Part shown: one piece after another, positions 1 through 64,000 of the stretch | Position numbering within the stretch: position 1 is the stretch's first letter | Layout of the letters: each line of letters begins with the position of its first letter | Sequence record: NC_054902.1 | DNA: 64,000 bases | Strand: one strand, 5' to 3' | Origin: Enterobacteria phage Aplg8 | Program-made: the position numbers and the translations under genes | The notes under the pieces: model-generated | Database searches by the model: none | The model's input: the letters and a program-made list of their open reading frames with translations, nothing else | What the model was told of the DNA's origin: nothing

Positions 1-219
1 AATATTACCGCCGTAAAGGCCACGATAAAAACGAACTTGGAGGTCGTCTGTGATATTAGTTACACCGGTAACTCCTGAGGGAGCATAAGATAAAATCGCA
101 GCCAGTTCCATAGGAAGAATAGTAATACTATCGTCTTCCTGCGTCAGAACGTATACATTACCGCGTTTTTCGATAACTAGGTCACCGAACAAATCAGTTG
201 TTTCAATTACAGCTTTCAT
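1..219 (-). CDS. hypothetical protein, N-terminal 73 codons only (gene runs off the window start)
   Basis: Open frame on minus strand from ATG at 217-219 to position 1 with no stop; TAATG coupling to upstream ORF. Confidence 0.5.
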   Translation of the reverse strand, partial: MKAVIETTDLFGDLVIEKRGNVYVLTQEDDSITILPMELAAILSYAPSGVTGVTNITDDLQVRFYRGLYGGNI

Positions 220-220
220 A

Positions 221-406
221 TTATTTACCAATTAAAGTTTCAATATAAGAATCAAGATTTACTTTAGCTTCTTCCATAAGAGTTTTGTATTTAATCTTGT
301 TAGCATGTCCGGAGAAAGCTGATTCATCAATAATTGTTGATGTATGAACAGCTTTACTATACGTCTCAATTAATTCTCTTAATTTAAAAGCCTGCTCACT
401 TGTCAT
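221..406 (-). CDS. hypothetical protein (61 aa)
   Basis: ORF track; GAGGAG Shine-Dalgarno upstream of ATG at 404-406. Confidence 0.55.
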   Translation of the reverse strand: MTSEQAFKLRELIETYSKAVHTSTIIDESAFSGHANKIKYKTLMEEAKVNLDSYIETLIGK

Positions 407-538
407 TACATACTCCTCTGAATCATATCAATAATGTTGTTTACCAAATTATAAGTAAACATTGGGTAATTATATTGAATCATCACATACACAACAAACA
501 AAACTTTCATTCTCTTCTCCTTGGCAGTTGACAAGATT

Positions 539-568
539 ACTATACCATAACCTTGCCAACTTGTAAAC
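539..568 (-). promoter_or_regulatory. T4-type early (sigma70) promoter, -35 GTTTAC / -10 TATAGT
   Basis: Minus strand reads GTTTAC-N18-TGGTATAGT; same architecture recurs at six other sites in window. Confidence 0.45.
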
Positions 569-733
569 CATTAAATGACGTTTTCGATAAAATTCTGAAG
601 CTTTGTATGAGCATCAACCATGATTTTCAATTCTTCTTTAGCGAAAGCCGTACCTCTTTCCCGAGCAGAATACTCATAGTCAGAAACTGCATTAGCATAT
701 TCTTCAATTAGTTTCATTAAAAACATCTGCTTT

Positions 734-928
734 TCAGTTTTCATTATTCCACCTAATCATTTCAAGATATTGAACTAACTTAGCTTTAGATTTATCCAAA
801 TCCTTTTTAGCTGCTTCTATACCGTCGTATGAATATCCTTCACAATGCTCAACTGCTAATTGGTATGAATCTATTTCAATATCACGTGCTAATTTAATGA
901 TTTTTTCAAACTGTTCGCGTGTTAGCAT
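734..928 (-). CDS. hypothetical protein (64 aa)
   Basis: ORF track; co-directional early gene block. Confidence 0.5.
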   Translation of the reverse strand: MLTREQFEKIIKLARDIEIDSYQLAVEHCEGYSYDGIEAAKKDLDKSKAKLVQYLEMIRWNNEN

Positions 929-930
929 AC

Positions 931-1134
931 TTAAACTCTCGTATTATGATCGATAATTTCATCAAGAAACATATCTAACGCTTCTAAAGCATTATCAACT
1001 TTAGCTTCAAGTTCATCAATACCTTTATTTGCAATGCCTGACGAAAACCAAGCAAAGTCACTAAGTTCCTCATCTGCTTTACGAATTAAAGCTACCAATT
1101 CCTTAATTTTATCCGCTTGTTCGATACTAATCAT
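931..1134 (-). CDS. hypothetical protein (67 aa from SD-preceded ATG)
   Basis: ORF track 931..1170; internal ATG at 1132-1134 preceded by GGTGGA and coupled (TGATG) to upstream stop. Confidence 0.5.
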   Translation of the reverse strand: MISIEQADKIKELVALIRKADEELSDFAWFSSGIANKGIDELEAKVDNALEALDMFLDEIIDHNTRV

Positions 1135-1367
1135 TATTCCACCACATATGAAAGAGAGAATATTGCACACGCCATGTGAGTTGCAACTTCATCACACATA
1201 TTATAACGTTTCTTAAGAAATTCTACAAGTTCTTCACTAGTAACTTCATCCATGTCGACGAAAAAATCACCATTAATGATGACGTAGATATTTCCTTCTT
1301 GATTGAGTGCTTCAATTTTCATGATGTTCTCCTCTTTATCCGATAGTTGTATAGTACCACAGCTCAA
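1134..1367 (-). CDS. hypothetical protein (77 aa)
   Basis: ORF track; early promoter directly upstream. Confidence 0.55.
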
Positions 1368-1380
1368 ACGGAAAGTAAAC
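1351..1380 (-). promoter_or_regulatory. T4-type early promoter
   Basis: Minus strand GTTTAC-N18-TGGTACTAT immediately upstream of ORF starting at 1367. Confidence 0.45.
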
Positions 1381-1390
1381 CGGTAAAATG

Positions 1391-1412
1391 AAAAAAGTCT
1401 CCCGAAGGAGAC
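1391..1412 (-). terminator. rho-independent terminator
   Basis: Hairpin GTCTCC-CGAA-GGAGAC followed by T6 on minus strand, downstream of the 1418..1804 gene. Confidence 0.6.
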
Positions 1413-1417
1413 TAATG

Positions 1418-1804
1418 TTATTCGAGGGAAAGAAGATACTTACTCTGGTAAAACATTCCAGTAATATCATCTATCGTGCTTTGGATGGCTGGAGGCATTT
1501 CTTTATAAATGCTGTTAGATTGGTCTAGTATGTGATCAATCATTTTAATTGTGTCGGTAGGAAGTTTACTGGCATCTGGAATTGAAGGTGTGTATTTTCT
1601 ACCAGAATACCCCAAATATTGCTCACCAAATTTATCAATCAAATCTGGCAACTCGGAGAAAATAAAATCGTATGCTTTGTGTCTAGCATAACTTTTAGTT
1701 TCAAAATGTGCAGAATGAAAATAAGCTTGTGCAGCCATTAATAAACCTAAGTATTCATCTGCCTTTGAAGGTTTTCCACTTTGTGAAAAGTCGCTGAATT
1801 TCAT
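1418..1804 (-). CDS. hypothetical protein (128 aa), immediately downstream of rI
   Basis: ORF track; 4-nt overlap with rI stop. Confidence 0.6.
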
Positions 1805-2094
1805 TCAGTCTCCAATTTAATGTTCATAATTCTAGCGTATGATTGTGCCATCTCCGCGCCTCGTTCTATACATTCAAAATCAGAAGAGCACGGGTCATTT
1901 TTATAGGTCGTTCTCATAAAACTATAGAATTGTTCAGACGATTCTACGCTTTTATTTTCAAAAAGCATATAAACGTGCCTAATACCAGATTCCATAAATT
2001 TATCAAAATGAGGATCGACATTCGCTTCAATCGATGGAGATAAAACAAATGACAATCCTAGCATGGCAAATAGTGCCGTTGCTTTTAAGGCCAT
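1801..2094 (-). CDS. rI: lysis inhibition regulator RI (97 aa, N-terminal signal-anchor)
   Basis: Translation MALKATALFAMLGLSFVLSPS... recognised as T4 RI; hydrophobic N-terminus, 97 aa. Confidence 0.75.
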   Translation of the reverse strand: MALKATALFAMLGLSFVLSPSIEANVDPHFDKFMESGIRHVYMLFENKSVESSEQFYSFMRTTYKNDPCSSDFECIERGAEMAQSYARIMNIKLETE

Positions 2095-2106
2095 AAAGGC
2101 CTCCTA

Positions 2107-2319
2107 TCATTTTTGTCCTGTATTTACTTTATGCCGATGCACGGCCTTAACTTTATCAAGGTATTTTTCAAAATTTCGCAATCTAGTATAGTCTGCCGGA
2201 GATTGGTTGAGTGATACTTCTCGACGCAAAGCTGAAATGATATTTCCAACTTCCCTACGAATTTCATCTAATTGAAGCACAGTAAGATTGCGAAGTTGCT
2301 TTTCAGTTAATTGTAGCAT
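2107..2319 (-). CDS. hypothetical protein (70 aa) between tk and rI
   Basis: ORF track; position matches T4 rI.-1. Confidence 0.6.
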
Positions 2320-2361
2320 ATATACCCCTTTAGTTAGATAAACCTATTTATAACTTTTGCA

Positions 2362-2943
2362 CTAACCAAGCTTTTTAGTTAATTCATTCCAATGTTTTCT
2401 GCACAAAGAAACATAAATTTCATCACCAATACAGATTTGATTACCTTCTTTAACTGGTGTTCCATCTTCCATTAATCGAGCTGTCATAATCGCTTTTTTG
2501 CCGCAATGACAAACTGCCTTTAGTTCAATAAGTTTATCTGCAATCGCTAAAAGTTCTTTAGAACCTTCAAACAATTTTCCAGCGAAATCAGTCCTTAATC
2601 CATAAGCCATAACAGGAACATTATATGTATCAACAATTCGGCTTAATTGGTGCACCTGTTCAGTTTTTAAAAACTGAGCTTCATCTACAAATACGCAATG
2701 AATATCTTTTTGTGCTTCAGCCCATTTATAGAACTCGAAAATATCCATATCATCTGTAATAATATTCGCTTCCTGTTTAATTCCAATGCGAGAAACAACT
2801 TCACAGACAGAATCGCGAGTATCAATAGCAGGCTTAAGAACTAATACACTCATTCCACGTTCTTTATAATTATGTGCAGCAGTCAAAAGAGAAGCAGATT
2901 TTCCAGCATTCATTGCTGCATAAGTAAAAATTAAACTCGCCAT
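2362..2943 (-). CDS. tk: thymidine kinase
   Basis: 193 aa; P-loop NAGKSASL, CxxC...CxxC zinc motif, typical type II TK. Confidence 0.95.
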   Translation of the reverse strand: MASLIFTYAAMNAGKSASLLTAAHNYKERGMSVLVLKPAIDTRDSVCEVVSRIGIKQEANIITDDMDIFEFYKWAEAQKDIHCVFVDEAQFLKTEQVHQLSRIVDTYNVPVMAYGLRTDFAGKLFEGSKELLAIADKLIELKAVCHCGKKAIMTARLMEDGTPVKEGNQICIGDEIYVSLCRKHWNELTKKLG

Positions 2944-2952
2944 ATCACCTTC

Positions 2953-3138
2953 TTAAAACGTATTCACATAAGCTATTAATTCATTTTCTTTCTTATCAAA
3001 CCGATCAGCAAATTCTTCCTGCTGTTCGGGAGATAGCGGGCCGTATTCATCATAAAAGGTGTTTGCTTCTGCATGCTCATCTAGAAGTTCATGGATAAGC
3101 TCAAACAATTTATCTTTTTGTTCTTTGCTTAGGCTCAC
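2953..3138 (-). CDS. hypothetical acidic protein (61 aa)
   Basis: ORF track; tightly packed upstream of tk. Confidence 0.55.
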   Translation of the reverse strand: MSLSKEQKDKLFELIHELLDEHAEANTFYDEYGPLSPEQQEEFADRFDKKENELIAYVNTF

Positions 3139-3307
3139 AGTATGTCAATCCCCAAAAGTTTTAAAATGACTCGTTTCTGATTCATAACCGCTACGATTGA
3201 ATGACCGTTGGGGTCTTTTTGACCCGATCCAATTATAAATCCTTTTTGTGCAGAAAGTTCAATCAAAACATCAAGTTCACGTAATAATTGATATTTTAAA
3301 TCATCAT

Positions 3308-3535
3308 TCATTTTGGTTTACCTTCTTTAACGAAATCAGGATAAGGATAAAATCCCGAATAAAATCCTTCACCTTTATGATTGATGCATCCTTTATTAGA
3401 ACAATAGCACCAATAATCGAAATCACAAGCCATTTCATCATTACATAAAGCAAAAACAACAGGCCACTTACACTTTTCACAGTGGGCATTTTTAAGAATA
3501 CTAGTTTGGCTCATAACCATGTAACCTTTAAGCAA
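3308..3535 (-). CDS. hypothetical Cys-rich small protein (75 aa or shorter)
   Basis: ORF track; about nine Cys including CEKC and CYC motifs. Confidence 0.5.
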   Translation of the reverse strand: MLKGYMVMSQTSILKNAHCEKCKWPVVFALCNDEMACDFDYWCYCSNKGCINHKGEGFYSGFYPYPDFVKEGKPK

Positions 3536-3723
3536 TATTCTTCTACATGTTGTTTACGACCTTTCTTATCAATAAAGGTATATTCAACGAATGTTCCAAT
3601 GTAGTCTTTATCTACATCATGTGGACTATTAATTGGACATTTAGTACGGCAAATGCGTTCCCATTGACGAATAATTTCCACTTTGTTTTTAGGATCAAAC
3701 GGATGTGGGTAATGTACTTTCAT
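3511..3723 (-). CDS. hypothetical protein (70 aa)
   Basis: ORF track. Confidence 0.5.
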   Translation of the reverse strand: MKVHYPHPFDPKNKVEIIRQWERICRTKCPINSPHDVDKDYIGTFVEYTFIDKKGRKQHVEEYCLKVTWL

Positions 3724-4174
3724 AATCCACCACTATTAAATCAATATCAGGAGTAAACATGTCGATTAATTTAGAAACCTTATCCCAATCGCCGCCAGCA
3801 ATACCACAACCTATGCGTGGAATGTAAATTACTGGTTTAAACAAAAGGGTTTCTGCCTGTAGATTTAATTCTATCATGCAGTTTACTAAAGCACCATAAT
3901 CAAGATTAGGACCTGGTTCGTATTGCGTATACAAGTTATAACATATGCCAAAACCATTAGGTTTATGTTTAAAAACAATAGACATATCGCCTAATTTATC
4001 ACGAGAACCGTACTCAGTAGTGGTTTTATCTATTTCTAAAATTTTGGGATAGGCTCTTGCTAATTGACCAGCTACACCACTGCCCATTGTATGAAAACAG
4101 TTACACCCATGCGCAATAATATTACCTTCAAGAAAGAGGGCGACAATATCGCCCTTGATATATTTTACAATCAT
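3695..4174 (-). CDS. macro domain (ADP-ribose binding/processing) protein
   Basis: 159 aa; motifs GDIV...NIIAHGCNC...GSGVAGQL and IPRIGCGIAGGDWDKV match macro-domain signature. Confidence 0.75.
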   Translation of the reverse strand: MIVKYIKGDIVALFLEGNIIAHGCNCFHTMGSGVAGQLARAYPKILEIDKTTTEYGSRDKLGDMSIVFKHKPNGFGICYNLYTQYEPGPNLDYGALVNCMIELNLQAETLLFKPVIYIPRIGCGIAGGDWDKVSKLIDMFTPDIDLIVVDYESTLPTSV

Positions 4175-4512
4175 CTAGTACTCAATCCTCGATTATAAGA
4201 ATCTACCAAACGGTTAACCATTGAATGACAAGCGGCTTTATCTTTTTCCTCCGCAACTGAACATTCTAAGGTATTCCACTTTTTAGCATATCGTTTTAAC
4301 AATGTATCGTTTTTGTATCTGCTTGATTTATCTCTTTCTCCGTCTTTATATGCATATATTAATTTCTGCGCAAATTCAGCTTGGCATGCTTTATTTTTCC
4401 CGCAATAATCCGCTGCAGTACGGTTTACATACTCTCTAATTTCAGTATATGATGTATCTGCTAACGCAGAAAATGAAATTAATCCTATACATAAAACCAA
4501 AATTTTAGTCAT
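4171..4512 (-). CDS. secreted Cys-containing protein (113 aa)
   Basis: N-terminal signal peptide MTKILVLCIGLISFSALA; four Cys in mature part; 4-nt overlap with macro gene. Confidence 0.65.
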   Translation of the reverse strand: MTKILVLCIGLISFSALADTSYTEIREYVNRTAADYCGKNKACQAEFAQKLIYAYKDGERDKSSRYKNDTLLKRYAKKWNTLECSVAEEKDKAACHSMVNRLVDSYNRGLSTR

Positions 4513-5050
4513 TTACTATTTCCAAAAGTTTATTATTTTTAAGGTAATTAGCCTTTTCTAGGACTTCAGAAGCATATTTAGAACCTGCTTTAACATTCCA
4601 TCCCGAATTATAAGAGGATATTGCTTTTCTTATATCGCCCTTATGTATATTTAACCAATAAGAAAGTTCAATGTACGCCCAGGAAGCTGAATTGGACCGT
4701 TTATTCAACATTCTTTTTATTTCAGCATCGGTCATATTATAACCAAGTTCCTTAACTCTTGCTCGCATAGTAGGCAAATAATTTTGGAACATTCCGTAGG
4801 CGTGATGCTTTGGTTTAGATTTTAAATTAACTCCGCCAGAGCTTTCTTGCCATAAAATGGCAGCCATTATATGACCTAATCCGCTCTTGTGGATATTTTT
4901 GTGTGTTTTATATTTTCCATCCTTAGAAAATTGTTCCCCGAATTGATACGCGTAACGCATGTTATCGAGTTGGACATTACTGAAAGTATGCTCGGAGCTA
5001 TGTGCCATCATTGAAATGGCCAATAGACCAGCGAGTAGTGCTTTTCTCAT
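4505..5050 (-). CDS. secreted lytic transglycosylase (SLT) domain protein
   Basis: 181 aa; signal peptide MRKALLAGLLAISMMAHS; SLT motif WQESSG...AYGMFQ. Confidence 0.7.
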   Translation of the reverse strand: MRKALLAGLLAISMMAHSSEHTFSNVQLDNMRYAYQFGEQFSKDGKYKTHKNIHKSGLGHIMAAILWQESSGGVNLKSKPKHHAYGMFQNYLPTMRARVKELGYNMTDAEIKRMLNKRSNSASWAYIELSYWLNIHKGDIRKAISSYNSGWNVKAGSKYASEVLEKANYLKNNKLLEIVND

Positions 5051-5057
5051 GTTTACC

Positions 5058-5519
5058 TCATTGAGTTTTAATTACTGCTTTAGAAGCCTTTCCTGGTAAA
5101 CGACGACTGTTGATAATTGCCATCCTGCATTGAAGTGACGGGTTTTTGAACTTCTCATTAGGCTTACAAACTGTAAATCCAAGCCAAAGATTTCCATCTG
5201 TGATTTCTAAACGTCCAGGACGATATTCAACCCCATCAATAAAATCCTCGTCAATGTCAGGACGCGGAGGCATACTCAGGAATTCATTAACTTCTAAAAC
5301 ATGGTCTTTTATTTTATGGAATAATTCAAAAACGTATGTCTCATCAATCTCCCGTTGAATTGCACGATCAAGAAGATGCTGAGAATATTTTAGATGAAAC
5401 GATGAGACCCCTGCTGCTTTTGACGCCTCACGAATCTCATTGTTAATTTGACGAAACTCCGACTCAAAGTGACGACGAAGCTTATTTCGACGGATAAAAA
5501 CTTCTGTATTGATAGTCAT
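5058..5519 (-). CDS. regB: RegB site-specific endoribonuclease
   Basis: 153 aa; translation MTINTEVFIRRNKLRRHFE... recognised as T4 RegB. Confidence 0.85.
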   Translation of the reverse strand: MTINTEVFIRRNKLRRHFESEFRQINNEIREASKAAGVSSFHLKYSQHLLDRAIQREIDETYVFELFHKIKDHVLEVNEFLSMPPRPDIDEDFIDGVEYRPGRLEITDGNLWLGFTVCKPNEKFKNPSLQCRMAIINSRRLPGKASKAVIKTQ

Positions 5520-5546
5520 GTTATTCTCCTCTTAACTGATAGAAAA

Positions 5547-5576
5547 ATTATACCACAGTCAAGAGGAAAAGTAAAC
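5547..5576 (-). promoter_or_regulatory. T4-type early promoter for regB
   Basis: Minus strand GTTTAC...TTGACTGTGGTATAAT with extended -10 TGnTATAAT, about 30 nt upstream of regB ATG. Confidence 0.6.
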
Positions 5577-5578
5577 AG

Positions 5579-5899
5579 TTATTCTTTAAATCTAATCAAT
5601 TTATTCATAGACTTTGAAACTTCGGCACGAACCTCATGTAGATTTTTGAGCTGTTCAAGACGCTGCGTATAGTAAGCAATTTCATCTTCTTCGAGACAGT
5701 CCTGCGAATCTTCTTTAAGATAACGTGCATAGTCCTGAAAAGCGTTACGGATTACTTCTTGGAAGTCATCAAGACTTTGAATTTTCTTAGGAGCGGCAGA
5801 TACACGACGAGGTGCAGTATAATACTCATAACCAAACCCTGCGCTTAATTGAGCCATTAGTATTTTTCCTCTGGTTGGAACACTGCACGACAAGCCCAC
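5579..5899 (-). CDS. hypothetical protein (up to 106 aa)
   Basis: ORF track. Confidence 0.5.
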
Positions 5900-6159
5900 A
5901 TACTGGCTTCTTTGAGTTTCGTTTTAGCAATAGTTAACTGATCGAGGCTTTCGGCGTAATTCTTCGCGAGTTCATCATCTTCACAGCTATCAAATGCTTC
6001 CCAAAATTCATCGTATAAAGCATCAAAGATAAGTCCTAAACGAACTTCAGCGTCTTTAATAGCATTTACTTTACCGATTTTTTCGTCGGTATGTGGCTTA
6101 TAACCTTTAATATCTTCAATCATATTTGACTTCCTCACCAGTGCATAAATCATATTCAA
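5857..6159 (-). CDS. hypothetical protein (up to 100 aa)
   Basis: ORF track. Confidence 0.5.
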
Positions 6160-6337
6160 CTAAACGAATAGGTTCATGAATGCCATATCCTTGAACAGAA
6201 ATTTCTGTCGTAGGATAAATTCCATCAATATCACCCATATTCCAGGCTTCATTAAATTGCTGTTCGCCTGAATTACTAAACCATTCTGCGAAAGCATTTA
6301 GCACATCTTTAGAACCTTCAATAATTATCTTTGCCAT
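6116..6337 (-). CDS. hypothetical protein (73 aa)
   Basis: ORF track. Confidence 0.5.
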   Translation of the reverse strand: MAKIIIEGSKDVLNAFAEWFSNSGEQQFNEAWNMGDIDGIYPTTEISVQGYGIHEPIRLVEYDLCTGEEVKYD

Positions 6338-6699
6338 TACAGACTCTCAGTAAAGGTACGAGCGATAACGTCGCGCTGCTGTTCCGGAGTCAGAGAGTTA
6401 AAGCGAACTGCATAACCGGATACACGGATGGTCAGCTGCGGATATTTTTCCGGATGCTTAACTGCATCTTCCAGAGTTTCACGACGCAGAACGTTAACGT
6501 TCAGGTGTTGACCACCTTCAATTTTAACTGTAGGCTGTGGCTCAATTTCAATTTCACGGGCATGCAAACCGTAGAAAATTTCTGGGTCTACAAAAGAGTC
6601 CTCTTTAAAGGTTTTAGAGACAATAATTCGTGCTTGAATACCATCTTCAAAATAAATAGTGCCTTTGTGTGTGCCTTCAAGAATTTGATATGCTTTCAT
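6337..6699 (-). CDS. autonomous glycyl-radical domain protein (GrcA/YfiD-like)
   Basis: 120 aa; C-terminal [24 protein letters not shown] matches glycyl radical signature RVSGY. Confidence 0.8.
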
Positions 6700-6706
6700 A
6701 TAAACC

Positions 6707-7087
6707 TCAATTAGAAAATAAATTTATCCAAGATTGTTCTTTAATTAAAAATGGCTCAGAATCATATGCCATTAAACTCTGTGTGATTAGTCCTTTAAAA
6801 GGACCATCAATAAATTCCATGGTAAAATATGGAATTTTATTCATTAGCCGTGCATTAGGAGCAGTACACAAAACTCTGCATCCTTTGAATACGCCTTTTT
6901 GTAATTTGTATTGCTTAGGATAAAATTCGCTCAAGACGTTGTTATTTGCCAAAATTTCAAAATGATTTACCAATTTATTTTTAATAGTTTTTGGCGAAAA
7001 ATAAAGATATTCGAAAAGCTGAGTGTCTGTCATCATTGCATTCCGATTACGAAAAACTGTGGACGAGTAATACCACCAATACAACAT
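6707..7087 (-). CDS. hypothetical protein (126 aa or shorter)
   Basis: ORF track; likely true start at internal Met near 7036. Confidence 0.5.
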
Positions 7088-7620
7088 TTACTATTACAGC
7101 AGTAGTGTACAGTGTCAATATGGACACTATAAATCTTATCCATATCAGGAGATTTGACAGGCTCATCAATTATATACAAAATTCGCGAAAGCGATAAACC
7201 TCTGAACTTGCTTCCTTTATTACCAATAAAACTGCGCACAGAATCAGTAAATAAACGAAAACGTATATCATCATTAGAATAACGCGAAAATTCCTTTTTA
7301 ATGTTATTTGCAGAAATTTTAGCGTAAGCTGAAGTATTAGAAAGAACGATAACTGTTCCGCCATCATACAACCAATTAGCAGCAAAGTTAGTCACAGCAA
7401 TTGATTTACCGGATTGACGTCCACCATCTAGTCGAAGTGTGCAATACTGTTTAAGTAATTCTTCAAATGGCGGGATATATTCGTTTTTACAAATTTCTTC
7501 TACTCTAGCATCAGAATGGTGTGTAAAAGCATTCATCAGGGATAGATAAGGACCAGTTAAAAATGTTCTCATTTTATTCTCTCTAGGTTTGGGCCATTCC
7601 GTGGCGCATGAATTGTCCAT
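7033..7620 (-). CDS. P-loop NTPase with C-terminal Cys cluster
   Basis: Walker A GGRQSGKS, Walker B ILYIIDEP, C-terminal HYCCNSKCC; no T4 counterpart recognised. Confidence 0.7.
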   Translation of the reverse strand: MDNSCATEWPKPRENKMRTFLTGPYLSLMNAFTHHSDARVEEICKNEYIPPFEELLKQYCTLRLDGGRQSGKSIAVTNFAANWLYDGGTVIVLSNTSAYAKISANNIKKEFSRYSNDDIRFRLFTDSVRSFIGNKGSKFRGLSLSRILYIIDEPVKSPDMDKIYSVHIDTVHYCCNSKCCIGGITRPQFFVIGMQ

Positions 7621-7725
7621 TTCTGTATTTACCCATTACCGCACTTGGACTCGACCTTATTACAGGTTGGCGGGAATCCCTCACAGAATCATGAGGTCCA
7701 GGTTGTTCCCATATTTCTTATTTGC

Positions 7726-8199
7726 TTATTTGAACGATTTAACGTACTGAATAGAACCTTTACTATTCACAAAGGCAATTTTACCATTTTTATTATACAT
7801 TGTAGCAGTACGTTGATAGCCATAAGTTTGTTTACCAGATTGATAACCAACTAATGCAAAATTATCTTCACCCATTTTATTCTGTTTAGCGCGAATGCGT
7901 TCATGGCCATGTGCCATAAGAACCTTAGCATCACCTGTTGCAATGGATCGACGAGTTTTTTCATCTTCAACTGTATTAACAAAGTTGTCAAATGAATCAA
8001 ATTTAGCATGAGATTTATTATACAGTTTTCCATCTACTGCATAATTATATCCCTGCACATCCATCTCAACTTCTGTACCATCATCCAATACAGCAGTGAT
8101 TTTTTGACCTTTTTTAAATTTCAAAAGATCAGTAAAAGATTCAGCAATAATTTGAGAATTAATAGCTGCTTCAGTAATAAATTCTTGATATGTTTTCAT
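7726..8199 (-). CDS. capsid internal protein (CTS-bearing), at the ipIII position
   Basis: 157 aa; N-terminal MKTYQEFITEA capsid-targeting sequence; directly downstream of e. Confidence 0.75.
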   Translation of the reverse strand: MKTYQEFITEAAINSQIIAESFTDLLKFKKGQKITAVLDDGTEVEMDVQGYNYAVDGKLYNKSHAKFDSFDNFVNTVEDEKTRRSIATGDAKVLMAHGHERIRAKQNKMGEDNFALVGYQSGKQTYGYQRTATMYNKNGKIAFVNSKGSIQYVKSFK

Positions 8200-8259
8200 G
8201 TGTATCCTTTAAATGTAAAAATTTTAATTAATAATTTGGCTCTTCAAATAACTGTGAAT

Positions 8260-8289
8260 ATACTATCACAATTCTAGGAGAAAGTAAAC
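8260..8289 (-). promoter_or_regulatory. T4-type early promoter
   Basis: Minus strand GTTTAC-N18-TGTGATAGTAT upstream of internal protein gene. Confidence 0.45.
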
Positions 8290-8293
8290 AACT

Positions 8294-9262
<969 letters not shown>

Positions 9263-9281
<19 letters not shown>

Positions 9282-9751
9282 TCGGTGATAAAATTATTTA
9301 AATTTTGAGTATATTTCTTTTCATCAAAAATCTTTTGCTGCCTACGTAAACGCCATGGCATTTCAATGAACACGCACCATATTCCTGATAGTACTGCTGC
9401 TGTAAAAATATTAACAAGTATAATTAAAAGAATCCAATCTTCCGTTCTGCCTACTGGACTTTCTCCAAAGAAGCAAAATACAAATGATGTCACAGGAAAA
9501 CTAATAATATACCACAGAATCATAATCTTATCTGTGAACCAATCAGTGTTCGTTAATTTAGCGCGACCATTATGAATACACACGAATTTATCATCTGTTG
9601 CAGTAGATGGCTTAACTGGTTGATATCCCATTCTAAACTCCCTAATCAGCAAATTTTTCATATCTTCGGAACAGCCATTCCAGTCAACTCTATCAACTGA
9701 AATGCCATCATCCCCATCATCTAAATCATACCAGCGAGTTTTTAAAATCAT
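9263..9751 (-). CDS. small membrane protein, paralog family member (162 aa)
   Basis: Two hydrophobic helices; C-terminal NNFITECRKLK motif shared with neighbours. Confidence 0.65.
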
Positions 9752-10122
9752 TTGATTTTCCTACAATCATTCACGAATTCTTTCATTGATTCATTTTCAA
9801 TATAAGACATGTAGTTATTATATTCTTTTAATTGTATTTTGTAATCCTTTTTTCTTTGCCAATTTATTTTAAAATTATCATAATGAAAATATAAAATAAT
9901 ACCAAAGAATGAAAATAATGAAATCGCTATAGTATAATGAAGTTCACTCCAAACTTCTATTATATCTACTATACCGCTGACATTACTGCGGATGTTTAAA
10001 ATAATACAGTCAATCATTAATCCAATAAGACTACCAGCAAGAGCTGCAGCCAACGCCACAGCAAAAATTAAAAATGACTCAGAAAAAGAATATTTGACTT
10101 TATTTAGTTTTGGCTTTTGCAT
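9748..10122 (-). CDS. small membrane protein, paralog family member (124 aa)
   Basis: Two hydrophobic helices; C-terminal MKEFVNDCRKIK. Confidence 0.65.
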   Translation of the reverse strand: MQKPKLNKVKYSFSESFLIFAVALAAALAGSLIGLMIDCIILNIRSNVSGIVDIIEVWSELHYTIAISLFSFFGIILYFHYDNFKINWQRKKDYKIQLKEYNNYMSYIENESMKEFVNDCRKIK

Positions 10123-10517
10123 CGTGATTCCTTAACAAATTTCATAATTTCGTTAAATTCATGCATATCTAATTTAAGCTGGTGTTCCTTTTTAATCTTT
10201 TTACACTGAGCTTTCCATTCACGTACACGTTTACGATAATGCCTTCCTTGATACCAATATCCTACCCAATTTACAGGTACCAATAAAAATGGAACTACTA
10301 ATGGAAGAATTAATACTAACAAAAATATTACGCCAGATTCAATATCAGTCATAAAGTCTATAACCATTCCAACAACCAATAGAATTACAAATGATATAGC
10401 TGTCACAGGACCTATTAATACATCAGTAGGAATTAGCTGACGCTTTAGTTCATACTTCACAGGTTTACTTGGAAGGTATAGTGATGGCTTTGACATATTC
10501 TCTACATTCCTTAACAA
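10104..10517 (-). CDS. small membrane protein, paralog family member (137 aa)
   Basis: Two hydrophobic helices; C-terminal MKFVKESRCK. Confidence 0.65.
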   Translation of the reverse strand: MLRNVENMSKPSLYLPSKPVKYELKRQLIPTDVLIGPVTAISFVILLVVGMVIDFMTDIESGVIFLLVLILPLVVPFLLVPVNWVGYWYQGRHYRKRVREWKAQCKKIKKEHQLKLDMHEFNEIMKFVKESRCKSQN

Positions 10518-11070
10518 ATTTTTCTAATAATAAATCGCTTTCAAAATTAGGATTTTCCACGAATTTATCAAAAAGATCATCAACGATAGTTAAGATATTC
10601 TTTTTATTAAGAATACGCTTATTTTCATATTTTGTTTCAGAGTCAACTATAAGAGTAAAGAAATATTTCTTTCCCTGAAATTTTACCGTAGTATCAATAT
10701 AGAACAAATTTGACTTTTGTAAATTACGTTTAAACCATGCGTCACTTAAACTGTAAACGCCAAGATAATCATAATCGTCATTTAAATAACAAACTGTCCA
10801 TTCAGGAGAAATGAAATCAGTAAATTCAACATCAAAATCACACGTCAATGAATGAATTGATTCAATACTTTTAATGAGTATTCCAGGACGTATTAAAGAC
10901 TTTTTACCTTTATAAAATCCAGAAAGACTTTCATCAGTTTCGTATGAAGACCCCCAATAGTAATTACGTCCTTCTGCCATACGTTTAAGAGCATTTAGTA
11001 ATTGATCTGGAACATCAACCTGTCTTTGGAACTCTTCAAACATTGAATTGAAATCACTTTGCATTTTCAT
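10465..11070 (-). CDS. hypothetical protein (201 aa) sharing the C-terminal motif
   Basis: C-terminal EKFVKECREYVK resembles the three downstream membrane proteins. Confidence 0.6.
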   Translation of the reverse strand: MKMQSDFNSMFEEFQRQVDVPDQLLNALKRMAEGRNYYWGSSYETDESLSGFYKGKKSLIRPGILIKSIESIHSLTCDFDVEFTDFISPEWTVCYLNDDYDYLGVYSLSDAWFKRNLQKSNLFYIDTTVKFQGKKYFFTLIVDSETKYENKRILNKKNILTIVDDLFDKFVENPNFESDLLLEKFVKECREYVKAITIPSK

Positions 11071-11111
11071 TCCTATTTACTCCAAGTAATAGGGGCCGAA
11101 GCCCCTTATCA

Positions 11112-11705
11112 TTATTTCAGAGAATTAATGTATTCCTGAACATCGGCAGAGGTAGTTTCAACCCCAGAAATATTACCGTTAAAGGTTTCAACTCGGGCAA
11201 GAGTATCTTCAATATCAACCTTAGTCAGTGCTGCAATTTCAACTACATCATCAGCAGTACTAATTCCGAGGGCATTCGCTGCGCGAGTTTCACGGATATA
11301 TTCCAATTTAACCGCAAGTTCTTGACGAGCATCATCCAATTCAACTACTTTCTTGGCGATTTCAATTCGCATTTCAGCATACCCATCAGCTTTAGTAGTC
11401 AGCTGTTCAGCTGTTCGACGATATAGCAAGCCGAGTTTAGCATGCATTGTTACATCTTGACCTTCAGAAAGAAGCTTGCGAATTTCACGCTCTTTTGATT
11501 CAGCCTGTTTATTCTTTTCAATAACAAGTTCACGAATACGTTTTTCTTCATTAATAGATTTAACAGAAGCAGTTTTTAGATCTTTAATTTTATCAAGTAG
11601 TTTTGCTGCTGCAGCAGTATACTGTTCTTCAACAGATAGATTTTTAGCCATAGCAGAACCAAGTTTAGTGCGAATAAACTCAACAATTTTCTTCAAAGTG
11701 TTCAT
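11112..11705 (-). CDS. coiled-coil protein (197 aa)
   Basis: ORF track; charged, heptad-like composition; e.6 position. Confidence 0.65.
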
Positions 11706-11748
11706 AGTATTTCCTTAGGTTGATTAAGATTTAAAATCCGTGAAAGTA

Positions 11749-11925
11749 TTATACTCCGGATAGTTTGTAAACTATTTCAACATCGCCTTTTGCTGCTTTA
11801 TAACCTTCAGCCCAAGATATAACCGAGTTTTTATCTGAAGATTCAAATTCTGGCATTGGGCTTTCGCCAATGTTCACACAATATGTTTCTTCATTTTCGT
11901 CGAACCAAATAATTAAAGTAGTCAT
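11749..11925 (-). CDS. small hypothetical protein (58 aa)
   Basis: Hand-translated: GGAG SD then ATG at 11923-11925, open to TAA at 11749; below ORF-track size cut-off. Confidence 0.45.
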   Translation of the reverse strand: MTTLIIWFDENEETYCVNIGESPMPEFESSDKNSVISWAEGYKAAKGDVEIVYKLSGV

Positions 11926-11993
11926 TTATTTCTCCGTTTCTATATTTGTTTTGATAAGTCTATAATAACACCGTCCTTGGTGTTTGTACACAA

Positions 11994-12269
11994 TTATTTC
12001 ATATTATTGAAATATTCTTCTGCGATTTCGTCGTTATCATGGTAAACTTTAGAAGACAGTTTAACATAACCTTCAGCAGTGAACATGTTAATCACAACCT
12101 TTACAGTATACCACTGACCGTCTTCATTACCCATTACTGCATAAGTTTCAAACATCGGATGATCAGGACCGATAACTTTAATATCATTCACCGTACGACC
12201 AAAATCTTCTGAAACGCATTTCATAAAGAAGTTGAACAGTTCGCCGTAATTATCCATTTCGTTCTCCAA
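11994..12269 (-). CDS. hypothetical protein (91 aa)
   Basis: ORF track; early promoter upstream. Confidence 0.6.
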   Translation of the reverse strand: MENEMDNYGELFNFFMKCVSEDFGRTVNDIKVIGPDHPMFETYAVMGNEDGQWYTVKVVINMFTAEGYVKLSSKVYHDNDEIAEEYFNNMK

Positions 12270-12300
12270 GTTGTTTTCTGTATCAGTAGTTGATAGTTGT

Positions 12301-12330
12301 ATAGTACCATGGAAGAACAGGGATGTAAAC
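12301..12330 (-). promoter_or_regulatory. T4-type early promoter
   Basis: Minus strand GTTTAC-N18-TGGTACTAT. Confidence 0.45.
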
Positions 12331-12462
12331 CGTTTTGTGAAAAAATTTTAAAAAAGTTTTGGGAATTCTAGGGCAGGGAGGGGCAATTAAATGATAGGAT
12401 AATATATTATAAAGGGTAGAAACTAAATGATGTCTGGAGAGGCCCAGAAAAGCCTAGATGCC

Positions 12463-12493
12463 AAAAAGCCCCAACCTTTCGATCGGGGCTAAG
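12463..12493 (-). terminator. rho-independent terminator, direct-repeat copy 1
   Basis: Minus strand AGCCCCGATCGAAAGGTTGGGGCT + T5; 30/31 identical to copy at 13018..13048. Confidence 0.7.
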
Positions 12494-12497
12494 AATG

Positions 12498-12971
12498 TTA
12501 TTTGATTTGTTTAGCAGACCAAATGCGGTCTTTAATAATTTTTTGGATGTCTTCAACATACTCTAGGTCATGAGCATGTGGATTATCTTTGAAACTATGA
12601 GCTCGCGCAAGTTTCTGGCCTTCGGTCTTAATTATCAAAAGTTCTTTAAGAATTGCTTCATACCTAGAGATAATTCCTTTAGCAATATTTTTTTCTTGTG
12701 TTGCTTTAGGGTCAGCCTTAGGAGCAGGTTTACCTGAAGCCTTTGCAAAAGCAGCTCCAGTAGCAACTAAACTTTTCCAAGCCATACTAACTGCATTCCC
12801 TGTAAATCCTTCGGCTTTCATATCACGAGCAAATTGGAATCGTGATTCATCGGAAGCATCTTTATAGGAATATTTACCCGCGGCAATGGCTGCTTTTGCG
12901 ACAGCTTGAATTTCGGTGCTAGATGCTTCATTTAACACCGCTTCATTTAAAAATTGAGCATATGATTTCAT
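12498..12971 (-). CDS. capsid internal protein-like (CTS-bearing) protein, 157 aa
   Basis: N-terminal MKSYAQFLNEAVLNE resembles T4 internal-protein capsid targeting sequence; own late promoter and terminators. Confidence 0.75.
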   Translation of the reverse strand: MKSYAQFLNEAVLNEASSTEIQAVAKAAIAAGKYSYKDASDESRFQFARDMKAEGFTGNAVSMAWKSLVATGAAFAKASGKPAPKADPKATQEKNIAKGIISRYEAILKELLIIKTEGQKLARAHSFKDNPHAHDLEYVEDIQKIIKDRIWSAKQIK

Positions 12972-13007
12972 CTTATTTCCTGTTTTAATTCGTGGTTTTA
13001 ATATACT

Positions 13008-13015
13008 TATTTATA
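13008..13015 (-). promoter_or_regulatory. T4 late promoter (TATAAATA) on minus strand
   Basis: Exact TATAAATA on minus strand about 37 nt upstream of ATG at 12971. Confidence 0.6.
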
Positions 13016-13017
13016 CT

Positions 13018-13048
13018 AAAAAGCCCCAACCTTTCGGTCGGGGCTAAG
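13018..13048 (-). terminator. rho-independent terminator, direct-repeat copy 2
   Basis: Minus strand AGCCCCGACC-GAAA-GGTTGGGGCT (10-bp stem, GNRA loop) + T5. Confidence 0.75.
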
Positions 13049-13049
13049 C

Positions 13050-13345
13050 CTTGCGGCAACCTTGTCGGGGTTCCACCTGCTAAGGCAAGTGTTTGTACGA
13101 AACGCCGGGATTCGAACCCGGTTATTAAGCAGTTGACGCTACTCAATATTTTTAAAAGGCCATATCTCGACCATATCCGAACGTTCCGTCAAAAACGCTA
13201 CTCGGCTTACGGCAAAGATATTTCCTCGAATCGATAATTCGGTGCGCCGTTTCTGCTGTGATGTAAGAGGGCATCAATAAACGCAAAGATTATTAACGCA
13301 ATTCCTTACTCAGGGAACATCAGTCCGACGACTTACCGGTAGCGA
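13050..13345 (-). ncRNA. putative small stable RNA(s), tRNA-like T-arm present
   Basis: GC-rich non-coding stretch between a terminator and tRNA-Arg; minus strand CCGGGTTCGAATCCCGG at 13105-13121; no SD-led ORF. Confidence 0.3.
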
Positions 13346-13354
13346 CCCGGTTTC

Positions 13355-13705
13355 TTAATATTCTTTTAAAGCATCAATCTGCTCACGGCGTTTACGCCAT
13401 AAATCAATTGCTTCATACGCGGATTCAACATTTCGAATTGGACGGCATTTATATAAAGATTTGTGATTTTGATATTGCGTAGATAACGGAATTTTATCTA
13501 AAAGGTCTTTACGTTCAAAGTATTCGTAACCATCTAAGCCAAATGAACGATTTTTGAGAAATTGCCAATGACCAAATTCGTTTTGAATATAAATATAATC
13601 CGCGTGTTGATAAAGTAAATTAATTTCACGAAATGAGATATGTTTTTCATATTCATTGAAGTAAAATGTTAAATCATGAACTACTAAATAAACATTACCT
13701 TTCAT
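13355..13705 (-). CDS. hypothetical protein (116 aa) downstream of tRNA-Arg
   Basis: ORF track; GAGGAAAAT SD before ATG at 13705. Confidence 0.55.
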   Translation of the reverse strand: MKGNVYLVVHDLTFYFNEYEKHISFREINLLYQHADYIYIQNEFGHWQFLKNRSFGLDGYEYFERKDLLDKIPLSTQYQNHKSLYKCRPIRNVESAYEAIDLWRKRREQIDALKEY

Positions 13706-13723
13706 ATTTTCCTCACTTATAAT

Positions 13724-13799
13724 TGGTCGAGGCAGTAGGGATCGAACCTACGACCTAGGACTTAGAAGGTCCTTGCTCTTCCTTCTGAGCTATGCCCCG
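13724..13799 (-). tRNA. tRNA-Arg (anticodon UCU)
   Basis: Hand-folded cloverleaf: acceptor CGGGGCA/TGCCTCG, anticodon loop CTTCTAA, T-loop TTCGATC, encoded CCA. Confidence 0.85.
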
Positions 13800-13803
13800 T
13801 AAT

Positions 13804-13879
13804 TGGGGTGACCGATGGGAGTCGAACCCATGACTACGAGAATCACAATCTCGAGTTCTACCAACTGAACTACGGCCAC
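13804..13879 (-). tRNA. tRNA-His (anticodon GUG)
   Basis: Cloverleaf: acceptor GTGGCCG/CGGTCAC, anticodon loop TTGTGAT, discriminator C73, CCA; -1 nucleotide is U not G. Confidence 0.8.
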
Positions 13880-13993
13880 ATTAATACCTACTCCAACAAT
13901 CAAGATGTCTTCACACGAAATTAAGAGAAGAGTGATCAGTTCAACCCCTATAATCGCGTCAAGTAGATATTAATGTGACAGTTGTCACAAATT

Positions 13994-14068
13994 TGGCGGA
14001 CGTGATAGGATTTGAACCTATAACCAATCGCTTAACAGGCGATCGCTCTGCCATTGAGCTACACATCC
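13994..14068 (-). tRNA. tRNA-Asn (anticodon GUU)
   Basis: Cloverleaf: acceptor GGATGTG/CACGTCC, anticodon loop CTGTTAA, T-loop TTCAAAT, CCA. Confidence 0.8.
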
Positions 14069-14072
14069 AAAT

Positions 14073-14159
14073 TGGTGGGGAGTGATGGAGTCGAACCACC
14101 CGAGTCGCAATGACAATGGATTTACAGTCCACACCGCTACCTCTACGGGATAACTCCCC
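14073..14159 (-). tRNA. tRNA-Tyr (anticodon GUA), type II
   Basis: 87 nt; acceptor GGGGAGT/ACTCCCC, anticodon loop CTGTAAA, long variable arm, CCA. Confidence 0.8.
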
Positions 14160-14171
14160 TAATTCATAATT

Positions 14172-14246
14172 TGGTGGCCCTGGGTGGAATTGAACCACCA
14201 TCTGGCGATTATGAGTCGCTTGCTTGAACCTTCCAGCTACAGGGCC
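14172..14246 (-). tRNA. tRNA with CAU anticodon (Ile2/Met; Ile in T4)
   Basis: Acceptor GGCCCTG/CAGGGCC, anticodon loop CTCATAA, T-loop TTCAATT, CCA. Confidence 0.8.
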
Positions 14247-14247
14247 T

Positions 14248-14323
14248 TGGTGCTGATTGACGGAATCAAACCGCCGACCTTCTCATTACAAGTGAGTTGC
14301 TCTACCTACTGAGCTAAATCAGC
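14248..14323 (-). tRNA. tRNA-Thr (anticodon UGU)
   Basis: Acceptor GCTGATT/AATCAGC, anticodon loop CTTGTAA, CCA. Confidence 0.85.
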
Positions 14324-14328
14324 AAAAC

Positions 14329-14418
14329 TGGCGGAGGCGATAGGATTTGAACCTATGAGTCGCCGGAGCGACTGCCGGTTTTCAAGACCGGTGCATTAAA
14401 CCACTCTGCCACGCCTCC
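14329..14418 (-). tRNA. tRNA-Ser (anticodon UGA), type II
   Basis: 90 nt; acceptor GGAGGCG/CGCCTCC, anticodon loop CTTGAAA, long variable arm, CCA. Confidence 0.85.
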
Positions 14419-14420
14419 AG

Positions 14421-14494
14421 TCTCCATACAAGGATTTGAACCTTGGACCTCCTGATCCCAAATCAGGCGCTCTACCAAACTGAGCTACACGGAG
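14421..14494 (-). tRNA. tRNA-Pro (anticodon UGG)
   Basis: Acceptor CTCCGTG/TATGGAG, anticodon loop TTTGGGA; no encoded CCA; 2 nt from tRNA-Ser (dimeric precursor as in T4). Confidence 0.85.
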
Positions 14495-14503
14495 TAATTA
14501 AAT

Positions 14504-14577
<74 letters not shown>

Positions 14578-14582
14578 AAATT

Positions 14583-14669
14583 TGGTGCGAGAAGTGGGAC
14601 TCGAACCCACAAGGAAATCATTCCGCAGCATTTTAAGTGCTGTGCCTTTACCAATTTGACCATTCTCGC
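14583..14669 (-). tRNA. tRNA-Leu (anticodon UAA), type II
   Basis: 87 nt; acceptor GCGAGAA/TTCTCGC, anticodon loop CTTAAAA, CCA. Confidence 0.85.
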
Positions 14670-14670
14670 G

Positions 14671-14743
14671 CTGGGAATAAAGGACTCGAACCTTTGCATC
14701 TAGCAGTCAAAGTGCTATGCCTTACCAACTTGGCTAATTCCCA
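14671..14743 (-). tRNA. tRNA-Gln (anticodon UUG)
   Basis: Acceptor TGGGAAT/ATTCCCA, anticodon loop CTTTGAC; no encoded CCA; 1 nt from tRNA-Leu (dimeric precursor as in T4). Confidence 0.85.
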
Positions 14744-14829
14744 ATTATTAACAAAGGCTCTCAAACAAGAACCCTTGATGATAGAGGGTATTAATCAGTG
14801 CGGTATGAGTTAATAATAACAAATAATTC

Positions 14830-15345
14830 TTAAAGCAAATTAAACATTTTAACAGTCGGCAAAACAATTTCTTTTTCTATATAAGAGTATTTAACACTCT
14901 CAACTACACGCAGAAAATCATAATCATAATATTCAGAAGCACTGCCTAAAATATTAATAAGTCCTTCAAACACTTTATTACCATTCACAAAGAATAAGTC
15001 AAATACACGTTCTTCATCTTCTTCAGATTTATTACCAAGGTCAACTTCTATATCAAAGACCTTTTTAATGAATTCTGGATAAAGCTGGTCTGAGAACAGT
15101 CCTTCAACCAAGTATTCATAAATAAAAAGCGATTGCTCGCTGAACAAGCCATTACCACAATAACGTTCAACTTTTGTGCTAGAATGTCTGCTTTTAAACT
15201 TCTTTAAAAGATATTGGAATTGTAAGATTTCATGCTCTTCTACACCAAACAGTGTTTTAGTTTTATAGTTGTCACCATCATTTTCCCAGGTAGTGACATC
15301 AATTACGTAACCCTGCGGAATTGTAGTACCTAAACAAATATTCAT
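14830..15345 (-). CDS. hypothetical protein (171 aa)
   Basis: ORF track; between tRNA array and ipI. Confidence 0.55.
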   Translation of the reverse strand: MNICLGTTIPQGYVIDVTTWENDGDNYKTKTLFGVEEHEILQFQYLLKKFKSRHSSTKVERYCGNGLFSEQSLFIYEYLVEGLFSDQLYPEFIKKVFDIEVDLGNKSEEDEERVFDLFFVNGNKVFEGLINILGSASEYYDYDFLRVVESVKYSYIEKEIVLPTVKMFNLL

Positions 15346-15635
15346 TTACTCACCATATTAATGTAAGTATATTCAATACATTCAAGACCCAAAGGATTCT
15401 TGAAAATATCATATTCAAGAGGACCTTTTTCTGTTTCAATAAAGAAATCAAAATTTACTGTATTAAATTTACGGTCTTCCTTCAATAATTTAACTTGAGA
15501 AGATGAACGGTCAACATAAACCTTTTCAACTTCAAAACATGTTAAAACGCCATAATCATCAATCAAGGCTTTAGCCGCGTCTTGATCATATTTATATCCA
15601 TTTTCAATGGACGATACTTTAGCATAAAGAATCAT
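15342..15635 (-). CDS. hypothetical protein (97 aa)
   Basis: ORF track; 4-nt overlap with downstream gene. Confidence 0.55.
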   Translation of the reverse strand: MILYAKVSSIENGYKYDQDAAKALIDDYGVLTCFEVEKVYVDRSSSQVKLLKEDRKFNTVNFDFFIETEKGPLEYDIFKNPLGLECIEYTYINMVSK

Positions 15636-15638
15636 TAT

Positions 15639-16022
15639 TTACCCTTCATCAACAATAGTATGAGTGTGGGCATTTACAATTTGCCACCAATCAAAGCGAT
15701 TAGAACCATACATTGGTTTATTTTCATTTTCTTTAATAATATCACGAAGTTCATCTTCGGTAGCGGCTTTCGCGATTAAATCAGCATATCCACCACGAGG
15801 ATAATAATTATCACCTGCAAAAAGTAAAAAGTTTGGTTTAATATTATTGAACTCTTCAAGAGTAATAACTTTTCCTGATGGTAGTTGAACAATCTCTACA
15901 TATTTATATCCTAATTTTTGAGCAGCATCTACTGCTTCAAGCAAAGTATCATGAGCCCATCCAATTTGACAACCTGGCTTTTCAGATGGATTAGCCTGAT
16001 AATCCGCATACACTTTATACAT
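15639..16022 (-). CDS. hypothetical protein (127 aa from SD-preceded ATG)
   Basis: ORF track 15639..16061; AGGTGA SD before ATG at 16020-16022. Confidence 0.55.
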   Translation of the reverse strand: MYKVYADYQANPSEKPGCQIGWAHDTLLEAVDAAQKLGYKYVEIVQLPSGKVITLEEFNNIKPNFLLFAGDNYYPRGGYADLIAKAATEDELRDIIKENENKPMYGSNRFDWWQIVNAHTHTIVDEG

Positions 16023-16023
16023 T

Positions 16024-16209
16024 CTATTCACCTTTAGAAATTTTATCCATAACGATAGCAATTAAACCAATTAAAAATGCTACTACAAGTGAAAACACAT
16101 TTTCTGCTGTAGTTAATAATCCACATATAAATCCAACAAACATTGAAAAACTAAAAGCAGAAGCAGAAATTGCAATAGCAACATTTCGAATTAATTCACA
16201 ACGTTTCAT
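16024..16209 (-). CDS. small hydrophobic membrane protein (61 aa)
   Basis: ORF track; two hydrophobic segments; early promoter upstream. Confidence 0.5.
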   Translation of the reverse strand: MKRCELIRNVAIAISASAFSFSMFVGFICGLLTTAENVFSLVVAFLIGLIAIVMDKISKGE

Positions 16210-16237
16210 TTTATTCTCCTCAGTAGTTGATAGGGTA

Positions 16238-16267
16238 ATAGTATCACAACTAAAACCCTATGTAAAC
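16238..16267 (-). promoter_or_regulatory. T4-type early promoter
   Basis: Minus strand GTTTAC-N18-TGTGATACTAT. Confidence 0.45.
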
Positions 16268-16285
16268 AACTTTGTGAAATATTTA

Positions 16286-16573
16286 TTACAAAAGATTTTT
16301 AGCAATAATCTTGAGATGTGCCGCAGAAATGTGTTTAGCTTTAAACAACGCAGTTTCTTCAGCAGGAGAGATAACGATTGTAGCACCATCCTTTTTAGCA
16401 GACCACCCATCACCTAGGTAAACAGTACCTTTGATTTCTTCGCCATCAACCAAACTAATCATTGGTTTACCTTCTCGTCCTTTATTTGCTTTAATAACTT
16501 CAGAAGTAAGAGTAGCTTCAGTAATAGTAGAAACCGGGGTAGTTGTAGAAGTAAATTCTTTGAAAGTTTTCAT
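16286..16573 (-). CDS. ipI: internal protein I (anti-restriction, CTS-bearing)
   Basis: 95 aa; translation recognised as T4 IPI; N-terminal MKTFKEF CTS-like leader. Confidence 0.8.
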   Translation of the reverse strand: MKTFKEFTSTTTPVSTITEATLTSEVIKANKGREGKPMISLVDGEEIKGTVYLGDGWSAKKDGATIVISPAEETALFKAKHISAAHLKIIAKNLL

Positions 16574-16603
16574 TTTATTTTCCTAATTAATTTTGATGAG
16601 ATA

Positions 16604-16633
16604 ATAGTATCACTACCTCATCAACGTGTAAAC
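16604..16633 (-). promoter_or_regulatory. T4-type early promoter upstream of ipI
   Basis: Minus strand GTTTAC-N18-TGATACTAT. Confidence 0.45.
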
Positions 16634-16645
16634 AACTTTGTGAAA

Positions 16646-17342
<697 letters not shown>

Positions 17343-17343
<1 letters not shown>

Positions 17344-18056
17344 TATAGTACCTTTAGTGTATTTTTAATTTTAGAAAAAAGTTCTTCAAGAGAACCATCG
17401 TTTGTAATTACTAAATCGCCATCACGAATTGGCAATCCAGCTTCTGTAATATGAGTATCATTGGATTTTTGACCAGGACGAACTACATGAATTACTGTAG
17501 CACCCATCGCCCTAGCCGCATCCATTTCATGATCTTGACGAGTATCAGGAACGATATAATAATCATAACCTGAGTTAAATTTATCAAGATAATCTAAAGC
17601 AAATAATTTTACCCAATACATGCGGTCGAAGTTATTAACAATCAAATCCGTACCTAGGGCTTGCATCAGACGACGGACTGACCATTGATCTTCAATATTA
17701 TTTATAACGTCAGCAATCTTGTTAAATGCTACGAAATTAACTGCGTCATCAAAAACAAACACACCTTTAATTGGGCTTTTACTATTAAGATAGCAAAATG
17801 CTTGTTCCATAATCGTAATTACTTCTAATTTAGTCAGATTTAAATTAGTTTCACGATCATAGTCAATTCCTTCAAACTCTTTACGAGTTAAACAAGGATA
17901 GTCAGTGTTTGCTGCAAATACACCCCATGCATAAGCCAATGCATCCTTAATAGGACCAGCAAGTTGATATTTAACTGCAGAATAATTATTCATAATAAAA
18001 TCTGCAGTAGTATCTTTTCCACTACGCTTTACACCACTTAAAAAGATTAGTTTCAT
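17343..18056 (-). CDS. 1: deoxynucleoside monophosphate kinase
   Basis: P-loop LSGVKRSGKDT; ATG at 18054-18056 preceded by GAGGAG (track start 18095 is TTG). Confidence 0.9.
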
Positions 18057-18105
18057 ATGTTTCTCCTCAAATTTAGTTAAGATTATAACACACAAAACTG
18101 AAGCA

Positions 18106-18636
18106 TTAAACTTCTGCTATAATTTTTCCATCTTTTTCTACTTGAAAATACGTATAAGGAATCGTTGCTGTGCATACTAAGGCTGGGTCTGAATCTTCTG
18201 TGTAGCTAAATTCTACTTCAGACAGGTCAGAAACCCAAGGCTTATAAAAATTTATTGACATCACGATTTCAGTTTTACTATTATCTAAAATGTAAAGCGT
18301 AATGTATTCAGGACCTGTTTTTTGGGCAGTATTTTCACCTGTAAGATAGTTGCTAGTTCCTAGCATCCATTCATACATTCCTATCCACGACTTAAGTTCT
18401 TCATCAACTATAAATCTCACAATGAGTGGATCATACTCAAATGTAACACCTGGACGTTGTGCTCGACCCAGTCCAAACGGCCCAGTCACGGTATCAGTAA
18501 CAGGTATTCTAATTCCTGGAATAGGAACTGACTGAGCATTTAAAGTAAAAGCAGATGTAGTATTACTATGTGGTATTGATACTACAAAGTTAGTTGTATT
18601 TGCTTGGTTAAAAATTTGTTGCAGAGCTTGCGACAT
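18106..18636 (-). CDS. 3: tail completion and sheath stabiliser protein gp3
   Basis: 176 aa from ATG at 18634-18636 with GAGG SD; matches T4 gp3 length. Confidence 0.85.
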   Translation of the reverse strand: MSQALQQIFNQANTTNFVVSIPHSNTTSAFTLNAQSVPIPGIRIPVTDTVTGPFGLGRAQRPGVTFEYDPLIVRFIVDEELKSWIGMYEWMLGTSNYLTGENTAQKTGPEYITLYILDNSKTEIVMSINFYKPWVSDLSEVEFSYTEDSDPALVCTATIPYTYFQVEKDGKIIAEV

Positions 18637-18742
18637 ATATTCCTCATAATGCTTTATAACTGTTGGTGGTATAATGGGTCTAAGTCCCTTCCATTCAATT
18701 CCATTTAGAACAAACAACAGAAAAGAATGGAAGATAATAGAA

Positions 18743-19567
18743 TTAGATATTTGACCAGACTTTGTTTGCAGAGAAACGTTTTCCTTTTGAAACGAACTGC
18801 TGAAGTGGCATCAACACAACGTTCGCCCAGTCTTTCGGGGCGATTTCAACAAGACTACCCATAATATTACCGGGTATATATGCCTTAATCATTTGGTCTG
18901 CACCCCTAAATCCTTTCACTTGACTCCAATCAATTTTTAATTTCGTTTTATTAGTAATAGTAGGTGTATTTGAATATTGCTTTAAAAGCTCTTCTAGAAA
19001 TTGCTGACGAGCTTTAGGTGGAATATAGTGCAAGTTTAATCCGTACATTAAATTATGCTTACCTAAACCAAGGTAAATTATCAAAGGAAATTTATCCCAG
19101 TAAGGAAGAGTTTCCTTATGTTTAGCATCATAAGCAAAAGCATATATTCGTCCCGGCTGCGGGCGAACAACTTTATGTCCTTTTACTTGCTTAATAGTTT
19201 CAGCAAACCATTTTCTGGTTTTATTATTAATTGCTGCACCTTCATTACGAATTTTATCGCGCAATGTTTGTCTGAATGAATTTATCATAAGCAGTTGTCT
19301 TTCTTGCTTATTGAGCTTATTCATTGGTTTTGATTCAAGCTTTTGAATCTTTTCAGCCGTTTTAATTCCTGAAGCATATTTTGACATTGCTGAAGTAAAC
19401 GTGGAGTATTTGATTCCTCTTTCTTCGGCAAATTGCTTTCCTGTCATTCCTTTTGCTTTGGCCTTTTTATATTCAAGACCTATTTGAATCCATTTCTTTT
19501 CGTTTAATGATTGCTTAACCTTTGGAACTTGGGGAGTGCTTTCATTAATTATTTGAAAAATAGCCAT
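18743..19567 (-). CDS. 2: DNA end protector protein gp2
   Basis: 274 aa; synteny 1-3-2-4. Confidence 0.85.
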
Positions 19568-20019
19568 TATGCCCCCTTAAAGCCAAGAGCTCGTAATCCA
19601 TCTTCTGTTAGAATTCTAAATTTTATTCCACGCTTTTCAGCTAAAGATTGTGCTGCTTTCCATTTATCAGTGTTCACAGACCAGGTATAAATTTCATTCA
19701 TAAATCTTTTCTTCGCTGCGGTTGTTAGATGTGCTGGTTTAACTGGTGGTTGTGTTTCTTTTTTAGGTTTTATTTCAATAAAAAATTCTTGTCCAGAAGA
19801 ATCTTTCATCCAAATATCCATGAAGTATCTACGTTTTTTCCCTTCTGCATTACAAAAATAAGGAATTACTGCTGTTTCACTACCCCATGCAATAATTTCT
19901 GGATTTTTATCTAACCATTCAAAAAAGAATTTTTCCCAATTTGATCTATACGTAATTTTTTTAGGGTCACCTCTATACTTTGATATATTTTTAGGAACCC
20001 ATTTTCCAGAATATGCCAT
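19567..20019 (-). CDS. 4: head completion protein gp4
   Basis: 150 aa; synteny. Confidence 0.85.
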
Positions 20020-20030
20020 TGGATTCTCCT

Positions 20031-20038
20031 TATAAATA
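20031..20038 (+). promoter_or_regulatory. T4 late promoter (TATAAATA) for gene 53
   Basis: Exact TATAAATA 29 nt upstream of gene 53 ATG. Confidence 0.6.
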
Positions 20039-20066
20039 GATAATATATTTATAAACAGGAGGGCCC

Positions 20067-20657
20067 ATGCTCTTTACATTTTTTGATCCGATTGAATATG
20101 CGGCCAAAACGGTGAATAAAAACGCGCCGACTATTCCTATGACAGATATTTTTAGAAACTATAAAGACTATTTCAAACGTGCTCTTGCGGGATACCGCTT
20201 ACGTACTTATTATATTAAAGGTTCACCACGCCCGGAAGAATTAGCAAATACTATATACGGAAATCCACAGTTGTATTGGGTTTTATTGATGTGTAATGAT
20301 AATTATGATCCATATTATGGATGGATTACTTCACAAGAAGCTGCTTATCAAGCATCTATACAAAAATACAAAAACGTAGGTGGAGACCAAATAGTATATC
20401 ATGTGAATGAAAACGGTGAAAAATTTTATAATTTAGTATCATACGATGATAATCCATATGTTTGGTATGATAAAGGCGATAAAGCTAAAAAATATCCTCA
20501 ATATGAAGGAGCGCTTGCTGCGGTCGATACGTATGAAGCTGCTGTTCTTGAAAATGAAAAACTTCGTCAAATAAAAATAATAGCAAAATCAGACATCAAT
20601 TCATTTATGAACGACCTTATACGTATAATGGAGAAATCTTATGGAAATGATAAGTAA
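20067..20657 (+). CDS. 53: baseplate wedge protein gp53
   Basis: 196 aa; AGGAGGG SD; synteny before gene 5. Confidence 0.85.
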   Translation: MLFTFFDPIEYAAKTVNKNAPTIPMTDIFRNYKDYFKRALAGYRLRTYYIKGSPRPEELANTIYGNPQLYWVLLMCNDNYDPYYGWITSQEAAYQASIQKYKNVGGDQIVYHVNENGEKFYNLVSYDDNPYVWYDKGDKAKKYPQYEGALAAVDTYEAAVLENEKLRQIKIIAKSDINSFMNDLIRIMEKSYGNDK

Positions 20658-22368
20658 TAACCTTAATTGGTTTGTTGGTGTTGTTGAAGATAGAATGGAC
20701 CCATTAAAATTAGGTCGTGTTCGTGTTCGTGTGGTTGGTCTGCATCCACCTCAAAGAGCACAAGGTGATGTAATGGGTATTCCAACTGAAAAATTACCAT
20801 GGATGTCAGTTATTCAACCTATAACTTCTGCAGCAATGTCTGGAATTGGAGGTTCTGTTACTGGACCAGTAGAAGGAACTAGAGTTTATGGTCATTTTTT
20901 GGACAAATGGAAAACTAACGGAATTGTCCTTGGCACGTATGGTGGAATAGTTCGCGAAAAACCGAATAGACTTGAAGGATTTTCTGACCCAACTGGGCAA
21001 TATCCTAGACGTTTAGGAAATGATACTAACGTATTAAACCAAGGCGGAGAAGTAGGATATGATTCGTCTTCTAACGTTATCCAAGATAGTAACTTAGACA
21101 CTGCAATAAATCCTGATGATAGACCACTATCAGAGATTCCAACCGATGATAATCCAAATATGTCAATGGCTGAAATGCTTCGCCGTGATGAAGGATTAAG
21201 ATTAAAAGTTTATTGGGATACCGAAGGATATCCGACAATTGGTATTGGTCATCTTATCATGAAGCAGCCAGTTCGTGATATGACCCAAATTAATAAAGTT
21301 TTATCAAAACAAGTTGGTCGTGAAATTACCGGAAATCCAGGTTCTATTACAATGGAAGAAGCGGTAACTTTATTTGAACGTGATTTAGCTGATATGCAAA
21401 GGGATATTAAATCACATTCTAAAGTTGGCCCAGTTTGGCAAGCAGTTAATCGTTCTCGTCAAATGGCGTTAGAAAATATGGCATTTCAGATGGGTGTTGG
21501 CGGTGTAGCTAAATTTAACACAATGTTAACTGCTATGTTAGCAGGAGATTGGGAAAAAGCATATAAAGCCGGTCGTGATTCATTGTGGTATCAACAAACA
21601 AAAGGCCGTGCATCCCGTGTTACCATGATTATTCTTACGGGGAATTTGGAATCATATGGTGTTGAAGTGAAAACTCCAGCTAGGTCTTTATCGGCAATGG
21701 CTGCGACTGTAGCTAAATCTTCTGACCCTGCTGACCCTCCTATTCCAAATGACTCGAGAATTTTATTCAAAGAACCAGTTTCTTCATATAAAGGCGAATA
21801 TCCTTATGTGCATACAATGGAAACTGAAAGTGGACATATTCAGGAATTTGATGATACCCCTGGGCAAGAACGATATAGATTAGTTCATCCAACTGGAACT
21901 TATGAAGAAGTATCACCGTCAGGGAGAAGAACAAGAAAAACTGTTGATAATTTGTATGATATAACCAACGCTGATGGTAATTTTTTGGTAGCCGGCGATA
22001 AAAAGACTAACGTCGGTGGATCAGAAATTTATTACAACATGGATAATCGTCTTCACCAAATAGATGGAAGCAATACAATATTTGTACGTGGCGATGAAAC
22101 TAAGACGGTTGAAGGTAATGGAACTATCCTAGTTAAAGGTAATGTTACTATTGTAGTTGAAGGTAATGCTGACATTACAGTTAAAGGAGATGCTACCACT
22201 TTAGTTGAAGGAAATCAGACTAATACAGTAAATGGAAATCTTTCTTGGAAAGTTGCTGGGACGGTTGATTGGGACGTTGGTGGCGATTGGACAGAAAAAA
22301 TGGCATCTATGAGTTCTATTTCATCTGGTCAATACACAATTGATGGATCGAGGATTGACATTGGCTAA
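20641..22368 (+). CDS. 5: baseplate hub protein gp5 with lysozyme domain
   Basis: 575 aa; MEMISNNLNWFVGVVED N-terminus, internal T4-lysozyme-like domain, C-terminal VxGxxxxx beta-helix repeats. Confidence 0.95.
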   Translation: MEMISNNLNWFVGVVEDRMDPLKLGRVRVRVVGLHPPQRAQGDVMGIPTEKLPWMSVIQPITSAAMSGIGGSVTGPVEGTRVYGHFLDKWKTNGIVLGTYGGIVREKPNRLEGFSDPTGQYPRRLGNDTNVLNQGGEVGYDSSSNVIQDSNLDTAINPDDRPLSEIPTDDNPNMSMAEMLRRDEGLRLKVYWDTEGYPTIGIGHLIMKQPVRDMTQINKVLSKQVGREITGNPGSITMEEAVTLFERDLADMQRDIKSHSKVGPVWQAVNRSRQMALENMAFQMGVGGVAKFNTMLTAMLAGDWEKAYKAGRDSLWYQQTKGRASRVTMIILTGNLESYGVEVKTPARSLSAMAATVAKSSDPADPPIPNDSRILFKEPVSSYKGEYPYVHTMETESGHIQEFDDTPGQERYRLVHPTGTYEEVSPSGRRTRKTVDNLYDITNADGNFLVAGDKKTNVGGSEIYYNMDNRLHQIDGSNTIFVRGDETKTVEGNGTILVKGNVTIVVEGNADITVKGDATTLVEGNQTNTVNGNLSWKVAGTVDWDVGGDWTEKMASMSSISSGQYTIDGSRIDIG

Positions 22369-22402
22369 TATACTTCCAATGAGCGCTGATTTAGGAGAAT
22401 CC

Positions 22403-22897
22403 ATGGAAGGTTCTTCTATCGACGTCACCTTTACCGCTCAATTAGAAACAGGTGAAACGTTAGTATCTATAAATATAACTAGTTACGAAGAAACTCCTGG
22501 GGTTTTAGTAGAAGAAAATCGCTTATACGGAACATATGAATCTGTATTTGGTTTTGGAAATGACGCGTTGAAATATCGTTTAAGTGATGAATTTAAAACT
22601 GCTGCTTCATGGGAAGAACTTCCTACTGATTCTGACACTCAGTTGTATTTGTGGAAAGCTCCTAAAAACCTCCAGAAGACATTCACTTACGAAGTAACAT
22701 TAATATATGACTACCAAGAACAAGGTGAATCTGGAGGTTCTGGCAGTAATTCTAGGTCATCTTCTGATACTACTGAACCGACGAATCCTCCAGCTCCAAT
22801 AAGAAAAACTCTTGTTAAAAATTATACAAAAACTATAGTTGGAAATTGGAGTCGTTGGGCTAATAAATTGAGAAGCTACGTGTATGAGAGGCCATAA
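22403..22897 (+). CDS. 5.1: hypothetical protein 5.1
   Basis: ORF track 22340..22897; AGGAG SD before ATG at 22403. Confidence 0.6.
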
Positions 22898-23191
22898 ATG
22901 TCAGGATTGAGTTATGATAAGTGTGTTACTGCCGGCCATGAAGCATGGCCTCCAACAGTTGTGAATGCTACACAAAGTAAAGTATTCACTGGAGGAATTG
23001 CTGTTCTCGTAGCAGGTGATCCAATTACAGAACACACAGAAATTAAAAAGCCATATGAAACACATGGCGGAGTGACACAACCTAGAACTTCTAAGGTATA
23101 TGTCACTGGAAAGAAAGCTGTTCAAATGGCTGATCCAATATCATGCGGTGATACTGTGGCTCAGGCATCATCTAAAGTATTCATTAAATAG
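22898..23191 (+). CDS. 5.4: PAAR-repeat spike tip protein gp5.4
   Basis: 97 aa; synteny between gene 5 and gene 6. Confidence 0.85.
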
Positions 23192-23199
23192 GATTTAAA

Positions 23200-25182
23200 A
23201 TGGCAAATACCCCTGTAAATTATCAATTAACAAGAACAGCAAATGCTATTCCCGAGATATTCGTCGGGGGTACATTTGCTGAAATAAAACAAAACCTCAT
23301 TGAATGGCTTAATGGTCAAAATGAATTTTTGGATTATGATTTTGAAGGCTCAAGATTAAACGTTCTGTGCGACCTTTTGGCTTATAATACATTGTACATT
23401 CAGCAGTTTGGTAATGCTGCCTTGTATGAAAGCTTTATGCGTACTGCTAATTTGCGTAGTTCAGTAGTTCAAGCTGCACAAGATAATGGATATTTACCTA
23501 CTTCAAAATCAGCTGCTCAAACTGAAATTATGCTAACTTGCACAGACGCATTGAATAGAAATTACATTACTATTCCTCGTGGTACTCGCTTTTTAGCATA
23601 TGCAAAAGATACTTCCGTTAATCCTTACAACTTTGTATCTACCGAAGATGTTATTGCTATTCGCGATAAAAATAACCAATATTTTCCGCGTTTAAAATTA
23701 GCCCAGGGACGTATAGTAAGAACTGAAATCATTTATGATAAATTAACACCTATTATCATTTATGACAAAAATATAGATAGAAACCAAGTTAAACTATACG
23801 TTGATGGAGCAGAATGGATTAACTGGACGAGAAAGTCAATGGTTCATGCTGGTTCAACATCAACGATTTACTATATGCGTGAAACTATTGATGGAAACAC
23901 TGAATTCTATTTTGGCGAAGGTGAAATTTCTGTTAATGCTTCTGAAGGAGCTTTGACCGCTAATTATATCGGAGGTCTTAAACCTACCCAGAACTCTACG
24001 ATTGTTATTGAGTACATCAGTACTAACGGTGCAGATGCGAATGGCGCAGTCGGATTTTCATATGCAGATACATTAACAAATATAACTGTCATCAATATTA
24101 ATGAAAATCCAAACGACGACCCAGATTTTGTCGGAGCAGATGGCGGCGGTGATCCAGAAGATATTGAGCGTATTCGCGAATTAGGTACTATTAAACGCGA
24201 AACTCAGCAACGCTGCGTAACTGCGACTGATTATGATACATTCGTTTCAGAGAGATTTGGTTCTATTATTCAAGCTGTTCAGACTTTCACTGATTCTACT
24301 AAACCTGGGTATGCATTTATTGCTGCTAAACCTAAATCAGGATTGTATTTAACTACTGTGCAACGTGAAGATATTAAAAATTATCTCAAAGATTATAATT
24401 TAGCGCCTATTACACCGTCAATTATTTCTCCTAATTATCTTTTTATTAAGACTAATTTAAAAGTCACATATGCTTTAAATAAACTACAAGAATCCGAACA
24501 GTGGCTTGAAGGTCAAATAATTGATAAAATTGATCGTTATTATACCGAAGATGTAGAAATTTTTAACTCATCTTTTGCCAAGTCTAAGATGTTAACTTAC
24601 GTAGATGATGCAGATCATTCTATCATTGGTTCATCAGCGACAATTCAAATTGTTCGTGAAGTACAAAACTTCTATAAAACGCCTGAAGCGGGTATTAAAT
24701 ACAATAATCAAATAAAAGATCGTTCTATGGAATCTAATACGTTTTCATTTAATTCTGGACGAAAGGTTGTAAATCCTGATACTGGTTTAGAAGAAGATGT
24801 ATTATATGACGTTCGTATAGTATCAACAGACCGAGATTCTAAAGGAATTGGTAAAGTTATTATTGGTCCATTTGCTTCTGGCGATGTTACAGAAAATGAA
24901 AACATTCAGCCGTATACAGGCAATGATTTTAATAAATTAGCAAATTCTGATGGACGTGACAAATATTATGTTATCGGTGAAATAAATTATCCAGCTGATG
25001 TGATTTATTGGAATATCGCTAAAATTAATTTAACATCTGAAAAATTTGAAGTTCAGACTATTGAATTATATTCTGACCCAACCGATGATGTTATCTTTAC
25101 TCGCGATGGTTCACTGATTGTATTTGAAAATGACTTACGTCCACAATACTTAACTATCGATTTGGAGCCTATATCACAATGA
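23200..25182 (+). CDS. 6: baseplate wedge protein gp6
   Basis: 660 aa; synteny. Confidence 0.93.
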   Translation: MANTPVNYQLTRTANAIPEIFVGGTFAEIKQNLIEWLNGQNEFLDYDFEGSRLNVLCDLLAYNTLYIQQFGNAALYESFMRTANLRSSVVQAAQDNGYLPTSKSAAQTEIMLTCTDALNRNYITIPRGTRFLAYAKDTSVNPYNFVSTEDVIAIRDKNNQYFPRLKLAQGRIVRTEIIYDKLTPIIIYDKNIDRNQVKLYVDGAEWINWTRKSMVHAGSTSTIYYMRETIDGNTEFYFGEGEISVNASEGALTANYIGGLKPTQNSTIVIEYISTNGADANGAVGFSYADTLTNITVININENPNDDPDFVGADGGGDPEDIERIRELGTIKRETQQRCVTATDYDTFVSERFGSIIQAVQTFTDSTKPGYAFIAAKPKSGLYLTTVQREDIKNYLKDYNLAPITPSIISPNYLFIKTNLKVTYALNKLQESEQWLEGQIIDKIDRYYTEDVEIFNSSFAKSKMLTYVDDADHSIIGSSATIQIVREVQNFYKTPEAGIKYNNQIKDRSMESNTFSFNSGRKVVNPDTGLEEDVLYDVRIVSTDRDSKGIGKVIIGPFASGDVTENENIQPYTGNDFNKLANSDGRDKYYVIGEINYPADVIYWNIAKINLTSEKFEVQTIELYSDPTDDVIFTRDGSLIVFENDLRPQYLTIDLEPISQ

Positions 25183-28100
25183 CAGTAAAAGCACCTTCAG
25201 TCACTAGTCTCAGAATTTCCAAGTTATCCGCAAATCAGGTGCAAGTACGCTGGGATGACGTTGGTGCTAATTTCTACTATTTTGTAGAAATCGCTGAGAC
25301 AAAAACAGACTCGGGGGAAAAACTCCCGAGTAATCAATATCGTTGGATTAATTTAGGATATACTGCAAATAACAGCTTCTTTTTTGATGATGCTGATCCA
25401 TTAACAACATACATTATTAGAGTAGCCACAGCTGCGCAAGATTTTGAGCAGTCTGATTGGATTTATACCGAAGAGTTTGAAACTTTTGCTACAAATGCTT
25501 ATACATTTCAAAACATGATTGAAATGCAATTAGCCAATAAATTCATTCAGGAAAAATTTACTCTTAATAATTCTGATTATGTTAATTTTAATAATGACAC
25601 TATAATGGCTGCATTGATGAATGAATCGTTTCAATTCAGCCCATCATATGTTGATGTTTCATCAATAAGTAATTTTATTATTGGTGAAAATGAGTATCAT
25701 GAAATACAAGGTTCTATTCAGCAGGTATGTAAGGATATTAACCGAGTTTATTTGATGGAATCAGAAGGGATTCTATATCTTTTTGAGCGTTATCAACCTG
25801 TAGTTAAAGTATCTAATGATAAAGGACAAACCTGGAAAGCTGTGAAGCTCTTCAATGACCGCGTAGGATATCCTTTATCTAAGACAGTATATTACCAATC
25901 TGCAAACACAACATACGTTCTAGGATACGACAAGATTTTCTACGGCCGTAAATCGACTGACGTTAGATGGTCAGCAGATGATGTCAGATTCAGTTCACAG
26001 GATATAACATTTGCTAAATTAGGAGACCAACTTCATTTAGGATTCGATGTTGAAATCTTCGCTACTTATGCTACTTTACCAGCGAATGTATACCGTATAG
26101 CTGAGGCTATTACTTGCACGGATGATTATATCTATGTTGTTGCCAGAGATAAAGTTAGATACATAAAAACGAGTAATGCACCCATAGATTCTGATCCATT
26201 ATCCCCAACATATTCGGAAAGACTTTTTGAACCTGACACAATGACTATAACCGGAAATCCTAAAGCAGTATGCTATAAAATGGATTCTGTTGGTGATAAA
26301 GTTTTTGCTCTTATTATTGGTGAAGTTGAAACATTAAATGCTAATCCGAGAACTTCAAAAATAATTGATTCTGCTGATAAAGGAATATATGTTTTAAATC
26401 ATGACGAAAAAACATGGAAAAGAGTTTTTGGTAATACCGAAGAAGAAAGAAGACGTATTCAACCCGGATATGCGAATATGTCAACTGACGGTAAATTAGT
26501 TTCTCTGTCTTCGAGCAATTTTAAATTTTTAAGTGATAATGTTGTTAATGACCCTGAAACTGCAGCAAAATATCAGTTAATTGGTGCTGTCAAATATGAA
26601 TTTCCTCGTGAATGGTTAGCTGATAAGCATTATCATATGATGGCATTTATAGCGGATGAAAACTCTGATTGGGAAACTTTTACGCCTCAGCCAATGAAAT
26701 ACTACGCAGAACCGTTCTTTAACTGGTCTAAAAAATCTAACACACGTTGTTGGATAAACAACTCTGATAGAGCTGTAGTAGTTTATGCTGATTTAAAATA
26801 CACCAAAGTTATAGAAAATATTCCGGAAACATCACCAGATAGATTAGTTCATGAATACTGGGATGATGGTGATTGCACTATAGTAATGCCAAATGTCAAA
26901 TTCACTGGATTTAAAAAATACGCATCAGGAATGCTTTTCTACAAAGCCTCCGGTGAAATAATTTCTTACTATGATTTTAACTATCGTGTGAGAGATACAG
27001 TAGAAATTATTTGGAAGCCAACTGAAGTATTTTTAAAAGCATTTTTACAAAACCAAGAGCATGAAACTCCTTGGTCGCCTGAAGAAGAGCGTGGATTGGC
27101 TGACCCTGATTTAAGACCATTGATTGGCACAATGATGCCTGATTCTTATTTGTTGCAGGATTCGAATTTTGAGGCATTTTGCGAAGCATATATTCAGTAT
27201 CTTTCTGATGGATATGGAACTCAGTATAACAATTTACGAAATTTAATTCGTAACAAATATCCACGAGAAGAGCATGCATGGGAATATTTGTGGTCAGAGA
27301 TATATAAAAGAAACATTTATTTAAATGCTGATAAACGCGATGCTGTTGCGAGATTCTTTGAATCACGTAGCTATGATTTTTATTCTACTAAAGGAATTGA
27401 AGCATCATACAAATTTCTTTTTAAAGTTCTTTATAATGAAGAAGTTGAAATTGAAATTGAATCTGGGGCTGGTACTGAATATGATATAATCGTTCAATCT
27501 GATTCTTTGACTGAAGACTTAGTAGGACAAACGATTTATACAGCTACAGGAAGATGTAATGTTACTTATATAGAAAGAAGCTATTCTAATGGTAAATTGC
27601 AATGGACCGTAACTATTCATAATCTTTTGGGAAGATTGATTGCCGGTCAAGAAGTTAAAGCAGAAAGACTTCCTAGTTTTGAAGGCGAAATTATTCGTGG
27701 GGTTAAAGGAAAGGATTTGCTTCAAAATAATATAGACTATATTAATAGAAGTCGATCATATTATGTAATGAAAATTAAATCCAACTTACCTTCTTCCCGC
27801 TGGAAATCTGACGTTATTCGTTTTGTTCATCCAGTAGGATTTGGATTTATAGCAATTACCCTTTTAACTATGTTTATTAATGTTGGTTTAACTCTTAAAC
27901 ATACAGAGACCATAATTAATAAATACAAAAACTATAAATGGGATTCTGGATTGCCTACTGAATATGCTGATAGAGTAGCTAAATTGACTCCAACTGGTGA
28001 AATTGAGCATGATTCGGTAACAGGCGAAGCAATTTATGAGCCTGGCCCAATGGCTGGTGTAAAATATCCTCTTCCTGATGACTATAATGCTGAAAATAAT

Positions 28101-28277
28101 AATTCAATATTTCAAGGTCAATTGCCGTCTGAACGACGTAAATTAATGAGTCCTTTATTTGATGCATCTGGAACAACATTTGCGCAATTTAGAGATTTAG
28201 TTAATAAACGTCTAAAAGACAATATAGGAAATCCAAGAGACCCTGAAAATCCAACACAGGTTAAAATAGATGAATGA
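25179..28277 (+). CDS. 7: baseplate wedge protein gp7
   Basis: 1032 aa; synteny. Confidence 0.93.
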   Translation: MTVKAPSVTSLRISKLSANQVQVRWDDVGANFYYFVEIAETKTDSGEKLPSNQYRWINLGYTANNSFFFDDADPLTTYIIRVATAAQDFEQSDWIYTEEFETFATNAYTFQNMIEMQLANKFIQEKFTLNNSDYVNFNNDTIMAALMNESFQFSPSYVDVSSISNFIIGENEYHEIQGSIQQVCKDINRVYLMESEGILYLFERYQPVVKVSNDKGQTWKAVKLFNDRVGYPLSKTVYYQSANTTYVLGYDKIFYGRKSTDVRWSADDVRFSSQDITFAKLGDQLHLGFDVEIFATYATLPANVYRIAEAITCTDDYIYVVARDKVRYIKTSNAPIDSDPLSPTYSERLFEPDTMTITGNPKAVCYKMDSVGDKVFALIIGEVETLNANPRTSKIIDSADKGIYVLNHDEKTWKRVFGNTEEERRRIQPGYANMSTDGKLVSLSSSNFKFLSDNVVNDPETAAKYQLIGAVKYEFPREWLADKHYHMMAFIADENSDWETFTPQPMKYYAEPFFNWSKKSNTRCWINNSDRAVVVYADLKYTKVIENIPETSPDRLVHEYWDDGDCTIVMPNVKFTGFKKYASGMLFYKASGEIISYYDFNYRVRDTVEIIWKPTEVFLKAFLQNQEHETPWSPEEERGLADPDLRPLIGTMMPDSYLLQDSNFEAFCEAYIQYLSDGYGTQYNNLRNLIRNKYPREEHAWEYLWSEIYKRNIYLNADKRDAVARFFESRSYDFYSTKGIEASYKFLFKVLYNEEVEIEIESGAGTEYDIIVQSDSLTEDLVGQTIYTATGRCNVTYIERSYSNGKLQWTVTIHNLLGRLIAGQEVKAERLPSFEGEIIRGVKGKDLLQNNIDYINRSRSYYVMKIKSNLPSSRWKSDVIRFVHPVGFGFIAITLLTMFINVGLTLKHTETIINKYKNYKWDSGLPTEYADRVAKLTPTGEIEHDSVTGEAIYEPGPMAGVKYPLPDDYNAENNNSIFQGQLPSERRKLMSPLFDASGTTFAQFRDLVNKRLKDNIGNPRDPENPTQVKIDE

Positions 28278-29274
28278 TTCAAGTGTTATCTATCGTGCGA
28301 TAGTTACTTCAAAATTTAGAACAGAAAAAATGTTGAATTTTTATAATTCAATTGGAAGTGGTCCGGATAAAAACACTATCTTTATCACATTTGGAAGATC
28401 AGAACCGTGGTCATCAAATGAAAATGAGGTGGGCTTTGCCCCACCTTATCCAACCGATTCTGTATTAGGCGTAACTGACATGTGGACGCATATGATGGGA
28501 ACAGTAAAGGTTCTTCCATCAATGCTTGATGCTGTTATTCCTCGCAGAGATTGGGGAGATACTAGATATCCGGATCCATACACATTTAGAATTAACGATA
28601 TTGTAGTGTGTAACTCAGCTCCTTACAATGCTACTGAATCAGGCGCAGGCTGGTTAGTATATCGTTGTTTAGATGTTCCTGATACCGGAATGTGTTCAAT
28701 AACATCTTTAACTGATAAGGATGAATGCCTCAAATTAGGTGGAAAATGGACTCCTTCTGCTAGGTCAATGACTCCGCCTGAAGGCCGAGGAGATGCTGAA
28801 GGAACAATTGAACCAGGAGACGGGTATGTGTGGGAATATCTATTTGAGATTCCGCCTGATGTATCTATAAATAGATGCACAAATGAATATATCGTGGTTC
28901 CTTGGCCTGAGGAATTAAAAGAAGACCCGACTAGATGGGGATATGAAGATAATCTCACTTGGCAACAAGATGATTTTGGATTAATTTACCGTGTTAAGGC
29001 AAATACTATCCGTTTTAAAGCATATTTAGATTCAGTTTATTTTCCTGAAGCTGCATTGCCAGGAAATAAAGGATTTAGACAAATATCAATAATTACGAAT
29101 CCTCTTGAAGCTAAAGCTCATCCAAATGACCCAAACGTTAAAGCTGAAAAGGATTATTATGATCCGGAAGATTTAATGAGGCATTCGGGCGAAATGATTT
29201 ATATGGAAAATAGGCCACCTATTATTATGGCAATGGATCAAACAGAAGAAATCAATATTCTGTTTACATTTTAA
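28270..29274 (+). CDS. 8: baseplate wedge protein gp8
   Basis: 334 aa; synteny. Confidence 0.93.
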   Translation: MNDSSVIYRAIVTSKFRTEKMLNFYNSIGSGPDKNTIFITFGRSEPWSSNENEVGFAPPYPTDSVLGVTDMWTHMMGTVKVLPSMLDAVIPRRDWGDTRYPDPYTFRINDIVVCNSAPYNATESGAGWLVYRCLDVPDTGMCSITSLTDKDECLKLGGKWTPSARSMTPPEGRGDAEGTIEPGDGYVWEYLFEIPPDVSINRCTNEYIVVPWPEELKEDPTRWGYEDNLTWQQDDFGLIYRVKANTIRFKAYLDSVYFPEAALPGNKGFRQISIITNPLEAKAHPNDPNVKAEKDYYDPEDLMRHSGEMIYMENRPPIIMAMDQTEEINILFTF

Positions 29275-29279
29275 ATTAA

Positions 29280-29303
29280 GGGAGCCCATGGGCTCCCTTT
29301 TTC
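29280..29303 (+). terminator. rho-independent terminator after gene 8
   Basis: Hairpin GGGAGCC-CATG-GGCTCCC followed by TTTTT. Confidence 0.65.
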
Positions 29304-29305
29304 TT

Positions 29306-29313
29306 TATAAATA
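29306..29313 (+). promoter_or_regulatory. T4 late promoter for gene 9
   Basis: Exact TATAAATA 25 nt upstream of gene 9 ATG. Confidence 0.6.
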
Positions 29314-29337
29314 CTATAAACTCATAAGGAAACCGCT

Positions 29338-30204
29338 ATGTTCATTCAAGAACCAAAGAAATTGATTGATACCGGCGAAATTGGTAACGCTTCTACTGGT
29401 GATATCTTATTCGACGGTGGTAATAAAATTAATAGTGATTTTAACGCAATTTATAATGCGTTTGGCGATCAGCGTAAAATGGCAGTAGCAAATGGCACTG
29501 GAGCAGATGGTCAAATTATCCATGCTACTGGATATTATCAAAAACACACTATCGCAGAGTATGCAACTCCAGTAAAAGTTGGCACTAGGCATGATATTGA
29601 TACCTCTACTGTAGGTGTTAAAGTTATCATTGAAAGAGGCGAACTCGGCGATTGTGTTGAATTCATTAACTCTAATGGATCAATATCAGTTACTAATCCT
29701 TTGACAATTCAAGCTATTGATTCAATTAAAGGTGTTTCAGGTAATTTAGTAGTAACTAGCCCATATAGTAAAGTTACTTTACGCTGTATTTCATCTGATA
29801 ATTCTACGTCGGTTTGGAATTATTCTATTGAAAGTATGTTTGGACAAAAGGAATCACCAGCTGAAGGTACATGGAATATTTCTACATCTGGATCAGTTGA
29901 TATTCCACTATTTCATCGCACTGAATACAATATGGCTAAATTACTAGTTACATGCCAATCGGTAGATGGAAGAAAAATTAAAACAGCAGAAATAAATATT
30001 CTTGTGGATACTGTCAATTCAGAGGTAATTTCTTCTGAATATGCTGTCATGCGAGTTGGGAATGAAACCGAAGAAGACGAAATCGCTAATATTGCATTTA
30101 GTATTAAAGAAAATTACGTAACGGCGACTATAAGTTCTTCAACTGTCGGTATGAGAGCAGCAGTTAAAGTTATCGCTACGCAGAAAATCGGGGTGGCTCA
30201 ATAA
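29338..30204 (+). CDS. 9: baseplate wedge protein gp9 (long tail fiber socket)
   Basis: 288 aa; synteny. Confidence 0.93.
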   Translation: MFIQEPKKLIDTGEIGNASTGDILFDGGNKINSDFNAIYNAFGDQRKMAVANGTGADGQIIHATGYYQKHTIAEYATPVKVGTRHDIDTSTVGVKVIIERGELGDCVEFINSNGSISVTNPLTIQAIDSIKGVSGNLVVTSPYSKVTLRCISSDNSTSVWNYSIESMFGQKESPAEGTWNISTSGSVDIPLFHRTEYNMAKLLVTCQSVDGRKIKTAEINILVDTVNSEVISSEYAVMRVGNETEEDEIANIAFSIKENYVTATISSSTVGMRAAVKVIATQKIGVAQ

Positions 30205-32012
30205 TGAAACAAAATATTAATATCGGTAATGTTGTAGATGATGGTACCGGTGACTACCTGCGTAAAGGTGGTATAAAAATAAATGAAAACTTTGATGAGC
30301 TTTATTATGAACTCGGTGATGGTGATGTTCCATATTCAGCCGGTGCCTGGAAAACTTATAATGCTTCATCAGGACAAACATTAACAGCAGAATGGGGAAA
30401 ATCGTACGCTATTAATACATCTTCTGGAAGAGTGACTATAAATCTTCCAAAGGGCACAGTTAATGATTACAACAAGGTAATTAGAGCTAGAGACGTATTT
30501 GCTACATGGAACGTCAACCCAGTTACACTAGTAGCTGCTTCCGGCGATACGATTAAAGGGTCTGCAGTACCAGTTGAAATTAATGTTCAATTCAGCGATT
30601 TAGAACTAGTGTATTGTGCCCCAGGACGTTGGGAATATGTCAAAAATAAACAAATTGACAAAATTACCAGTTCAGACATTAGTAATGTAGCTCGTAAAGA
30701 ATTTTTAGTTGAAGTTCAAGGACAAACGGACTTTTTAGATGTTTTCCGTGGAACTAGTTATAATGTAAATAACATCAGAGTAAAACATCGTGGCAACGAA
30801 TTGTATTACGGCGATGTATTTAGTGAAAACAGCGATTTTGGCTCTCCGGGCGAAAATGAAGGTGAATTAGTTCCTCTTGATGGATTTAATATTCGATTAA
30901 GACAGCCTTGTAATATTGGTGATACTGTTCAAATTGAAACATTTATGGATGGCGTATCACAGTGGAGAAGTTCATATACAAGACGTCAAATTAGAGTGTT
31001 AGATTCAAAATTAACGTCAAAGACTTCTTTAGAAGGAAGCATTTACGTTACTGATTTATCAACAATGAAATCAATTCCGTTTTCAGCTTTTGGATTAATT
31101 CCAGGTGAACCTATTAATCCTAATTCTCTCGAGGTCCGTTTTAATGGAATTTTACAAGAATTGGCTGGAACAGTTGGAATGCCATTATTTCATTGTGTTG
31201 GTGCCGATTCAGACGATGAAGTAGAATGCTCTGTTTTAGGTGGAACTTGGGAACAATCTCATACCGATTATTCAGTTGAAACTGATGAAAACGGCATACC
31301 GGAAATTTTACATTTCGATAGAGTATTTGAGCATGGTGACATTATCAATATCACCTGGTTTAATAATGATTTGGGTACATTATTAACAAAAGATGAGATT
31401 ATTGATGAAACTGATAATCTCTATGTATCGCAAGGACCAGGAGTAGATATTTCCGGTGATGTAAATTTAACAGACTTCGATAAAATTGGTTGGCCAAATG
31501 TAGAAGCAGTTCAATCTTATCAACGCGAATTTAATGCTGTTTCAAATATCTTTGATACGATTTATCCTATTGGAACTATATATGAAAACGCTGTTAATCC
31601 AAACAACCCTGTTACATATATGGGATTCGGCTCATGGAAATTATTTGGGCAAGGAAAAGTTTTAGTTGGATGGAATGAAGATATTTCGGATCCGAATTTT
31701 GCTCTAAATAACAACGATTTAGATTCTGGCGGAAATCCTTCGCATACTGCAGGTGGAACAGGTGGTTCTACTTCTGTTACATTGGAAAATGCTAATCTTC
31801 CTGCAACTGAAACAGATGAAGAAGTTCTAATAGTTGATGAAAATGGATCAGTCATTGTTGGTGGGTGTCAATACGATCCAGATGAATCCGGTCCAATTTA
31901 CACTAAATACCGTGAAGCTAAAGCATCTACTAACTCTACTCACACTCCGCCAACATCAATAACTAACATTCAACCATATATTACAGTTTATCGTTGGATA
32001 AGGATTGCATAA
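30204..32012 (+). CDS. 10: baseplate wedge protein gp10
   Basis: 602 aa; synteny. Confidence 0.93.
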
Positions 32013-32671
32013 TGAGTTTACTTAATAATAAAGCGGGAGTTATTTCCCGCTTAGCCGATTTTCTTGGTTTTAGACCTAAAGCTGGTAATATAGATGTAAT
32101 GAATCGTCAATCAGTTGGGTCAGTGACAATTTCTCAATTAGCGAAAGGATTTTATGAACCAAACGTAGAATCAGCTATTAATGACGTTCATAATTTTTCT
32201 ATAAAAGACGTTGGTACAATTATTACTAATAAAACTGGTGTTTCTCCTGAGGGTGTTTCTCAAACTGATTATTGGGCATTTTCTGGAACGGTAACAGACG
32301 ATTCGCTTCCTCCTGGTTCTCCTGTTACTGTATTAGTATTTGGACTTCCAGTTTCAGCAACTACTGGAATGACGGCAATTGAGTTTGTTGCAAAAGTTCG
32401 TGTTGCCCTTCAAGAAGCTATTGCGTCATTTACTGCTATCAACTCATATAAAGACCATCCAACGGATGGTAGTAAATTAGAAGTTACTTATTTAGATAAT
32501 CAAAAACATGTATTAAGCACATATTCTACATATGGAATAACTATTTCACAGGAAATTATTTCTGAGTCTAAACCTGGCTACGGTACATGGAATTTATTAG
32601 GCGCACAAACTGTAACTTTAGATAATCAGCAGACTCCTACAGTACTTTATCATTTTGAGAGAACAGCATGA
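32012..32671 (+). CDS. 11: baseplate wedge protein gp11 (short tail fiber attachment)
   Basis: 219 aa from ATG overlapping gene 10 stop (TAATG); track start 31994 is upstream extension. Confidence 0.9.
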
Positions 32672-34251
32672 GTAATAATACATATCAACACGTTTCTAAT
32701 GAATCTCGTTATGTAAAATTTGATCCAACTGGTACAAATTTTCCGGAAGAGATTACTGATGTTCAGGCTGCTATAGCAGCCATTTCTCCTGCTGGCGTAA
32801 ATGGAGTTCCTGATGCATCGTCAACAACAAAGGGAATTTTATTTCTTGCCACTGAACAGGAAGTTATAGATGGAACTAATAATACCAAAGCAGTTACACC
32901 GGCAACGTTGGCAACAAGATTATCATATCCAAATGCTACCGAAGAAGTTTATGGACTTACACGTTATTCAACAGACGATGAAGCTGTAGCTGGTGTTAAT
33001 AATGAATCATCTATAACTCCGGCTAAATTTACTACAGCAATTAATCACATTTTTGATACACGAATTTCTTCTGAAAGTTCACTTGGTGTTATTAAGTTAT
33101 CATCTCTACCGCAAGCATTAGCTGGTGCAGATGATACTACTGCAATGACTCCATTAAAAACGCAGCAGTTAGCTATTAAATTAATTGCGCAAATTGCTCC
33201 TTCTGAAACCACAGCTACCGAATCGGACCAAGGTGTTGTTCAATTAGCAACAGTAGCGCAGGTTCGCCAGGGAACTTTAAGAGAAGGCTATGCAATTTCT
33301 CCTTATACGTTTATGAATTCATCTGCTACTGAAGAATATAAAGGCGTAATTAAATTAGGAACACAGTCAGAAGTTAACTCGAATAATGCTTCTGTTGCTG
33401 TTACTGGTGCAACTCTTAATGGTCGTGGTTCTACAACGTCAATGAGAGGCGTAGTTAAATTAACTACAACTGCCGGCTCACAGAGTGGAGGTGATGCTTC
33501 ATCAGCACTAGCTTGGAATGCTGACGTTATCCATCAAAGAGGCGGTCAAACTATTAATGGAACACTCCGCATTAATAACACGCTTACAATAGCTTCAGGT
33601 GGAGCAAATATTATCGGAACAGTTAACATGACCGGTGGTTATATTCAAGGTAAGCGTGTCGTAACACAAAATGAAATTGATAGAACTATTCCTGTCGGAG
33701 CTATTATGATGTGGGCCGCTGATAGTCTTCCTAGTGATGCTTGGCGTTTTTGCCACGGTGGAACTGTTTCAGCATCAGATTGTCCATTATATGCTTCTAG
33801 AATTGGAACAAGATACGGCGGAAGTTCATCAAATCCTGGATTACCTGATATGCGTGGTCTTTTTGTTCGCGGCTCTGGTCGTGGCTCTCACTTAACAAAT
33901 CCAAATGTTAATGGTAATGACCAGTTTGGTAAGCCTAGATTAGGTGTAGGTTGTACTGGTGGATATGTTGGTGAAGTACAGAAACAACAGATGTCTTATC
34001 ATAAACATGCTGGCGGATTTGGTGAGCATGATGATTCTGGAGCATTCGGTAATACCCGTAGATCAAATTTTGTTGGTACACGTAAAGGACTTGACTGGGA
34101 TAACCGTTCATACTTCACCAATGACGGATATGAAATTGACCCGGCATCACAACGAAATTCCAAATATACATTAAATCGTCCTGAATTAATTGGAAATGAA
34201 ACACGTCCATGGAACATTTCTTTAAACTACATAATTAAGGTAAAAGAATGA
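32668..34251 (+). CDS. 12: short tail fiber protein gp12
   Basis: 527 aa; synteny. Confidence 0.93.
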
Positions 34252-35711
34252 CAGATATTGTACTGAATGACTTACCATTCGTTGACGGCCCTCCTGCGGA
34301 GGGCCAGAGCCGCATTTCCTGGATTAAAAACGGCGAAGAAATATTAGGAGCTGACACACAGTATGGAAGCGAAGGTTCAATGAATAGACCTACAGTTTCT
34401 GTACTAAGAAATGTTGAAGTTCTTGATAAAAACATTGGAATACTTAAAACATCTTTAGAAACCGCAAATAGTGATATTAAAACCATCCAGGGCATCTTAG
34501 ATGTATCTGGTGATATTGAAGCTTTAGCGCAAATAAGTATCAATAAAAAGGATATTTCTGACCTCAAAACGCTAACCAGTGAACATACAGAAATATTAAA
34601 TGGAACTAATAGTACTGTTGACAACATTCTTGCTGATATTGGTCCATTTAACTCCGAGGCCAACTCTGTATACAGAACAATCAGAAATGATTTACTGTGG
34701 ATAAAGCGTGAACTTGGACAATACACTGGTCAAGATATTAATGGTCTTCCTGTTGTAGGAAATCCTAGTAGTGGAATGAAGCATCGCATTATTAATAATA
34801 CTGATGTCATTACTTCACAGGGAATACGTTTAAGTGAATTAGAAACAAAATTTATTGAATCTGATGTAGGTTCTTTGACCATTGAAGTTGGTAATCTTCG
34901 CGAAGAGCTTGGACCGAAACCACCGTCTTTTTCACAGACTGTTTATAGTCGTTTAAATGAAATTGACACTAAACAGACAACAGTTGAGTCTGATATTAGT
35001 GCTATTAAGACCTCAATAGGATATCCAGGAAATAATTCGATTATTACGAGTGTTAATACAAACACTGATAATATTGCATCTATTAATTTAGAGCTAAATC
35101 AAAGTGGAGGTATTAAACAGCGTTTAACCGTTATTGAAACTTCTATTGGTTCAGATGATATTCCTTCGAGTATTAAAGGCCAAATCAAAGATAATACAAC
35201 TTCAATCGAATCTTTAAATGGAATCGTCGGTGAAAACACTTCATCTGGTTTAAGAGCGAATGTTTCGTGGTTAAACCAAATTGTTGGAACTGATTCTAGC
35301 GGTGGACAACCTTCTCCTCCTGGGTCTCTTTTAAACCGAGTTTCTACAATTGAAACTTCTGTTTCAGGCTTGAATAACGATGTTCAAAACCTACAAGTAG
35401 AGATTGGTAATAACAGCACAGGAATTAAAGGACAAGTTGTAGCGTTAAATACTTTAGTAAATGGAACTAATCCAAACGGTTCAACTGTTGAAGAACGCGG
35501 ATTAACCAATTCAATAAAAGCTAACGAAACCAACATTGCATCAGTTACACAAGAAGTGAATACCGCTAAAGGTAGTATATCTTCTCTGCAAGGTGATGTT
35601 CAAGCTCTCCAAGAAGCAGGTTATATTCCTGAAGCTCCAAAAGATGGCCAAGCTTACGTTCGTAAAGACGGCGAATGGGTATTACTTTCTACCTTTTTAT
35701 CACCAGCATAA
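34248..35711 (+). CDS. wac: fibritin (whisker antigen control)
   Basis: 487 aa; [17 protein letters not shown]-terminus and C-terminal foldon [27 protein letters not shown]. Confidence 0.97.
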
Positions 35712-35735
35712 CATGGGGCCGCAAGGCCCCAAAGG
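35712..35735 (+). terminator. stem-loop after wac (terminator/RNA stability hairpin)
   Basis: GGGGCC-GCAA-GGCCCC hairpin, T-run not immediately adjacent. Confidence 0.4.
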
Positions 35736-35743
35736 ATTTTTAA

Positions 35744-37445
<1,702 letters not shown>

Positions 37446-37486
37446 TAAATATTATAAACTAATTAAAGCCCAGATTAGGAGAAATC

Positions 37487-40627
<3,141 letters not shown>

Positions 40628-40655
40628 TATTAAAGCATATTAAAGAGGATTAAAA

Positions 40656-42635
40656 ATGACTTTATTATCTCCGGGCATTGAGCTCAAAGAAACTACGGTT
40701 CAAAGCACCGTGGTTAATAACTCTACTGGTACAGCAGCTTTGGCCGGTAAATTCCAGTGGGGTCCTGCTTTTCAAATTAAACAGGTTACAAATGAAGTAG
40801 ATTTAGTTAATACTTTTGGTCAACCTACAGCTGAAACTGCTGACTATTTTATGTCTGCAATGAATTTCTTACAATACGGAAATGATTTGCGAGTTGTGCG
40901 TGCTGTCGATAGAGATACCGCTAAAAACTCATCTCCGATTGCCGGTAATATTGAATACACTATTTCTACCCCAGGTAGTAACTACGCGGTTGGAGATAAA
41001 ATCACTGTTAAGTATGTTTCAGAAGATGTTGAAACAGAAGGTAAAATTACCGAAGTAGATGCTGATGGAAAAATTAAGAAAATTAATATTCCTACCGCAA
41101 AAATTATCGCTAAAGCGAAAGAAGTAGGCGAATATCCAGCATTAGGTTCTAACTGGACTGCGGAAATTTCTTCGTCTTCCTCTGGTTTAGCTGCAGTAAT
41201 AACTCTTGGAAAAATTATTACTGATTCTGGTATTTTATTAGCTGAAATTGAAAATGCCGAAGCTGCTATGACAGCTGTTGACTTTCAAGCAAATCTCGAA
41301 AAATATGGAATTCCAGGAGTAGTAGCTCTTTATCCAGGCGAGTTGGGCGATAAAATCGAAATTGAAATCGTATCTAAAGCAGACTACGCAAAAGGTGCTT
41401 CTGCATTACTCCCAATTTATCCAGGTGGCGGAACACGCGCATCTACTGCCAAAGCAGTGTTTGGATATGGACCACAAACTGATTCACAATACGCTATTAT
41501 AGTTCGTCGCAATGATGCTATTGTTCAAAGCGTTGTTCTTTCAACGAAGCGTGGTGAAAAAGATATTTACGATAGTAACATCTATATTGATGACTTTTTC
41601 GCAAAAGGTGGTTCAGAATATATTTTCGCAACTGCACAAAACTGGCCAGAAGGCTTCTCTGGAATTTTAACTCTGTCTGGTGGTTTATCATCAAATGCTG
41701 AAGTAACAGCAGGAGATTTGATGGAAGCTTGGGACTTCTTTGCTGACCGTGAATCTGTTGACGTTCAGTTGTTTATTGCGGGTTCTTGTGCCGGTGAATC
41801 TTTAGAAACAGCATCTACTGTCCAAAAACACGTCGTTTCAATTGGGGATGCTCGCCAAGATTGCTTAGTATTGTGCTCACCACCGCGTGAAACTGTAGTT
41901 GGAATTCCTGTAACTCGTGCAGTAGATAATTTAGTTAACTGGAGAACTGCAGCAGGTTCATACACTGATAATAACTTTAATATCAGTTCAACCTACGCAG
42001 CAATTGATGGTAACTACAAGTATCAGTACGACAAATATAATGATGTGAATCGTTGGGTTCCATTAGCAGCTGATATTGCTGGTTTATGCGCAAGAACTGA
42101 TAACGTATCTCAGACTTGGATGTCTCCAGCTGGTTATAATCGTGGCCAGATTCTTAACGTTATTAAACTGGCTATTGAAACTCGCCAGGCTCAGCGCGAC
42201 CGTTTATACCAAGAAGCTATCAACCCGGTAACTGGTACAGGTGGTGATGGTTACGTATTGTATGGTGATAAAACAGCTACTTCTGTTCCTTCTCCATTTG
42301 ATCGTATTAACGTTCGTCGTCTGTTTAATATGTTGAAAACGAACATCGGACGTAGTTCAAAATATCGTTTGTTCGAATTAAACAATGCGTTTACTCGTTC
42401 ATCATTCCGCACAGAAACTGCCCAGTACTTACAGGGAATTAAAGCTCTCGGTGGAATTTATGAATATCGTGTAGTTTGCGATACAACAAATAACACTCCG
42501 TCAGTAATTGATAGAAATGAGTTTGTTGCAACATTCTACATCCAACCGGCTCGTAGTATAAATTATATCCAACTTAATTTCGTCGCAACTGCTACCGGTG
42601 CAGATTTTGATGAGTTAACTGGTCTTGCAGGTTAA
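40656..42635 (+). CDS. 18: tail sheath protein gp18
   Basis: 659 aa; synteny. Confidence 0.96.
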   Translation: MTLLSPGIELKETTVQSTVVNNSTGTAALAGKFQWGPAFQIKQVTNEVDLVNTFGQPTAETADYFMSAMNFLQYGNDLRVVRAVDRDTAKNSSPIAGNIEYTISTPGSNYAVGDKITVKYVSEDVETEGKITEVDADGKIKKINIPTAKIIAKAKEVGEYPALGSNWTAEISSSSSGLAAVITLGKIITDSGILLAEIENAEAAMTAVDFQANLEKYGIPGVVALYPGELGDKIEIEIVSKADYAKGASALLPIYPGGGTRASTAKAVFGYGPQTDSQYAIIVRRNDAIVQSVVLSTKRGEKDIYDSNIYIDDFFAKGGSEYIFATAQNWPEGFSGILTLSGGLSSNAEVTAGDLMEAWDFFADRESVDVQLFIAGSCAGESLETASTVQKHVVSIGDARQDCLVLCSPPRETVVGIPVTRAVDNLVNWRTAAGSYTDNNFNISSTYAAIDGNYKYQYDKYNDVNRWVPLAADIAGLCARTDNVSQTWMSPAGYNRGQILNVIKLAIETRQAQRDRLYQEAINPVTGTGGDGYVLYGDKTATSVPSPFDRINVRRLFNMLKTNIGRSSKYRLFELNNAFTRSSFRTETAQYLQGIKALGGIYEYRVVCDTTNNTPSVIDRNEFVATFYIQPARSINYIQLNFVATATGADFDELTGLAG

Positions 42636-42642
42636 TTGATTA

Positions 42643-42656
42643 TGGGGCTTCGGCCC
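42643..42656 (+). promoter_or_regulatory. UUCG-loop RNA hairpin after gene 18
   Basis: GGGGC-TTCG-GCCCC immediately after gene 18 stop. Confidence 0.4.
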
Positions 42657-42674
42657 CTATTCTCGAGGAAACAA

Positions 42675-43280
42675 GTGATTATTTCTAAGTTTGTTACAAT
42701 AAAACCAAGAAATCATTCAAAAATGTGGTCGACAATTCTGGGATATAAAGTATCATATCATGATACAGTATCTGTTCCAATAGAATTAATGCCAAAGAAT
42801 AGTAATAAAATAGTTGACGCTAAATGTGATTTGTGTGGTACTAAATTTAGTAGAAGCATTCAACTTTTAAATAGAACACCCACACATGCATGTAGAAAAT
42901 GTAGCATTAAACAAGTTGCTATTAAAAATTCGGAAGTTCAATCTGGAATAAGCAGACCATGGCAAAGAGGTGATAAACATCCTCGATGGACTGGCAAAAG
43001 AAAAGAGTTTGCATTATATGCTAGTAGAGTTCATTCTATAACTAAGTCAGCTAAAATAAGAAAAATCTGGTCAAAATGGCCGAATGCTGATAAAATAGGA
43101 ATGTGCGGCGTAGAAGGTGCTTATCAACTCGATCATAAAGTATCTATCAAATATGGATTTGATAATTTAATTCCGCCGGAAATTATAGCAAGTGTAAAAA
43201 ATTTAGAAATAATCACTTGGGAATCTAACCGAGAAAAGTCAAAAAGAAATAGCGTAGATCTTTGGGATTTACTAGAATGA
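42675..43280 (+). CDS. HNH homing endonuclease (free-standing), inserted between genes 18 and 19
   Basis: C-terminal HNH motif QLDHKVSIKYGFDNL...NLEIITWESNREK, CxxC...CxxC zinc finger; GTG start with GAGG SD (track start 42636 is TTG; ATG 42723 alternative). Confidence 0.75.
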   Translation: MIISKFVTIKPRNHSKMWSTILGYKVSYHDTVSVPIELMPKNSNKIVDAKCDLCGTKFSRSIQLLNRTPTHACRKCSIKQVAIKNSEVQSGISRPWQRGDKHPRWTGKRKEFALYASRVHSITKSAKIRKIWSKWPNADKIGMCGVEGAYQLDHKVSIKYGFDNLIPPEIIASVKNLEIITWESNREKSKRNSVDLWDLLE

Positions 43281-43306
43281 TTCTAAAGGCCTGTTTCGGC
43301 AGGCCA

Positions 43307-43314
43307 TATAAATA
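43307..43314 (+). promoter_or_regulatory. T4 late promoter (first of two upstream of gene 19)
   Basis: Exact TATAAATA following GGCCTG-TTTCGG-CAGGCC hairpin after HNH gene. Confidence 0.5.
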
Positions 43315-43365
43315 CACTATATCCTTAATTCTTTAATTCTATATGCCCTAGGTTAAACATAGGGA

Positions 43366-43373
43366 TATAAATA
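43366..43373 (+). promoter_or_regulatory. T4 late promoter for gene 19
   Basis: Exact TATAAATA 15 nt upstream of gene 19 ATG. Confidence 0.6.
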
Positions 43374-43387
43374 CTACAGAGGCTAAT

Positions 43388-43879
43388 ATGTTTGTAGATG
43401 ATGTAACACGAGCGTTTGAATCTGGTGATTTTGCTCGACCTAACTTATTCCAAGTAGAAATTTCTTATCTTGGACAAAATTTTACGTTTCAATGTAAAGC
43501 CACTGCTTTACCAGCTGGTATTGTAGAAAAAATTCCAGTCGGATTTATGAACCGTAAAATTAACGTAGCAGGCGATCGTACATTCGATGACTGGACTGTT
43601 ACAGTAATGAACGATGAGGCACATGATGCTCGCCAGAAGTTTGTTGATTGGCAAAGCATTGCTGCTGGGCAAGGGAACGAAATTACTGGTGGAAAACCAG
43701 CAGAGTATAAAAAGAGCGCTGTTGTTCGCCAATATGCTCGTGATGCTAAAACTGTAACAAAAGAAGTCGAAATTAAAGGCCTGTGGCCTACTAACGTGGG
43801 TGAACTTCAATTAGATTGGGATTCAAACAATGAAATCCAAACCTTTGAAGTAACTCTTGCTCTCGATTATTGGGAATAA
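43388..43879 (+). CDS. 19: tail tube protein gp19
   Basis: 163 aa; MFVDDVTRAFESGDFARPNLFQVEISYLG recognised. Confidence 0.96.
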   Translation: MFVDDVTRAFESGDFARPNLFQVEISYLGQNFTFQCKATALPAGIVEKIPVGFMNRKINVAGDRTFDDWTVTVMNDEAHDARQKFVDWQSIAAGQGNEITGGKPAEYKKSAVVRQYARDAKTVTKEVEIKGLWPTNVGELQLDWDSNNEIQTFEVTLALDYWE

Positions 43880-43911
43880 AATGAATGGGGAGAAATCCCC
43901 ATCCTGCTTAA

Positions 43912-45536
<1,625 letters not shown>

Positions 45537-45537
<1 letters not shown>

Positions 45538-45782
45538 TGGAAGGTTTAATTGAAGCTATTAAATCAAACGACCTCGTAGCCGCTCGTAAATTATTTGCTG
45601 AAGCCATGGCTGCAAGAACGATTGATTTAATTAAAGAAGAAAAAATCGCTATCGCTCGTAATTTCTTAATCGAAGGTGAAGAACCTGATGACGAGGATGA
45701 TGACGAAGACGAAGACGAAGATAGTGATGATAAAGACGACAAAAAAGACAAAGACTCTGACGAAGACGAGGATGATGAATAA
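45537..45782 (+). CDS. 67: prohead core protein gp67
   Basis: 81 aa with poly-acidic C-terminal tail. Confidence 0.9.
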
Positions 45783-46207
45783 TGCTTCTGATCCCTGAAA
45801 CTCATGAATTAGTTCTCGAGAATGTCGAAGCACTTATTCCTGAAGCACAGGGTCGCTTTGACGAATTGTCTTCTGCTTTAAATAAAGACGATATAAATAC
45901 AATTGTCGAGAATATGCTTGATGATGAAACTGATTTAGCGGTTGCATTAGCTTCTATTAATGAAAATATGCCGTTAAATGAATTTATCGTTAAACATGTT
46001 TCCGCCCGTGGTGAAATTACTCGCACTAAAGACCGCAAAACGCGTGAACGTAATGCATTTCAAACCACTGGGCTGTCTAAAGCAAAACGTAGACAAATTG
46101 CTCGTAAAGCTACCAAAACGAAGATTGCCAATCCAGCAGGTCAATCTCGTGCTCAGCGTAAGCGTAAAAAAGCTCTTAAACGCCGTAAAGCATTAGGATT
46201 AAGCTAA
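45782..46207 (+). CDS. 68: prohead core protein gp68
   Basis: 141 aa; synteny. Confidence 0.9.
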
Positions 46208-46845
46208 TGAATGAACCCCAATTACTAATTGAAACTTGGGGTCAACCTGGCGAAATTATTGATGGCGTGCCAATGCTTGAATCTCATGATGGAAAAGACT
46301 TAGGTTTAAAACCGGGTTTATACATCGAAGGAATATTCATGCAAGCGGAAGTCGTCAATAGAAATAAACGTCTTTATCCAAAACGTATATTAGAAAAAGC
46401 GGTAAAAGACTATATTAATGAGCAAGTTTTAACTAAACAAGCTCTCGGAGAATTAAATCATCCTCCACGCGCTAATGTTGACCCGATGCAAGCCGCTATC
46501 ATTATAGAAGATATGTGGTGGAAAGGAAATGACGTATACGGACGAGCTCGTGTTATTGAAGGTGACCATGGTCCTGGAGATAAATTAGCAGCTAATATTC
46601 GTGCCGGATGGATTCCAGGAGTTTCTTCTCGTGGATTAGGTTCATTGACTGACACAAATAAAGGTTATCGTATCGTAAACGAAGGATTCAAATTAACTGT
46701 AGGTGTTGATGCAGTATGGGGTCCAAGTGCTCCAGATGCATGGGTAACTCCTAAGGAAATTACCGAATCACAGACGGCGGAAGCCGATACAAGTGCCGAT
46801 GACGCCTATATGGCTCTCGCAGAGGCCATGAAAAAAGCGTTATAA
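46207..46845 (+). CDS. 21: prohead core protease gp21
   Basis: 212 aa; synteny. Confidence 0.93.
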   Translation: MNEPQLLIETWGQPGEIIDGVPMLESHDGKDLGLKPGLYIEGIFMQAEVVNRNKRLYPKRILEKAVKDYINEQVLTKQALGELNHPPRANVDPMQAAIIIEDMWWKGNDVYGRARVIEGDHGPGDKLAANIRAGWIPGVSSRGLGSLTDTNKGYRIVNEGFKLTVGVDAVWGPSAPDAWVTPKEITESQTAEADTSADDAYMALAEAMKKAL

Positions 46846-46848
46846 ATA
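46841..46848 (+). promoter_or_regulatory. T4 late promoter for gene 22
   Basis: Exact TATAAATA overlapping gene 21 stop. Confidence 0.6.
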
Positions 46849-46875
46849 TTATTATCTAAACAACAGGACTACAAA

Positions 46876-47685
46876 ATGCTTAAAGAACAACTGATTGCCG
46901 AAGCGCAGAAAATTGATGCTTCCGTTGCTCTTGATAGTATTTTCGAATCAGTTAATATTTCTCCGGAAGCAAAAGAAACTTTCGGCACTGTATTCGAAGC
47001 TACCGTCAAGCAGCACGCCGTTAAATTAGCTGAATCTCATATCGCTAAAATTGCTGAAAAAGCAGAAGAAGAAGTAGAAAAAAATAAAGAAGAAGCCGAA
47101 GAAAAAGCTGAGAAGAAAATCGCTGAGCAAGCTTCTAAATTCATTGACCATCTTGCGAAAGAATGGCTCGCTGAAAATAAATTAGCAGTTGATAAAGGCA
47201 TCAAAGCCGAACTGTTTGAATCCATGCTTGGTGGATTAAAAGAGCTCTTTGTTGAACACAACGTTGTTGTTCCAGAAGAATCAGTTGATGTTGTAGCTGA
47301 AATGGAAGAAGAGCTGCAAGAACATAAAGAAGAATCAGCTCGTCTGTTCGAAGAACTCAATAAGCGTGACGCATATATCAATTATGTGCAGCGTGAAGTG
47401 GCATTGAGCGAAAGTACTAAAGATCTGACTGAGTCTCAAAAAGAAAAAGTCTCTGCTCTGGTCGAAGGTATGGATTATTCAGATGCATTCTCAAGTAAAT
47501 TGAGTGCCATCGTAGAAATGGTGAAGAAGTCTAATAAAGATGAAAGCACTATTACTGAGGGTATAAATACTCCTGATACTGAAGCAGCCGGACTGAATTT
47601 CGTCACTGAAGCTGTAGAAGATAAAGCTGCACAGGGTGCAGAAGATATTGTAAGTGTATATGCGAAAGTCGCATCTCGTTTCTAA
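46876..47685 (+). CDS. 22: prohead core scaffold protein gp22
   Basis: 269 aa; acidic coiled-coil. Confidence 0.93.
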   Translation: MLKEQLIAEAQKIDASVALDSIFESVNISPEAKETFGTVFEATVKQHAVKLAESHIAKIAEKAEEEVEKNKEEAEEKAEKKIAEQASKFIDHLAKEWLAENKLAVDKGIKAELFESMLGGLKELFVEHNVVVPEESVDVVAEMEEELQEHKEESARLFEELNKRDAYINYVQREVALSESTKDLTESQKEKVSALVEGMDYSDAFSSKLSAIVEMVKKSNKDESTITEGINTPDTEAAGLNFVTEAVEDKAAQGAEDIVSVYAKVASRF

Positions 47686-47703
47686 TTTTAAAGGTTAACA
47701 CAA

Positions 47704-49269
47704 ATGACTATCAAAACTAAAGCTGAACTTTTGAACAAATGGAAGCCATTACTGGAAGGTGAAGGTTTACCGGAAATTGCTAATAGCAAACAAGCGATTA
47801 TCGCTAAAATCTTTGAAAACCAGGAAAAAGATTTCCAGACAGCTCCGGAATATAAAGACGAAAAAATTGCTCAGGCATTCGGTTCTTTCTTAACAGAAGC
47901 TGAAATCGGTGGTGACCACGGTTACAATGCTACCAACATCGCTGCAGGTCAGACTTCTGGCGCAGTAACTCAGATTGGCCCGGCTGTTATGGGTATGGTA
48001 CGTCGTGCTATTCCTAACCTGATTGCTTTCGATATTTGCGGTGTTCAACCGATGAGCAGCCCAACCGGTCAGGTATTCGCACTCCGCGCGGTATATGGTA
48101 AAGATCCGATCGCTGCCGGTGCTAAAGAAGCATTCCACCCAATGTATGGTCCAGATGCAATGTTCTCTGGTCAGGGTGCTGCTAAGAAATTCCCAGCTCT
48201 GGCTGCTAGCACAGAAACCACAGTAGGTGATATCTATACTCACTTCTTCCAGGACACTGGTACTGTGTATCTGCAAGCTTCTGCTCAAGTAACAATTAGT
48301 GCAAGCGCAACTGATGCAGATAAATTAGATGCTGAAATTAAGAAACAAATGGAAGCTGGTGCACTGGTAGAAATCGCTGAAGGTATGGCTACTTCTATCG
48401 CTGAACTCCAGGAAGGTTTCAATGGTTCTACCGATAACCCATGGAATGAAATGGGCTTCCGTATCGATAAACAAGTTATCGAAGCTAAATCTCGTCAGCT
48501 GAAAGCTGCTTACTCTATCGAATTAGCACAGGACCTCCGCGCTGTTCACGGTATGGATGCTGATGCTGAACTGTCTGGCATTCTGGCTACAGAAATTATG
48601 CTGGAAATCAACCGTGAAGTTGTTGATTGGATTAACTACTCAGCTCAGGTTGGTAAATCTGGTATGACCCTAACTCCGGGTTCTAAAGCTGGTGTATTTG
48701 ACTTCCAGGATCCGATTGATATTCGTGGTGCTCGCTGGGCAGGTGAATCCTTTAAAGCTCTGTTGTTCCAGATTGACAAAGAAGCAGTTGAAATTGCTCG
48801 TCAGACTGGTCGCGGCGAAGGTAACTTCATTATCGCTTCCCGTAACGTAGTTAACGTTCTGGCTTCAGTTGATACTGGCATTTCTTATGCTGCACAGGGT
48901 CTGGCTACCGGCTTTAACACTGATACTACCAAGTCAGTATTTGCTGGTGTTCTGGGTGGTAAATACCGTGTATATATCGACCAGTATGCTAAACAGGATT
49001 ATTTCACTGTAGGTTATAAAGGTCCGAACGAAATGGATGCTGGTATTTACTATGCTCCATATGTAGCTCTGACTCCGCTGCGTGGTTCCGATCCGAAGAA
49101 CTTCCAACCAGTAATGGGATTCAAAACTCGTTACGGTATCGGTATCAACCCATTTGCAGAATCCGCTGCTCAGGCTCCGGCTTCTCGCATCCAGAGCGGT
49201 ATGCCTTCTATTCTGAATAGCCTTGGTAAAAACGCTTACTTCCGCCGTGTATATGTTAAAGGTATCTAA
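47704..49269 (+). CDS. 23: major capsid protein gp23
   Basis: 521 aa; synteny. Confidence 0.97.
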   Translation: MTIKTKAELLNKWKPLLEGEGLPEIANSKQAIIAKIFENQEKDFQTAPEYKDEKIAQAFGSFLTEAEIGGDHGYNATNIAAGQTSGAVTQIGPAVMGMVRRAIPNLIAFDICGVQPMSSPTGQVFALRAVYGKDPIAAGAKEAFHPMYGPDAMFSGQGAAKKFPALAASTETTVGDIYTHFFQDTGTVYLQASAQVTISASATDADKLDAEIKKQMEAGALVEIAEGMATSIAELQEGFNGSTDNPWNEMGFRIDKQVIEAKSRQLKAAYSIELAQDLRAVHGMDADAELSGILATEIMLEINREVVDWINYSAQVGKSGMTLTPGSKAGVFDFQDPIDIRGARWAGESFKALLFQIDKEAVEIARQTGRGEGNFIIASRNVVNVLASVDTGISYAAQGLATGFNTDTTKSVFAGVLGGKYRVYIDQYAKQDYFTVGYKGPNEMDAGIYYAPYVALTPLRGSDPKNFQPVMGFKTRYGIGINPFAESAAQAPASRIQSGMPSILNSLGKNAYFRRVYVKGI

Positions 49270-49284
49270 TCTTTGACGATTTAA

Positions 49285-49313
49285 GGGACCTTCGGGTCCC
49301 TTTAGTTGTTTTT
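49285..49313 (+). terminator. rho-independent terminator after gene 23
   Basis: GGGACC-TTCG-GGTCCC hairpin followed by T-rich tract. Confidence 0.7.
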
Positions 49314-49317
49314 ATGG

Positions 49318-49325
49318 TATAAATA
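49318..49325 (+). promoter_or_regulatory. T4 late promoter for gene 24
   Basis: Exact TATAAATA 27 nt upstream of gene 24 ATG. Confidence 0.6.
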
Positions 49326-49352
49326 AATCATATAAACCAAAAGGAAAGCGCA

Positions 49353-50636
49353 ATGGCTAAAATCAACGAACTTCTGCGCGAATCAACCACAACGAATAGC
49401 AACTCAATCGGTCGCCCAAATCTCGTTGCTTTGACTCGCGCTACCACTAAATTAATATATTCTGACATTGTAGCAACGCAAAGAACTAATCAACCTGTTG
49501 CTGCTTTTTATGGTATCAAATACCTTAATCCAGATAACGAATTTACATTTAAAACTGGTGCTACTTACGCTGGCGAAGCTGGATATGTAGACCGAGAACA
49601 AATCACAGAATTAACAGAAGAGTCTAAATTAACTCTCAATAAAGGCGATTTATTCAAATATAATAATATCGTTTATAAAGTATTAGAAGATACACCATTT
49701 GCTGATATTGAAGAAAGCGATTTAGAATTAGCTCTTCAGATTGCAATTGTTCTTTTAAAGGTTCGTTTATTTTCTGATGCTGCAGTAACAAGCAAATTTG
49801 AAAGCTCTGATAGTGAAATTGCGGATGCTAGATTCCAGATTAATAAATGGCAAACCGCAGTTAAATCTCGTAAACTTAAAACTGGCATTACGGTTGAATT
49901 AGCACAAGATTTAGAAGCAAATGGATTCGATGCTCCTAATTTCTTGGAAGATTTGCTTGCAACTGAAATGGCGGATGAAATCAATAAAGATATTCTGCAG
50001 TCTTTGATTACAGTATCAAAACGTTATAAAGTTACAGGAATTACTGATACTGGATTCATCGATTTGAGTTATGCATCTGCACCTGAAGCTGGTCGTTCAT
50101 TATACCGAATGGTATGTGAAATGGTTTCGCATATCCAAAAAGAATCAACTTATACAGCAACGTTCTGTGTTGCTTCTGCTCGTGCCGCTGCGATTCTTGC
50201 TGCATCAGGTTGGTTAAAACATAAACCAGAAGATGACAAATATCTTTCACAAAATGCCTACGGGTTCTTAGCTAATGGTTTACCGCTTTATTGCGATACC
50301 AACAGCCCATTAGATTATGTAATCGTTGGCGTAGTAGAAAATATCGGTGAAAAAGAAATTGTTGGATCAATTTTCTATGCTCCATATACAGAAGGTCTTG
50401 ACTTAGATGACCCTGAACATGTAGGTGCATTTAAAGTTGTAGTTGATCCAGAAAGTTTGCAGCCATCTATCGGTTTATTGGTTAGATATGCTTTATCTGC
50501 AAATCCTTATACTGTAGCAAAAGATGAAAAAGAAGCAAGAATAATTGATGGTGGAGACATGGATAAAATGGCGGGTCGTTCAGATTTGTCTGTTTTATTA
50601 GGTGTTAAGCTACCAAAAATTATCGTTGATGAATAA
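49353..50636 (+). CDS. 24: capsid vertex protein gp24
   Basis: 427 aa; gp23-like; no segD-like ORF between 23 and 24. Confidence 0.95.
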   Translation: MAKINELLRESTTTNSNSIGRPNLVALTRATTKLIYSDIVATQRTNQPVAAFYGIKYLNPDNEFTFKTGATYAGEAGYVDREQITELTEESKLTLNKGDLFKYNNIVYKVLEDTPFADIEESDLELALQIAIVLLKVRLFSDAAVTSKFESSDSEIADARFQINKWQTAVKSRKLKTGITVELAQDLEANGFDAPNFLEDLLATEMADEINKDILQSLITVSKRYKVTGITDTGFIDLSYASAPEAGRSLYRMVCEMVSHIQKESTYTATFCVASARAAAILAASGWLKHKPEDDKYLSQNAYGFLANGLPLYCDTNSPLDYVIVGVVENIGEKEIVGSIFYAPYTEGLDLDDPEHVGAFKVVVDPESLQPSIGLLVRYALSANPYTVAKDEKEARIIDGGDMDKMAGRSDLSVLLGVKLPKIIVDE

Positions 50637-50642
50637 AACAAA

Positions 50643-50663
50643 GGGACCGAAAGGTCCCTTTTT
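50643..50663. terminator. bidirectional terminator between gene 24 and rnlB
   Basis: GGGACC-GAAA-GGTCCC with T5 on plus side and A-run on the other. Confidence 0.65.
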
Positions 50664-50665
50664 AT

Positions 50666-51670
50666 TTAACTTACCAATTCAATCCAAGCCGGACGAAGTA
50701 CATCTTGTACCATTTTAACTAATTCCTTCTTAATCAAGGAAGGATTATCCGCTTGAGTTAAAGTAATACCTTCACGAGAAGTTTCTTCCAAAATATCTTG
50801 AACAGTTAGCCCCATCACCTTTCCAAAATCCTTTGGACCAATTTCGCCAATTTTAGAAATAACGTTATTTACCCGGTTCAGTGTAACGTAACAAGCTAAA
50901 ATTCCCACCAATTTGTTATCAGCTTCTGATAGTTCAACTTTAGCTTTAATAGGCTTATCAGACTTTTTCTTTTCACTAAATTTGGAATTCTTGCATTTAA
51001 TCGCTACACGATTGCGATTAGGCAGCCAAGAAGGATAACAAGGTTTCAATACATATCCTTCAGCGGTAAATACTTCGCCTTTTGCTTCGGCATTCCAAAC
51101 GCATTTATTTGCATCAACTAATCCAGCATGGTCTACTGTAAAATTATAATCTTGGACGACAGAATCTAAATCATTTGGCAATTTAATAAGCTCTTCAAAT
51201 TTACCGCGACCTAAAAGTGGAGCCATTTTAAATTTAAATGTATTGCAGAATGATTCCATCATATAATCGTCGACATAAGTCACATCGCCACTTTCTGTAG
51301 TGACAATAATGTCAAATACATAAAAATCTTTATCACCATAATCGACATTCTTCTGAATGCCAGGTCCAGCGAATTCGCCAAAGACTTGATAAGATACAAC
51401 CGCTGAGGTTTCCATAATATCTTGTACTGCTTTAATGGAATCAGCGTAATTCTTTAGAATAATTTCATACCCAAAGAAATCTTCAGCAGGAAGAATAGGA
51501 CCAGTACGTTTAGCGCAAGTTACTTTATCACGCTCAATAATCAATGAGAAATTTGTGCCGTGAATCTTTTCACGAGCTACCCATTCGCCGCCAGTCAATC
51601 CCAAGCTGTAAAGTTTTTCAATAAATTTAGAGTTGTAATGATTTTCAAGACTGCTATACTTTTTAAACAT
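50666..51670 (-). CDS. rnlB: RNA ligase 2
   Basis: 334 aa; nucleotidyltransferase motif I KIHGTN. Confidence 0.92.
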
Positions 51671-51679
51671 AATTAATCC

Positions 51680-51964
51680 TCAAAATGTAATTTCTAACCA
51701 ATCACCATCACCATCACGCTGATCACTATTGACTTTAAAATTAAATCCTTCTTTTCTCAGCCAATCACCAATTTCTTCAGTAATCAATTTATCGCGAGCA
51801 GTACAATAATAACTAAAATATGTTTTACCTTGTTCAGCTGCTTTATTAGCAAGTTCTGAAAAATCTTTAATAAAACACTCTAGCTTAAACTGTTTACTTT
51901 TGAATGCTTTTTCGCGTAATTGATTAGCAAAAGATTCATTTTCATAAAGATCATACTGTTCCAT
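51680..51964 (-). CDS. 24.2: hypothetical protein 24.2
   Basis: 94 aa; synteny. Confidence 0.7.
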   Translation of the reverse strand: MEQYDLYENESFANQLREKAFKSKQFKLECFIKDFSELANKAAEQGKTYFSYYCTARDKLITEEIGDWLRKEGFNFKVNSDQRDGDGDWLEITF

Positions 51965-52166
51965 TTTTCACCTTTTTATTGATATGTCTTTTTCTATAGA
52001 CAACTTTTTCTCGAGTTTCAAATTTATTCTTAGCAGTCATAGCTCGAGCCCATAATACAGCCACTTCTTTCGCCTGTAAATTTAATTCACGAGCAATTTC
52101 AATGAATGACTTTCCAGACTCATGAAGAGTAAACACCACAACCTCAGTTCTCATAATTAATCTCAT
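51951..52166 (-). CDS. 24.3: hypothetical protein 24.3
   Basis: 71 aa; synteny. Confidence 0.65.
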   Translation of the reverse strand: MRLIMRTEVVVFTLHESGKSFIEIARELNLQAKEVAVLWARAMTAKNKFETREKVVYRKRHINKKVKNGTV

Positions 52167-52228
52167 GTTATCGAGTTGGTGCCATTATATACATCATTTT
52201 CTGATTGTGTTTTGTGTGCTTTCAAAAT

Positions 52229-52249
52229 GAAGAAAGGGGCCGAAGCCCC
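52229..52249 (-). terminator. terminator downstream of hoc
   Basis: Minus strand GGGGC-TTCG-GCCCC followed by T-rich tract. Confidence 0.55.
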
Positions 52250-52254
52250 TACGA

Positions 52255-53385
52255 TTATGGATAGGTATAGATGATACCAGTTTCTAAAGCAGTTTTGTGA
52301 ATGATGTATCCATTACGCGATTCTTGGACATCAACTTCTGGATAATCTTTCATCATCTTCTGAAGAGTGTAACGATGCAGGTAGTATTTACTATCTGGAT
52401 CTTCAGTTTTCCAATCTTTACCTTCTTCAGTCATTTTTTGAATTTCATCCATAACCCACCAACCGCACCAGATATAAGCTGAAGTACGATGTGGAAGAGG
52501 ATGAACATAAGGCAATTCACCTTCTGGTTCTGGAGCAACTTTATCAGTTACCTGAACTTGACCTTCTGCTGTGATAGTTTTGCTATCATAGTCATCTGCA
52601 GTAACGACGGCAGTCACTTCAATAGTTTGACTTCCAACAGATGAAGTATCAACGGTATATACATTAGTTGACCCTTCTACAGGAGAAGAATCTTTCTTCC
52701 ATGAATACGCAATTTGCGCTTCTTCTGGAGCATCAGTGACATTAGCAGTAAATGTAGCCGAAGCATCTTGTTGAACGTTAATAGAAGGAGGAGTCAATGT
52801 AACCTGTGGATTCATTGTCTTCTTATTAACTGTTAATGATACTTCATTAGAAGTAACTTCCTTTGCATCATAATCTGTCGCGGTTACTTGAGCCACACAC
52901 TTAATTGTTTTAACTCCGCTTGTGGTAGGAGTGTAATTGAATGTAGTAGAAGTTGCTTCGCCTACAGGAGAACCGTCAACGTGCCATTGATACGTAGCAG
53001 ATGCGCCTGGTGGTTGAGAAGCTAAGGCAGCAGTAAATTGAACTGGGGTTCCAATTACTCCAGCTGAAGGACTATCGGGAGTTACTGCCAAGGTAGTCGT
53101 CTGTGTCTTATTTTGAACTGTGATAGTTGTAGTAGCTTCTGCTGTTTCAGCTTCAGCTTCTGGAACTGTATTTGTTGCAACAACTTTAATAGTCTTTTGA
53201 CCAGCAGGACCTTTTAATACATAATCAAAAGTTGCTTCAGACCCATCTTGTGGAGCATTATCTACACTCCAAGCATAAGTAATAGTTCCACCTCCAGTTT
53301 CACCACTGGGTGCAGCAGTAAACTGCTTGGTTTCATCAATAACCCCTGTCGGTGTTTTAGGAGTTATATCAACTGTAAAAGCCAT
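52255..53385 (-). CDS. hoc: highly immunogenic outer capsid protein
   Basis: 376 aa; repeated Ig-like segments. Confidence 0.92.
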   Translation of the reverse strand: MAFTVDITPKTPTGVIDETKQFTAAPSGETGGGTITYAWSVDNAPQDGSEATFDYVLKGPAGQKTIKVVATNTVPEAEAETAEATTTITVQNKTQTTTLAVTPDSPSAGVIGTPVQFTAALASQPPGASATYQWHVDGSPVGEATSTTFNYTPTTSGVKTIKCVAQVTATDYDAKEVTSNEVSLTVNKKTMNPQVTLTPPSINVQQDASATFTANVTDAPEEAQIAYSWKKDSSPVEGSTNVYTVDTSSVGSQTIEVTAVVTADDYDSKTITAEGQVQVTDKVAPEPEGELPYVHPLPHRTSAYIWCGWWVMDEIQKMTEEGKDWKTEDPDSKYYLHRYTLQKMMKDYPEVDVQESRNGYIIHKTALETGIIYTYP

Positions 53386-53394
53386 AAGTTATCC

Positions 53395-54075
53395 TTATTT
53401 TAATGTTACGAAAGAAGAATTGCGTGTTTCACGAATTAAAACTGATCCGTCACGGTTAATGTAATAAATTAAGCTAAATAAAGTTTGGTGTGCTGATGCA
53501 TGCTCAAAACTAGTTGGGTGAGATTTCCAATCCGGAGTTTCAGCAATCCATTGATAAATCCACCAAGGAACAGTGCAGAATCCTGGATTTTTTCCAATCA
53601 GCTGAAGATTTGGGCTAAAGTTTTCCGGAAGAGTAAATACAGACGGCTTTTCAGATTCAATAATCTCAGCTACAGCCTGTTCAAATTTTTCTTCAACAAA
53701 AGGAGTATCTTCAATCAAAACATCGGTATTTTCAGGAATTTTATCCTTTTCTACTACTTCAATTTTAATGTCAGATTTAACCGGAGAATCAATCAGAAGT
53801 GCTGCTTCTGGATTGACTTCTTCATCGTCATATTTTAATCCCTCTGCGGCATCAGCAGCATCAATTAAGTCTTTAATAGATAACCCATCAGTCTCTGGCA
53901 TAGGTTCACTAGCAAGCTTCTGGAGGGCTTCTTCAATATCAACAACGATATTATCAAAAGATTTATTCTTTTTGACCTTTATACCAAACTGTTCAGCATA
54001 TTCAGCTAATTTAGCTTTAGCTTCTTTATTATCATCAAGAGCCTTCAGCTCTGCAATATAATCTTTATCTATCAT
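53395..54075 (-). CDS. inh: inhibitor of prohead protease
   Basis: 226 aa; synteny. Confidence 0.85.
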   Translation of the reverse strand: MIDKDYIAELKALDDNKEAKAKLAEYAEQFGIKVKKNKSFDNIVVDIEEALQKLASEPMPETDGLSIKDLIDAADAAEGLKYDDEEVNPEAALLIDSPVKSDIKIEVVEKDKIPENTDVLIEDTPFVEEKFEQAVAEIIESEKPSVFTLPENFSPNLQLIGKNPGFCTVPWWIYQWIAETPDWKSHPTSFEHASAHQTLFSLIYYINRDGSVLIRETRNSSFVTLK

Positions 54076-54088
54076 AATATTTCCTCAG

Positions 54089-54096
54089 TATAAATA
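54089..54096 (+). promoter_or_regulatory. T4 late promoter upstream of segE
   Basis: Exact TATAAATA 29 nt upstream of segE ATG. Confidence 0.5.
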
Positions 54097-54124
54097 TAGA
54101 TATATTTATTACTCGGAAAATAGT

Positions 54125-54742
54125 ATGTACCACTTTGTATATGAAACAACAAATCTAATAAATGGTAAAAAGTATATAGGAAAACACTCTACTGATGACT
54201 TGAATGATGGTTACCTTGGTTCCGGTAAGGCAATTCAGCAGGCTATAAAGAAATATGGTGAAAACAATTTCTCTAGAACAATACTAAAAGAGTTTAAAAC
54301 TTCCGAAGAAGCGTACATGTATGAAGAAGAAATTATAACTCCTGAAATAATAAAAAGCAAAAATTATTATAATATGAAACCTGGTGGAATTGGTGGAATT
54401 GTTATGACTACAGAGGTTATAGCAAAGATGAAAGAATCTTCCGCTAAGAGATTTGAAAACTCACCGGGCACGGTATTAGGTACAACTTGTTACACTAATG
54501 GAACTAAAAATATTTTTATTAAACCTGGAGAACTTGTTCCAGAAGGATTTGTAAAAGGGATGGTTCATCCTAATAGAAAGTCCAGAAAAGGATGTAAAGT
54601 CAAACCGACTACCACAGGAACTTTTTGGGTCAATAATGGTGCAATAAATAAATTAATACAACCAGACGGTATTATTCCCGACGGATTTATTAAAGGTCGT
54701 CTCATGAAAAGAGATTCTAAAGGCAAATTTAGTAAGGCATAA
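54125..54742 (+). CDS. segE: GIY-YIG homing endonuclease SegE
   Basis: 205 aa; N-terminal GIY-YIG-type motif FVYETTNLINGKKYIGK. Confidence 0.9.
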   Translation: MYHFVYETTNLINGKKYIGKHSTDDLNDGYLGSGKAIQQAIKKYGENNFSRTILKEFKTSEEAYMYEEEIITPEIIKSKNYYNMKPGGIGGIVMTTEVIAKMKESSAKRFENSPGTVLGTTCYTNGTKNIFIKPGELVPEGFVKGMVHPNRKSRKGCKVKPTTTGTFWVNNGAINKLIQPDGIIPDGFIKGRLMKRDSKGKFSKA

Positions 54743-54744
54743 TT

Positions 54745-56253
54745 ATGGATATTAAAGTACATTTTCACGACTTCAGCCATGTACGCATCGATTGTGAAGA
54801 GAGCACGTTCCACGAATTAAGAGATTTCTTTTCGTTTGAGGCCGATGGATATAGGTTTAATCCTCGCTTCAGATATGGCAACTGGGATGGACGAATCCGT
54901 CTTTTAGATTATAATCGTCTTCTTCCATTCGGCTTAGTCGGGCAAATTAAAAAGTTCTGTGATAACTTTGGCTATAAAGCCTGGATTGACCCACAAATTA
55001 ACGAAAAAGAAGAATTATCAAGAAAAGATTTTGATGAATGGCTTTCTAAATTAGAAATCTATTCAGGAAATAAAAGAATTGAACCACACTGGTATCAAAA
55101 AGATGCAGTGTTCGAAGGATTAGTTAATCGTCGTAGAATTCTTAATCTTCCAACATCTGCAGGTAAATCTTTAATTCAAGCTTTGCTTGCGCGATATTAT
55201 TTGGAAAATTATGAAGGTAAAATTCTTATCATTGTTCCAACAACTGCTCTGACAACTCAGATGGCTGATGACTTCGTCGACTATCGTTTATTCAGTCATG
55301 CAATGATAAAGAAAATTGGCGGCGGAGCATCAAAAGATGATAAATATAAAAATGATGCACCAGTCGTTGTTGGTACATGGCAAACTGTAGTTAAACAACC
55401 GAAAGAATGGTTCTCACAGTTTGGAATGATGATGAATGATGAATGCCATCTTGCTACAGGAAAAAGTATTTCATCTATCATATCAGGTTTAAATAACTGC
55501 ATGTTCAAATTCGGTTTGTCCGGTTCATTACGTGATGGCAAAGCTAATATCATGCAGTATGTTGGAATGTTTGGTGAAATATTTAAGCCAGTAACGACTT
55601 CTAAATTAATGGAAGATGGGCAAGTAACTGAGCTAAAAATTAATAGTATTTTTCTTCGCTATCCCGATGAGTTCACTACTAAATTAAAGGGAAAAACTTA
55701 TCAAGAAGAAATAAAAATTATTACTGGGCTTAGTAAAAGAAATAAATGGATCGCTAAATTAGCTATTAAGCTTGCGCAAAAAGATGAAAACGCTTTTGTC
55801 ATGTTTAAACATGTATCACATGGTAAAGCTATTTTCGATTTAATTAAAAATGAATACGATAAAGTTTATTACGTATCAGGGGAAGTTGATACCGAAACCC
55901 GCAATATAATGAAAACCTTAGCTGAAAATGGTAAAGGAATAATTATAGTAGCTAGTTATGGTGTATTTTCTACTGGTATTTCAGTTAAAAATCTGCATCA
56001 CGTTGTTTTAGCGCACGGTGTTAAATCAAAAATCATTGTATTACAAACAATCGGTCGTGTATTACGTAAGCATGGTTCTAAGACAATAGCAACAGTCTGG
56101 GACCTCATAGATGATTGTGGTGTTAAGCCAAAATCTGCTAATACGAAAAAGAAATATGTTCATTTGAACTATCTTTTAAAACACGGCATTGATCGTATTC
56201 AGCGCTACGCAGATGAAAAATTCAATTACGTAATGAAAACAGTTAATTTATAA
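54745..56253 (+). CDS. uvsW: UvsW DNA/RNA helicase
   Basis: 502 aa; SF2 helicase motifs PTSAGKS and DECH. Confidence 0.93.
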   Translation: MDIKVHFHDFSHVRIDCEESTFHELRDFFSFEADGYRFNPRFRYGNWDGRIRLLDYNRLLPFGLVGQIKKFCDNFGYKAWIDPQINEKEELSRKDFDEWLSKLEIYSGNKRIEPHWYQKDAVFEGLVNRRRILNLPTSAGKSLIQALLARYYLENYEGKILIIVPTTALTTQMADDFVDYRLFSHAMIKKIGGGASKDDKYKNDAPVVVGTWQTVVKQPKEWFSQFGMMMNDECHLATGKSISSIISGLNNCMFKFGLSGSLRDGKANIMQYVGMFGEIFKPVTTSKLMEDGQVTELKINSIFLRYPDEFTTKLKGKTYQEEIKIITGLSKRNKWIAKLAIKLAQKDENAFVMFKHVSHGKAIFDLIKNEYDKVYYVSGEVDTETRNIMKTLAENGKGIIIVASYGVFSTGISVKNLHHVVLAHGVKSKIIVLQTIGRVLRKHGSKTIATVWDLIDDCGVKPKSANTKKKYVHLNYLLKHGIDRIQRYADEKFNYVMKTVNL

Positions 56254-56254
56254 G

Positions 56255-56266
56255 GGCTTCGGCCCT
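56255..56266 (+). terminator. UUCG-loop hairpin after uvsW
   Basis: GGGC-TTCG-GCCC followed by TTTGG. Confidence 0.4.
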
Positions 56267-56509
56267 TTGGAGAAAAAGATGTTACTAGAATTTAAACAAT
56301 TTCTTTATGAAGCTTCTATTGATGAATTTATGGGTAAAATTGCCTCTTGTCAAACATTAGAAGGTTTAGAAGAACTTGAAGCTTATTATAAGAAAAGAGT
56401 CAAAGAAACTGAATTAAAAGATACTGATGACATCTCTGTGAGAGATGCTTTGGCAGGAAAAAGAGCTGAATTAGAAGATTCAGACGATGAAGTAGAAGAA
56501 AGCTTTTAA
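56267..56509 (+). CDS. uvsW.1: UvsW.1 small acidic protein
   Basis: 80 aa; synteny. Confidence 0.8.
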   Translation: MEKKMLLEFKQFLYEASIDEFMGKIASCQTLEGLEELEAYYKKRVKETELKDTDDISVRDALAGKRAELEDSDDEVEESF

Positions 56510-56564
56510 ATTAAAAAAGGCCCAACCAAAAAGGAAGGGCCAAAACTATAGACTAAAGGTCACA

Positions 56565-56732
56565 CTATAGCAAAAGTTGTGTTTCATTTAATTGTTCTTC
56601 CGAACTTTCTGAAACTGGTAGTTCTTTAATGTAATTATAGCAAGGCCCAGGATGTACAGGACCTTTGTCTGTTTCAACAACCAATGCAGAATCGATTGGA
56701 GTTTTACAGACAACACAAATCTTATCTGACAT
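56565..56732 (-). CDS. small Cys-containing protein (55 aa), uvsY.-2 position
   Basis: Hand-translated; GAGGAG SD then ATG at 56730-56732; CVVC motif. Confidence 0.5.
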   Translation of the reverse strand: MSDKICVVCKTPIDSALVVETDKGPVHPGPCYNYIKELPVSESSEEQLNETQLLL

Positions 56733-56760
56733 GATTGTCTCCTCTGAATTATATATCTAT

Positions 56761-56985
56761 TTATACAACTCTCATATGCATATCAATGCCCATATCTTTA
56801 GAATAAAAATATTCATCAAGATATCCGGCAAATTTTCCTTTAATATAAAGGACATCTTCACCGCATGGGTGGTCGGCCAGGATACGAATATCCTGACGCT
56901 TAAGATTATGCTTTTTCATTAAGAATTGAATTTCCGTTTCAAATTCTTCTTCATAATTAAAAGCATCATCAATGCTATATCTCAT
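56761..56985 (-). CDS. hypothetical protein, uvsY.-1 position
   Basis: 74 aa; synteny. Confidence 0.7.
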   Translation of the reverse strand: MRYSIDDAFNYEEEFETEIQFLMKKHNLKRQDIRILADHPCGEDVLYIKGKFAGYLDEYFYSKDMGIDMHMRVV

Positions 56986-57398
56986 TATTTTCCAGCCTCA
57001 AATGCCCGCATGTCTTGAATATGCTTAATAGCAAATCCGCGTGATTTGATAGCATCAAGAGCTCCACTACAGAAATCTAATAAAATCCCCCAATACTGCA
57101 GCGAGGTATCAACCTTTAAAACATCCTTATCAGCTGATAGAACTGTCTTCATTTCTGATTTCTCGTAACGATCCATACTAAATTCATCACCATCTCCTCG
57201 TCCCGAGTAGTAGTCTAATTTAGCTTTAAGAGCAACTTTTTTCTGTGCATCAATTCTAAGCATTTCCTTTTTAATACTTGAATGCTTATTAAGCCATTTA
57301 CTATATAACATCACATTATTAGCTGCTTCATACTGTAATTTAGTCGAATCTATAAACACATCTTTCTTCAATTCTTCTTGAAGATCTTCTAATCTCAT
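56985..57398 (-). CDS. uvsY: recombination mediator UvsY
   Basis: 137 aa; MRLEDLQEELKKDVFIDSTKLQYEAANN recognised. Confidence 0.93.
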   Translation of the reverse strand: MRLEDLQEELKKDVFIDSTKLQYEAANNVMLYSKWLNKHSSIKKEMLRIDAQKKVALKAKLDYYSGRGDGDEFSMDRYEKSEMKTVLSADKDVLKVDTSLQYWGILLDFCSGALDAIKSRGFAIKHIQDMRAFEAGK

Positions 57399-57464
57399 AT
57401 TGTTCTCTATTCAATTGTTATTGGATGGACTTAGATTCATTATACCACGTTTTAACGTGAAGCA

Positions 57465-57863
57465 TTATACTCTATTACTGGAAGCCAGTTGCAGTTTTAT
57501 CTGCTCAATATCATCGGGGTTATCGATGACCGAAAAGCGTATTTCTACTATCAGAGTATAATCATCATAAACGGGTATCACATTAACTGCTAATTTATCA
57601 ATACGTGGCTCATAGTTTCTTACTGCGCTTTCGATATTGCGCTCAACTGTGTCAGCAGTAAGAGGAGTCATATTTTCAAAAAGTTGGTCTGATAAATCAC
57701 ATCCAAATTCAGGGTCAAACGGTCTTGAACCTTTTCTTGTTGTAATAATTCCCAAAAGACTGTTTTTAATTGACCTTAATCCAAGCGATCTGGAAACGTC
57801 TTTGTTCCAATCCATTTTCATTTCCGGGTCAATGTCAGAATAAAGCTTATTAATATTTGACAT
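57465..57863 (-). CDS. 25: baseplate wedge protein gp25
   Basis: 132 aa; synteny. Confidence 0.93.
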   Translation of the reverse strand: MSNINKLYSDIDPEMKMDWNKDVSRSLGLRSIKNSLLGIITTRKGSRPFDPEFGCDLSDQLFENMTPLTADTVERNIESAVRNYEPRIDKLAVNVIPVYDDYTLIVEIRFSVIDNPDDIEQIKLQLASSNRV

Positions 57864-58489
57864 TATAGTAACTCAAAGAACTCTTTGAGGCCTCTTATTA
57901 CGTGAGCATGGGTTTTTCCACACTCTGGACACTTAATTGGAACAGCCAAATAAACAGTAGGCTTTAAAAGCATATCTTTTATAGCTACAATATCTGACTC
58001 TGTGATGATAGAATATAAATCTTCCAGTTCTTTTTCATTTAAGTCTTCAACTGGAATGCTTTCCCCGTTAGCATGAATCGTTTCTATGCATGATACTATC
58101 ATGTGGGCTATATTTTTATCATCAAAAATTTTAGGGTATCGGAATTTAATTTTAATGTCACCCAGTGTATACCAGAGGTCTTCTGGTGCATCTATTTGTG
58201 TATGTAATAGATTTATATGGGTTGGTATTTCAGTTCCACAGGTGCACTTCCAGGAGTTTTCGTGATTAACTTCACCGAGAGAATGTGCCCATAAATGAAT
58301 CAACAATAGTTCTGATTCTTGGCGGTTTAAATCTTTTGCATTTGTGCAGTCTTTGATTAGCTTTTTAACAATTACTTCTACGGAACCATTATTTTTGGCA
58401 GTAATAAGTTCTAGATATTCTTTAAGCGTGAATGCGCGACAATTGATTATTTTAGAACCAATTCTCACATCAAATTTGTATTCATACAT
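57863..58489 (-). CDS. 26: baseplate hub protein gp26
   Basis: 208 aa; synteny. Confidence 0.9.
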
Positions 58490-58510
58490 ATTTTAGCTCC
58501 TTTATTTATC

Positions 58511-58518
58511 ATATTTAT
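58511..58518 (-). promoter_or_regulatory. T4 late promoter for gene 26 (divergent)
   Basis: TATAAATA on minus strand in the 26/51 divergent intergenic region. Confidence 0.5.
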
Positions 58519-58522
58519 AAAT
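58515..58522 (+). promoter_or_regulatory. T4 late promoter for gene 51 (divergent)
   Basis: Exact TATAAATA on plus strand, overlapping the minus-strand copy. Confidence 0.55.
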
Positions 58523-58540
58523 AGAATAAAAGGAGCATCT

Positions 58541-59290
58541 ATGGCAAACATTATTCGTTGTAAATTACCAGATGGTGTTCATCGTTTTAAACCATTTACG
58601 GTAGAAGATTATCGAGATTTTTTGTTAGTTCGAAACGATATAGAACATCGGTCACCACAAGAACAAAAAGAAGTAATTGCTGATTTAATTGCTGATTATT
58701 TTGGAGATTATCCAAAGACTTGGCAACCATTTATATTTTTGCAGGTATTTGTAGGGTCAATAGGTAAAACTAAAGTACCAGTCACATTTGTATGTCCAAA
58801 ATGTAAAAAAGAAAAGACAGTTCCATTTGAAATATATCAAAAAGAATTAAAGGAACCTGTTTTTGATGTAGCTAATGTTAAAATTAAATTAAAGTTTCCT
58901 TCTGAGTTTTATGAAAATAAAGCAAAGATGATTACTGAAAATATTCATTCTGTCCAAGTAGATGAAACGTGGTATGATTGGAAGGAAATTAGTGAATCAA
59001 GTCAAATAGAACTTGTTGATGCCATCGAGATAGAAACATTAGAAAAAATTCTCGATTCAATGAATCCTATTAATTTAACATTGCACATGTCGTGTTGTAA
59101 TAAGTATGTAAAAAAATACACTGATATAGTAGATGTGTTTAAGCTATTAGTTAACCCAGATGAAATATTTACTTTTTATCAAATCAATCACACGCTTGTA
59201 AAAAGTAATTATAGCTTAAATTCAATAATGAAAATGATTCCTGCTGAGCGCGGATTCGTATTAAAACTGATTGAGAAGGATAAACAATAA
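58541..59290 (+). CDS. 51: baseplate hub assembly catalyst gp51
   Basis: 249 aa; synteny. Confidence 0.9.
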
Positions 59291-60465
59291 TGAGTATGCT
59301 GCAACGCCCTGGATATCCAAATCTCAGCGTTAAATTATTTGATAGCTACGACGCTTGGAGTAATAATAGATTTGTTGAATTAGCTGCTACTATTACCACA
59401 TTAACTATGCGGGATTCTCTTTATGGCCGAAATGAAGGAATGCTGCAGTTTTATGATTCTAAAAATATCCATACAAAAATGGATGGAAATGAAATAATTC
59501 AGATTTCTGTAGCTAATGCAAATGATATTAATAATGTTAAAACACGAATTTATGGATGTAAGCATTTTTCAGTGTCAGTAGATTCAAAGGGTGATAACAT
59601 CATTGCTATTGAATTGGGAACTATTCATTCTATAGAAAATCTTAAATTTGGCAGACCGTTTTTCTCTGATGCAGGTGAATCTATAAAAGAAATGCTTGGT
59701 GTCATTTATCAGGATCGCACGTTATTAACTCCAGCAATAAATGCTATAAATGCTTATGTTCCTGATATTCCATGGACTAGCACATTTGAAAACTATTTGT
59801 CGTATGTCAGGGAAGTTGCTCTAGCTGTAGGAAGTGACAAATTTGTATTTGTGTGGCAAGACATCATGGGAGTTAACATGATGGACTATGATATGATGAT
59901 AAATCAAGAACCGTATCCAATGATTGTCGGTGAGCCATCTTTAATAGGTCAATTCATCCAAGAATTAAAATATCCATTAGCATATGATTTCGTTTGGTTG
60001 ACTAAATCGAATCCTCATAAACGTGACCCAATGAAAAACGCTACTATCTATGCGCATTCATTTTTGGATTCTTCATTGCCAATGATTACTACAGGAAAGG
60101 GAGAAAACTCTATTGTAGTGTCAAGGTCAGGTGCTTATTCTGAAATGACTTATAGGAATGGATATGAAGAAGCTATTCGTCTTCAAACTATGGCACAATA
60201 CGATGGTTATGCTAAATGTTCTACTGTCGGTAATTTTAACTTGACTCCTGGCGTTAAAATTATTTTTAATGATAGTAAAAACCAATTTAAAACAGAATTT
60301 TACGTTGATGAAGTTATCCACGAATTATCCAATAATAATTCAGTAACTCATCTATATATGTTCACTAATGCAACGAAACTGGAAACAATAGACCCAGTTA
60401 AGGTTAAAAATGAATTTAAATCTGATACTACCACTGAAGAAAGTAGTTCTTCCAATAAGCAATAA
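59290..60465 (+). CDS. 27: baseplate hub protein gp27
   Basis: 391 aa; synteny. Confidence 0.93.
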
Positions 60466-60943
60466 AGAAGTTTCTATTCCTAAAATGGGTCTTAAACATT
60501 ATAACATTTTAAAAGATGTTAAAGGTCCTGATGAAAATTTAAAACTTCTTATTGATTCTATTTGTCCGAATTTATCACCAGCAGAAGTTGATTTCGTTTC
60601 CATTCATTTATTGGAATTTAATGGAAAGATTAAATCTCGTAAAGAAATAGATGGTTATACTTATGACATTAATGATGTTTATGTATGCCAAAGATTGGAA
60701 TTTCAATACCAAGGAAATACATTTTATTTTAGACCGCCTGGAAAATTTGAACAATTTTTAACTGTGAGCGATATGTTATCCAAATGCTTGCTTAAGGTCA
60801 ATGATGAAGTTAAAGAAATTAATTTTCTTGAGATGCCAGCATTCGTTTTAAAATGGGCAAATGATATTTTTACAACTTTAGCAATTCCTGGCCCTAATGG
60901 TCCAATAACTGGAATTGGTAATATTATTGGATTATTTGAATGA
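60410..60943 (+). CDS. 28: baseplate hub distal protein gp28
   Basis: 177 aa; synteny; overlaps gene 27 3' end. Confidence 0.85.
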
Positions 60944-62712
60944 AAAAGCCACAAGAAATGCAAACGATGCGTAGAAAAGTTATTTCAGATAATAAACCAA
61001 CACAGGAAGCGGCTAAATCCGCTTCTAACACTTTATCTGGACTTAACGATATATCTACGAAATTGGATGATGCTCAAGCTGCTTCTGAATTAATTGCTCA
61101 AACTGTTGAAGAAAAATCGAATGAAATAATTGGAGCAATTGACAATGTAGAAAGCGCAGTGAGTGATACTACTGCTGGTTCTGAGTTAATTGCTGAAACT
61201 GTCGAAATTGGCAATAATATTAATAAAGAAATCGGTGAATCGCTCGGGAGCAAATTAGATAAATTAACAAGTTTACTGGAGCAAAAAATTCAGACAGCTG
61301 GAATTCAACAAACAGGAACTAGTTTAGCCACGGTTGAAAGCGCTATTCCTGTTAAAGTTGTTGAGGACGATACAGCTGAATCTGTGGGTCCTTTATTACC
61401 GGCTCCTGAAGCAGTTAATAATGATCCTGATGCTGATTTTTTCCCTACCCCTCAGCCAGTTGAACCTAAACAAGAATCGCCAGAAGAAAAACAGAAAAAA
61501 GACGCATTTAACTTAAAATTATCTCAAGCTTTAGATAAATTAACAAAGACTGTTGATTTCGGATTTAAGAAATCTATTTCAATTACTGATAAAATATCAA
61601 GCATGCTATTTAAGTATACCGTCAGTGCTGCTATTGAAGCTGCTAAAATGACTGCAATGATATTGGCTGTTGTTGTTGGAATAGATCTGCTGATGGTTCA
61701 CTTTAAATATTGGTCAGATAAATTTTCACAGGCATGGGATTTATTTAGTACAGACTTTACTAAATTCTCTAGTGAAACAGGAACATGGGGTCCTTTATTA
61801 CAGAGCATCTTTAGTTCTATTGATGAAATTAAAAAATTCTGGGAAGAGGGAGATTGGGGCGGTTTGACGGTAGCTATTGTAGAAGGGCTTGGAAAGGTTC
61901 TTTATAATTTAGGAGAACTTATTCAGCTTGGAATGGCTAAATTATCTGCTGCAATTCTTCGAGTCATTCCTGGCATGAAGGATACCGCTGATGAAGTAGA
62001 AGGAAGAGCACTAGAAAATTTCCAAAATTCTACTGGAGCATCTCTCAATAAAGAAGACCAGGAAAAAGTTGCAAATTATCAAGATAAACGAATGAACGGA
62101 GACCTTGGTCCGATAGCAAAAGGATTAGATAAAATTGCTAATTGGAAAACTCGTGCATCTAACTGGATTCGTGGCGTTGATAATAAAGAAGCACTAACTA
62201 CCGACGAAGAACGCGCAGCAGAAGAAGAAAAATTAAAGCAACTTTCACCTGAAGAAAGAAAAAATGCTTTAATGAAGGCTAATGAAGCCCGTGCCGCGAT
62301 GATTCGTTTTGAAAAATATGCTGATTCAGCTGATATGAGTAAAGACTCAACGGTTAAATCAGTTGAAGCTGCCTATGAAGACCTTAAAAAACGGATGGAT
62401 GACCCGGATTTAAATAATTCACCGGCAGTTAAAAAAGAACTTGCTGCTAGATTTTCTAAAATTGATGCTACTTATCAAGAGCTCAAGAAAAATCAGCCTA
62501 ATGCCAAACCTGAAACTTCTGCTAAATCGCCAGAAGCAAAACAAGTCCAGGTAATAGAAAAGAACAAAGCACAGCAAGCTCCTGTTCAACAAGCATCTCC
62601 TTCGATCAATAATACTAATAATGTTATTAAGAAAAATACTGTCGTTCATAATATGACACCCGTAACGAGCACGACTGCTCCTGGTGTATTTGATGCGACT
62701 GGAGTTAATTAA
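60940..62712 (+). CDS. 29: baseplate hub / tail length determinator gp29
   Basis: 590 aa; synteny. Confidence 0.93.
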   Translation: MKKPQEMQTMRRKVISDNKPTQEAAKSASNTLSGLNDISTKLDDAQAASELIAQTVEEKSNEIIGAIDNVESAVSDTTAGSELIAETVEIGNNINKEIGESLGSKLDKLTSLLEQKIQTAGIQQTGTSLATVESAIPVKVVEDDTAESVGPLLPAPEAVNNDPDADFFPTPQPVEPKQESPEEKQKKDAFNLKLSQALDKLTKTVDFGFKKSISITDKISSMLFKYTVSAAIEAAKMTAMILAVVVGIDLLMVHFKYWSDKFSQAWDLFSTDFTKFSSETGTWGPLLQSIFSSIDEIKKFWEEGDWGGLTVAIVEGLGKVLYNLGELIQLGMAKLSAAILRVIPGMKDTADEVEGRALENFQNSTGASLNKEDQEKVANYQDKRMNGDLGPIAKGLDKIANWKTRASNWIRGVDNKEALTTDEERAAEEEKLKQLSPEERKNALMKANEARAAMIRFEKYADSADMSKDSTVKSVEAAYEDLKKRMDDPDLNNSPAVKKELAARFSKIDATYQELKKNQPNAKPETSAKSPEAKQVQVIEKNKAQQAPVQQASPSINNTNNVIKKNTVVHNMTPVTSTTAPGVFDATGVN

Positions 62713-62720
62713 GGAATAAT

Positions 62721-63815
62721 ATGGCAATTGTTAAAGAAATAACTGCTGATTTAATTAAAAAGTCCGGTGAGAAAATTTCAGCCGGACAGAGTACTAAATC
62801 AGAAGTAGCAACTAAAACATACACTGCCCAGTTTCCAACTGGGCGTGCTAGTGGTAATGACACTACAGGGGACTTCCAGGTAACAGATCTATATAAGAAT
62901 GGATTATTATTTACTGCATACAATATGTCATCTAGGGATTCTGGAAGTCTTAGATCGATGAGATCTAACTACTCTTCTTCATCTTCGAGTATTTTACGTA
63001 CAGCCAGAAACACTATTAGTAGTACAGTATCAAAACTATCAAATGGATTAATATCAAACAATAATTCAGGAACAATAAGTAAAGCTCCTGTCGCAAACAT
63101 TCTTTTACCGAGATCTAAATCTGACGTTGATACGTCATCACATAGATTTAATGATGTTCAAGAAAGTCTTATCAGCAGAGGCGGAGGTACTGCTACTGGT
63201 GTGTTAAGTAATATTGCTTCAACTGCAGTATTTGGGGCACTGGAAAGTATAACACAAGGTATAATGGCTGATAATAATGAACAGATTTATACGACAGCCA
63301 GAAGTATGTATGGTGGTGCTGAGAATAGAACTAAAGTGTTTACATGGGATTTGACTCCACGTTCAACAGAAGATTTGATGGCTATTATCAATATCTATCA
63401 ATATTTTAACTATTTTTCTTATGGTGAAACGGGCAAATCTCAATATGCTGCTGAAATAAAGGGGTATTTGGATGATTGGTATCGTTCTACGTTAATTGAA
63501 CCTTTATCTCCGGAAGACGCAGCTAAAAATAAAACACTATTTGAGAAAATGACATCGAGCTTAACTAACGTTCTAGTAGTTTCAAACCCGACAATTTGGA
63601 TGGTGAAAAACTTTGGTGCAACATCTAAGTTTGATGGAAAAACGGAAATATTTGGTCCATGTCAAATACAGAGCGTTAGATTTGATAAAACACCTAATGG
63701 TAACTTTAACGGATTAGCTATTGCTCCAAACCTCCCTAGTACATTTACTCTCGAGATTACTATGAGAGAAATTATCACGTTAAACCGTGCTTCTTTATAT
63801 GCGGGGACTTTTTAA
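62721..63815 (+). CDS. 48: baseplate tail tube cap gp48
   Basis: 364 aa; synteny. Confidence 0.93.
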   Translation: MAIVKEITADLIKKSGEKISAGQSTKSEVATKTYTAQFPTGRASGNDTTGDFQVTDLYKNGLLFTAYNMSSRDSGSLRSMRSNYSSSSSSILRTARNTISSTVSKLSNGLISNNNSGTISKAPVANILLPRSKSDVDTSSHRFNDVQESLISRGGGTATGVLSNIASTAVFGALESITQGIMADNNEQIYTTARSMYGGAENRTKVFTWDLTPRSTEDLMAIINIYQYFNYFSYGETGKSQYAAEIKGYLDDWYRSTLIEPLSPEDAAKNKTLFEKMTSSLTNVLVVSNPTIWMVKNFGATSKFDGKTEIFGPCQIQSVRFDKTPNGNFNGLAIAPNLPSTFTLEITMREIITLNRASLYAGTF

Positions 63816-64000
63816 TGTATTCTTTAGAGGAATTTAATAATCAAGCAATAAACGCAGATTTCCAACGTAATAATATGTTTAGCTGCGTTTTTGCAACAAC
63901 TCCATCAACTAAAAGCTCTTCGTTGATAAGTTCAATTAGCAACTTTTCTTATAATAACTTGGGCCTAAATTCAGATTGGTTAGGATTAACTCAAGGTGAT
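63815..64000 (+). CDS. 54: baseplate tail tube initiator gp54, N-terminal fragment (runs off window end)
   Basis: ATG overlapping gene 48 stop (TAATG); open to end of window. Confidence 0.8.
   Translation, partial: MYSLEEFNNQAINADFQRNNMFSCVFATTPSTKSSSLISSISNFSYNNLGLNSDWLGLTQGD

Follow-up and report, generated by a model that had tools for sequence, protein, structure and literature searches.

The window analyzed here, a 64,000-nucleotide stretch of Enterobacteria phage Aplg8 DNA (NC_054902.1), carries the head of the conserved T-even gene block vs.8 - vs.7 - vs.6 ... regB, arranged as in T4. Two overlapping ORFs described in a first-pass annotation were both found on the minus strand, one of 195 aa at 7033..7620 and one of 126 aa at 6707..7087. 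These sizes are correct for maximal ORFs but not for the genes: vs.8 encodes 179 aa (7033..7572, minus strand; MRTFLTG...FFVIGMQ, stop codon TGA at 7035-7033) and vs.7 encodes 109 aa (6707..7036, minus strand; MMTDTQLF..., true start ATG at 7036). The annotation had assumed that these ORFs are missing from T4 and occupy the position of denV and ipII. Neither assumption holds, as the products are 98% identical to T4 Vs.8 and Vs.7, encoded in the same order, and the native place of the genes is after vs.6; in T4, vs.7 and vs.8 stand immediately before denV. The annotation had itself listed close similarity to an established, conserved T4 gene of this interval as evidence against its own reading, and such similarity is what was found. 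Both genes are already known, their identification here is a rediscovery of T4 genes, and little changes for the original finding.

Over 180 aa, the vs.8 product of the window is 98.3% identical to residues 40 to 219 of T4 Vs.8 (NP_049732), and the 195-aa ORF matches phrog_1488 with an E value of 5.4e-79 (ORF residues 19 to 195 and profile positions 2 to 177 of 177). The neighboring genes, the Walker motifs, and a Cys cluster are common to the two phages, whereas the T4 reference protein has 39 more N-terminal residues. The true start of vs.8 is almost certainly M17 of the 195-aa ORF (ATG at 7572), giving the 179-aa product, because family conservation begins exactly at this Met, where the Vs.8 family alignment also starts. 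The gene is annotated as 540 nt long in both Sf22 and FJ1, and the Sf22 annotation describes it as "similar to T4 Vs.8 but lacks the N-terminus." A Shine-Dalgarno-like GAGAG (7579..7583, minus strand), read from the sequence, lies 6 nt before the ATG, and AGAG or GGAA-type purine runs hold its place in homologous leaders. The extra stretch of T4 Vs.8 corresponds to a different frame in the window owing to an 8-nt indel between the two genomes, and the N terminus of the 219-aa reference model of T4 is very probably incorrect.

The start of vs.7 overlaps the stop of vs.8 as ATGA (7036-7033), and this 4-nt overlap is also present in T4, QL01, and UTI-K4. T4 Vs.7 (NP_049731; PHROG 2049) differs from the window protein in nothing notable: 107 of the 109 residues (98%) are identical, and the full-length profile phrog_2049 matches with an E value of 4.6e-54. 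The T4 protein is tagged PF26834 in the protein database. Homologues of vs.7 come after vs.8 in Dhakavirus, Jiaodavirus, and Karamvirus, and Gelderlandvirus SEA1 has vs.8 without vs.7. The earlier statement that the downstream partner belongs to no recognizable family agrees with our local Pfam, NCBIfam, PADLOC, and PDB searches. Database searching recovered 10 clusters only, a profile of seven Vs.7 sequences matched no PDB chain or Pfam family, and the AF2 model was poor (pLDDT, 53). Gene vs.7 encodes a 109-aa orphan protein that probably works together with Vs.8, and translational coupling would lead to its production in a fixed proportion to Vs.8.

Gene order at vs.8 and vs.7 is alike in T4, AR1, FJ1, Sf22, PG7, UTI-K4, and QL01, and the synteny of the vs.8 locus is held in Karam-, Jiaoda-, Gelderland-, and Dhakavirus. 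Searches with tblastn identified Vs.8 in 1,008 phage records and Vs.7 in 928, all of them from T-even-type phages of enterobacteria. Upstream of vs.8, the gene for internal head protein Ip4 (7726..8199, minus strand) is the single gene found where T4 has denV, ipII, and ipIII. Its product matches Pfam DUF7412 (E value, 3e-95) and phrog_3155 ("internal virion protein"), and the gene is annotated as Ip4 in AR1, RB32, and RB14. In this Sf22/RB32-like phage, the denV-ipII-ipIII block is swapped for Ip4. The first reading had correctly found no DenV-like ORF at the locus, and tblastn with T4 DenV extended this absence, with nothing at an E value of ≤1 in the 64-kb window or in the rest of the closest genome, Sf22 (L004-L007). 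The internal-protein/denV segment is notoriously variable, and that denV is absent from this hyperplastic segment is variation of a known kind. Further along the block, the vs.4 product matches Pfam Acb2_Tad1_hairpin (E value, 1.4e-19), and the vs.3 product shares 98% identity with T4 Vs.3, known as TadIV-1 (PMC13243611).

All three motifs reported earlier for the longer ORF, GGRQSGKS, RILYIIDEP, and HYCCNSKCC, are present, and its description as a P-loop NTPase was borne out, both Walker motifs being intact. The Walker A motif (G50-G-R-Q-S-G-K-S57; 7402..7425, minus strand) falls in a segment of which D49 to K56 are invariant in an alignment of 19 homologues with 40 to 94% identity. The Walker B strand with the catalytic Glu (L132-Y-I-I-D136-E137; 7162..7179, minus strand) lies within RILYIIDEP; here, the family alignment shows no change at L132, I134, I135, E137, or P138 and keeps D136 in at least 90%. 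Besides the Walker A Lys, the P-loop Arg, and the Walker B Asp-Glu, residues R113 and R124 are invariant across genera. R124 is located ~12 residues before Walker B, which we take to be the place of the trans-acting arginine finger of terminases (P74-26 TerL).

The weight given earlier to the C-terminal Cys cluster (C158-C-N-S-K-C-C164; 7081..7101, minus strand), which lies within HYCCNSKCC, is not supported. It lies in a lineage-specific variable loop: no Cys column is invariant, the cluster gives way to unrelated residues in homologues of ≤58% identity, and its cysteines are missing from the Yersinia MHG19-like, Dhakavirus, and Klebsiella-phage homologues. Residues 160 to 167 are also the sole Vs.8 segment with a pLDDT below 50 in the AF2 model. 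A Pfam "Conotoxin" match to the ORF was below the threshold (18.1 versus 23.2). As its cysteines vary across the family, the cluster was rejected as a metal site. Selection preserves the catalytic residues of Vs.8 and not the eye-catching cysteines.

The AF2 model of Vs.8 (pLDDT, 81; pTM, 0.83) contains a parallel sheet of five strands, and the protein is predicted to be a small stand-alone ASCE P-loop NTPase. With hhalign, Vs.8 residues 50 to 56 aligned to the P-loop of T4 gp17 (around residues 160 to 167) and IIDE aligned to YIDE, placing Walker A, the RG motif, and the Walker B Asp-Glu in register (E value, 0.0025; probability, 12%). The ORF also matched phrog_2, the terminase large subunit, with an E value of 1.3e-5. 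Pfam Terminase_6N did not reach its threshold on Vs.8 (12.5 bits versus a cutoff of 22; E value, 0.12), the family profile found only chance-level matches and nothing at an E value of <0.06 among PDB chains, and there was no match in NCBIfam. An exhaustive profile search of 1.84 billion representatives yielded 50 small proteins and no annotated relatives; the longest of the 50 has 259 aa, so that no terminase-length protein is among them, and Pfam scans of ten distant matches gave none above the threshold. Measured by sequence, the terminase kinship of Vs.8 is weak.

The genuine gp17 gene (610 aa) is found elsewhere in the window (38792-40624). Compared with gp17 and its ATPase domain (PDB 2O0H; Terminase_6N), Vs.8 has the Walker A with the P-loop Arg (RQxGK[ST]) and the Walker B hhhhDE in the gp17 register, but it comprises only 179 aa and ends after the fifth core strand, where gp17 continues, and it has neither ATPase subdomain II nor the C-terminal RNase H-like nuclease domain. 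We infer that the ATPase core of the T4-type large terminase is distantly related to Vs.8, which has no nuclease domain or lever subdomain. Since its catalytic residues are under purifying selection, Vs.8 most likely still binds and hydrolyzes NTP, and it probably acts as an oligomer.

A recent preprint reported that Vs.8 is similar to the T4 terminase ATPase by PSI-BLAST and structure and that T4 Vs.8 is toxic when coexpressed with the terminase sensor EcAvs2; its authors leave the role of Vs.8 open (bioRxiv 10.64898/2026.04.30.721860). As activation of Avs2 would harm the phage, it cannot be the selected function of Vs.8. The same preprint describes the nonterminase activators Ksap1 and Ksap2, which, compared by description, are like Vs.8 in being small, taxon-restricted phage proteins with a terminase-ATPase-like sheet that trigger Avs2 on coexpression, but they derive from other phage groups (Dhillonvirus and Stephanstirmvirinae), and only Vs.8 keeps both Walker motifs (bioRxiv 10.64898/2026.04.30.721860). 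Because vs.8 heads a cluster containing Acb2 (vs.4) and TadIV-1 (vs.3), we propose that the vs.8/vs.7 module would be an early accessory, not essential to the phage, that serves in phage-host conflict and not in DNA repair or packaging.

Three other explanations of the gene pair were weighed. The one suggested originally, that a novel NTPase with a metal-binding Cys cluster and its partner replaced denV/ipII as a cassette, perhaps compensating for the loss of DenV, is in line with the true absence of denV, both from the window and from what remains of the closest genome, and with the presence of the described motifs. It is, however, already refuted by the comparison with T4, which carries both genes alongside denV in the same order and with 98% identity, and we assign it practically no probability. 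FJ1 holds vs.8, vs.7, Ip4, and denV together, PG7 and QL01 are examples of the many phages with both denV and vs.8, and the Cys cluster is not conserved. Two small genes that overlap and are co-conserved could also form a toxin-antitoxin-like or host-shutoff pair in which the coupled partner neutralizes or targets a toxic NTPase. This is very unlikely given that SEA1 keeps vs.8 without vs.7 and that the PADLOC models gave no significant match (best match HerA for Vs.8, with an E value of 0.028, and none for Vs.7). Moreover, T4 vs.3 to vs.8 have been cloned in Escherichia coli both jointly and singly, and cloning failure was reported for another fragment only, Part II (PMC13243611).

It is doubtful, but worth keeping in view, that Vs.8 is a noncatalytic mimic of the terminase ATPase, acting as a decoy for terminase sensors (Avs-type, Upx) or as a competitor for terminase partners, with the Walker motifs retained only since bound ATP is part of the recognized surface. 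AlphaFold 3 puts Vs.8 in the EcAvs2 pocket with a bridging ATP, and nonterminase activators have been suggested to be possible antidefense proteins (bioRxiv 10.64898/2026.04.30.721860). In addition, vs.8 sits among counterdefense genes, and its product consists of the minimal five-strand core only. On the other hand, Vs.8 together with EcAvs2 results in toxicity and not in blocking, the invariant Glu137 and Arg113/Arg124 would be needless for a pure binding mimic, and small ATPase-like proteins resembling Vs.8 occur in many large phages. We prefer the reading of Vs.8 as a catalytic terminase-like NTPase that functions with Vs.7.

Between the Ip4 stop codon and the vs.8 ribosome-binding site, we identified a predicted pseudoknotted leader RNA of 128 nt (7589..7716, minus strand). 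It overlaps codons 1 to 11 of the 195-aa ORF, and the equivalent stretch is translated as the Vs.8 N terminus in the T4 reference. The predicted elements, all on the minus strand, are helix P1 (7706-7710 with 7672-7676), the P2 hairpin (7691-7696 with 7679-7684), helices P3 (7668-7670 with 7633-7635), P4 (7664-7667 with 7654-7657), and P5 (7649-7650 with 7641-7642), a pseudoknot (7699-7701 with 7623-7625), and the P7 hairpin (7602-7605 with 7593-7596). Inspection by eye alone suggested that the P1 3' strand could instead pair with the P7 loop. Invariant parts of the leaders are the GGUAA of the junction, AUGGAC, and the loops of P4 and P7. Two invariant GGA motifs (7598..7618, minus strand) are 18 nt apart, one in AUGGAC (7616-7618) and the other in the P7 loop (7598-7600); their spacing is 17 to 19 nt in 33 of the 35 distinct leaders with the GGA motif and exactly 18 nt in 24.

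Covariance model R1 matches the leader with 112.6 bits (E value, 3.5e-32), and this is its sole match in the window. Compensatory double changes, including strand-specific G-U pairs, were found in half of the leader pairs (16 of 32), and 90% of leader cells were paired, compared with 23 to 45% when partners were slid. RNAalifold recovered P1, P4, P5, and P7 from an alignment not fitted to the structure. As the 3' strand of the pseudoknot is out of register across leader types, it was assessed by a cis/trans duplex-energy permutation test, which ignores phylogeny (0 of 10,000 permutations). Folding by energy alone gave a z-score of +1.0 and is therefore uninformative.

Tandem copies of the leader occur in L021 and L032, whose arrangement is echoed in L043 by a second, degenerate copy. 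In IMG/VR, the core RNA motif matched once in each of 29 contigs; with a single exception, these are ~115 to 180 kb in length, and they are mostly the same contigs that carry vs.8. Leaders of this kind may form a class of ~130 to 170 nt that occurs once per genome in the examined enterobacterial T-even loci and in tandem in some. The window contains no other copies of the P7 module. The leader RNA is not obligatory for vs.8, as it is absent from Morganella phage vB_Mm5 and L045, in which the vs.8 loci are more distant. Rfam 15 gave no relevant match at an E value of ≤10 for window positions 7400-7900 or at an E value of ≤5 for 10 diverse loci, and a literature search found no described RNA motif at this place. 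Promoter and terminator scans detected nothing in the window's leader, and no clear Shine-Dalgarno-sequestering helix was found in it.

In its strand order (P1 5' strand, pseudoknot 5' strand, hairpin, P1 3' strand, branched domain, and pseudoknot 3' strand), the leader is like the HDV-like ribozymes, and this order amounts to a nested double pseudoknot. HDV-like ribozymes, however, have a 3-bp P3 with L3/P1.1, whereas the leader hairpin is of 6 bp (T4 type) or a long interrupted stem (other types). They also have an invariant catalytic C in J4/2, whereas the joining strand of the T4/window type is UAAAUA, with no C ahead of the pseudoknot 3' strand. The Rfam HDV models did not match the leader. 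An HDV-like ribozyme was rejected on these defining details, in spite of its fitting topology. With riboswitches in general, the leader shares a conserved, covarying multihelix 5' domain, invariant unpaired nucleotides, and tandem copies. CsrA/RsmA sites combine a GGA in a hairpin loop with a second GGA 10 to 63 nt away, and the CsrA SELEX consensus is RUACARGGAUGU, with an optimal GGA spacing of roughly 18 nt. As in CsrA/RsmA-bound leaders, the vs.8 leader has a GGA in a short CA-NGGAA-UG hairpin loop and a second one 18 nt upstream. In CsrA targets, the GGA lies over the Shine-Dalgarno sequence, whereas the candidate leader GGA is ~25 to 30 nt before the start codon and the Shine-Dalgarno sequence is GAGAG; moreover, the leader 5' domain (P1 to P5 and the pseudoknot) is without a counterpart in known CsrA targets.

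Instead of acting as RNA, the block upstream of vs.8 might act as DNA (as a promoter, regulator site, or recombination junction) or be the true N terminus of Vs.8. The 39 extra N-terminal codons annotated in the T4 reference, the use of the T4 upstream DNA as "the promoter of vs.8" (PMC13243611), and the start of the element 0 to 5 nt past whichever gene lies upstream, as at a recombination boundary, are compatible with this, as is a sigma70-like TTTACA-N16-AATTAT that, by our own reading, is present in the type-B and type-C leaders. These promoter-like hexamers are nevertheless missing from the T4/window leader type. The 8-nt indel between T4 and the window breaks the reading frame, the conserved blocks fall in differing frames among genera, and a coding or DNA-level role is at odds with compensatory changes in half of the pairs and a covarying pseudoknot. 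We consider this alternative improbable.

The chances are about even that the leader represents a real RNA with a regulatory or catalytic function that has not been described so far. The leader RNA most likely controls translation or processing of the vs.8 message. On the most far-reaching reading, it would respond to a small molecule or to an RNA-binding protein of the host or the phage, e.g., CsrA via the two GGA sites. The full chain, in which the leader senses a ligand or an RNA-binding protein such as CsrA and thereby gates Vs.8/Vs.7 against terminase-sensing immunity, would be a long shot. For the locus as a whole, the best joint explanation, which we consider likely, is the T4 vs.8/vs.7 locus with a putative terminase-like NTPase, a partnership with Vs.7, a role in conflict, and control by a leader RNA.

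The corrected gene models, with 179 aa for Vs.8 and 109 aa for Vs.7, matter for expressing or modeling Vs.8, which has drawn interest as an Avs2 trigger. The leader RNA, if confirmed, would head a cluster with known counterdefense genes, and the best-studied phage would hold a structured RNA that is complex, conserved, and so far without a name.

The 195-aa open reading frame (ORF) at 7033..7620 and the 126-aa ORF at 6707..7087, both on the minus strand, are present in the ORF list as reported in the first-pass annotation, and GGRQSGKS, RILYIIDEP, and HYCCNSKCC all lie within the 195-aa ORF. Both, however, are maximal ORFs and not gene models. The PHROG 1488 profile spans residues 19 to 195 of the longer ORF, 17 of 19 aligned homologues (40% to 94% identical) have their first residue no more than one position away from the Met of MRTFLTG, and vs.8 is annotated as 540 nt in Shigella phage Sf22 and in phage FJ1. 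From its internal MMTDTQ onward, the shorter ORF shows 98% identity to T4 Vs.7, and the ATG at that point shares an ATGA with the stop codon of vs.8. On these grounds, vs.8 was placed at 7033..7572 (minus strand; 179 aa) and vs.7 at 6707..7036 (minus strand; 109 aa). The recurrence of the 4-nt ATGA overlap in T4, QL01, and UTI-K4 argues for translational coupling of the two genes.

The two ORFs had been proposed to be a novel cassette replacing denV and ipII. Both are already annotated in T4, as vs.8 and vs.7, and the homology to these conserved ORFs of the interval is strong, which refutes the proposal (BLASTP and tblastn: 98% identity to T4 Vs.8 across its residues 40 to 219; 107/109 residues identical to Vs.7). 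T4 has them in the same place, before denV: the reference order is regB, vs.3, vs.4, vs.5, vs.6, vs.7, vs.8, denV, ipII, ipIII, e, and that of the window is regB, vs.3, vs.4, a 73-aa vs.5-like ORF, vs.6, vs.7, vs.8, Ip4, e. Synteny in the regB-e interval is also kept in Karamvirus PG7, Jiaodavirus UTI-K4, and Dhakavirus QL01 (e, variable ip/denV genes, vs.8, vs.7 ... regB), and Gelderlandvirus SEA1 has vs.8 without vs.7. Since the order is that of T4 and the identities are this high, vs.8 and vs.7 occupy their own native place; it is the neighboring segment that differs, with Ip4 (7726-8199, minus strand; DUF7412, E 3e-95) replacing denV, ipII, and ipIII. A DenV-like ORF is indeed missing here: at E<=1, tblastn with DenV matched nothing in the window and nothing in the other 102 kb of Sf22, the closest complete genome. 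Phage FJ1 carries vs.8, vs.7, Ip4, and denV all together. The motifs had been read correctly and the novelty claimed mistakenly; earlier work has, moreover, described vs.8 as a terminase-like ATPase.

Bases 6300 to 8300 of the window are 99.8% identical to Sf22 and 97% to 99% identical to AR1, RB18, RB32, and RB14, all of these being Tequatrovirus members, and the first 11.7 kb corresponds to Sf22 331-12000 at 99.3% identity. In tblastn searches of 50,697 phage records, Vs.8 was found in 1008 and Vs.7 in 928, all of them T-even-type phages of enterobacteria. GenBank labels are inconsistent: vs.7/vs.8 appear as "endoribonuclease" in some records, a label probably carried over from regB, and vs.8 appears as "terminase large subunit" in Klebsiella phages Roth67, Roth76, and Roth80 and in Morganella phage vB_Mm5. 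In the vs.5 region (6116-6337, minus strand), the 58-aa T4 reference vs.5 is frameshifted relative to the 73-aa ORF of the window and looks like a frameshift variant, because SEA1, QL01, UTI-K4, and PG7 all conserve the 73-aa form (fused to vs.7 in the PG7 annotation).

Invariant columns among the 19 Vs.8 homologues are D49-G-G-R-Q-S-G-K56, R113, R124-G125, L128, L132, I134, I135, E137, and P138, as well as F173, G177, and Q179 in the C-terminal FFVIGMQ; D136 is kept in at least 90% of the sequences. As its catalytic residues are under selection, Vs.8 is probably an active NTPase. The Cys cluster is present as described, but it is not a family motif: no cysteine column is conserved, CC..CC is confined to close T4 relatives, and the loop holds the only segment (residues 160 to 167) with pLDDT <50 in an AlphaFold2 model (pLDDT 81, pTM 0.83) that shows a five-stranded parallel sheet flanked by helices. 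A sub-threshold Pfam conotoxin match that falls on the cysteines is spurious.

In an hhalign comparison of the Vs.8 family with the window's own terminase, gp17 (38792-40624), the P-loop, an RG motif, and Walker B Asp-Glu are in register, but at low significance (E 0.0025, probability 12%), and all Pfam matches are sub-threshold (AAA_14; Terminase_6N, 12.5 bits versus a cut-off of 22). Vs.8 matched phrog_2 (terminase large subunit) at E 1.3e-5. In a recent preprint, PSI-BLAST started from Vs.8 arrived at T4-like terminases after five iterations; the authors report that the two are highly similar in structure and that T4 Vs.8 co-expressed with the terminase sensor EcAvs2 was toxic, and they leave open the role of Vs.8 and its relevance to infection (bioRxiv 10.64898/2026.04.30.721860). 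In a BFVD fold search, the nearest folds outside the family were uncharacterized proteins of 144 to 172 aa encoded by large myoviruses and by jumbo phages (Proteus phiP4-3, Vibrio JSF10, Aeromonas Aes012 and phiAS5, Acinetobacter 133, Stenotrophomonas Mendera, and Pseudomonas 201phi2-1, PhiPA3, and Phabio), TerL being first seen at rank 46; this hints that stand-alone mini P-loop proteins form a broader class. When 1.84 billion representative proteins were searched in full with an HMM, only 50 relatives came up, none above 259 aa. In our reading, Vs.8 is a minimal protein distantly related to the terminase-type ASCE ATPase core; it is not a terminase.

Vs.7 is an orphan protein. That it belongs to no recognizable family holds for Pfam (a local copy without PF26834, the database tag on Vs.7 relatives), NCBIfam, PADLOC, and the PDB, where even a seven-sequence profile gave no match, but it is the T4 Vs.7 orthologue and a member of PHROG 2049, a family without known function. 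Its conserved core is Y..GPFKG...P..LM...P.F..EFI.G..KG....SL..Y; the structural model was unusable (pLDDT 53). Among the genes downstream are known counter-defense genes (5582-6123, minus strand): vs.4 matches Acb2 (Pfam, 1.4e-19), and the product of vs.3 shares 98% identity with T4 Vs.3, known as TadIV-1, an anti-type-IV-Thoeris sponge (PMC13243611). In the same study, plasmids were built to express each of Vs.3 to Vs.8 in E. coli from DNA upstream of vs.8, and cloning failure is given only for the other T4 fragment, Part II (PMC13243611), which argues against Vs.8 being a strong toxin. From this and the gene context, we therefore infer that vs.8 and vs.7 are among the accessory phage-host conflict genes.

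Across genera with Vs.8 proteins just about 40% identical, the 130 to 190 nt ahead of vs.8 show conservation of the nucleotide sequence itself, in blocks that are read in a different frame from genus to genus. A structure derived from 35 IMG/VR loci comprises helix P1, hairpin P2, a three-way junction P3/P4/P5 with an invariant GGUAA, P6, and hairpin P7 (GCCA-NGGAA-UGGC); a pseudoknot pairs the strand that directly follows P1-5' with one that follows P3-3'. The covariance model R1 (148 positions, 32 pairs) matched the window at 7589-7716 (minus strand; 112.6 bits, E 3.5e-32) and the T4 locus at L003:5318-5445 (minus strand; 111.7 bits), with no further match in the 64-kb window or in the Sf22 stretches L004-L006 (about 102 kb). 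In an alignment fitted to R1 (38 distinct sequences), paired cells stood at 90%, versus 80% when shuffled and 23% to 45% with slid partners; 16 of the 32 pairs had changed on both sides (equaled in 0/500 shuffles), and the covariation score was 0.266 versus 0.104. RNAalifold independently recovered P1, P4, P5, and P7 from an unfitted MAFFT alignment. The pseudoknot exists in at least eight complementary variants (CCG/CGG, ACCG/CGGU, CGCCGA/UCGGUG, ACAC/GUGU, CGC/GCG, ACCA/UGGU, CUCGA/UCGAG, and CCUGR/UCAGG), its mean duplex energy being -5.2 kcal/mol in cis versus -2.5 in trans (0/10000 permutations). Covariation thus supports a predicted conserved pseudoknotted RNA directly upstream of vs.8, and G-U pairs, present on the vs.8-sense strand only, point to the vs.8-sense RNA as the folded molecule. 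It matched no Rfam 15 family, and we found no paper describing it.

In the T4 reference, most of this leader is translated as the first 39 residues of Vs.8, and in tblastn the 35 added N-terminal residues matched the window in another frame. Aligning T4 and FJ1 with the window (7573-7684, minus strand; T4 L003:5294-5413) reveals an 8-nt indel, an extra CTTATAGA in T4, that brings an upstream ATG in frame with vs.8. Because this indel makes the frame, which is closed in the window and most relatives, the 219-aa T4 Vs.8 model is probably an annotation artifact.

The leader begins 0 to 5 nt past the stop codon of whatever gene adjoins upstream and, in the enterobacterial T-even phages looked at here, is present as a single element per genome, R1 giving one strong match per locus. 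The exceptions are tandem leaders, in which the 5' domain (P1 to P5 and the pseudoknot strand) is doubled before a single 3' module; R1 found both copies in L021:1210-1470 and L032:1217-1477, and the second copy in L043:1239-1497 is degenerate and was recognized by eye. In Jiaodavirus-type phages, an internal-head-protein (ip) gene lies between the full leader and vs.8 and what recurs right in front of vs.8 is the 3' GGA/P7 module alone, which looks like an insertion of the ip gene into the leader (L009:1925-2074 and 2382-2476; likewise L027-L029 and L040). The leader is not obligatory for vs.8, as Morganella phage vB_Mm5 and L045, whose vs.8 loci are more distant, both lack it. A sigma70-like sequence, TTTACA-N16-AATTAT, overlaps the segment joining P3 to the pseudoknot at L018:1432-1462 and equivalent positions in leaders of the non-T4 types B and C and is missing from the T4/window type.

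Two invariant GGA motifs (window 7598-7618, minus strand), one of them in the P7 loop of a hairpin closed by CA...UG, are exactly 18 nt apart in the window, and among the 35 distinct leaders with a GGA motif, 33 keep a spacing of 17 to 19 nt; we take this arrangement to resemble a CsrA/RsmA dimer site. An HDV-like ribozyme was considered and rejected: the strand order is common to both, but the details defining such ribozymes fail in the leader. The leader RNA, the part of this work that deserves further attention, is most economically read as an element acting in cis on translation or processing.

Follow-up and report, generated by a model that had tools for sequence, protein, structure and literature searches.

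Between the tRNA cluster and the e.8 early promoter of Enterobacteria phage Aplg8 lies a small minus-strand gene enclosed by two nearly identical hairpins, which raises the question of what kind of protein it encodes and how such a unit comes to lie there. We analysed a 64,000-nucleotide stretch of this DNA (NC_054902.1; hereafter the window, numbered from its first nucleotide). An earlier note, made from the sequence alone, had read the locus as a self-contained cassette for an internal protein, bearing a T4-type capsid-targeting leader and a late promoter of its own, bracketed by 31-nt direct-repeat terminators and acquired as a mobile moron, with injection as an anti-defence protein as a candidate role. 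Internal proteins, Ip1-Ip3 in T4 and Ip4-Ip10 in its relatives, are reportedly known from the work of Black and co-workers and of Repoila et al. 1994. The 1-kb region around the cassette is 99.9% identical to Shigella phage Sf22 (Tequatrovirus), in which gp36 is the counterpart of the ORF, and shares 90-98% identity with hundreds of T4-like coliphages. The window, too, belongs to Tequatrovirus. Gene order in the window follows that of T4: e, nudE, e.3-e.8, rnaC, rnaD, the tRNA cluster (11 tRNAs in the window), trna.2-4, ipI and 57B.

Direct reading and translation bore out the 157-aa minus-strand ORF at 12498-12971 (Table 1). Homologues of its product, here called family A, were found in T4-like phages only, namely in Tequatrovirus, Mosigvirus, Klebsiella Jiaodavirus, Yersinia phage fHe-Yen9-01 and Cronobacter Muldoonvirus. 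The gene is present in approximately 510 phage records and carries the label 'hypothetical' among all records listed. Its dN/dS values of 0.04-0.13 show that it is under strong purifying selection. No significant family was found for the protein in searches of Pfam, NCBIfam and the sequences of solved structures, and a PHROGs search returned phrog_2280 only, function unknown. An AF2 model of the 157-aa protein (mean pLDDT 77) has a disordered leader, followed by a three-helix N-terminal domain (residues 18-71) that a Pro/Lys linker (76-87) joins to a C-terminal helical hairpin (88-154). The family is defined by the N-terminal domain, the Klebsiella and Yersinia homologues having another C-terminal half. 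Fold searches with the predicted structure gave only matches within the family itself or generic helical hairpins. As modelled, the mature part gives no clue to a target, which is typical for internal proteins.

Table 1. Features of the cassette and its flanks in the window (slashes in the leader mark putative gp21 cleavage positions)
Feature	Position	Strand	Basis or detail
rnaD	about 13241-13358	minus	near-identical alignment to T4 (NC_000866)
rnaC	about 13096-13234	minus	near-identical alignment to T4 (NC_000866)
Upstream repeat copy, terminator AGCCCCGACCGAAAGGTTGGGGC + T5	13018-13045 (unit 13013-13048)	minus	repeat and folding
T4-type late promoter TATAAATA	13008-13015	minus	consensus match, 36 nt 5' of ATG
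Shine-Dalgarno AGGA, 6 nt 5' of ATG	12978-12981	minus	read from sequence
ORF, 157 aa, starts MKSYAQFLNEAVLNE	12498-12971	minus	direct read and translation
Leader, codons 1-15, MKSYAQFLNE/AVLNE/	12927-12971	minus	Tyr4, Phe7, Leu8, Glu10
Predicted mature protein (residues 16-157) and stop codon	12498-12926	minus	15.5 kDa, pI 9.55
Downstream repeat copy, cassette's own terminator AGCCCCGATCGAAAGGTTGGGGC + T5	12463-12490 (unit 12458-12493)	minus	repeat and folding
e.8 early promoter GTTTACATCCCTGTTCTTCCATGGTACTAT, right boundary of variable locus	12301-12330	minus	annotated early promoter in SA20RB

The leader of T4 IPIII has been dissected experimentally: its ten N-terminal residues are enough for packaging (PMC9026906 section 2.6), residues 4 and 7 (Tyr4 and Phe7) serving targeting and residues 8 and 10 processing. 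The gp21 protease cuts C-terminal to Glu, residue 8 being aliphatic and residue 10 Glu and not Asp; known capsid-targeting leaders have 10-19 residues, and ten such residues are enough for T4 to package foreign proteins (PMC9026906). A rule built on the four IPIII determinants (positions 4, 7, 8 and 10) was applied to all 487 ATG-started N-termini of the window. Two of them matched, against 0.035 expected: the ORF at 12498-12971 and Ip4 at 7726-8199, the latter identical to T2 Ip4 at 156 of 157 residues. The claim of a T4-type capsid-targeting leader was thus upheld, with Tyr4, Phe7, Leu8 and Glu10 all found, and the leader is similar to those of T4 IPII/IPIII (MKTYQEFIAE/A), Ip4, Ip6 and Ip7. 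Residue 6 is Gln, whereas canonical leaders have Glu. Judged by sequence context, two L-N-E motifs, ending at Glu10 and Glu15, are candidate sites for gp21. An internal L-K-E at residues 108-110 could in principle be another gp21 cut site.

The leaders of the homologues differ in sequence and in length (MKSYAEFLTE, MKTYNEFLMTE, MKFKEFLAE, MLEYSEFLKELFCE, MKSFSSFLNE). The pattern of aromatic-4, Phe-7 and aliphatic-8 is kept in homologues from five genera, and every homologue has x-x-Glu immediately N-terminal to the conserved mature domain, whatever the length of its leader. In the protein search against T-even internal proteins that had been proposed as a check, BLASTP comparison of the mature part with T4 IPII, T4 IPIII and Ip4 detected no significant similarity. 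A shared leader joined to an unrelated mature part is a known signature of internal proteins (PMC3012670). The pI values of T4 IPI*, IPII*, IPIII* and Ip4 lie between 9.0 and 9.65, and that of the predicted mature family A protein is 9.55. The family A protein is a probable new member, unannotated and unnamed until now, of the well-known internal-protein kind; a search of the literature found no paper calling the gene an internal protein.

The direct repeats at 12463-12493 and 13018-13048 match at 30 of 31 positions, and the repeat extends to 36 nt with 33 matches (12458-12493 and 13013-13048) at a spacing of 555. When the window was searched with a 28-nt repeat pattern allowing up to three mismatches, these were the only two sites (0 expected). 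Each copy can form a hairpin with a GC-rich 10-bp stem and a GAAA loop, followed by U5, with predicted energies of -17.7 and -20.3 kcal/mol for the two copies (z = -3.3 and -3.6 against shuffled sequence). The upstream hairpin lies approximately 50 nt 3' of the annotated mature end of rnaC. The stable RNAs rnaC and rnaD close the tRNA operon at its 3' end; both were placed by alignment to T4 and are also annotated in RB27. In Rfam, only tRNAs exceeded the gathering thresholds over the region, rnaC and rnaD being without any Rfam family. Alignment with T4 shows the upstream hairpin to be the resident intrinsic terminator of the tRNA/rnaD/rnaC unit. We also considered that this hairpin was imported as part of the cassette and rejected the idea, as T4, T2 and T6 carry the hairpin without the gene. 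With the upstream terminator assigned to the tRNA/rnaC operon, what was inserted behind it consists of late promoter, ORF and duplicated terminator.

Comparison with T4 defines the boundaries of this unit. In T4, GGGGCTTTTTGGTATCTAAGCC leads straight into the e.8 early-promoter region, and the sequence downstream of its single hairpin is the sequence that follows the second hairpin copy in the window. The window thus differs from T4 by a clean 555-bp insertion made up of the late promoter, the ORF and the second terminator copy. T2 and T6, like T4, have one repeat copy and no ORF at the site. This explains why classical T-even work missed the family A protein, all three of its phages being empty there.

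To classify the locus more broadly, we used a spread sample of approximately 700 matching phage records, classed by match span, and fetched some of the loci. Four states were seen and confirmed in fetched loci. The site is empty in T4, T2 and T6 (fetched loci) and in RB55 and Sf24 (match span only). Cassette A alone is the commonest class of the sample and includes the window, RB27, AR1 and SH7; Shfl2 carries only another unit, cassette B, and in Nami, PinkRuby and ZN18 cassette A is followed by B. The product of cassette B has 187-188 aa and starts MKTYAEFLTEAAKLPSE; the cassette has a AATAAATA motif upstream of the gene and ends in its own, different terminator. It is present in 165 phage records, again 'hypothetical' among all records listed. 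Alignment of the family A protein with that of cassette B is limited to residues 1-23. Because the unrelated B carries the same leader and occurs alone or in tandem, the segment from the tRNA-operon terminator to the e.8 promoter is a third, variable internal-protein locus. All named ip genes that could be placed in annotated records (Ip1-Ip7) are in the two classical loci.

The hairpin variants flanking cassette A tend to be alike within a genome (GACC/GACC, AGCC/AGCC and, in Mosigvirus, TTCC/TTCC). Among nine genomes scored with phylogeny ignored, and with the APCEc01 copies of unequal length and SH7 as the one exception, the two copies differ by a mean of 1.0 mismatch within genomes and 2.1 between genomes. 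Such a pattern hints at recombination or gene conversion at the terminator linkers, and is only suggestive of concerted evolution of the two copies.

Altogether, the alignment across T-even genomes called for by the earlier note revealed presence and absence of the cassette, T2, T4 and T6 being empty. Its bracket of repeat terminators was correct as to coordinates, the 30/31 match and the hairpins, but the upstream copy is not private to the cassette. Likewise, the mobile moron survives as a cassette insertion, but what was inserted is better described as one unit, similar to the PeSL cassettes discussed below, of a variable tandem array that undergoes homologous recombination at conserved linkers, with no autonomous element.

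We then asked how much weight the late promoter can bear. The motif TATAAATA occurs 25 times in the window, compared with 9.8 +/- 3.2 in shuffles. Since approximately ten copies are expected by chance, a lone site is weak evidence, and the one upstream of the ORF is persuasive only because its position at the terminator junction is conserved. Its first bases (GTAT) fall within the upstream repeat unit. The same junction of terminator and TATAAATA recurs in Nami, PinkRuby, RB27, KpV477 and Cronobacter phage VP8, and it precedes the orthologue in members of Tequatrovirus, Jiaodavirus and Muldoonvirus. For the Jiaodavirus and Muldoonvirus orthologues whose upstream region was read, the junction sits 3' of tRNA genes. 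In VP8, a second leader-bearing ORF (72 aa, MKSFTEFLTES...) precedes the family A gene in the same late unit. The Mosigvirus orthologues and cassette B have the variant AATAAATA in place of TATAAATA as a candidate promoter. An early promoter was sought between the terminator and the ATG of the cassette and none was found. The consensus match would place expression of family A at the time of head assembly. The earlier note had taken an exact late promoter as expected for a protein that is packaged into heads. The site itself is present, but the Ip1 and Ip4 genes of the window have early-type promoters directly upstream, so a dedicated late promoter is not a general hallmark of ip genes.

Evidence from virions comes from the orthologue in Yersinia phage fD1, g140 (67942-68415, 157 aa), which is 96.2% identical to the ORF at 12498-12971. 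In LC-MS/MS of purified virions, g140 was listed as particle-associated at the strict threshold (PMC8309999 Table S3). So were two other fD1 proteins, g129 at the ipII/III locus and g146 at the ipI locus (PMC8309999), and the neighbours g138 and g139 (e.8) were not (PMC8309999 Table S3). The label covers 113 of the 277 gene products, DenV, NudE and the e lysozyme among them (PMC8309999), and 11 of the 32 genes around the locus in this low-specificity dataset, for which the searches were fully tryptic. With such specificity, the fD1 data give modest support to packaging of the orthologue; for its expression the support is firm.

Collectively, these results make it probable that family A is a T-even internal protein encoded at a third locus, expressed late, packaged by means of its leader, cleaved by gp21 and injected, with a GmrSD-type enzyme as its likely target. 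The anatomy, conservation, insertion/deletion boundaries and purifying selection of cassette A are read directly from the genomes compared. We infer from the leader and from the internal proteins already characterised that packaging, gp21 cleavage and injection would follow. The gene would be transcribed late from its own TATAAATA, and the protein recruited into the prohead scaffolding core through the N-terminal capsid-targeting sequence. The prohead protease gp21 would then cut the leader off after Glu10 and/or Glu15, and the basic product of approximately 15.5 kDa would be packed alongside the DNA and injected when the phage next infects. Once injected, it would most likely neutralise one of the host's first-line defences that act on DNA. 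The precedent of Ip1, Ip2 and Ip3 makes one particular subtype of the GmrSD-family type IV restriction enzymes the most probable target, and the anti-restriction role may be directed against such a GmrSD-like enzyme or against another first-line nuclease. The units of late promoter, leader-bearing ORF and terminator would be gained, lost and stacked by homologous recombination between the repeated linkers.

Family A might instead be packaged through its leader and have no specific host target, acting as a DNA counter-ion, a packing aid or a minor component of the scaffold core. The predicted mature protein is Lys-rich with a pI of 9.55, like other internal proteins, lysines of internal proteins have been reported to touch packaged DNA (PMC3012670), and the predicted fold is generic and helical, without a clue to a binding site. 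We nevertheless think such a generic role unlikely. The gene is dispensable, being absent from T2, T4 and T6, and its distribution is patchy, co-occurring or alternating with the unrelated cassette B, which fits an accessory gene in an arms race and not a packing requirement. Moreover, the three functionally characterised T4 internal proteins all have specific targets (PMC12373910). A further alternative, to which we give still less credence, is that the protein is a late cytoplasmic accessory protein that is never packaged, and that the 5' end of its gene is a recombination linker shared with ip genes. This would suit the first 45 nt, which hold zero synonymous differences (five comparisons) against a dS of 0.3-0.6 outside the leader, a sign that the 5' end is conserved or homogenised at the nucleotide level, and it would be compatible with the low specificity of the fD1 virion proteomics.

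Distant leaders, however, have changed at both the nucleotide and the amino-acid level and yet keep aromatic-4, Phe-7, aliphatic-8 and the terminal Glu; determinants that persist through such changes in sequence and length argue for selection at the protein level. Packaging of foreign proteins by T4 on ten such residues (PMC9026906) also speaks against a cytoplasmic protein, as does the orthologue passing the strict particle-associated threshold that its neighbour e.8 did not. Finally, the ORF might be spurious, an annotation artefact between two terminators, a reading in keeping with the missing Pfam and NCBIfam families and the uniform label 'hypothetical' in the records listed. Against it stand a frame retained by homologues in five genera and an AF2 model with a mean pLDDT of 77. 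The dN/dS of 0.04-0.13 and the detection of orthologue peptides by mass spectrometry in fD1 lead us to reject this reading, the chance of which is vanishingly small.

An injected internal protein directed against host restriction has precedents in T4. IPI* inhibits GmrSD (reviewed in PMC3012670), and IPIII is needed on strain ECOR17 and acts in the cytoplasm without its leader (PMC9391042). Silas et al. 2025 found Ip1, Ip2 and Ip3 to block one GmrSD system each, all three different and with no cross-protection, and five further active GmrSD clusters to be inhibited by none of ip1-ip10 (PMC12373910). Since ip1-ip10 gave no new pairs, it is unsafe to take 'Ip means GmrSD inhibitor' as a rule. 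Sequences A and B are absent from the supplementary files of that study (PMC12373910).

With the T-even internal proteins, family A shares a leader of 10-19 residues of the MK(S/T)(Y/F)xxF(I/L)xE type with a gp21-type x-x-Glu end, small size, basic character, mature parts that are mutually unrelated, non-essentiality and a patchy distribution. It also shares their strand and their genome region between gene e and 57B, but it occupies a third locus and not that of ipII/III (beside e) or ipI (beside 57B). Unlike ip1 and ip4 of the window, which have an early-type promoter, it has a dedicated late promoter behind a strong terminator.

A second comparison is with the PeSL cassettes, the promoter-early stem-loops of RB49/phi1 and other T4-like phages (PMC2839356, PMC4122927), in which ORFs between promoter/stem-loop motifs are gained and lost via recombination between the motifs (PMC2839356). 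Here too, one accessory ORF lies between repeated terminator-stem-loop motifs in a transcriptionally insulated unit, and relatives with an empty site keep one motif. In contrast to PeSL, the linker combines a terminator hairpin with a late promoter (TATAAATA or AATAAATA) in place of a strong sigma-70-like early promoter, the repeat is approximately 36 nt and not approximately 100 nt, and the cargo is a putative virion-targeted protein. Lambdoid morons resemble cassette A in having their own promoter and terminator and in having been placed between two resident transcription units. For morons, illegitimate recombination is the assumed route of arrival, with no conserved flanks (PMC2839356), and expression is typically from the prophage, whereas cassette A is bordered by conserved flanks, occupies a dedicated hotspot of a virulent phage and is predicted to be expressed late.

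We tentatively suggest a wider reading, which we hold to be possible and yet doubtful. The site between the tRNA-operon terminator and e.8 might be a dedicated landing pad across the Straboviridae for injected effectors, in which units are stacked and exchanged via the linkers of approximately 36 nt in an integron-like manner that needs no recombinase. Families A and B might in that case inhibit GmrSD clusters that act against T2, T4 and T6 and for which no Ip antagonist is known, or else a non-GmrSD first-line defence.

Family A is widely distributed and cleanly delimited, and its existence is no surprise to the specialist. The analysis adds two unannotated leader-bearing families, A (approximately 510 phage records) and B (165), and a third internal-protein locus that was invisible to classical T-even genetics. 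Because the site is empty in all three, T2, T4 and T6 are natural 'minus' testers. Several active GmrSD clusters have no known phage inhibitor (PMC12373910), and families A and B could assign new pairs of defence and counter-defence. Exchange of cassettes at linkers of terminator and late promoter would widen the PeSL idea beyond early genes to late ones with virion-targeted products.

Apart from the family A candidate, the internal proteins of this phage are Ip4 and Ip1. Ip4 is the sole internal protein at the ipII/ipIII locus of the window, and early-type GTTTAC...TAnnnT promoters lie directly upstream of both Ip4 and Ip1, not TATAAATA, the T4-type late promoter motif found upstream of the family A ORF (the Sf22 gp36-type gene). 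At the expected late-promoter position, TATAAATA is replaced by AATAAATA, a candidate late promoter, in Mosigvirus cassette A (the family A unit) and in all copies of cassette B, which carries a second leader-bearing ORF at the same locus in other phages.

In Cronobacter phage vB_Cdu_VP8, the family A homologue is preceded by a 72-aa ORF, which follows the terminator-TATAAATA junction and whose stop overlaps the start of the homologue. The leader of this 72-aa ORF resembles a capsid-targeting sequence, and we consider the ORF a candidate for another unannotated internal protein. The family A homologue of Klebsiella phage KP01 is intact (177 aa), while that of KpV477 is split by a frameshift, which is a sequencing error or marks a pseudogene.

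Coordinates of features in the window and in loci of related phages (L numbers; positions local to each locus)
Feature	Location	Strand	Remarks
Ip4	window 7726-8199	-	156/157 identical to T2 Ip4; Pfam DUF7412
Leader, codons 1-15	window 12927-12971	-	family A ORF
53-aa ORF	window 12985-13146	-	
44-aa ORF	window 13152-13286	-	
116-aa ORF	window 13355-13705	-	Sf22 gp37; similar to RB51ORF141
tRNA cluster	window 13724-14743	-	11 tRNAs versus 8 in T4
Ip1	window 16286-16573	-	identical to T4 IPI
AATAAATA, APCEc01	L004 1464-1471		candidate late promoter
AATAAATA, Nami cassette B	L006 2054-2061		candidate late promoter
AATAAATA, Shfl2	L007 488-499		candidate late promoter
Family A homologue, KpV477	L005 1495-2100		KX258185; frameshift after 78 aa
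72-aa ORF, vB_Cdu_VP8	L011 2786-3004		OQ361773; starts MKSFTEFLTESADLTLTEAKK

The 53-aa and 44-aa ORFs, annotated as hypothetical proteins in several GenBank records (SA20RB_134/135, PinkRuby CDS0142/0143, AR1_138), overlap rnaC, rnaD and the terminator and are almost certainly mis-annotated stable-RNA genes. The 116-aa ORF is inserted between tRNA-Arg and rnaD, its end coinciding exactly with the rnaD start; the gene is present in T2, absent from T4 and T6, and gave no match in Pfam or NCBIfam. The segB homing endonuclease of T4 and T6 is missing from the tRNA cluster (Arg, His, Asn, Tyr, Met, Thr, Ser, Pro, Gly, Leu, Gln).

Across five pairwise comparisons, the 45 nt encoding the family A leader showed no synonymous differences, against a dS of 0.3-0.6 in the remainder of the gene. 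These values suggest that the promoter/leader segment is under nucleotide-level constraint or is homogenised, possibly because it doubles as a recombination linker.

Follow-up and report, generated by a model that had tools for sequence, protein, structure and literature searches.

What does the minus strand of phage Aplg8 specify between the terminator of its tRNA gene cluster and the first open reading frame (ORF) upstream of it? The window, that is, the whole 64,000-nt stretch of DNA that was analyzed, comes from a Tequatrovirus: it shares 99.9% identity with Shigella phage Sf22 over the stretch and is matched by 761 phage records. An initial annotation of the interval at 13050-13345 had described GC-rich, non-coding DNA with a perfect T-arm around which no canonical cloverleaf would fold, and it had offered three readings: a homolog of the two small stable RNAs of T4, a degenerate tRNA, or a new structured RNA.

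Identity and extent of the interval

The first reading is the one that stands. The interval aligns at ~98% identity with positions 70908-71171 of T4 (NC_000866), annotated in GenBank as rnaC (species 1 RNA) and rnaD (species 2 RNA), and the near-identity to the T4 segment extends in the alignment from the 5' edge of rnaD as far as the terminator. In T4, rnaD (71053-71171) and rnaC (70908-71046) lie directly after tRNA-Arg; the same genes are annotated in the records of RB6 and RB3. Judged by this alignment, the interval encodes orthologs of both small stable RNAs of T4, in the minus-strand order rnaD, then rnaC (Table 1), and the T-arm is the 3' part of rnaC. Given ~98% identity to T4 rnaC and rnaD, the suggestion of a new structured RNA was wrong. 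That of a degenerate tRNA survives at most as a view of how rnaC originated in evolution; as an identity it gives way to the T4 homolog. Two small stable RNAs have been catalogued in T4 since the 1970s, or for some fifty years. Thus, the rnaC and rnaD genes are already known, their re-identification is ordinary, and there is no surprise here for a T4 specialist.

The non-coding extent, first put at about 300 nt, is ~309 nt, bounded by the terminator stem (13022-13045) and by the stop codon (13355-13357) of a 116-aa ORF. Inside it are only short ORFs of 24-81 aa, including ones of 44, 53 and 81 aa, with TTG or GTG starts. The initial boundaries were slightly off: rnaD reaches ~13358, and 13050-13095 belongs to the 3' trailer rather than to a stable RNA. 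The GC content is locally elevated, as had been noticed, at 0.43-0.45 vs 0.29-0.36 in most flanking segments, and is similar to that of the tRNA cluster (0.45-0.51). It is 0.40 in the segment over the upstream tRNA-Arg and tRNA-His genes, and 0.39-0.41 in the ORF just downstream. The T-arm itself, CCGGGTTCGAATCCCGG at minus-strand positions 13121..13105 followed by CGTTTCG at 13104..13098, is as perfect as first reported; CCGGGTTCGAATCCCGG is its own sole match in the window even when 2 mismatches are allowed, and 0 of 100 shuffles gave a match.

Standard predictors bore out the absence of a canonical cloverleaf. ARAGORN places 11 tRNAs at 13724-14743 and none within the interval, and a scan with Rfam 15, one of the checks proposed at the outset, found no family there at gathering thresholds. 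At E<=10 the sole tRNA-type match in the interval is to tRNA-Sec (16.6 bits; threshold 47), and nothing there matches the Rfam tRNA model. An ARAGORN search for tmRNA was likewise negative in the interval, with no Rfam tmRNA match. With both ARAGORN and Rfam negative, neither a conventional tRNA nor an intron had been overlooked in the first folding, and reading the interval as a tRNA, tmRNA or intron was rejected. Neither rnaC nor rnaD has an Rfam family. Within the cluster itself, tRNA-Tyr (14078-14157, minus strand) scores 30.2 bits on the Rfam tRNA model, for which the threshold is 29; the range for the other ten is 59-74 bits. The 114-nt non-coding spacer between tRNA-His and tRNA-Asn (13880-13993) is far longer than the cluster's other tRNA-tRNA spacers and has no Rfam or ARAGORN call.

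The resemblance to T4 is close in both RNAs. The rnaC gene is near-identical to its T4 counterpart over the full 139 nt (~98-99% identity), with three substitutions only in the rnaC body; like that of T4, it follows rnaD and precedes the operon terminator, on the strand of the tRNA genes. The rnaD gene (~98% identity; nhmmer E-value 1.7e-33, at a syntenic position) has the T4-type variable apical hairpin and is one base shorter than the 119-nt T4 RNA. Its ...CACC is followed by G here and by A in T4, and no CCA-like end is encoded. A CCA-like 3' end for rnaD was considered and rejected because this end is not conserved among phages: T4 has ...CACCA, this phage ...CACCG, and several others ...CACAG. 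The arrangement of the locus also differs. In T4, rnaD starts 1 nt after tRNA-Arg, whereas here, as in the T2-type genomes (T2, DalCa and others), a 116-aa ORF parts rnaD-rnaC from tRNA-Arg. This ORF (13355-13705, minus strand; phrog_3355, no Pfam match) is inserted between tRNA-Arg and rnaD, and its stop codon overlaps the annotated 5' edge of rnaD.

Table 1. Features of the rnaD/rnaC locus (window coordinates).
Feature	Position	Strand	Description and basis
rnaD	13241-13358	minus	118 nt; T4 alignment
rnaD 5' hairpin	13335..13351	minus	ACCGG, 7-nt loop GUCGCUA, CCGGU; alignment
rnaD apical hairpin	13261..13311	minus	hypervariable module; fold of each version
rnaD-rnaC spacer	13235-13240	minus	coordinates transferred from T4
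rnaC	13096-13234	minus	139 nt by T4 annotation transfer
rnaC P1, 5' strand	13227..13233	minus	CGAUUCG; pairs with 13098-13104; covariation
rnaC P2	13156..13226	minus	irregular arm of ~22 bp, 71 nt, four segments
P2 apical hexaloop	13187-13192	minus	UUGACG; alignment of 28 sequences
rnaC P3	13123..13148	minus	hairpin of 9-10 bp; double changes in 8 of 9 stem pairs
P3 hexaloop	13133-13138	minus	CGUCAA; exact complement of P2 loop
rnaC P4 (T-arm)	13105..13121	minus	CCGGG-UUCGAAU-CCCGG; third pair varies
rnaC P1, 3' strand	13098-13104	minus	CGUUUCG; then discriminator-like U (13097) and ACA (13094-13096)
3' trailer	13046-13095	minus	between rnaC and terminator
3' trailer hairpin	13074-13091	minus	7 bp; trailer MFE z-score -4.12
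Intrinsic terminator of tRNA/rnaD/rnaC unit	13022-13045	minus	10-bp stem, GAAA loop, U-run

Predicted structures of rnaC and rnaD

Homologs of rnaC were collected by blastn walks and pattern scans from Tequatrovirus, Mosigvirus, Dhakavirus, Gaprivervirus, Karamvirus, Kanagawavirus and Gelderlandvirus, and further ones from Winklervirus, Mosugukvirus, Marfavirus and the unclassified Straboviridae member Citrobacter phage Ursula. RNAalifold on 21 of these sequences gave 42 pairs, with compensatory changes in 26. A covariance model (R1) built from the 21-sequence alignment yielded 28 distinct rnaC copies, at 78-164 bits, in about ten Tevenvirinae genera; it matches this phage at 13093-13234 with 163 bits and T4 itself with 163.9. 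Over the 28 sequences, 96.2% of cells hold standard pairs, vs 37-48% when the partners are slid by 1-3 columns. Double changes are present in 31 of the 47 pairs, none of 500 shuffles matched the observed values, and the fold has a z-score of -4.55. Covariation, which had been named at the outset as a check, thus supports for rnaC a tRNA-like four-way junction consisting of an acceptor-like stem (P1), two arms (P2 and P3), and the T-arm (P4).

The terminal stem P1 (CGAUUCG/CGUUUCG) spans 7 bp, counting two U.U mismatches. At its third pair, 17 of the 28 sequences have G-C in place of A-U, and in Pectobacterium phage PM2 the first pair changes from C-G to A-U and both U.U mismatches become U-A. 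P4 directly abuts P1 with no spacer, as in tRNA; its third stem pair is G-C, U-A or A-U depending on the lineage, so that the acceptor-like stem and the T-stem of rnaC both co-vary. In P2 (helices 2-5) double changes affect 18 of 22 nested pairs. The loops behave differently: across about ten genera they are invariant while the stems are rewritten, and indels of 1-2 nt occur in the rnaC linker. The Rfam tRNA-Sec-like alignment would instead pair an internal ACGGAACG with the 3' CGUUUCGU. This pairing is contradicted by the covariation and was rejected because other genera show ACGAAACG, ACGCUGCU or ACGAUGCU without compensation, and because the true 5' end of rnaC co-varies with the 3' strand.

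In 22 of the 28 sequences the hexaloops of P2 (UUGACG) and P3 (CGUCAA) are unchanged over stems that have been extensively rewritten. The P2 loop departs from this sequence only as UUGGCG in the Marfavirus group and as GAGACG in PM2. All five Marfavirus-group sequences combine UUGGCG with CGCCAA, a compensatory change from A-U to G-C, and PM2 retains 4 of the 6 loop-loop pairs. Overall, pairing in the loop-loop helix, formed by columns 44-49 and 102-107, reaches 99.4%. The calculated energy of the loop duplex is -5.5 or -7.6 kcal/mol for the matched combinations, vs -0.4 for a mixed one. Because the hexaloops are exact complements and have co-varied once (UUGGCG/CGCCAA), the alignment suggests that P2 and P3 kiss, either within one molecule or between two; this covariation amounts to one evolutionary event, which took place in the Marfavirus lineage. 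For an intramolecular kiss the ~22-bp P2 arm would have to be bent back, and dimerization between molecules through the same loops is therefore equally possible. In the literature searched, which lacked the primary reports of the 1970s-80s, no description was found of the loop complementarity or of the lineage-specific U-CCA end described below.

A 9-nt repeat within rnaC, GAGUAGCGU, occurs once in P2 (~13195-13203) and once in P3 (~13135-13143), and its GUAGCG is a perfect complement of CGCUAC in the invariant loop of the rnaD 5' hairpin (13340-13346). This complementarity may be a contact or a chance match. Pairing between the two RNAs, in which the rnaD loop CGCUAC would bind the GUAGCG found twice in rnaC, is not favored because in several genomes the RNAs occur independently of each other and because the rnaC sites are unconserved or lie inside a stem. 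A different contact may be hinted at by the rnaC copy of Kosakonia phage Kc304 (L051:304-446), in which the T-loop reads UGCAUUC instead of UUCGAAU and the conserved unpaired GG beside the base of P2 is changed (GGCC to CGCC). This double change would fit a GG/T-loop contact like that between the D-loop and T-loop of tRNA, or decay of this copy.

How closely, then, does rnaC resemble a tRNA? As in a canonical tRNA, a 7-bp terminal stem is stacked on a 5-bp T-stem with the loop UUCGAAU, which matches UUCRANY; there is a single discriminator-like base, the gene lies among tRNA genes, and some lineages encode CCA. P1 is invariably followed by U. After this U most lineages, this phage and T4 among them, have ACA, and the Marfavirus group and PM2 have CCA; such an encoded U-CCA would be a genuine tRNA-like 3' end. 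The T4 annotation closes rnaC at ...CGUA, not CCA. Unlike a tRNA, rnaC lacks both a D-arm and an anticodon arm with its 7-nt loop. Their places are taken by the irregular arm of 71 nt and by a 9-bp hairpin that ends in a 6-nt loop; rnaC is ~139 nt long with two U.U mismatches in its terminal stem, and neither ARAGORN nor the Rfam tRNA model calls it. Acceptor/T-arm mimics on non-tRNA bodies, such as the tRNA-like domain of tmRNA, YrlA, viral tRNA-like structures and mascRNA, are recognized by tRNA enzymes. With these tRNA-like modules of non-decoding RNAs rnaC shares the concept but no similarity in sequence or model, Rfam giving no match to them even at E<=10. It differs from tmRNA in having no tag-peptide ORF and no tmRNA pseudoknots, and from YrlA in that its termini lie inside the acceptor stem.

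For rnaD, RNAalifold on 17 sequences gave a structure with 95.5% of cells paired (32-48% after sliding of the partners) and double changes in 6 pairs. By this measure the support for the predicted rnaD structure is real, yet much weaker than that for rnaC. The closing stem of 5-7 bp (GUCGUCG/CGGCG.AC) is invariant, as are, among the 17 sequences, the internal-loop strands GUUCCCUG and AUCACAGC. The closing pair of the 5' hairpin is A-U in 11 sequences and G-C in 6; a terminator scan of the plus strand also caught this hairpin as a stem-loop. The apical hairpin has unrelated sequences in the T2/DalCa and AnYang types, and every version still folds as a hairpin.

Genomic context and transcription

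The rnaC gene is flanked by tRNA genes in several genera, with a gap of 5-11 nt to at least one of these neighbors. In Karamvirus (fGh-Ecl01, Entb_43) and in Gelderlandvirus (Melville) it is flanked by tRNA-Trp upstream and tRNA-Gly downstream. In Winklervirus (Kc304) the upstream neighbor is tRNA-Ile, across a 169-nt gap, and in Mosugukvirus (PM2) it is tRNA-Ser, across a 171-nt gap; in both, tRNA-Trp lies downstream. The presence of one RNA does not imply that of the other. Only rnaD occurs in Providencia phage PSTCR6 and in the Dhakaviruses VR5 and AnYang, blastn detects rnaC alone in Karamvirus genomes, and the Marfavirus group has both, ~350 nt apart. Thus, rnaD is a separate, independently distributed structured RNA. 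In VR5 (L002:700-830) and AnYang (L027:600-730), rnaD and the 3' trailer are kept and rnaC is exactly missing, with rnaD ...ACCGAA running straight into the trailer CACUUGCC; in VR5 this looks like a clean deletion of rnaC. Another Dhakavirus, LHE83, retains both RNAs. Deletions of the T4 tRNA region are viable. Since it is lost in VR5 and AnYang, rnaC is dispensable under some conditions.

Searches farther afield did not extend this distribution. Pattern scans of IMG/VR and one metagenome scan gave no lineages beyond those already seen, nor did a blastn walk from PM2, the most divergent member. An over-loosened pattern gave >120 chance matches in genome contigs, mostly from GC-rich bacteria, and the covariance model matched 0 of 80 of those loci; this pattern is too loose to bear on bacterial homologs. 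Among sequence records, the RNAs are annotated in few only (T4, RB3, RB6, GiZh), and many automated annotations place "hypothetical protein" coding sequences (CDSs) over rnaC/rnaD, for example, in T2 (PV958097), Clarke_MM3 and ADUt.

The T4 precursor is cleaved by RNase III, and the p2Sp1 precursor self-cleaves at 139/140. The tRNA cluster of T4 is transcribed as one precursor of ~1.75 kb that also yields the species I and II RNAs and ends after species I (PMC2330249), and the terminator at 13022-13045 here matches this end; extra ORFs in the tRNA region of T2L are mentioned in the same work (PMC2330249). RNAC and RNAD of T4 were classed as late RNAs and validated by northern blot, a discrete stable RNA of ~140 nt being reported for rnaC, and they have been termed small regulatory RNAs (PMC9697503). 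Their function is still listed as unknown in a review (PMC3014915). In a 2025 evolution experiment, the rnaD gene of a T4-like phage evolving on the host ECOR34 acquired one convergent SNP (PMC12685909).

Downstream of rnaC, the trailer hairpin shows one compensatory change, from G-C to A-U, in Mosigvirus LF82-41. The terminator that follows has a near-identical copy nearby: the hairpins at 12465-12496 and 13019-13050 (AAAAAGCCCCAACCTTTCG[A/G]TCGGGGCTAAG) are identical at ~30 of 32 bases and flank a 157-aa ORF (12498-12971; phrog_2280). This ORF looks like a gene cassette inserted along with a terminator copy.

Proposed maturation and role

The acceptor/T-arm minihelix is the element recognized by RNase P and by tRNA 3'-end enzymes. 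Because rnaC has such a minihelix, and tRNA-gene neighbors at tRNA-like spacings, it is most likely cut out of its precursor like a tRNA, by tRNA-processing enzymes. The analysis shows which genes these are, how rnaC folds, and that its terminal module and its surroundings are tRNA-like; this route is what we infer from architecture and context. In the proposed pathway, the host tRNA-maturation machinery would release rnaC from the polycistronic precursor. RNase P would cut at the 5' end, and the 3' end would be made by endo- and exonucleolytic trimming, possibly with addition of CCA. Once released, rnaC would build up as a stable tRNA mimic that does not decode. We give a probability of about 0.85 to this explanation as a whole: that the interval holds orthologs of rnaD and rnaC, and that rnaC is a tRNA-like RNA released by the tRNA machinery as a stable mimic.

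What the mimic would do is a more tentative matter. The preferred idea, put forward at low confidence, is that rnaC occupies a tRNA-binding protein of the host or phage as a decoy or sponge. A bolder idea, which must be considered doubtful, is that rnaC, made by the host tRNA-processing machinery as a compact tRNA mimic that is locked by a kiss of six base pairs or dimerizes through the two loops, titrates a tRNA-recognizing factor and so acts as a counter-defense or host-takeover RNA. The factor might be, for example, a host tRNA-directed defense nuclease or an enzyme of tRNA maturation or charging. In this scheme rnaD, as a second and independently mobile module, would influence how the phage performs on certain hosts, and the convergent rnaD SNP would be a hint of this (PMC12685909).

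Other explanations do without a tRNA mimic acting in trans. The RNAs could be cis-acting modules for processing or stability, protecting the 3' end of the operon transcript or guiding its maturation. This would suit their location at the operon 3' end in T4-type genomes, beside a structured trailer and a terminator, and their common precursor with the tRNAs (PMC2330249). However, rnaC lies mid-cluster in at least four other genera, which argues against a purely 3'-end cis role; furthermore, in T4 it accumulates as a separate stable RNA (PMC9697503), and its conserved loops and possible kiss exceed what a 3' protective hairpin needs. A cis role is improbable on this evidence.

It is likewise quite improbable that rnaC and/or rnaD are regulatory sRNAs that base-pair with host or phage mRNAs. 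The designation of both as small regulatory RNAs (PMC9697503), the conserved single-stranded A/U-rich linker of rnaC, and the convergent rnaD SNP on ECOR34 (PMC12685909) would all be in keeping with such a role. However, no target is known, an acceptor/T-arm architecture is foreign to base-pairing sRNAs, and the loop-loop pairing and the T-loop account for most of the conserved single-stranded nucleotides of rnaC.

The locus could also be evolutionary debris, with rnaC a decayed tRNA gene and rnaD a spacer, both transcribed with the cluster and functionless. Several observations would be expected of debris: tRNA models do not call rnaC, rnaC is missing from VR5 and AnYang and rnaD is undetected in Karamvirus genomes, the T-loop is degraded in the Kc304 copy, and 50 years have passed without a function being found (PMC3014915). 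However, debris would not keep 96% pairing through 31 double-substituted pairs across about ten genera, or leave two hexaloops and several junction motifs unchanged between rewritten stems, and discrete stable RNAs do accumulate in T4 (PMC9697503). The strong purifying selection on structure and loops therefore argues against debris, which we consider very improbable, and also against coding. That the interval codes for small proteins, as the hypothetical CDSs in the GenBank records of T2, Clarke_MM3, ADUt and others and the window ORFs of 44, 53 and 81 aa would have it, has a negligible chance of being correct, given the TTG or GTG starts, the compensatory substitutions at the RNA level, the 1-2-nt linker indels, the annotation of RNAs by the T4 and RB6 curators, and the detection of RNA by northern blot (PMC9697503).

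Returning to rnaC as a tRNA mimic, the analysis leaves several useful by-products: a structural model, a candidate loop-loop contact, and a gap in the Rfam families. Because there is no Rfam family for these RNAs, most of the ~800 related phage genomes carry them without annotation or under spurious ORFs. The model of rnaC is backed by covariation, and the candidate contact and the lineage-specific CCA that it includes can be tested directly by mutation. The role of these RNAs is a long-standing, if small, question in the best-studied of phages, and the present interest in anti-phage defenses that target tRNA provides a concrete reason to revisit a tRNA-shaped RNA that has no anticodon.

Follow-up and report, generated by a model that had tools for sequence, protein, structure and literature searches.

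A conserved class of phage tRNA-His genes with U at position -1 and C73 includes the tRNA-His gene of Enterobacteria phage Aplg8

The tRNA-His gene of Enterobacteria phage Aplg8 encodes U at position -1, and this state is the mark of a conserved and widespread class of phage tRNA-His genes rather than the oddity of a single gene. The class is defined by U-1, C73, the acceptor pairs G1-C72, U2-A71 and G3-C70, a GUG anticodon and a location inside a phage tRNA cluster, all of which are displayed by the Aplg8 gene, and it accounts for about 44% of the cluster-borne tRNA-His genes in a sample drawn from IMG/VR. The sequence features of the gene, its conservation and covariation, the wide distribution of the class and the lack of a detectable Thg1-like gene in the window (the whole 64-kb stretch of record NC_054902.1 analysed here) lead us to propose, with moderate confidence, that the gene is a working member of this phage-type class, whose transcript would be cut by RNase P at the canonical site to give a G-1-less tRNA that is weakly charged with histidine.

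ARAGORN places the gene on the minus strand at positions 13804-13879 as a 76-nt tRNA-His with the anticodon GTG, and Rfam RF00005 matches positions 13807-13879 through model positions 1-71 (65.1 bits, E 2.7e-13), the match ending at the discriminator. The minus-strand reading is ...GGTATTAA-T-GTGGCCGTAGTTCAGTTGGTAGAACTCGAGATTGTGATTCTCGTAGTCATGGGTTCGACTCCCATCGGTCAC-C-CCA-ATTA..., in which the gene runs from G1 at 13879 to A76, with the 3' CCA encoded at 13804-13806, the histidine identity element C73 as an unpaired discriminator at 13807 and the anticodon G34 U35 G36 (GUG), also called by ARAGORN, at 13844-13846. The acceptor stem GUGGCCG/CGGUCAC (5' and 3' strands) forms seven pairs including one G4-U69 wobble, the anticodon loop UUGUGAU is the same as that of E. 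coli tRNA-His, and the D loop AGUUGGUA comprises 8 nt as in E. coli. Position -1 (13880, minus strand), which is G in bacterial tRNA-His genes, is U in the transcript and is the nucleotide predicted to lie directly 5' of the RNase P cut; position -2 is A. A previous sequence-only reading of this DNA had described a tRNA-His without a genome-encoded G-1 and with C73, CCA and the acceptor stem GTGGCCG/CGGTCAC intact, and both descriptions are borne out by the sequence. When the 5' boundary was re-derived with tRNA predictors, ARAGORN and Rfam both put G1 at 13879, so that the span of 13804-13880 given in that reading contains the gene together with position -1, the latter lying outside the predicted mature tRNA. 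No eighth acceptor pair is present, a single-sequence thermodynamic fold leaving U-1 and the leader unpaired, and the minimum-free-energy fold of the single tRNA-His sequence differs from the cloverleaf. An acceptor register shifted by one base, with the G at 13879 read as G-1, was rejected, as neither U8-A9 nor the D arm would survive it and the tail would read C-CCCA; it is also contradicted by ARAGORN, by Rfam and by 36 diverse homologues, whose alignment keeps the stated register and shows compensatory changes.

The gene lies within a cluster of 11 tRNAs spanning 1.02 kb (13724-14743, minus strand; ARAGORN and Rfam), with a transcription order of Gln, Leu, Gly, Pro, Ser, Thr, Met/Ile(CAU), Tyr, Asn, His and Arg. 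Three of these, Tyr(GUA), Asn(GUU) and His(GUG) (13804-14159, minus strand), which we take to be the tRNAs beyond the eight of T4, all carry G34-U35 and are of the queuosine family. On sequence grounds the window is assigned to Tequatrovirus; the cluster is 99.8% identical to that of Shigella phage Sf22 and 97-99% identical to those of dozens of Escherichia, Shigella and Citrobacter T4-like phages. The spacer between tRNA-Asn and tRNA-His is 114 nt long (13880-13993), and beyond position -1 the rest of it (13881-13993, minus strand) constitutes the 5' leader of pre-tRNA-His. No sigma-70-like promoter was found on the minus strand of this spacer; thus tRNA-His is probably co-transcribed with the other members of the polycistronic T4-type tRNA cluster, and a promoter of its own starting at G1 was rejected. 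Flanking genes were likewise rejected as tRNA-modifying enzymes, the five flanking ORFs having no Pfam match and belonging to PHROGs of unknown function. The start of the Asn-His spacer, directly 3' of tRNA-Asn, holds a perfect hairpin, TGTGACA-AC-TGTCACA (13974-13989, minus strand), which may be a processing or structural element. Within the cluster, tRNA-Pro (14420-14494, minus strand) and tRNA-Gln (14670-14743, minus strand) are without an encoded CCA, which the other nine tRNAs possess, and tRNA-Gln adjoins tRNA-Leu with zero spacer. tRNA-Tyr (14073-14159, minus strand) scores 30.2 bits against the Rfam tRNA model, for which the threshold is 29, and the other ten tRNAs score 59-74 bits. 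The acceptor of tRNA-Arg(UCU) (13724-13799, minus strand) is composed of C1-G72, G2-C71, a G3-U70 wobble, G4-C69 and A73, which is the E. coli alanine acceptor identity set except for pair 1:72 (set from a table in PMC9976931). The CGGGG/CCUCG acceptor with G3-U70 also occurs in T5 tRNA-Arg and, on the T4-like side, in one further phage and a 225-kb contig, and a dual Arg/Ala identity of tRNA-Arg(UCU) is possible.

Conservation of the U-1 state extends from near-identical genomes to unrelated phage groups. At least 16 Tequatrovirus records match the 111 nt comprising the gene and its flanks at 100% identity, and 186 records match them at 99% or more. T occupies position -1 in 14 of the 14 T4-like loci examined, and distant T4-like phages (Klebsiella, Enterobacter and Pectobacterium types, contigs of 221-225 kb and Kosakonia phage 305) have diverged stems, yet all retain T at -1, C73 and the GUG/CAC acceptor top. 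U-1 together with C73 was also found in Vequintavirinae (rV5-like; Klebsiella VLCpiM5a and Enterobacter F5M1E), in mycobacteriophage Spud (Bixzunavirus, Bxz1-like), in T5, in another Tequintavirus and in cyanophage S-CRM01. A literature search found no paper on a phage tRNA-His class without G-1, older subscription literature lying outside this search, so that prior notice is possible.

The frequency of the class was determined in IMG/VR with a search pattern made up of the anticodon loop, the T loop and the following tRNA only, hence blind to the 5' end, and with the tRNA-His boundaries of ARAGORN; additional U-1-class examples, found with a pattern limited to tRNA-His with a 9-nt D loop, were kept out of the frequencies. 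The base at -1 in 102 cluster-borne tRNA-His genes is G in 54, T in 45, C in 3 and A in none. These correspond to 83 unique sequences (46 G, 35 T, 2 C) and, at 85% identity, to 60 groups, of which 32 are G-only, 26 T-only and 2 C-only, with none mixed. The other tRNAs of the same loci (n=1241) have T at -1 in 62%, A in 21%, C in 14% and G in 2.8%. Since G-1 occurs in only 2.8% of these 1241 cluster tRNAs, a base other than G at -1 is what base composition would lead one to expect, and the missing G-1 matters because tRNA-His elsewhere keeps it, as observed in all of the approximately 65 host-like tRNA-His genes found in viral contigs. Host-like lone genes of this kind probably lie at prophage borders, and the tRNA-His of the Acinetobacter Pro-Arg-His-Pro operon also carries G-1. 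The preference for T among the non-G groups is pronounced (26 of 28 vs 61% expected; p = 2e-4). The -1 state can flip between close relatives, as in locus L108 (U-1) and locus L175 (G-1), which are 91% identical, and in L187 (G-1) and L189 (U-1), which are homologous loci with the same 3' flank. CCA is encoded in 16 of 35 U-1-class genes vs 37 of 46 G-1-class genes (Fisher p = 0.002). A hampering of CCA addition by an encoded G-1 is unsupported as the cause of this difference, and the yeast CCA-adding enzyme takes tRNA-His with or without G-1 (PMC6470698). One contig, IMGVR_UViG_3300020160_002689 (L129), holds three tRNAs with a GTG anticodon, one of the U-1 class and two with G-1 and G37, and one of these two contains a long insertion.

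The alignment of 36 diverse U-1-class sequences describes one cloverleaf in which 97.6% of cells are paired. Double changes are found in 18 of the 21 pairs, the observed values are reached by none of 500 shuffles, and pairing drops to about 40% when the partner columns are slid. Among 62 unique U-1-class genes the near-fixed elements are G1-C72 (60/62), U2-A71 (59/62), G3-C70 (61/62) and C73 (58/62), and the top three acceptor pairs and C73 are near-invariant in the G-1 class too; in the U-1 class, acceptor pairs 4-7 co-vary without such restriction, as do the remaining stems. Among E. coli tRNAs C73 is known only from tRNA-His, and its retention indicates that HisRS recognition is still under selection. 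Judged from the alignments, in which the GUG anticodon is conserved as well, the U-1 class shows the pattern expected where HisRS recognition and decoding are still under selection.

The phage gene displays features of a canonical bacterial tRNA-His as represented by E. coli hisR, including GUG in the same 7-nt loop of a cloverleaf, C73, the pairs G1-C72, U2-A71 and G3-C70, an 8-nt D loop and the CCA end. The two genes are 80.3% identical, and a matching tRNA-His at approximately 80% identity is contained in 5426 of 5426 E. coli genomes. In contrast, the 5' region of hisR is GTAGT-G-GTGGCTA, i.e. U-2 G-1, which rules out a host that itself lacks G-1. RNase P cuts the hisR transcript at the unusual site -2/-1 and so leaves in place a G-1 that pairs with C73, whereas the phage gene has A at -2 and T at -1, making an eighth pair impossible. 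The lack of an encoded G-1 is shared with the alphaproteobacterial type of Caulobacter crescentus (PMC3064791), as is, presumably, use as a histidine tRNA. That type combines A73, G1-U72 and a 9-nt D loop containing U20a with a co-evolved HisRS that ignores G-1 (PMC3064791), whereas the phage tRNA-His combines C73, G1-C72 and an 8-nt D loop with a host HisRS that would be canonical and G-1-dependent. An alphaproteobacterial-type identity was thus ruled out by C73 and C72, three of its four tested features being absent from the phage gene. The closest relatives infect Escherichia, Shigella and Citrobacter, whose HisRS is taken as canonical from the literature. Similarly, G-1 is not gene-encoded in the Thg1-dependent tRNA-His of eukaryotes and some archaea, the archaeal cases also having C73, although those systems possess a G-1-adding enzyme and none is detectable in the 64-kb window. 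A further likeness is found in the tRNA-His of Acanthamoeba and Trypanosoma and in that of C. elegans mitochondria, which is functional without a -1 nucleotide (PMC9976931); the C. elegans HisRS prefers G-1 and tolerates its absence, the anticodon taking the lead (PMC9976931). In contrast to these eukaryotic or organellar systems, which have their own adapted or tolerant HisRS, the phage genes depend on a bacterial synthetase that is not adapted to them.

The longest-known member of the U-1/C73 class is the tRNA-His of T5 (NC_005859, T5t07). It resembles the Aplg8 gene in U-1, C73, CCA, the GUG/CAC top and its location in a tRNA cluster, and differs in belonging to another phage family, in its D arm, which is unusual (UCAU/AUGA) and encloses a D loop of 9 nt, and in a record that includes U-1. 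The RefSeq feature (6207-6284) extends one nucleotide further 5' than the ARAGORN call, whereas the RefSeq boundaries of the other 21 T5 tRNAs called by ARAGORN match exactly, and this hints at a different mature 5' end. In the annotation, T5 stable RNA III stops at the base adjoining tRNA-His. According to the RefSeq record, a CUA-anticodon version of this U-1-type tRNA-His is an effective amber suppressor, and T5 tRNA-His species appear in a review table drawn from older T5 tRNA papers, which reportedly found them by aminoacylation. No accessible paper discussing the U-1 of T5 tRNA-His was found in the literature search.

The identity of the mature 5' end depends on how the precursor is cut. 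In E. coli the G-1:C73 pair and U-2 shift the RNase P cut to -2/-1, and C73 is a negative determinant for the canonical site (PMC5499578). The flank A-3 U-2 G-1 is 87-89% conserved in the phage G-1 class (U-2 in 87%), position -2 of the U-1 class is C in 45%, A in 29% and T in 13%, and in both classes a U lies directly 5' of the G at the predicted cut. In the Aplg8 precursor, host RNase P would cut the canonical -1/+1 site (U-1|G+1), there being no -1:73 pair to move the cut. By published RNase P rules U-1 would be the preferred base 5' of the scissile bond and would probably offset the C73 penalty, and it may have been selected to secure the canonical cut despite C73; the mature tRNA would then begin at pG1, without a -1 nucleotide. 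Retention of U-1 through cleavage between -2 and -1 by RNase P or another nuclease is unlikely. It would yield a 77-nt tRNA with a U-1·C73 mismatch and a 5'-phosphate where HisRS expects one, partly replacing G-1, a role compatible with a G-1 base that mainly positions the 5'-phosphate through largely non-specific base contacts (PMC9976931, PMC4357726). The -1:73 pair is, however, the feature that redirects bacterial RNase P (PMC5499578), and it is missing here; such a cut would moreover fall 5' of U instead of G, behind a -2 position at which only 13% of the class have U, compared with 62-87% U in front of real cuts. U-1 being stricter than the background speaks for retention, as does the T5 annotation that counts U-1, although this annotation may rest on analogy only. 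Relative to the canonical cut that is favoured here, post-transcriptional addition of G-1 opposite C73, by a 3'-5' polymerase (Thg1-like) or another enzyme, is very improbable. C73 would suit as a template, bacterial and archaeal Thg1-like proteins being described as adding nucleotides in a template-dependent manner, and a tblastn search of a phage collection recovered Thg1-like genes in 131-164 phage records. Neither the 64-kb window nor 2.1 Mb of related loci, however, yielded a Thg1-like gene by tblastn with six phage Thg1-like proteins and yeast Thg1 or by an HMM made from these seven sequences, the yeast query having been validated against Pfam (PF04446, 173 bits; PF14413, 130 bits). The Thg1-bearing phages comprise jumbo, Bacillus, Caulobacter, Brevundimonas, Aeromonas and Vibrio phages, Lak megaphages and Omegavirus mycobacteriophages of about 110 kb. 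Escherichia is outside the ten most frequent names among them (E up to 1-10), the tenth having 4 records, and can thus account for at most 3, in a collection that contains hundreds of Tequatrovirus genomes and in which 519 Escherichia records matched the tRNA cluster alone. Mycobacterium contributes 11 Thg1 records, and those listed are all Omegavirus of about 110 kb, not Bixzunavirus. To our knowledge, E. coli has no Thg1 homologue. Phage XacN1 carries a Thg1 gene alongside a tRNA-His in which G-1 is already encoded, so the two features are not obviously coupled, and the role of phage Thg1-like proteins, mentioned only in passing in genome papers, may be 5'-end repair rather than G-1 supply. 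A phage Thg1 was rejected as the source of G-1 here, being present in other phages and undetected in the window, and the suggestion of the sequence-only reading that G-1 might be added loses ground on the same observation and on the absence of Escherichia from the ten most frequent Thg1 names.

A tRNA beginning at pG1 would be charged by host HisRS through the remaining C73 and GUG anticodon, by in vitro rules probably far less efficiently than the host tRNA-His, and once charged would decode CAU/CAC during infection. The absence of G-1 costs E. coli HisRS more than 100-fold in efficiency in vitro (PMC3064791, PMC5499578), and the absence of the G-1 5'-phosphate 510-fold (PMC4357726). The poor charging by host HisRS that had been anticipated from the sequence agrees with this enzymology (PMC3064791, PMC5499578, PMC4357726). 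Functional charging is an assumption because of this more than 100-fold loss and because a single T to G change at -1, which would restore G-1, was not seen in the T4-like family. Loss of G-1 in yeast is reportedly bypassed by overexpressing tRNA-His and HisRS. Total inactivity is opposed by the conservation of the class, the T5 CUA amber suppressor note and the T5 entry in the review table. That the gene is decaying or mis-predicted, a pseudogene or an annotation artefact, is scarcely credible: a near-universal identity element is missing and the minimum-free-energy fold is not a cloverleaf, but two independent predictors agree on the gene, it is conserved with its flanks throughout Tequatrovirus as described above, and covariation across diverse phages is strong. 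A tRNA that is largely uncharged and not mainly a translation substrate, serving instead as a regulator or as a decoy or sponge for a nuclease or toxin directed at tRNA-His, is quite unlikely. It would fit the poor charging that is predicted (PMC3064791, PMC5499578), but a mere decoy would not need C73, G1-C72, U2-A71 and G3-C70, which are kept as in the G-1 class. Phage tRNAs are documented against tRNA nucleases, e.g. T5 tRNA-Lys, tRNA-Thr and tRNA-Asn against PARIS AriB, which also gave probable minor cleavage products with tRNA-His(GUG) and cleaved tRNA-Asn too, and screens of phage tRNA-Tyr, tRNA-Lys and tRNA-Thr likewise document nuclease counter-measures; documented rescue tRNAs, however, act by charging and decoding, and the T5 homologue suppresses in vivo. 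The Tyr, Asn and His tRNAs are three of the four substrates of colicin E5, which lends the G34-U35 shared by the tRNAs additional to those of T4 some weight on the decoy side. The anticodon loop equals that of the host, with 2 of the 5 anticodon-stem pairs differing (28:42 and 29:41). The decoy or nuclease-resistant role that had been put forward from the sequence thus found no specific support, the loop being identical to that of the host and the HisRS identity marks being conserved in 62 members, and a weakly histidylated, decoding tRNA is the reading preferred here.

Textbooks give G-1 as the major identity element of tRNA-His, and the known exceptions have a co-evolved or tolerant synthetase or Thg1. 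In contrast, a large and selectively maintained phage class without G-1 must depend on the canonical HisRS of its hosts. If bacterial HisRS charges a G-1-less tRNA usefully in vivo, the identity rule would have to be revised, with consequences for the engineering of orthogonal pairs. The question is directly testable, as model phages (T5 and T4 relatives) and the E. coli enzymes exist. It is suggested, tentatively and as a proposal with the weight of probability against it, that phages have evolved a second widespread solution to histidine identity that works with an unadapted canonical HisRS, in which G-1 is dropped, C73 is kept and U-1 forces the canonical RNase P cut. Were this true, 35 years of in vitro work would have overstated how essential G-1 is in living bacteria, the G-1-less state would be positively selected, and the phage tRNA-His might escape host control or a host factor or toxin that reads the G-1:C73 end. 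If the U-1-class tRNAs act instead outside ordinary decoding, they would represent a new role for phage tRNAs.

Follow-up and report, generated by a model that had tools for sequence, protein, structure and literature searches.

What is a reading frame of about 200 codons doing between the tail sheath gene (18) and the tail tube gene (19) of a T4-like phage, and does it belong to the tail region or is it a visitor there? The question is raised by a stretch of 64,000 nucleotides from Enterobacteria phage Aplg8 (NC_054902.1), here called the window, in which gene 17 (38792-40624) is followed by gene 18 (40656-42635, plus strand), the ORF, gene 19 (43388-43879, plus strand) and gene 20, which starts at 43951. 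Escherichia phage Kelasse matches the region at 99-100% identity, and T6, where the ORF is known as ORF19.1/gp19.1, and Yersinia phage PST match it at about 99%; gp18 has 98% amino acid identity to gp18 of T4. The original prediction took the ORF for a free-standing endonuclease gene of HNH type that has been inserted between 18 and 19, and this is supported by the insert itself, by the empty sites of relatives and by the intact catalytic residues. With a probability of roughly 0.7, we regard it as a free-standing gene for a homing endonuclease from an H-N-N branch that has diverged within the HNH (His-Me finger) nucleases, a mobile element of a kind that is ordinary for T4-like phages. What had been said of other endonuclease loci in the same genome was also correct: there is no segD-like ORF between genes 23 and 24, since these are only 83 nt apart, and segE is retained at 54125-54742 (205 amino acids, Pfam SegE_GIY-YIG, 3e-9).

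Boundaries, empty sites and distribution of the insert

Directly past the stop codon of gene 18, a cassette of 645 bp (42636-43280, plus strand) stands in the place of the 9-nt filler TACGGTGCA of T4. Its 3' end is its own stop codon, and the flanks are otherwise collinear with the empty sites. The empty spacer of T4 reads TAA-TACGGTGCA-TTCTAAAGGCCTGTTTCGGCAGGCCATATAAATA...GATATAAATACTACAGAGGCTAATATG, is 116 nt long and has no ORF, and it matches the window from TTCTAAAGG up to the ATG of gene 19; the 208 nt that follow the insert (43281-43488) do not have a single mismatch to T4. All ten empty loci that we read carry TACGGTGCA, namely those of T4, T2, RB14, BYEP02 and KIT03 and of five IMG/VR contigs, the only loci recovered from IMG/VR. 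Alignment of the 18-19 region with T4 and other relatives, suggested from the outset as a check, defines exact boundaries, 645 bp against TACGGTGCA.

What follows the insert is a native spacer of T4 type (43281-43387, plus strand), with the same sequence in T4. It holds a hairpin (43288-43305), two exact TATAAATA boxes (43307-43314 and 43366-43373) and, on the plus strand, the RBS of gene 19. The original prediction had the element bounded by two hairpins and followed by a duplicated late promoter. Both hairpins do exist, each one position away from where they had been placed, and both boxes are there, but the empty T4 spacer has the same downstream hairpin and both boxes, and therefore nothing has been duplicated and these features are native. 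Only the first of the two hairpins belongs to the insert, and hairpins as insertion limits are ruled out together with the promoter duplication.

A query of 1045 nt, made up of the 645-bp insert with 200 nt of flank on either side, matched 653 records in the phage collection. The whole element is present in 68 of about 500 Tequatrovirus records, and a count at the protein level agrees (68 records at an identity of at least 95%). A second allele is found in about 50 Tequatrovirus records, where 66% of the query is covered and the locus has the same size, and about 380 of the 500 or so have an empty site, 409 nt against the 1045 nt of the window. Around 76% of the Tequatrovirus records are without the element; near-identical genomes are thus polymorphic for its presence, with exact boundaries. 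An HNH protein encoded near a terminase might be suspected to take part in packaging, as is needed in HK97-like phages, and against this distribution we consider such a role extremely improbable. Neither T4 nor most of the Tequatrovirus records have the ORF, so packaging is independent of gp19.1, and the whole of gene 18 separates it from the terminase gene. T4 gp17 moreover has a nuclease of its own, which is also what the T4 record gives; gp19.1 is not a required terminase partner of the HK97 type.

The second allele, as in RB7, has the same ends and the same nuclease core as the window copy, with an unrelated N-terminal half. The leader (hairpin, Shine-Dalgarno, GTG and the first 15 or so codons) and the last 200 nt or so are near-identical to the window, and the central part of about 350 nt is unrelated, with about 45% identity. 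While gp18 and gp19 of RB7 are both 99% identical to those of the window, gp19.1 is only 52% identical, and its N-terminal half is closer to Klebsiella, Shewanella and Dhakavirus phages than to T6. The history of the gene in RB7 is thus discordant with that of its flanking genes, as in horizontal spread, and judging from the alignment a specificity-type module has been replaced horizontally while the nuclease core stayed fixed. Among intact alleles of the window type, synonymous and nonsynonymous differences stand at 6:1, 12:3 and 12:2, and by these counts the element is shown to be under purifying selection. Decayed copies occur as well: the homologue in phage Pu-Krd-SF1 has a nonsense codon at position 89, and Salmonella phage S16 retains only a fragment of 106 amino acids. 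Taken together, the purifying pattern and the decayed copies fit the cycle of selection and subsequent decay of homing genes.

We inspected nine loci with full-length homologues (RB7, VR7, KP185, Mokit, phiM12, Thanatos-2, PSD9, AS-zj and vB_EcoM_005), and in all nine the gene lies directly 3' of gene 18. This position is common to Tequatrovirus, Gaprivervirus, Dhakavirus, Jiaodavirus, Hadassahvirus, Ceceduovirus, Thanatos-2 and the Sinorhizobium phage phiM12, and in phiM12 the gene that comes after the homologue is not gene 19. In every homologous locus inspected, a hairpin separates the stop of gene 18 from the start codon of the homologue, and that codon is often a GTG or a TTG. Since the homologues always follow gene 18 and have the hairpin there, the element is tied to gene 18 and not to gene 19. 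In Acinetobacter phage 133, the GenBank annotation places a relative of 273 amino acids (Acj133p227; 47% identity in the nuclease core) within rnlA, which is thereby divided into the overlapping rnlA-A and rnlA-B.

So constant a position, from Tequatrovirus to Thanatos-2 and phiM12, could also be that of an ancestral accessory gene of T4-like phages, a non-mobile nuclease or DNA-binding protein of benefit to the phage, which has been lost repeatedly from its place behind gene 18. The distant phages that bear homologues, with gp18 identities down to 35%, could mean an ancient vertical residence, and purifying selection fits as well. Repeated loss should however leave varied deletion scars, and the empty sites that we read have one identical 9-nt filler; alleles of 52% identity in flanks of 99% identity, with an internal domain swap, a relative that interrupts rnlA elsewhere, and about three quarters of the close relatives living without the element speak against it too. 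We therefore hold the ancestral gene to be unlikely, albeit the strongest of the alternatives, and prefer the mobile homing endonuclease.

A zinc finger joined to a divergent nuclease core

The mechanical ORF runs from a TTG at 42636 to 43280. The N-termini of the homologues all align at MIISK, and the profile of PHROG 5104 begins at the same residue, V14 of the mechanical ORF; we therefore place the real start at the GTG at 42675, the start that is used in the T6 annotation as well, and have dropped the ATG at 42642 and the TTG at 42636. The coding sequence (42675-43280, plus strand) gives a protein of 201 amino acids, in accordance with the predicted ORF of about 200 that fills the gap, and the product differs from T6 ORF19.1 in a single amino acid. 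A Shine-Dalgarno sequence, GAGGA (42665-42669, plus strand), can be read 5 nt 5' of the GTG.

The predicted CxxC...CxxC motif is indeed a four-cysteine zinc finger of treble-clef or zinc-ribbon type (C51, C54, C73 and C76; 42825-42902, plus strand), and its cysteines are near-invariant, being kept in about 125 of the 128 relatives that possess the N-terminal domain. Weak matches to the Pfam family DUF4379, "treble clef", are found in 13 of 31 homologues, and in the AlphaFold2 model this part is a beta-hairpin plus a helix. We presume that the finger is a DNA-binding or spacing module.

The C-terminal half has an H-N-N (HNH-type) nuclease core of beta-beta-alpha-metal type (43122-43238, plus strand), with Y150-Q-L-D153-H154, N176-L, W182, N185 and K188. 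In diverse relatives D153 is kept in 142 of 144, H154 in 143 of 144, N176 in 142 of 144, N185 in 141 of 141 and K188 in 136 of 144. N176 and N185 are spaced by 9, as in NLxxxCxxCH/N, and the third position is always N. The arrangement is that of a His-Me finger: D-H closes strand 1, an Asn with a structural role follows, and the Asn that would be the metal ligand lies on the helix, 9 residues further on. The AlphaFold2 model (pLDDT 89) has an N-terminal part of a zinc knuckle and a helix, a helical linker, and a core with strands at 150-154 and 177-181 and a helix at 182-190, which is the beta-beta-alpha-metal arrangement. In BFVD, 21 viral structural neighbours were found at E<=1e-3, several of them named HNH, homing or endonuclease-like. 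Degenerate catalytic residues or a lack of empty-site alleles could have spoken against the original prediction, and neither was found, because DH...N...N is near-invariant and empty sites are abundant, in about 380 of about 500 Tequatrovirus records.

The predicted C-terminal HNH motif stands as regards the DH...N...N residues, the fold and a number of sub-threshold matches, but not as a Pfam HNH domain at threshold. The window protein had no Pfam HNH match at E<=1, and the gathering scores of HNH and HNH_2-5 were not reached; among its relatives, HNH matches get no further than E = 0.00095-0.2. A Pfam scan of 47 isolated nuclease domains gave HNH_4 (8 of 47) and HNH (4 of 47) as the commonest families, all sub-threshold. 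None of the Pfam, NCBIfam or PDB sequence models recognises an HNH domain at threshold, and no HNH came up when profiles were run against PDB sequences. The core is without the zinc-binding cysteines that are usual in many HNH cores, and its third metal ligand is N, not H. By motif and predicted fold, and not by curated sequence models, the protein is well supported as a divergent protein of the His-Me finger superfamily, of H-N-N type, and the activity predicted for gp19.1 is metal-dependent nicking or cleavage.

Profile searches, both word-indexed and exhaustive, gave 6,802 family representatives at E<=1e-3 and 1,663 at <=1e-10. Many of the family members have only the C-terminal 100 residues or so in common, and longer relatives add NUMOD3 and helix-turn-helix modules, in the beads-on-a-string style in which homing endonucleases are built (PMC2988022).

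Expression and a candidate target at the end of gene 18

The insert has a hairpin of its own right after the gene 18 stop, GGGGC-UUCG-GCCCC (GGGGCUUCGGCCCC; 42644-42657, plus strand), and an identical hairpin is found in Shewanella phage Thanatos-2. No intrinsic terminator was scored in the insert, and the hairpin was not scored as one because no T run follows it; it is likely a 3' stabiliser or an attenuator of the gene 18 message. RNA folding indicates that it leaves the Shine-Dalgarno largely free, and sequestration of the RBS by RNA structure can be set aside, as the fold of the start region is no better than that of shuffled sequences (z = -0.94). Gene 18 has its own late promoter TATAAATA at 40620-40627, and no further exact TATAAATA is found between 40620 and 43307. 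A near-consensus late-promoter box, TATAAATT, lies inside gene 18 (42557-42564), within the polymorphism hot spot described below, and it cannot be claimed as the promoter of the element because empty genomes carry it too. Since it brings no exact late promoter and no scored terminator, the insert is a promoter-less cassette, consisting of a hairpin, a Shine-Dalgarno, a weak GTG start and an ORF of 201 amino acids. We infer that transcription of the ORF is by read-through from gene 18.

A possible target is found upstream, in gene 18, which is the probable target gene. At its 3' end there is a hot spot of mostly synonymous polymorphism (42536-42595, plus strand), where 14 sites per 40 nt segregate in a set of 11 Tequatrovirus sequences. 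Elsewhere in the 1.2 kb upstream and 0.7 kb downstream, 0-8 per 40 nt is typical and 11 the maximum, so the hot spot is the peak of these 1.9 kb, and it is preceded by a stretch of about 100 nt that is almost invariant. In comparison with T4, 17 of the 22 mismatches in 42300-42635 fall in 42552-42629, where there is only one amino acid change. We hypothesize from this pattern that the hot spot is the best candidate for the recognition or cleavage site, where changes could confer immunity.

The four carriers of the window-type allele (4 of 4) have one gene 18 haplotype in common and the carriers of the second allele (2 of 2) have another. As a strict marker of carriage the patch is ruled out, because empty genomes have both haplotypes too, RB14 and BYEP02 that of the first allele and T2 that of the second. 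One would expect the haplotypes to be non-exclusive in this way if a cut in the patch gave rise to short conversion tracts, some of which ended before the cassette, and the pattern is also compatible with plain recombination. That many empty genomes already bear carrier-type haplotypes in the candidate target could be taken to mean that the enzyme of this intact ORF cuts nothing that is present in nature, an inactive relic, given that the life cycles of homing genes end in decay and that relatives have a nonsense allele and a truncated fragment. An active site kept in full, zinc-binding cysteines likewise, only one amino acid of difference from T6 and an excess of synonymous over nonsynonymous differences make this very improbable.

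An active homing endonuclease might work from this position as follows. Late in infection the ORF would be transcribed as an extension of the gene 18 message, by read-through from the TATAAATA at 40620, and it would be poorly translated, with the hairpin and the GTG start damping expression. In a mixed infection the zinc finger would bind genomes without the endonuclease close to where gene 18 ends, with the recoded gene 18 patch, 45-100 bp upstream, as the best candidate, and the metal site of H154, N176 and N185 would nick or cut there. A nick is the most likely outcome for a protein of about 23 kDa with a single HNH, like MobA/MobE and I-HmuI (PMC2988022). Recombination-dependent repair of T4 type would then copy the cassette and the flanking gene 18 markers from the donor, and the synonymous changes in the patch would protect the carriers.

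A nuclease of homing type could also have been domesticated, and serve the phage by excluding the tail genes of co-infecting relatives, by cutting the DNA of the host or of parasites, or by regulating the late region of 18-19 as a DNA-binding protein. Derivatives and side functions of homing endonucleases are documented in phages, such as Odn in ICP1 (as cited in PMC10448857), SegB-driven amplification in T6 (PMC13096335) and autorepression by I-TevI (PMC2988022), and the ORF lies immediately upstream of the two late promoters of gene 19. We find domestication a little less likely still than the ancestral gene, as the sequence gives no hint of a second function, relatives bear decayed copies, and the element is distributed like one that can be dispensed with.

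Relation to known endonucleases and meaning for T4-like phages

As a probable free-standing homing endonuclease gene, 19.1 resembles MobA-MobE of T4 in many respects. It lies in the gap between two conserved genes and is read in their direction, is promoter-less and rides on an upstream transcript, is sporadic among close relatives and has an HNH-type core; by analogy, gp19.1 would probably be a nickase that acts away from its insertion site (PMC2988022). [quoted passage not shown] In seg43(25) of Aeromonas phage 25, a very stable hairpin lies immediately 5' of an RBS that is not sequestered (PMC2988022), which is also the arrangement in 19.1, although seg43(25) encodes an enzyme of the GIY-YIG family and lies elsewhere in the genome. 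In the Mob proteins the HNH is N-terminal and DNA is bound by the C-terminal region (PMC2988022), whereas in gp19.1 the order is reversed, with the zinc finger N-terminal and the nuclease C-terminal, and the H-N-N motif has no cysteine pairs. The gene also lies in the late structural block and not, as the mob genes, among those of nucleotide metabolism. No Mob-like second locus exists in T4-like genomes at tblastn E<=1e-3, since 243 places were hit in 242 records, a single place in all records except one. Neither by similarity nor by architecture does gp19.1 belong to the T4 Mob family.

The window copy is intergenic and splits nothing, unlike mobE of Aeh1, which splits nrdA. A fragmentation of nrdA by a mobile element is reported in PMC3045599. 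Aeh1 mobE appears in Figure 1 of PMC2988022, and the splitting of rnlA by Acj133p227 in phage 133, as annotated in GenBank, resembles its genes-in-pieces arrangement. The small HNH nicking endonucleases Gme HNH (4h9d), phage GVE2 HNH (5h0o) and T5 SciA (9qgx) have 9-17% sequence identity to gp19.1; they are single-domain proteins of about 90-120 amino acids that lack an N-terminal half with a zinc finger, and no report has them as site-specific mobile genes at the 18/19 locus. Hef of phage U5 is likewise an unconventional free-standing homing endonuclease gene of a T-even phage, but it is excluded as a relative because it is of a Vsr-like family (PMC3239194) and not HNH-type.

The GenBank label T6 ORF19.1/gp19.1 has been in use since about 2010, and other annotations range from "hypothetical" through "head morphogenesis protein" and "type II restriction endonuclease" to, once, "homing endonuclease". 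A literature search for gp19.1/ORF19.1 or an 18-19 endonuclease found nothing relevant, and the protein is not described in the T4 mobile-element review, the T4-genomes review or the 2026 study of T6 SegB; apparently the 19.1 family has never been studied. It is possible, as a tentative and rather doubtful extension of our reading, that 19.1 is a long-lived endonuclease lineage which has stayed with the tail-sheath gene throughout the T4 superfamily, in coliphages as in phiM12, with one H-N-N core and exchanged N-terminal zinc-finger modules for specificity; the synonymous hot spot might then be the trace of an arms race in which endonuclease alleles compete and targets respond, and the tail block a unit of biased inheritance, or marker exclusion, between T2, T4 and T6.

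Free-standing homing endonucleases have their model system in the T-even phages, yet the catalogue is based on T4, which does not have the gene. The finding is of moderate value to specialists on phages and homing endonuclease genes and not surprising in principle. The 19.1 alleles are a natural case of specificity-domain swapping on a fixed nuclease core, and no principle is changed by them. If our reading is true, T6 and about a quarter of the sequenced Tequatroviruses bear an extra, unnamed element of HNH type in the tail-gene block, and the element would define a large family, with 6,802 cluster representatives at E<=1e-3 that are now found under miscellaneous annotations. It would also be a candidate for localized marker exclusion at genes 18 and 19 in crosses of T6 with T4 or T2.

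Promoter-like box and hairpins around 19.1

A near-consensus late-promoter box, TATAAATT, lies within the tail sheath gene 18 at window positions 42557-42564, 111 nt 5' of the start of the putative HNH-type endonuclease gene 19.1. The box arises from the synonymous variants of the polymorphism hot spot at the 3' end of gene 18, where the equivalent position in T4 reads GCATTAAC, and it is found in some genomes with an empty site too. Hairpins follow gene 18 and precede the 19.1 homologue in VR7 (2434-2500 of the extracted locus L003), Mokit (L005, 2450-2500) and Thanatos-2 (L007, 2963-3000), and those of VR7 and Mokit carry an exact TATAAATA inside or at the loop. The GGGGCTTCGGCCCC hairpin is identical in the window and in the Shewanella phage Thanatos-2, though the gp18 proteins share only 64% identity.

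Shortened copies and relatives at other sites

Escherichia phage Pu-Krd-SF1 (PQ249395; L022, 401-1006) has a T6-type 19.1 in which Q at codon 89 is replaced by a premature stop, and its record annotates only an 89-aa CDS; this copy of the element is therefore in decay. The Salmonella phage S16 protein M1HDJ8 (BFVD) is 106 aa long, 62% identical to part of gp19.1 and superposable on it with a TM of 0.89 across its own length, and it looks like a truncated remnant; the homologue in the Salmonella phages STP4-a and SEA1 is, in contrast, full-length, with about 43% identity.

Inside rnlA of Acinetobacter phage 133 (HM114315; L010, 2070-4147) there is a 273-aa relative of the nuclease, and the record annotates rnlA as two parts whose ends overlap, rnlA-A and rnlA-B, so this may be a genes-in-pieces RNA ligase.

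Tequatrovirus-type 18-19.1-19 DNA was also seen in the phage collection inside PV654520.1 ('Pseudomonas phage vB_PSGBLB0006', 142 kb) and MG010123.1 ('Staphylococcus phage SAJK-IND', 32 kb), which are probably mislabelled or contaminated entries.

Putative homing genes at neighbouring and distant loci

In the Dhakavirus vB_EcoM_005 (NC_055783; L011, 4247-4828) genes 19 and 20 are separated by a second endonuclease-like ORF; it is annotated as HNH, but SegE_GIY-YIG and NUMOD3 are its sole Pfam matches, both weak, and the tail/portal block of this phage thus holds two putative homing genes. Gene 20 is overlapped at its 3' end by a serine-rich 105-aa ORF on the minus strand of the window (45488-45805), probably a spurious frame.

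Genes 23 and 24 of the window stand just 83 nt apart (49270-49352), and segD is therefore absent there. A SegE-type GIY-YIG gene of 205 aa is present at 54125-54742, upstream of a 502-aa ORF (54745-56253) that, going by the gene order of T4, is presumably uvsW. The original prediction that the homing-gene content is unlike that of T4 at several loci agrees with this, as more than one locus differs.
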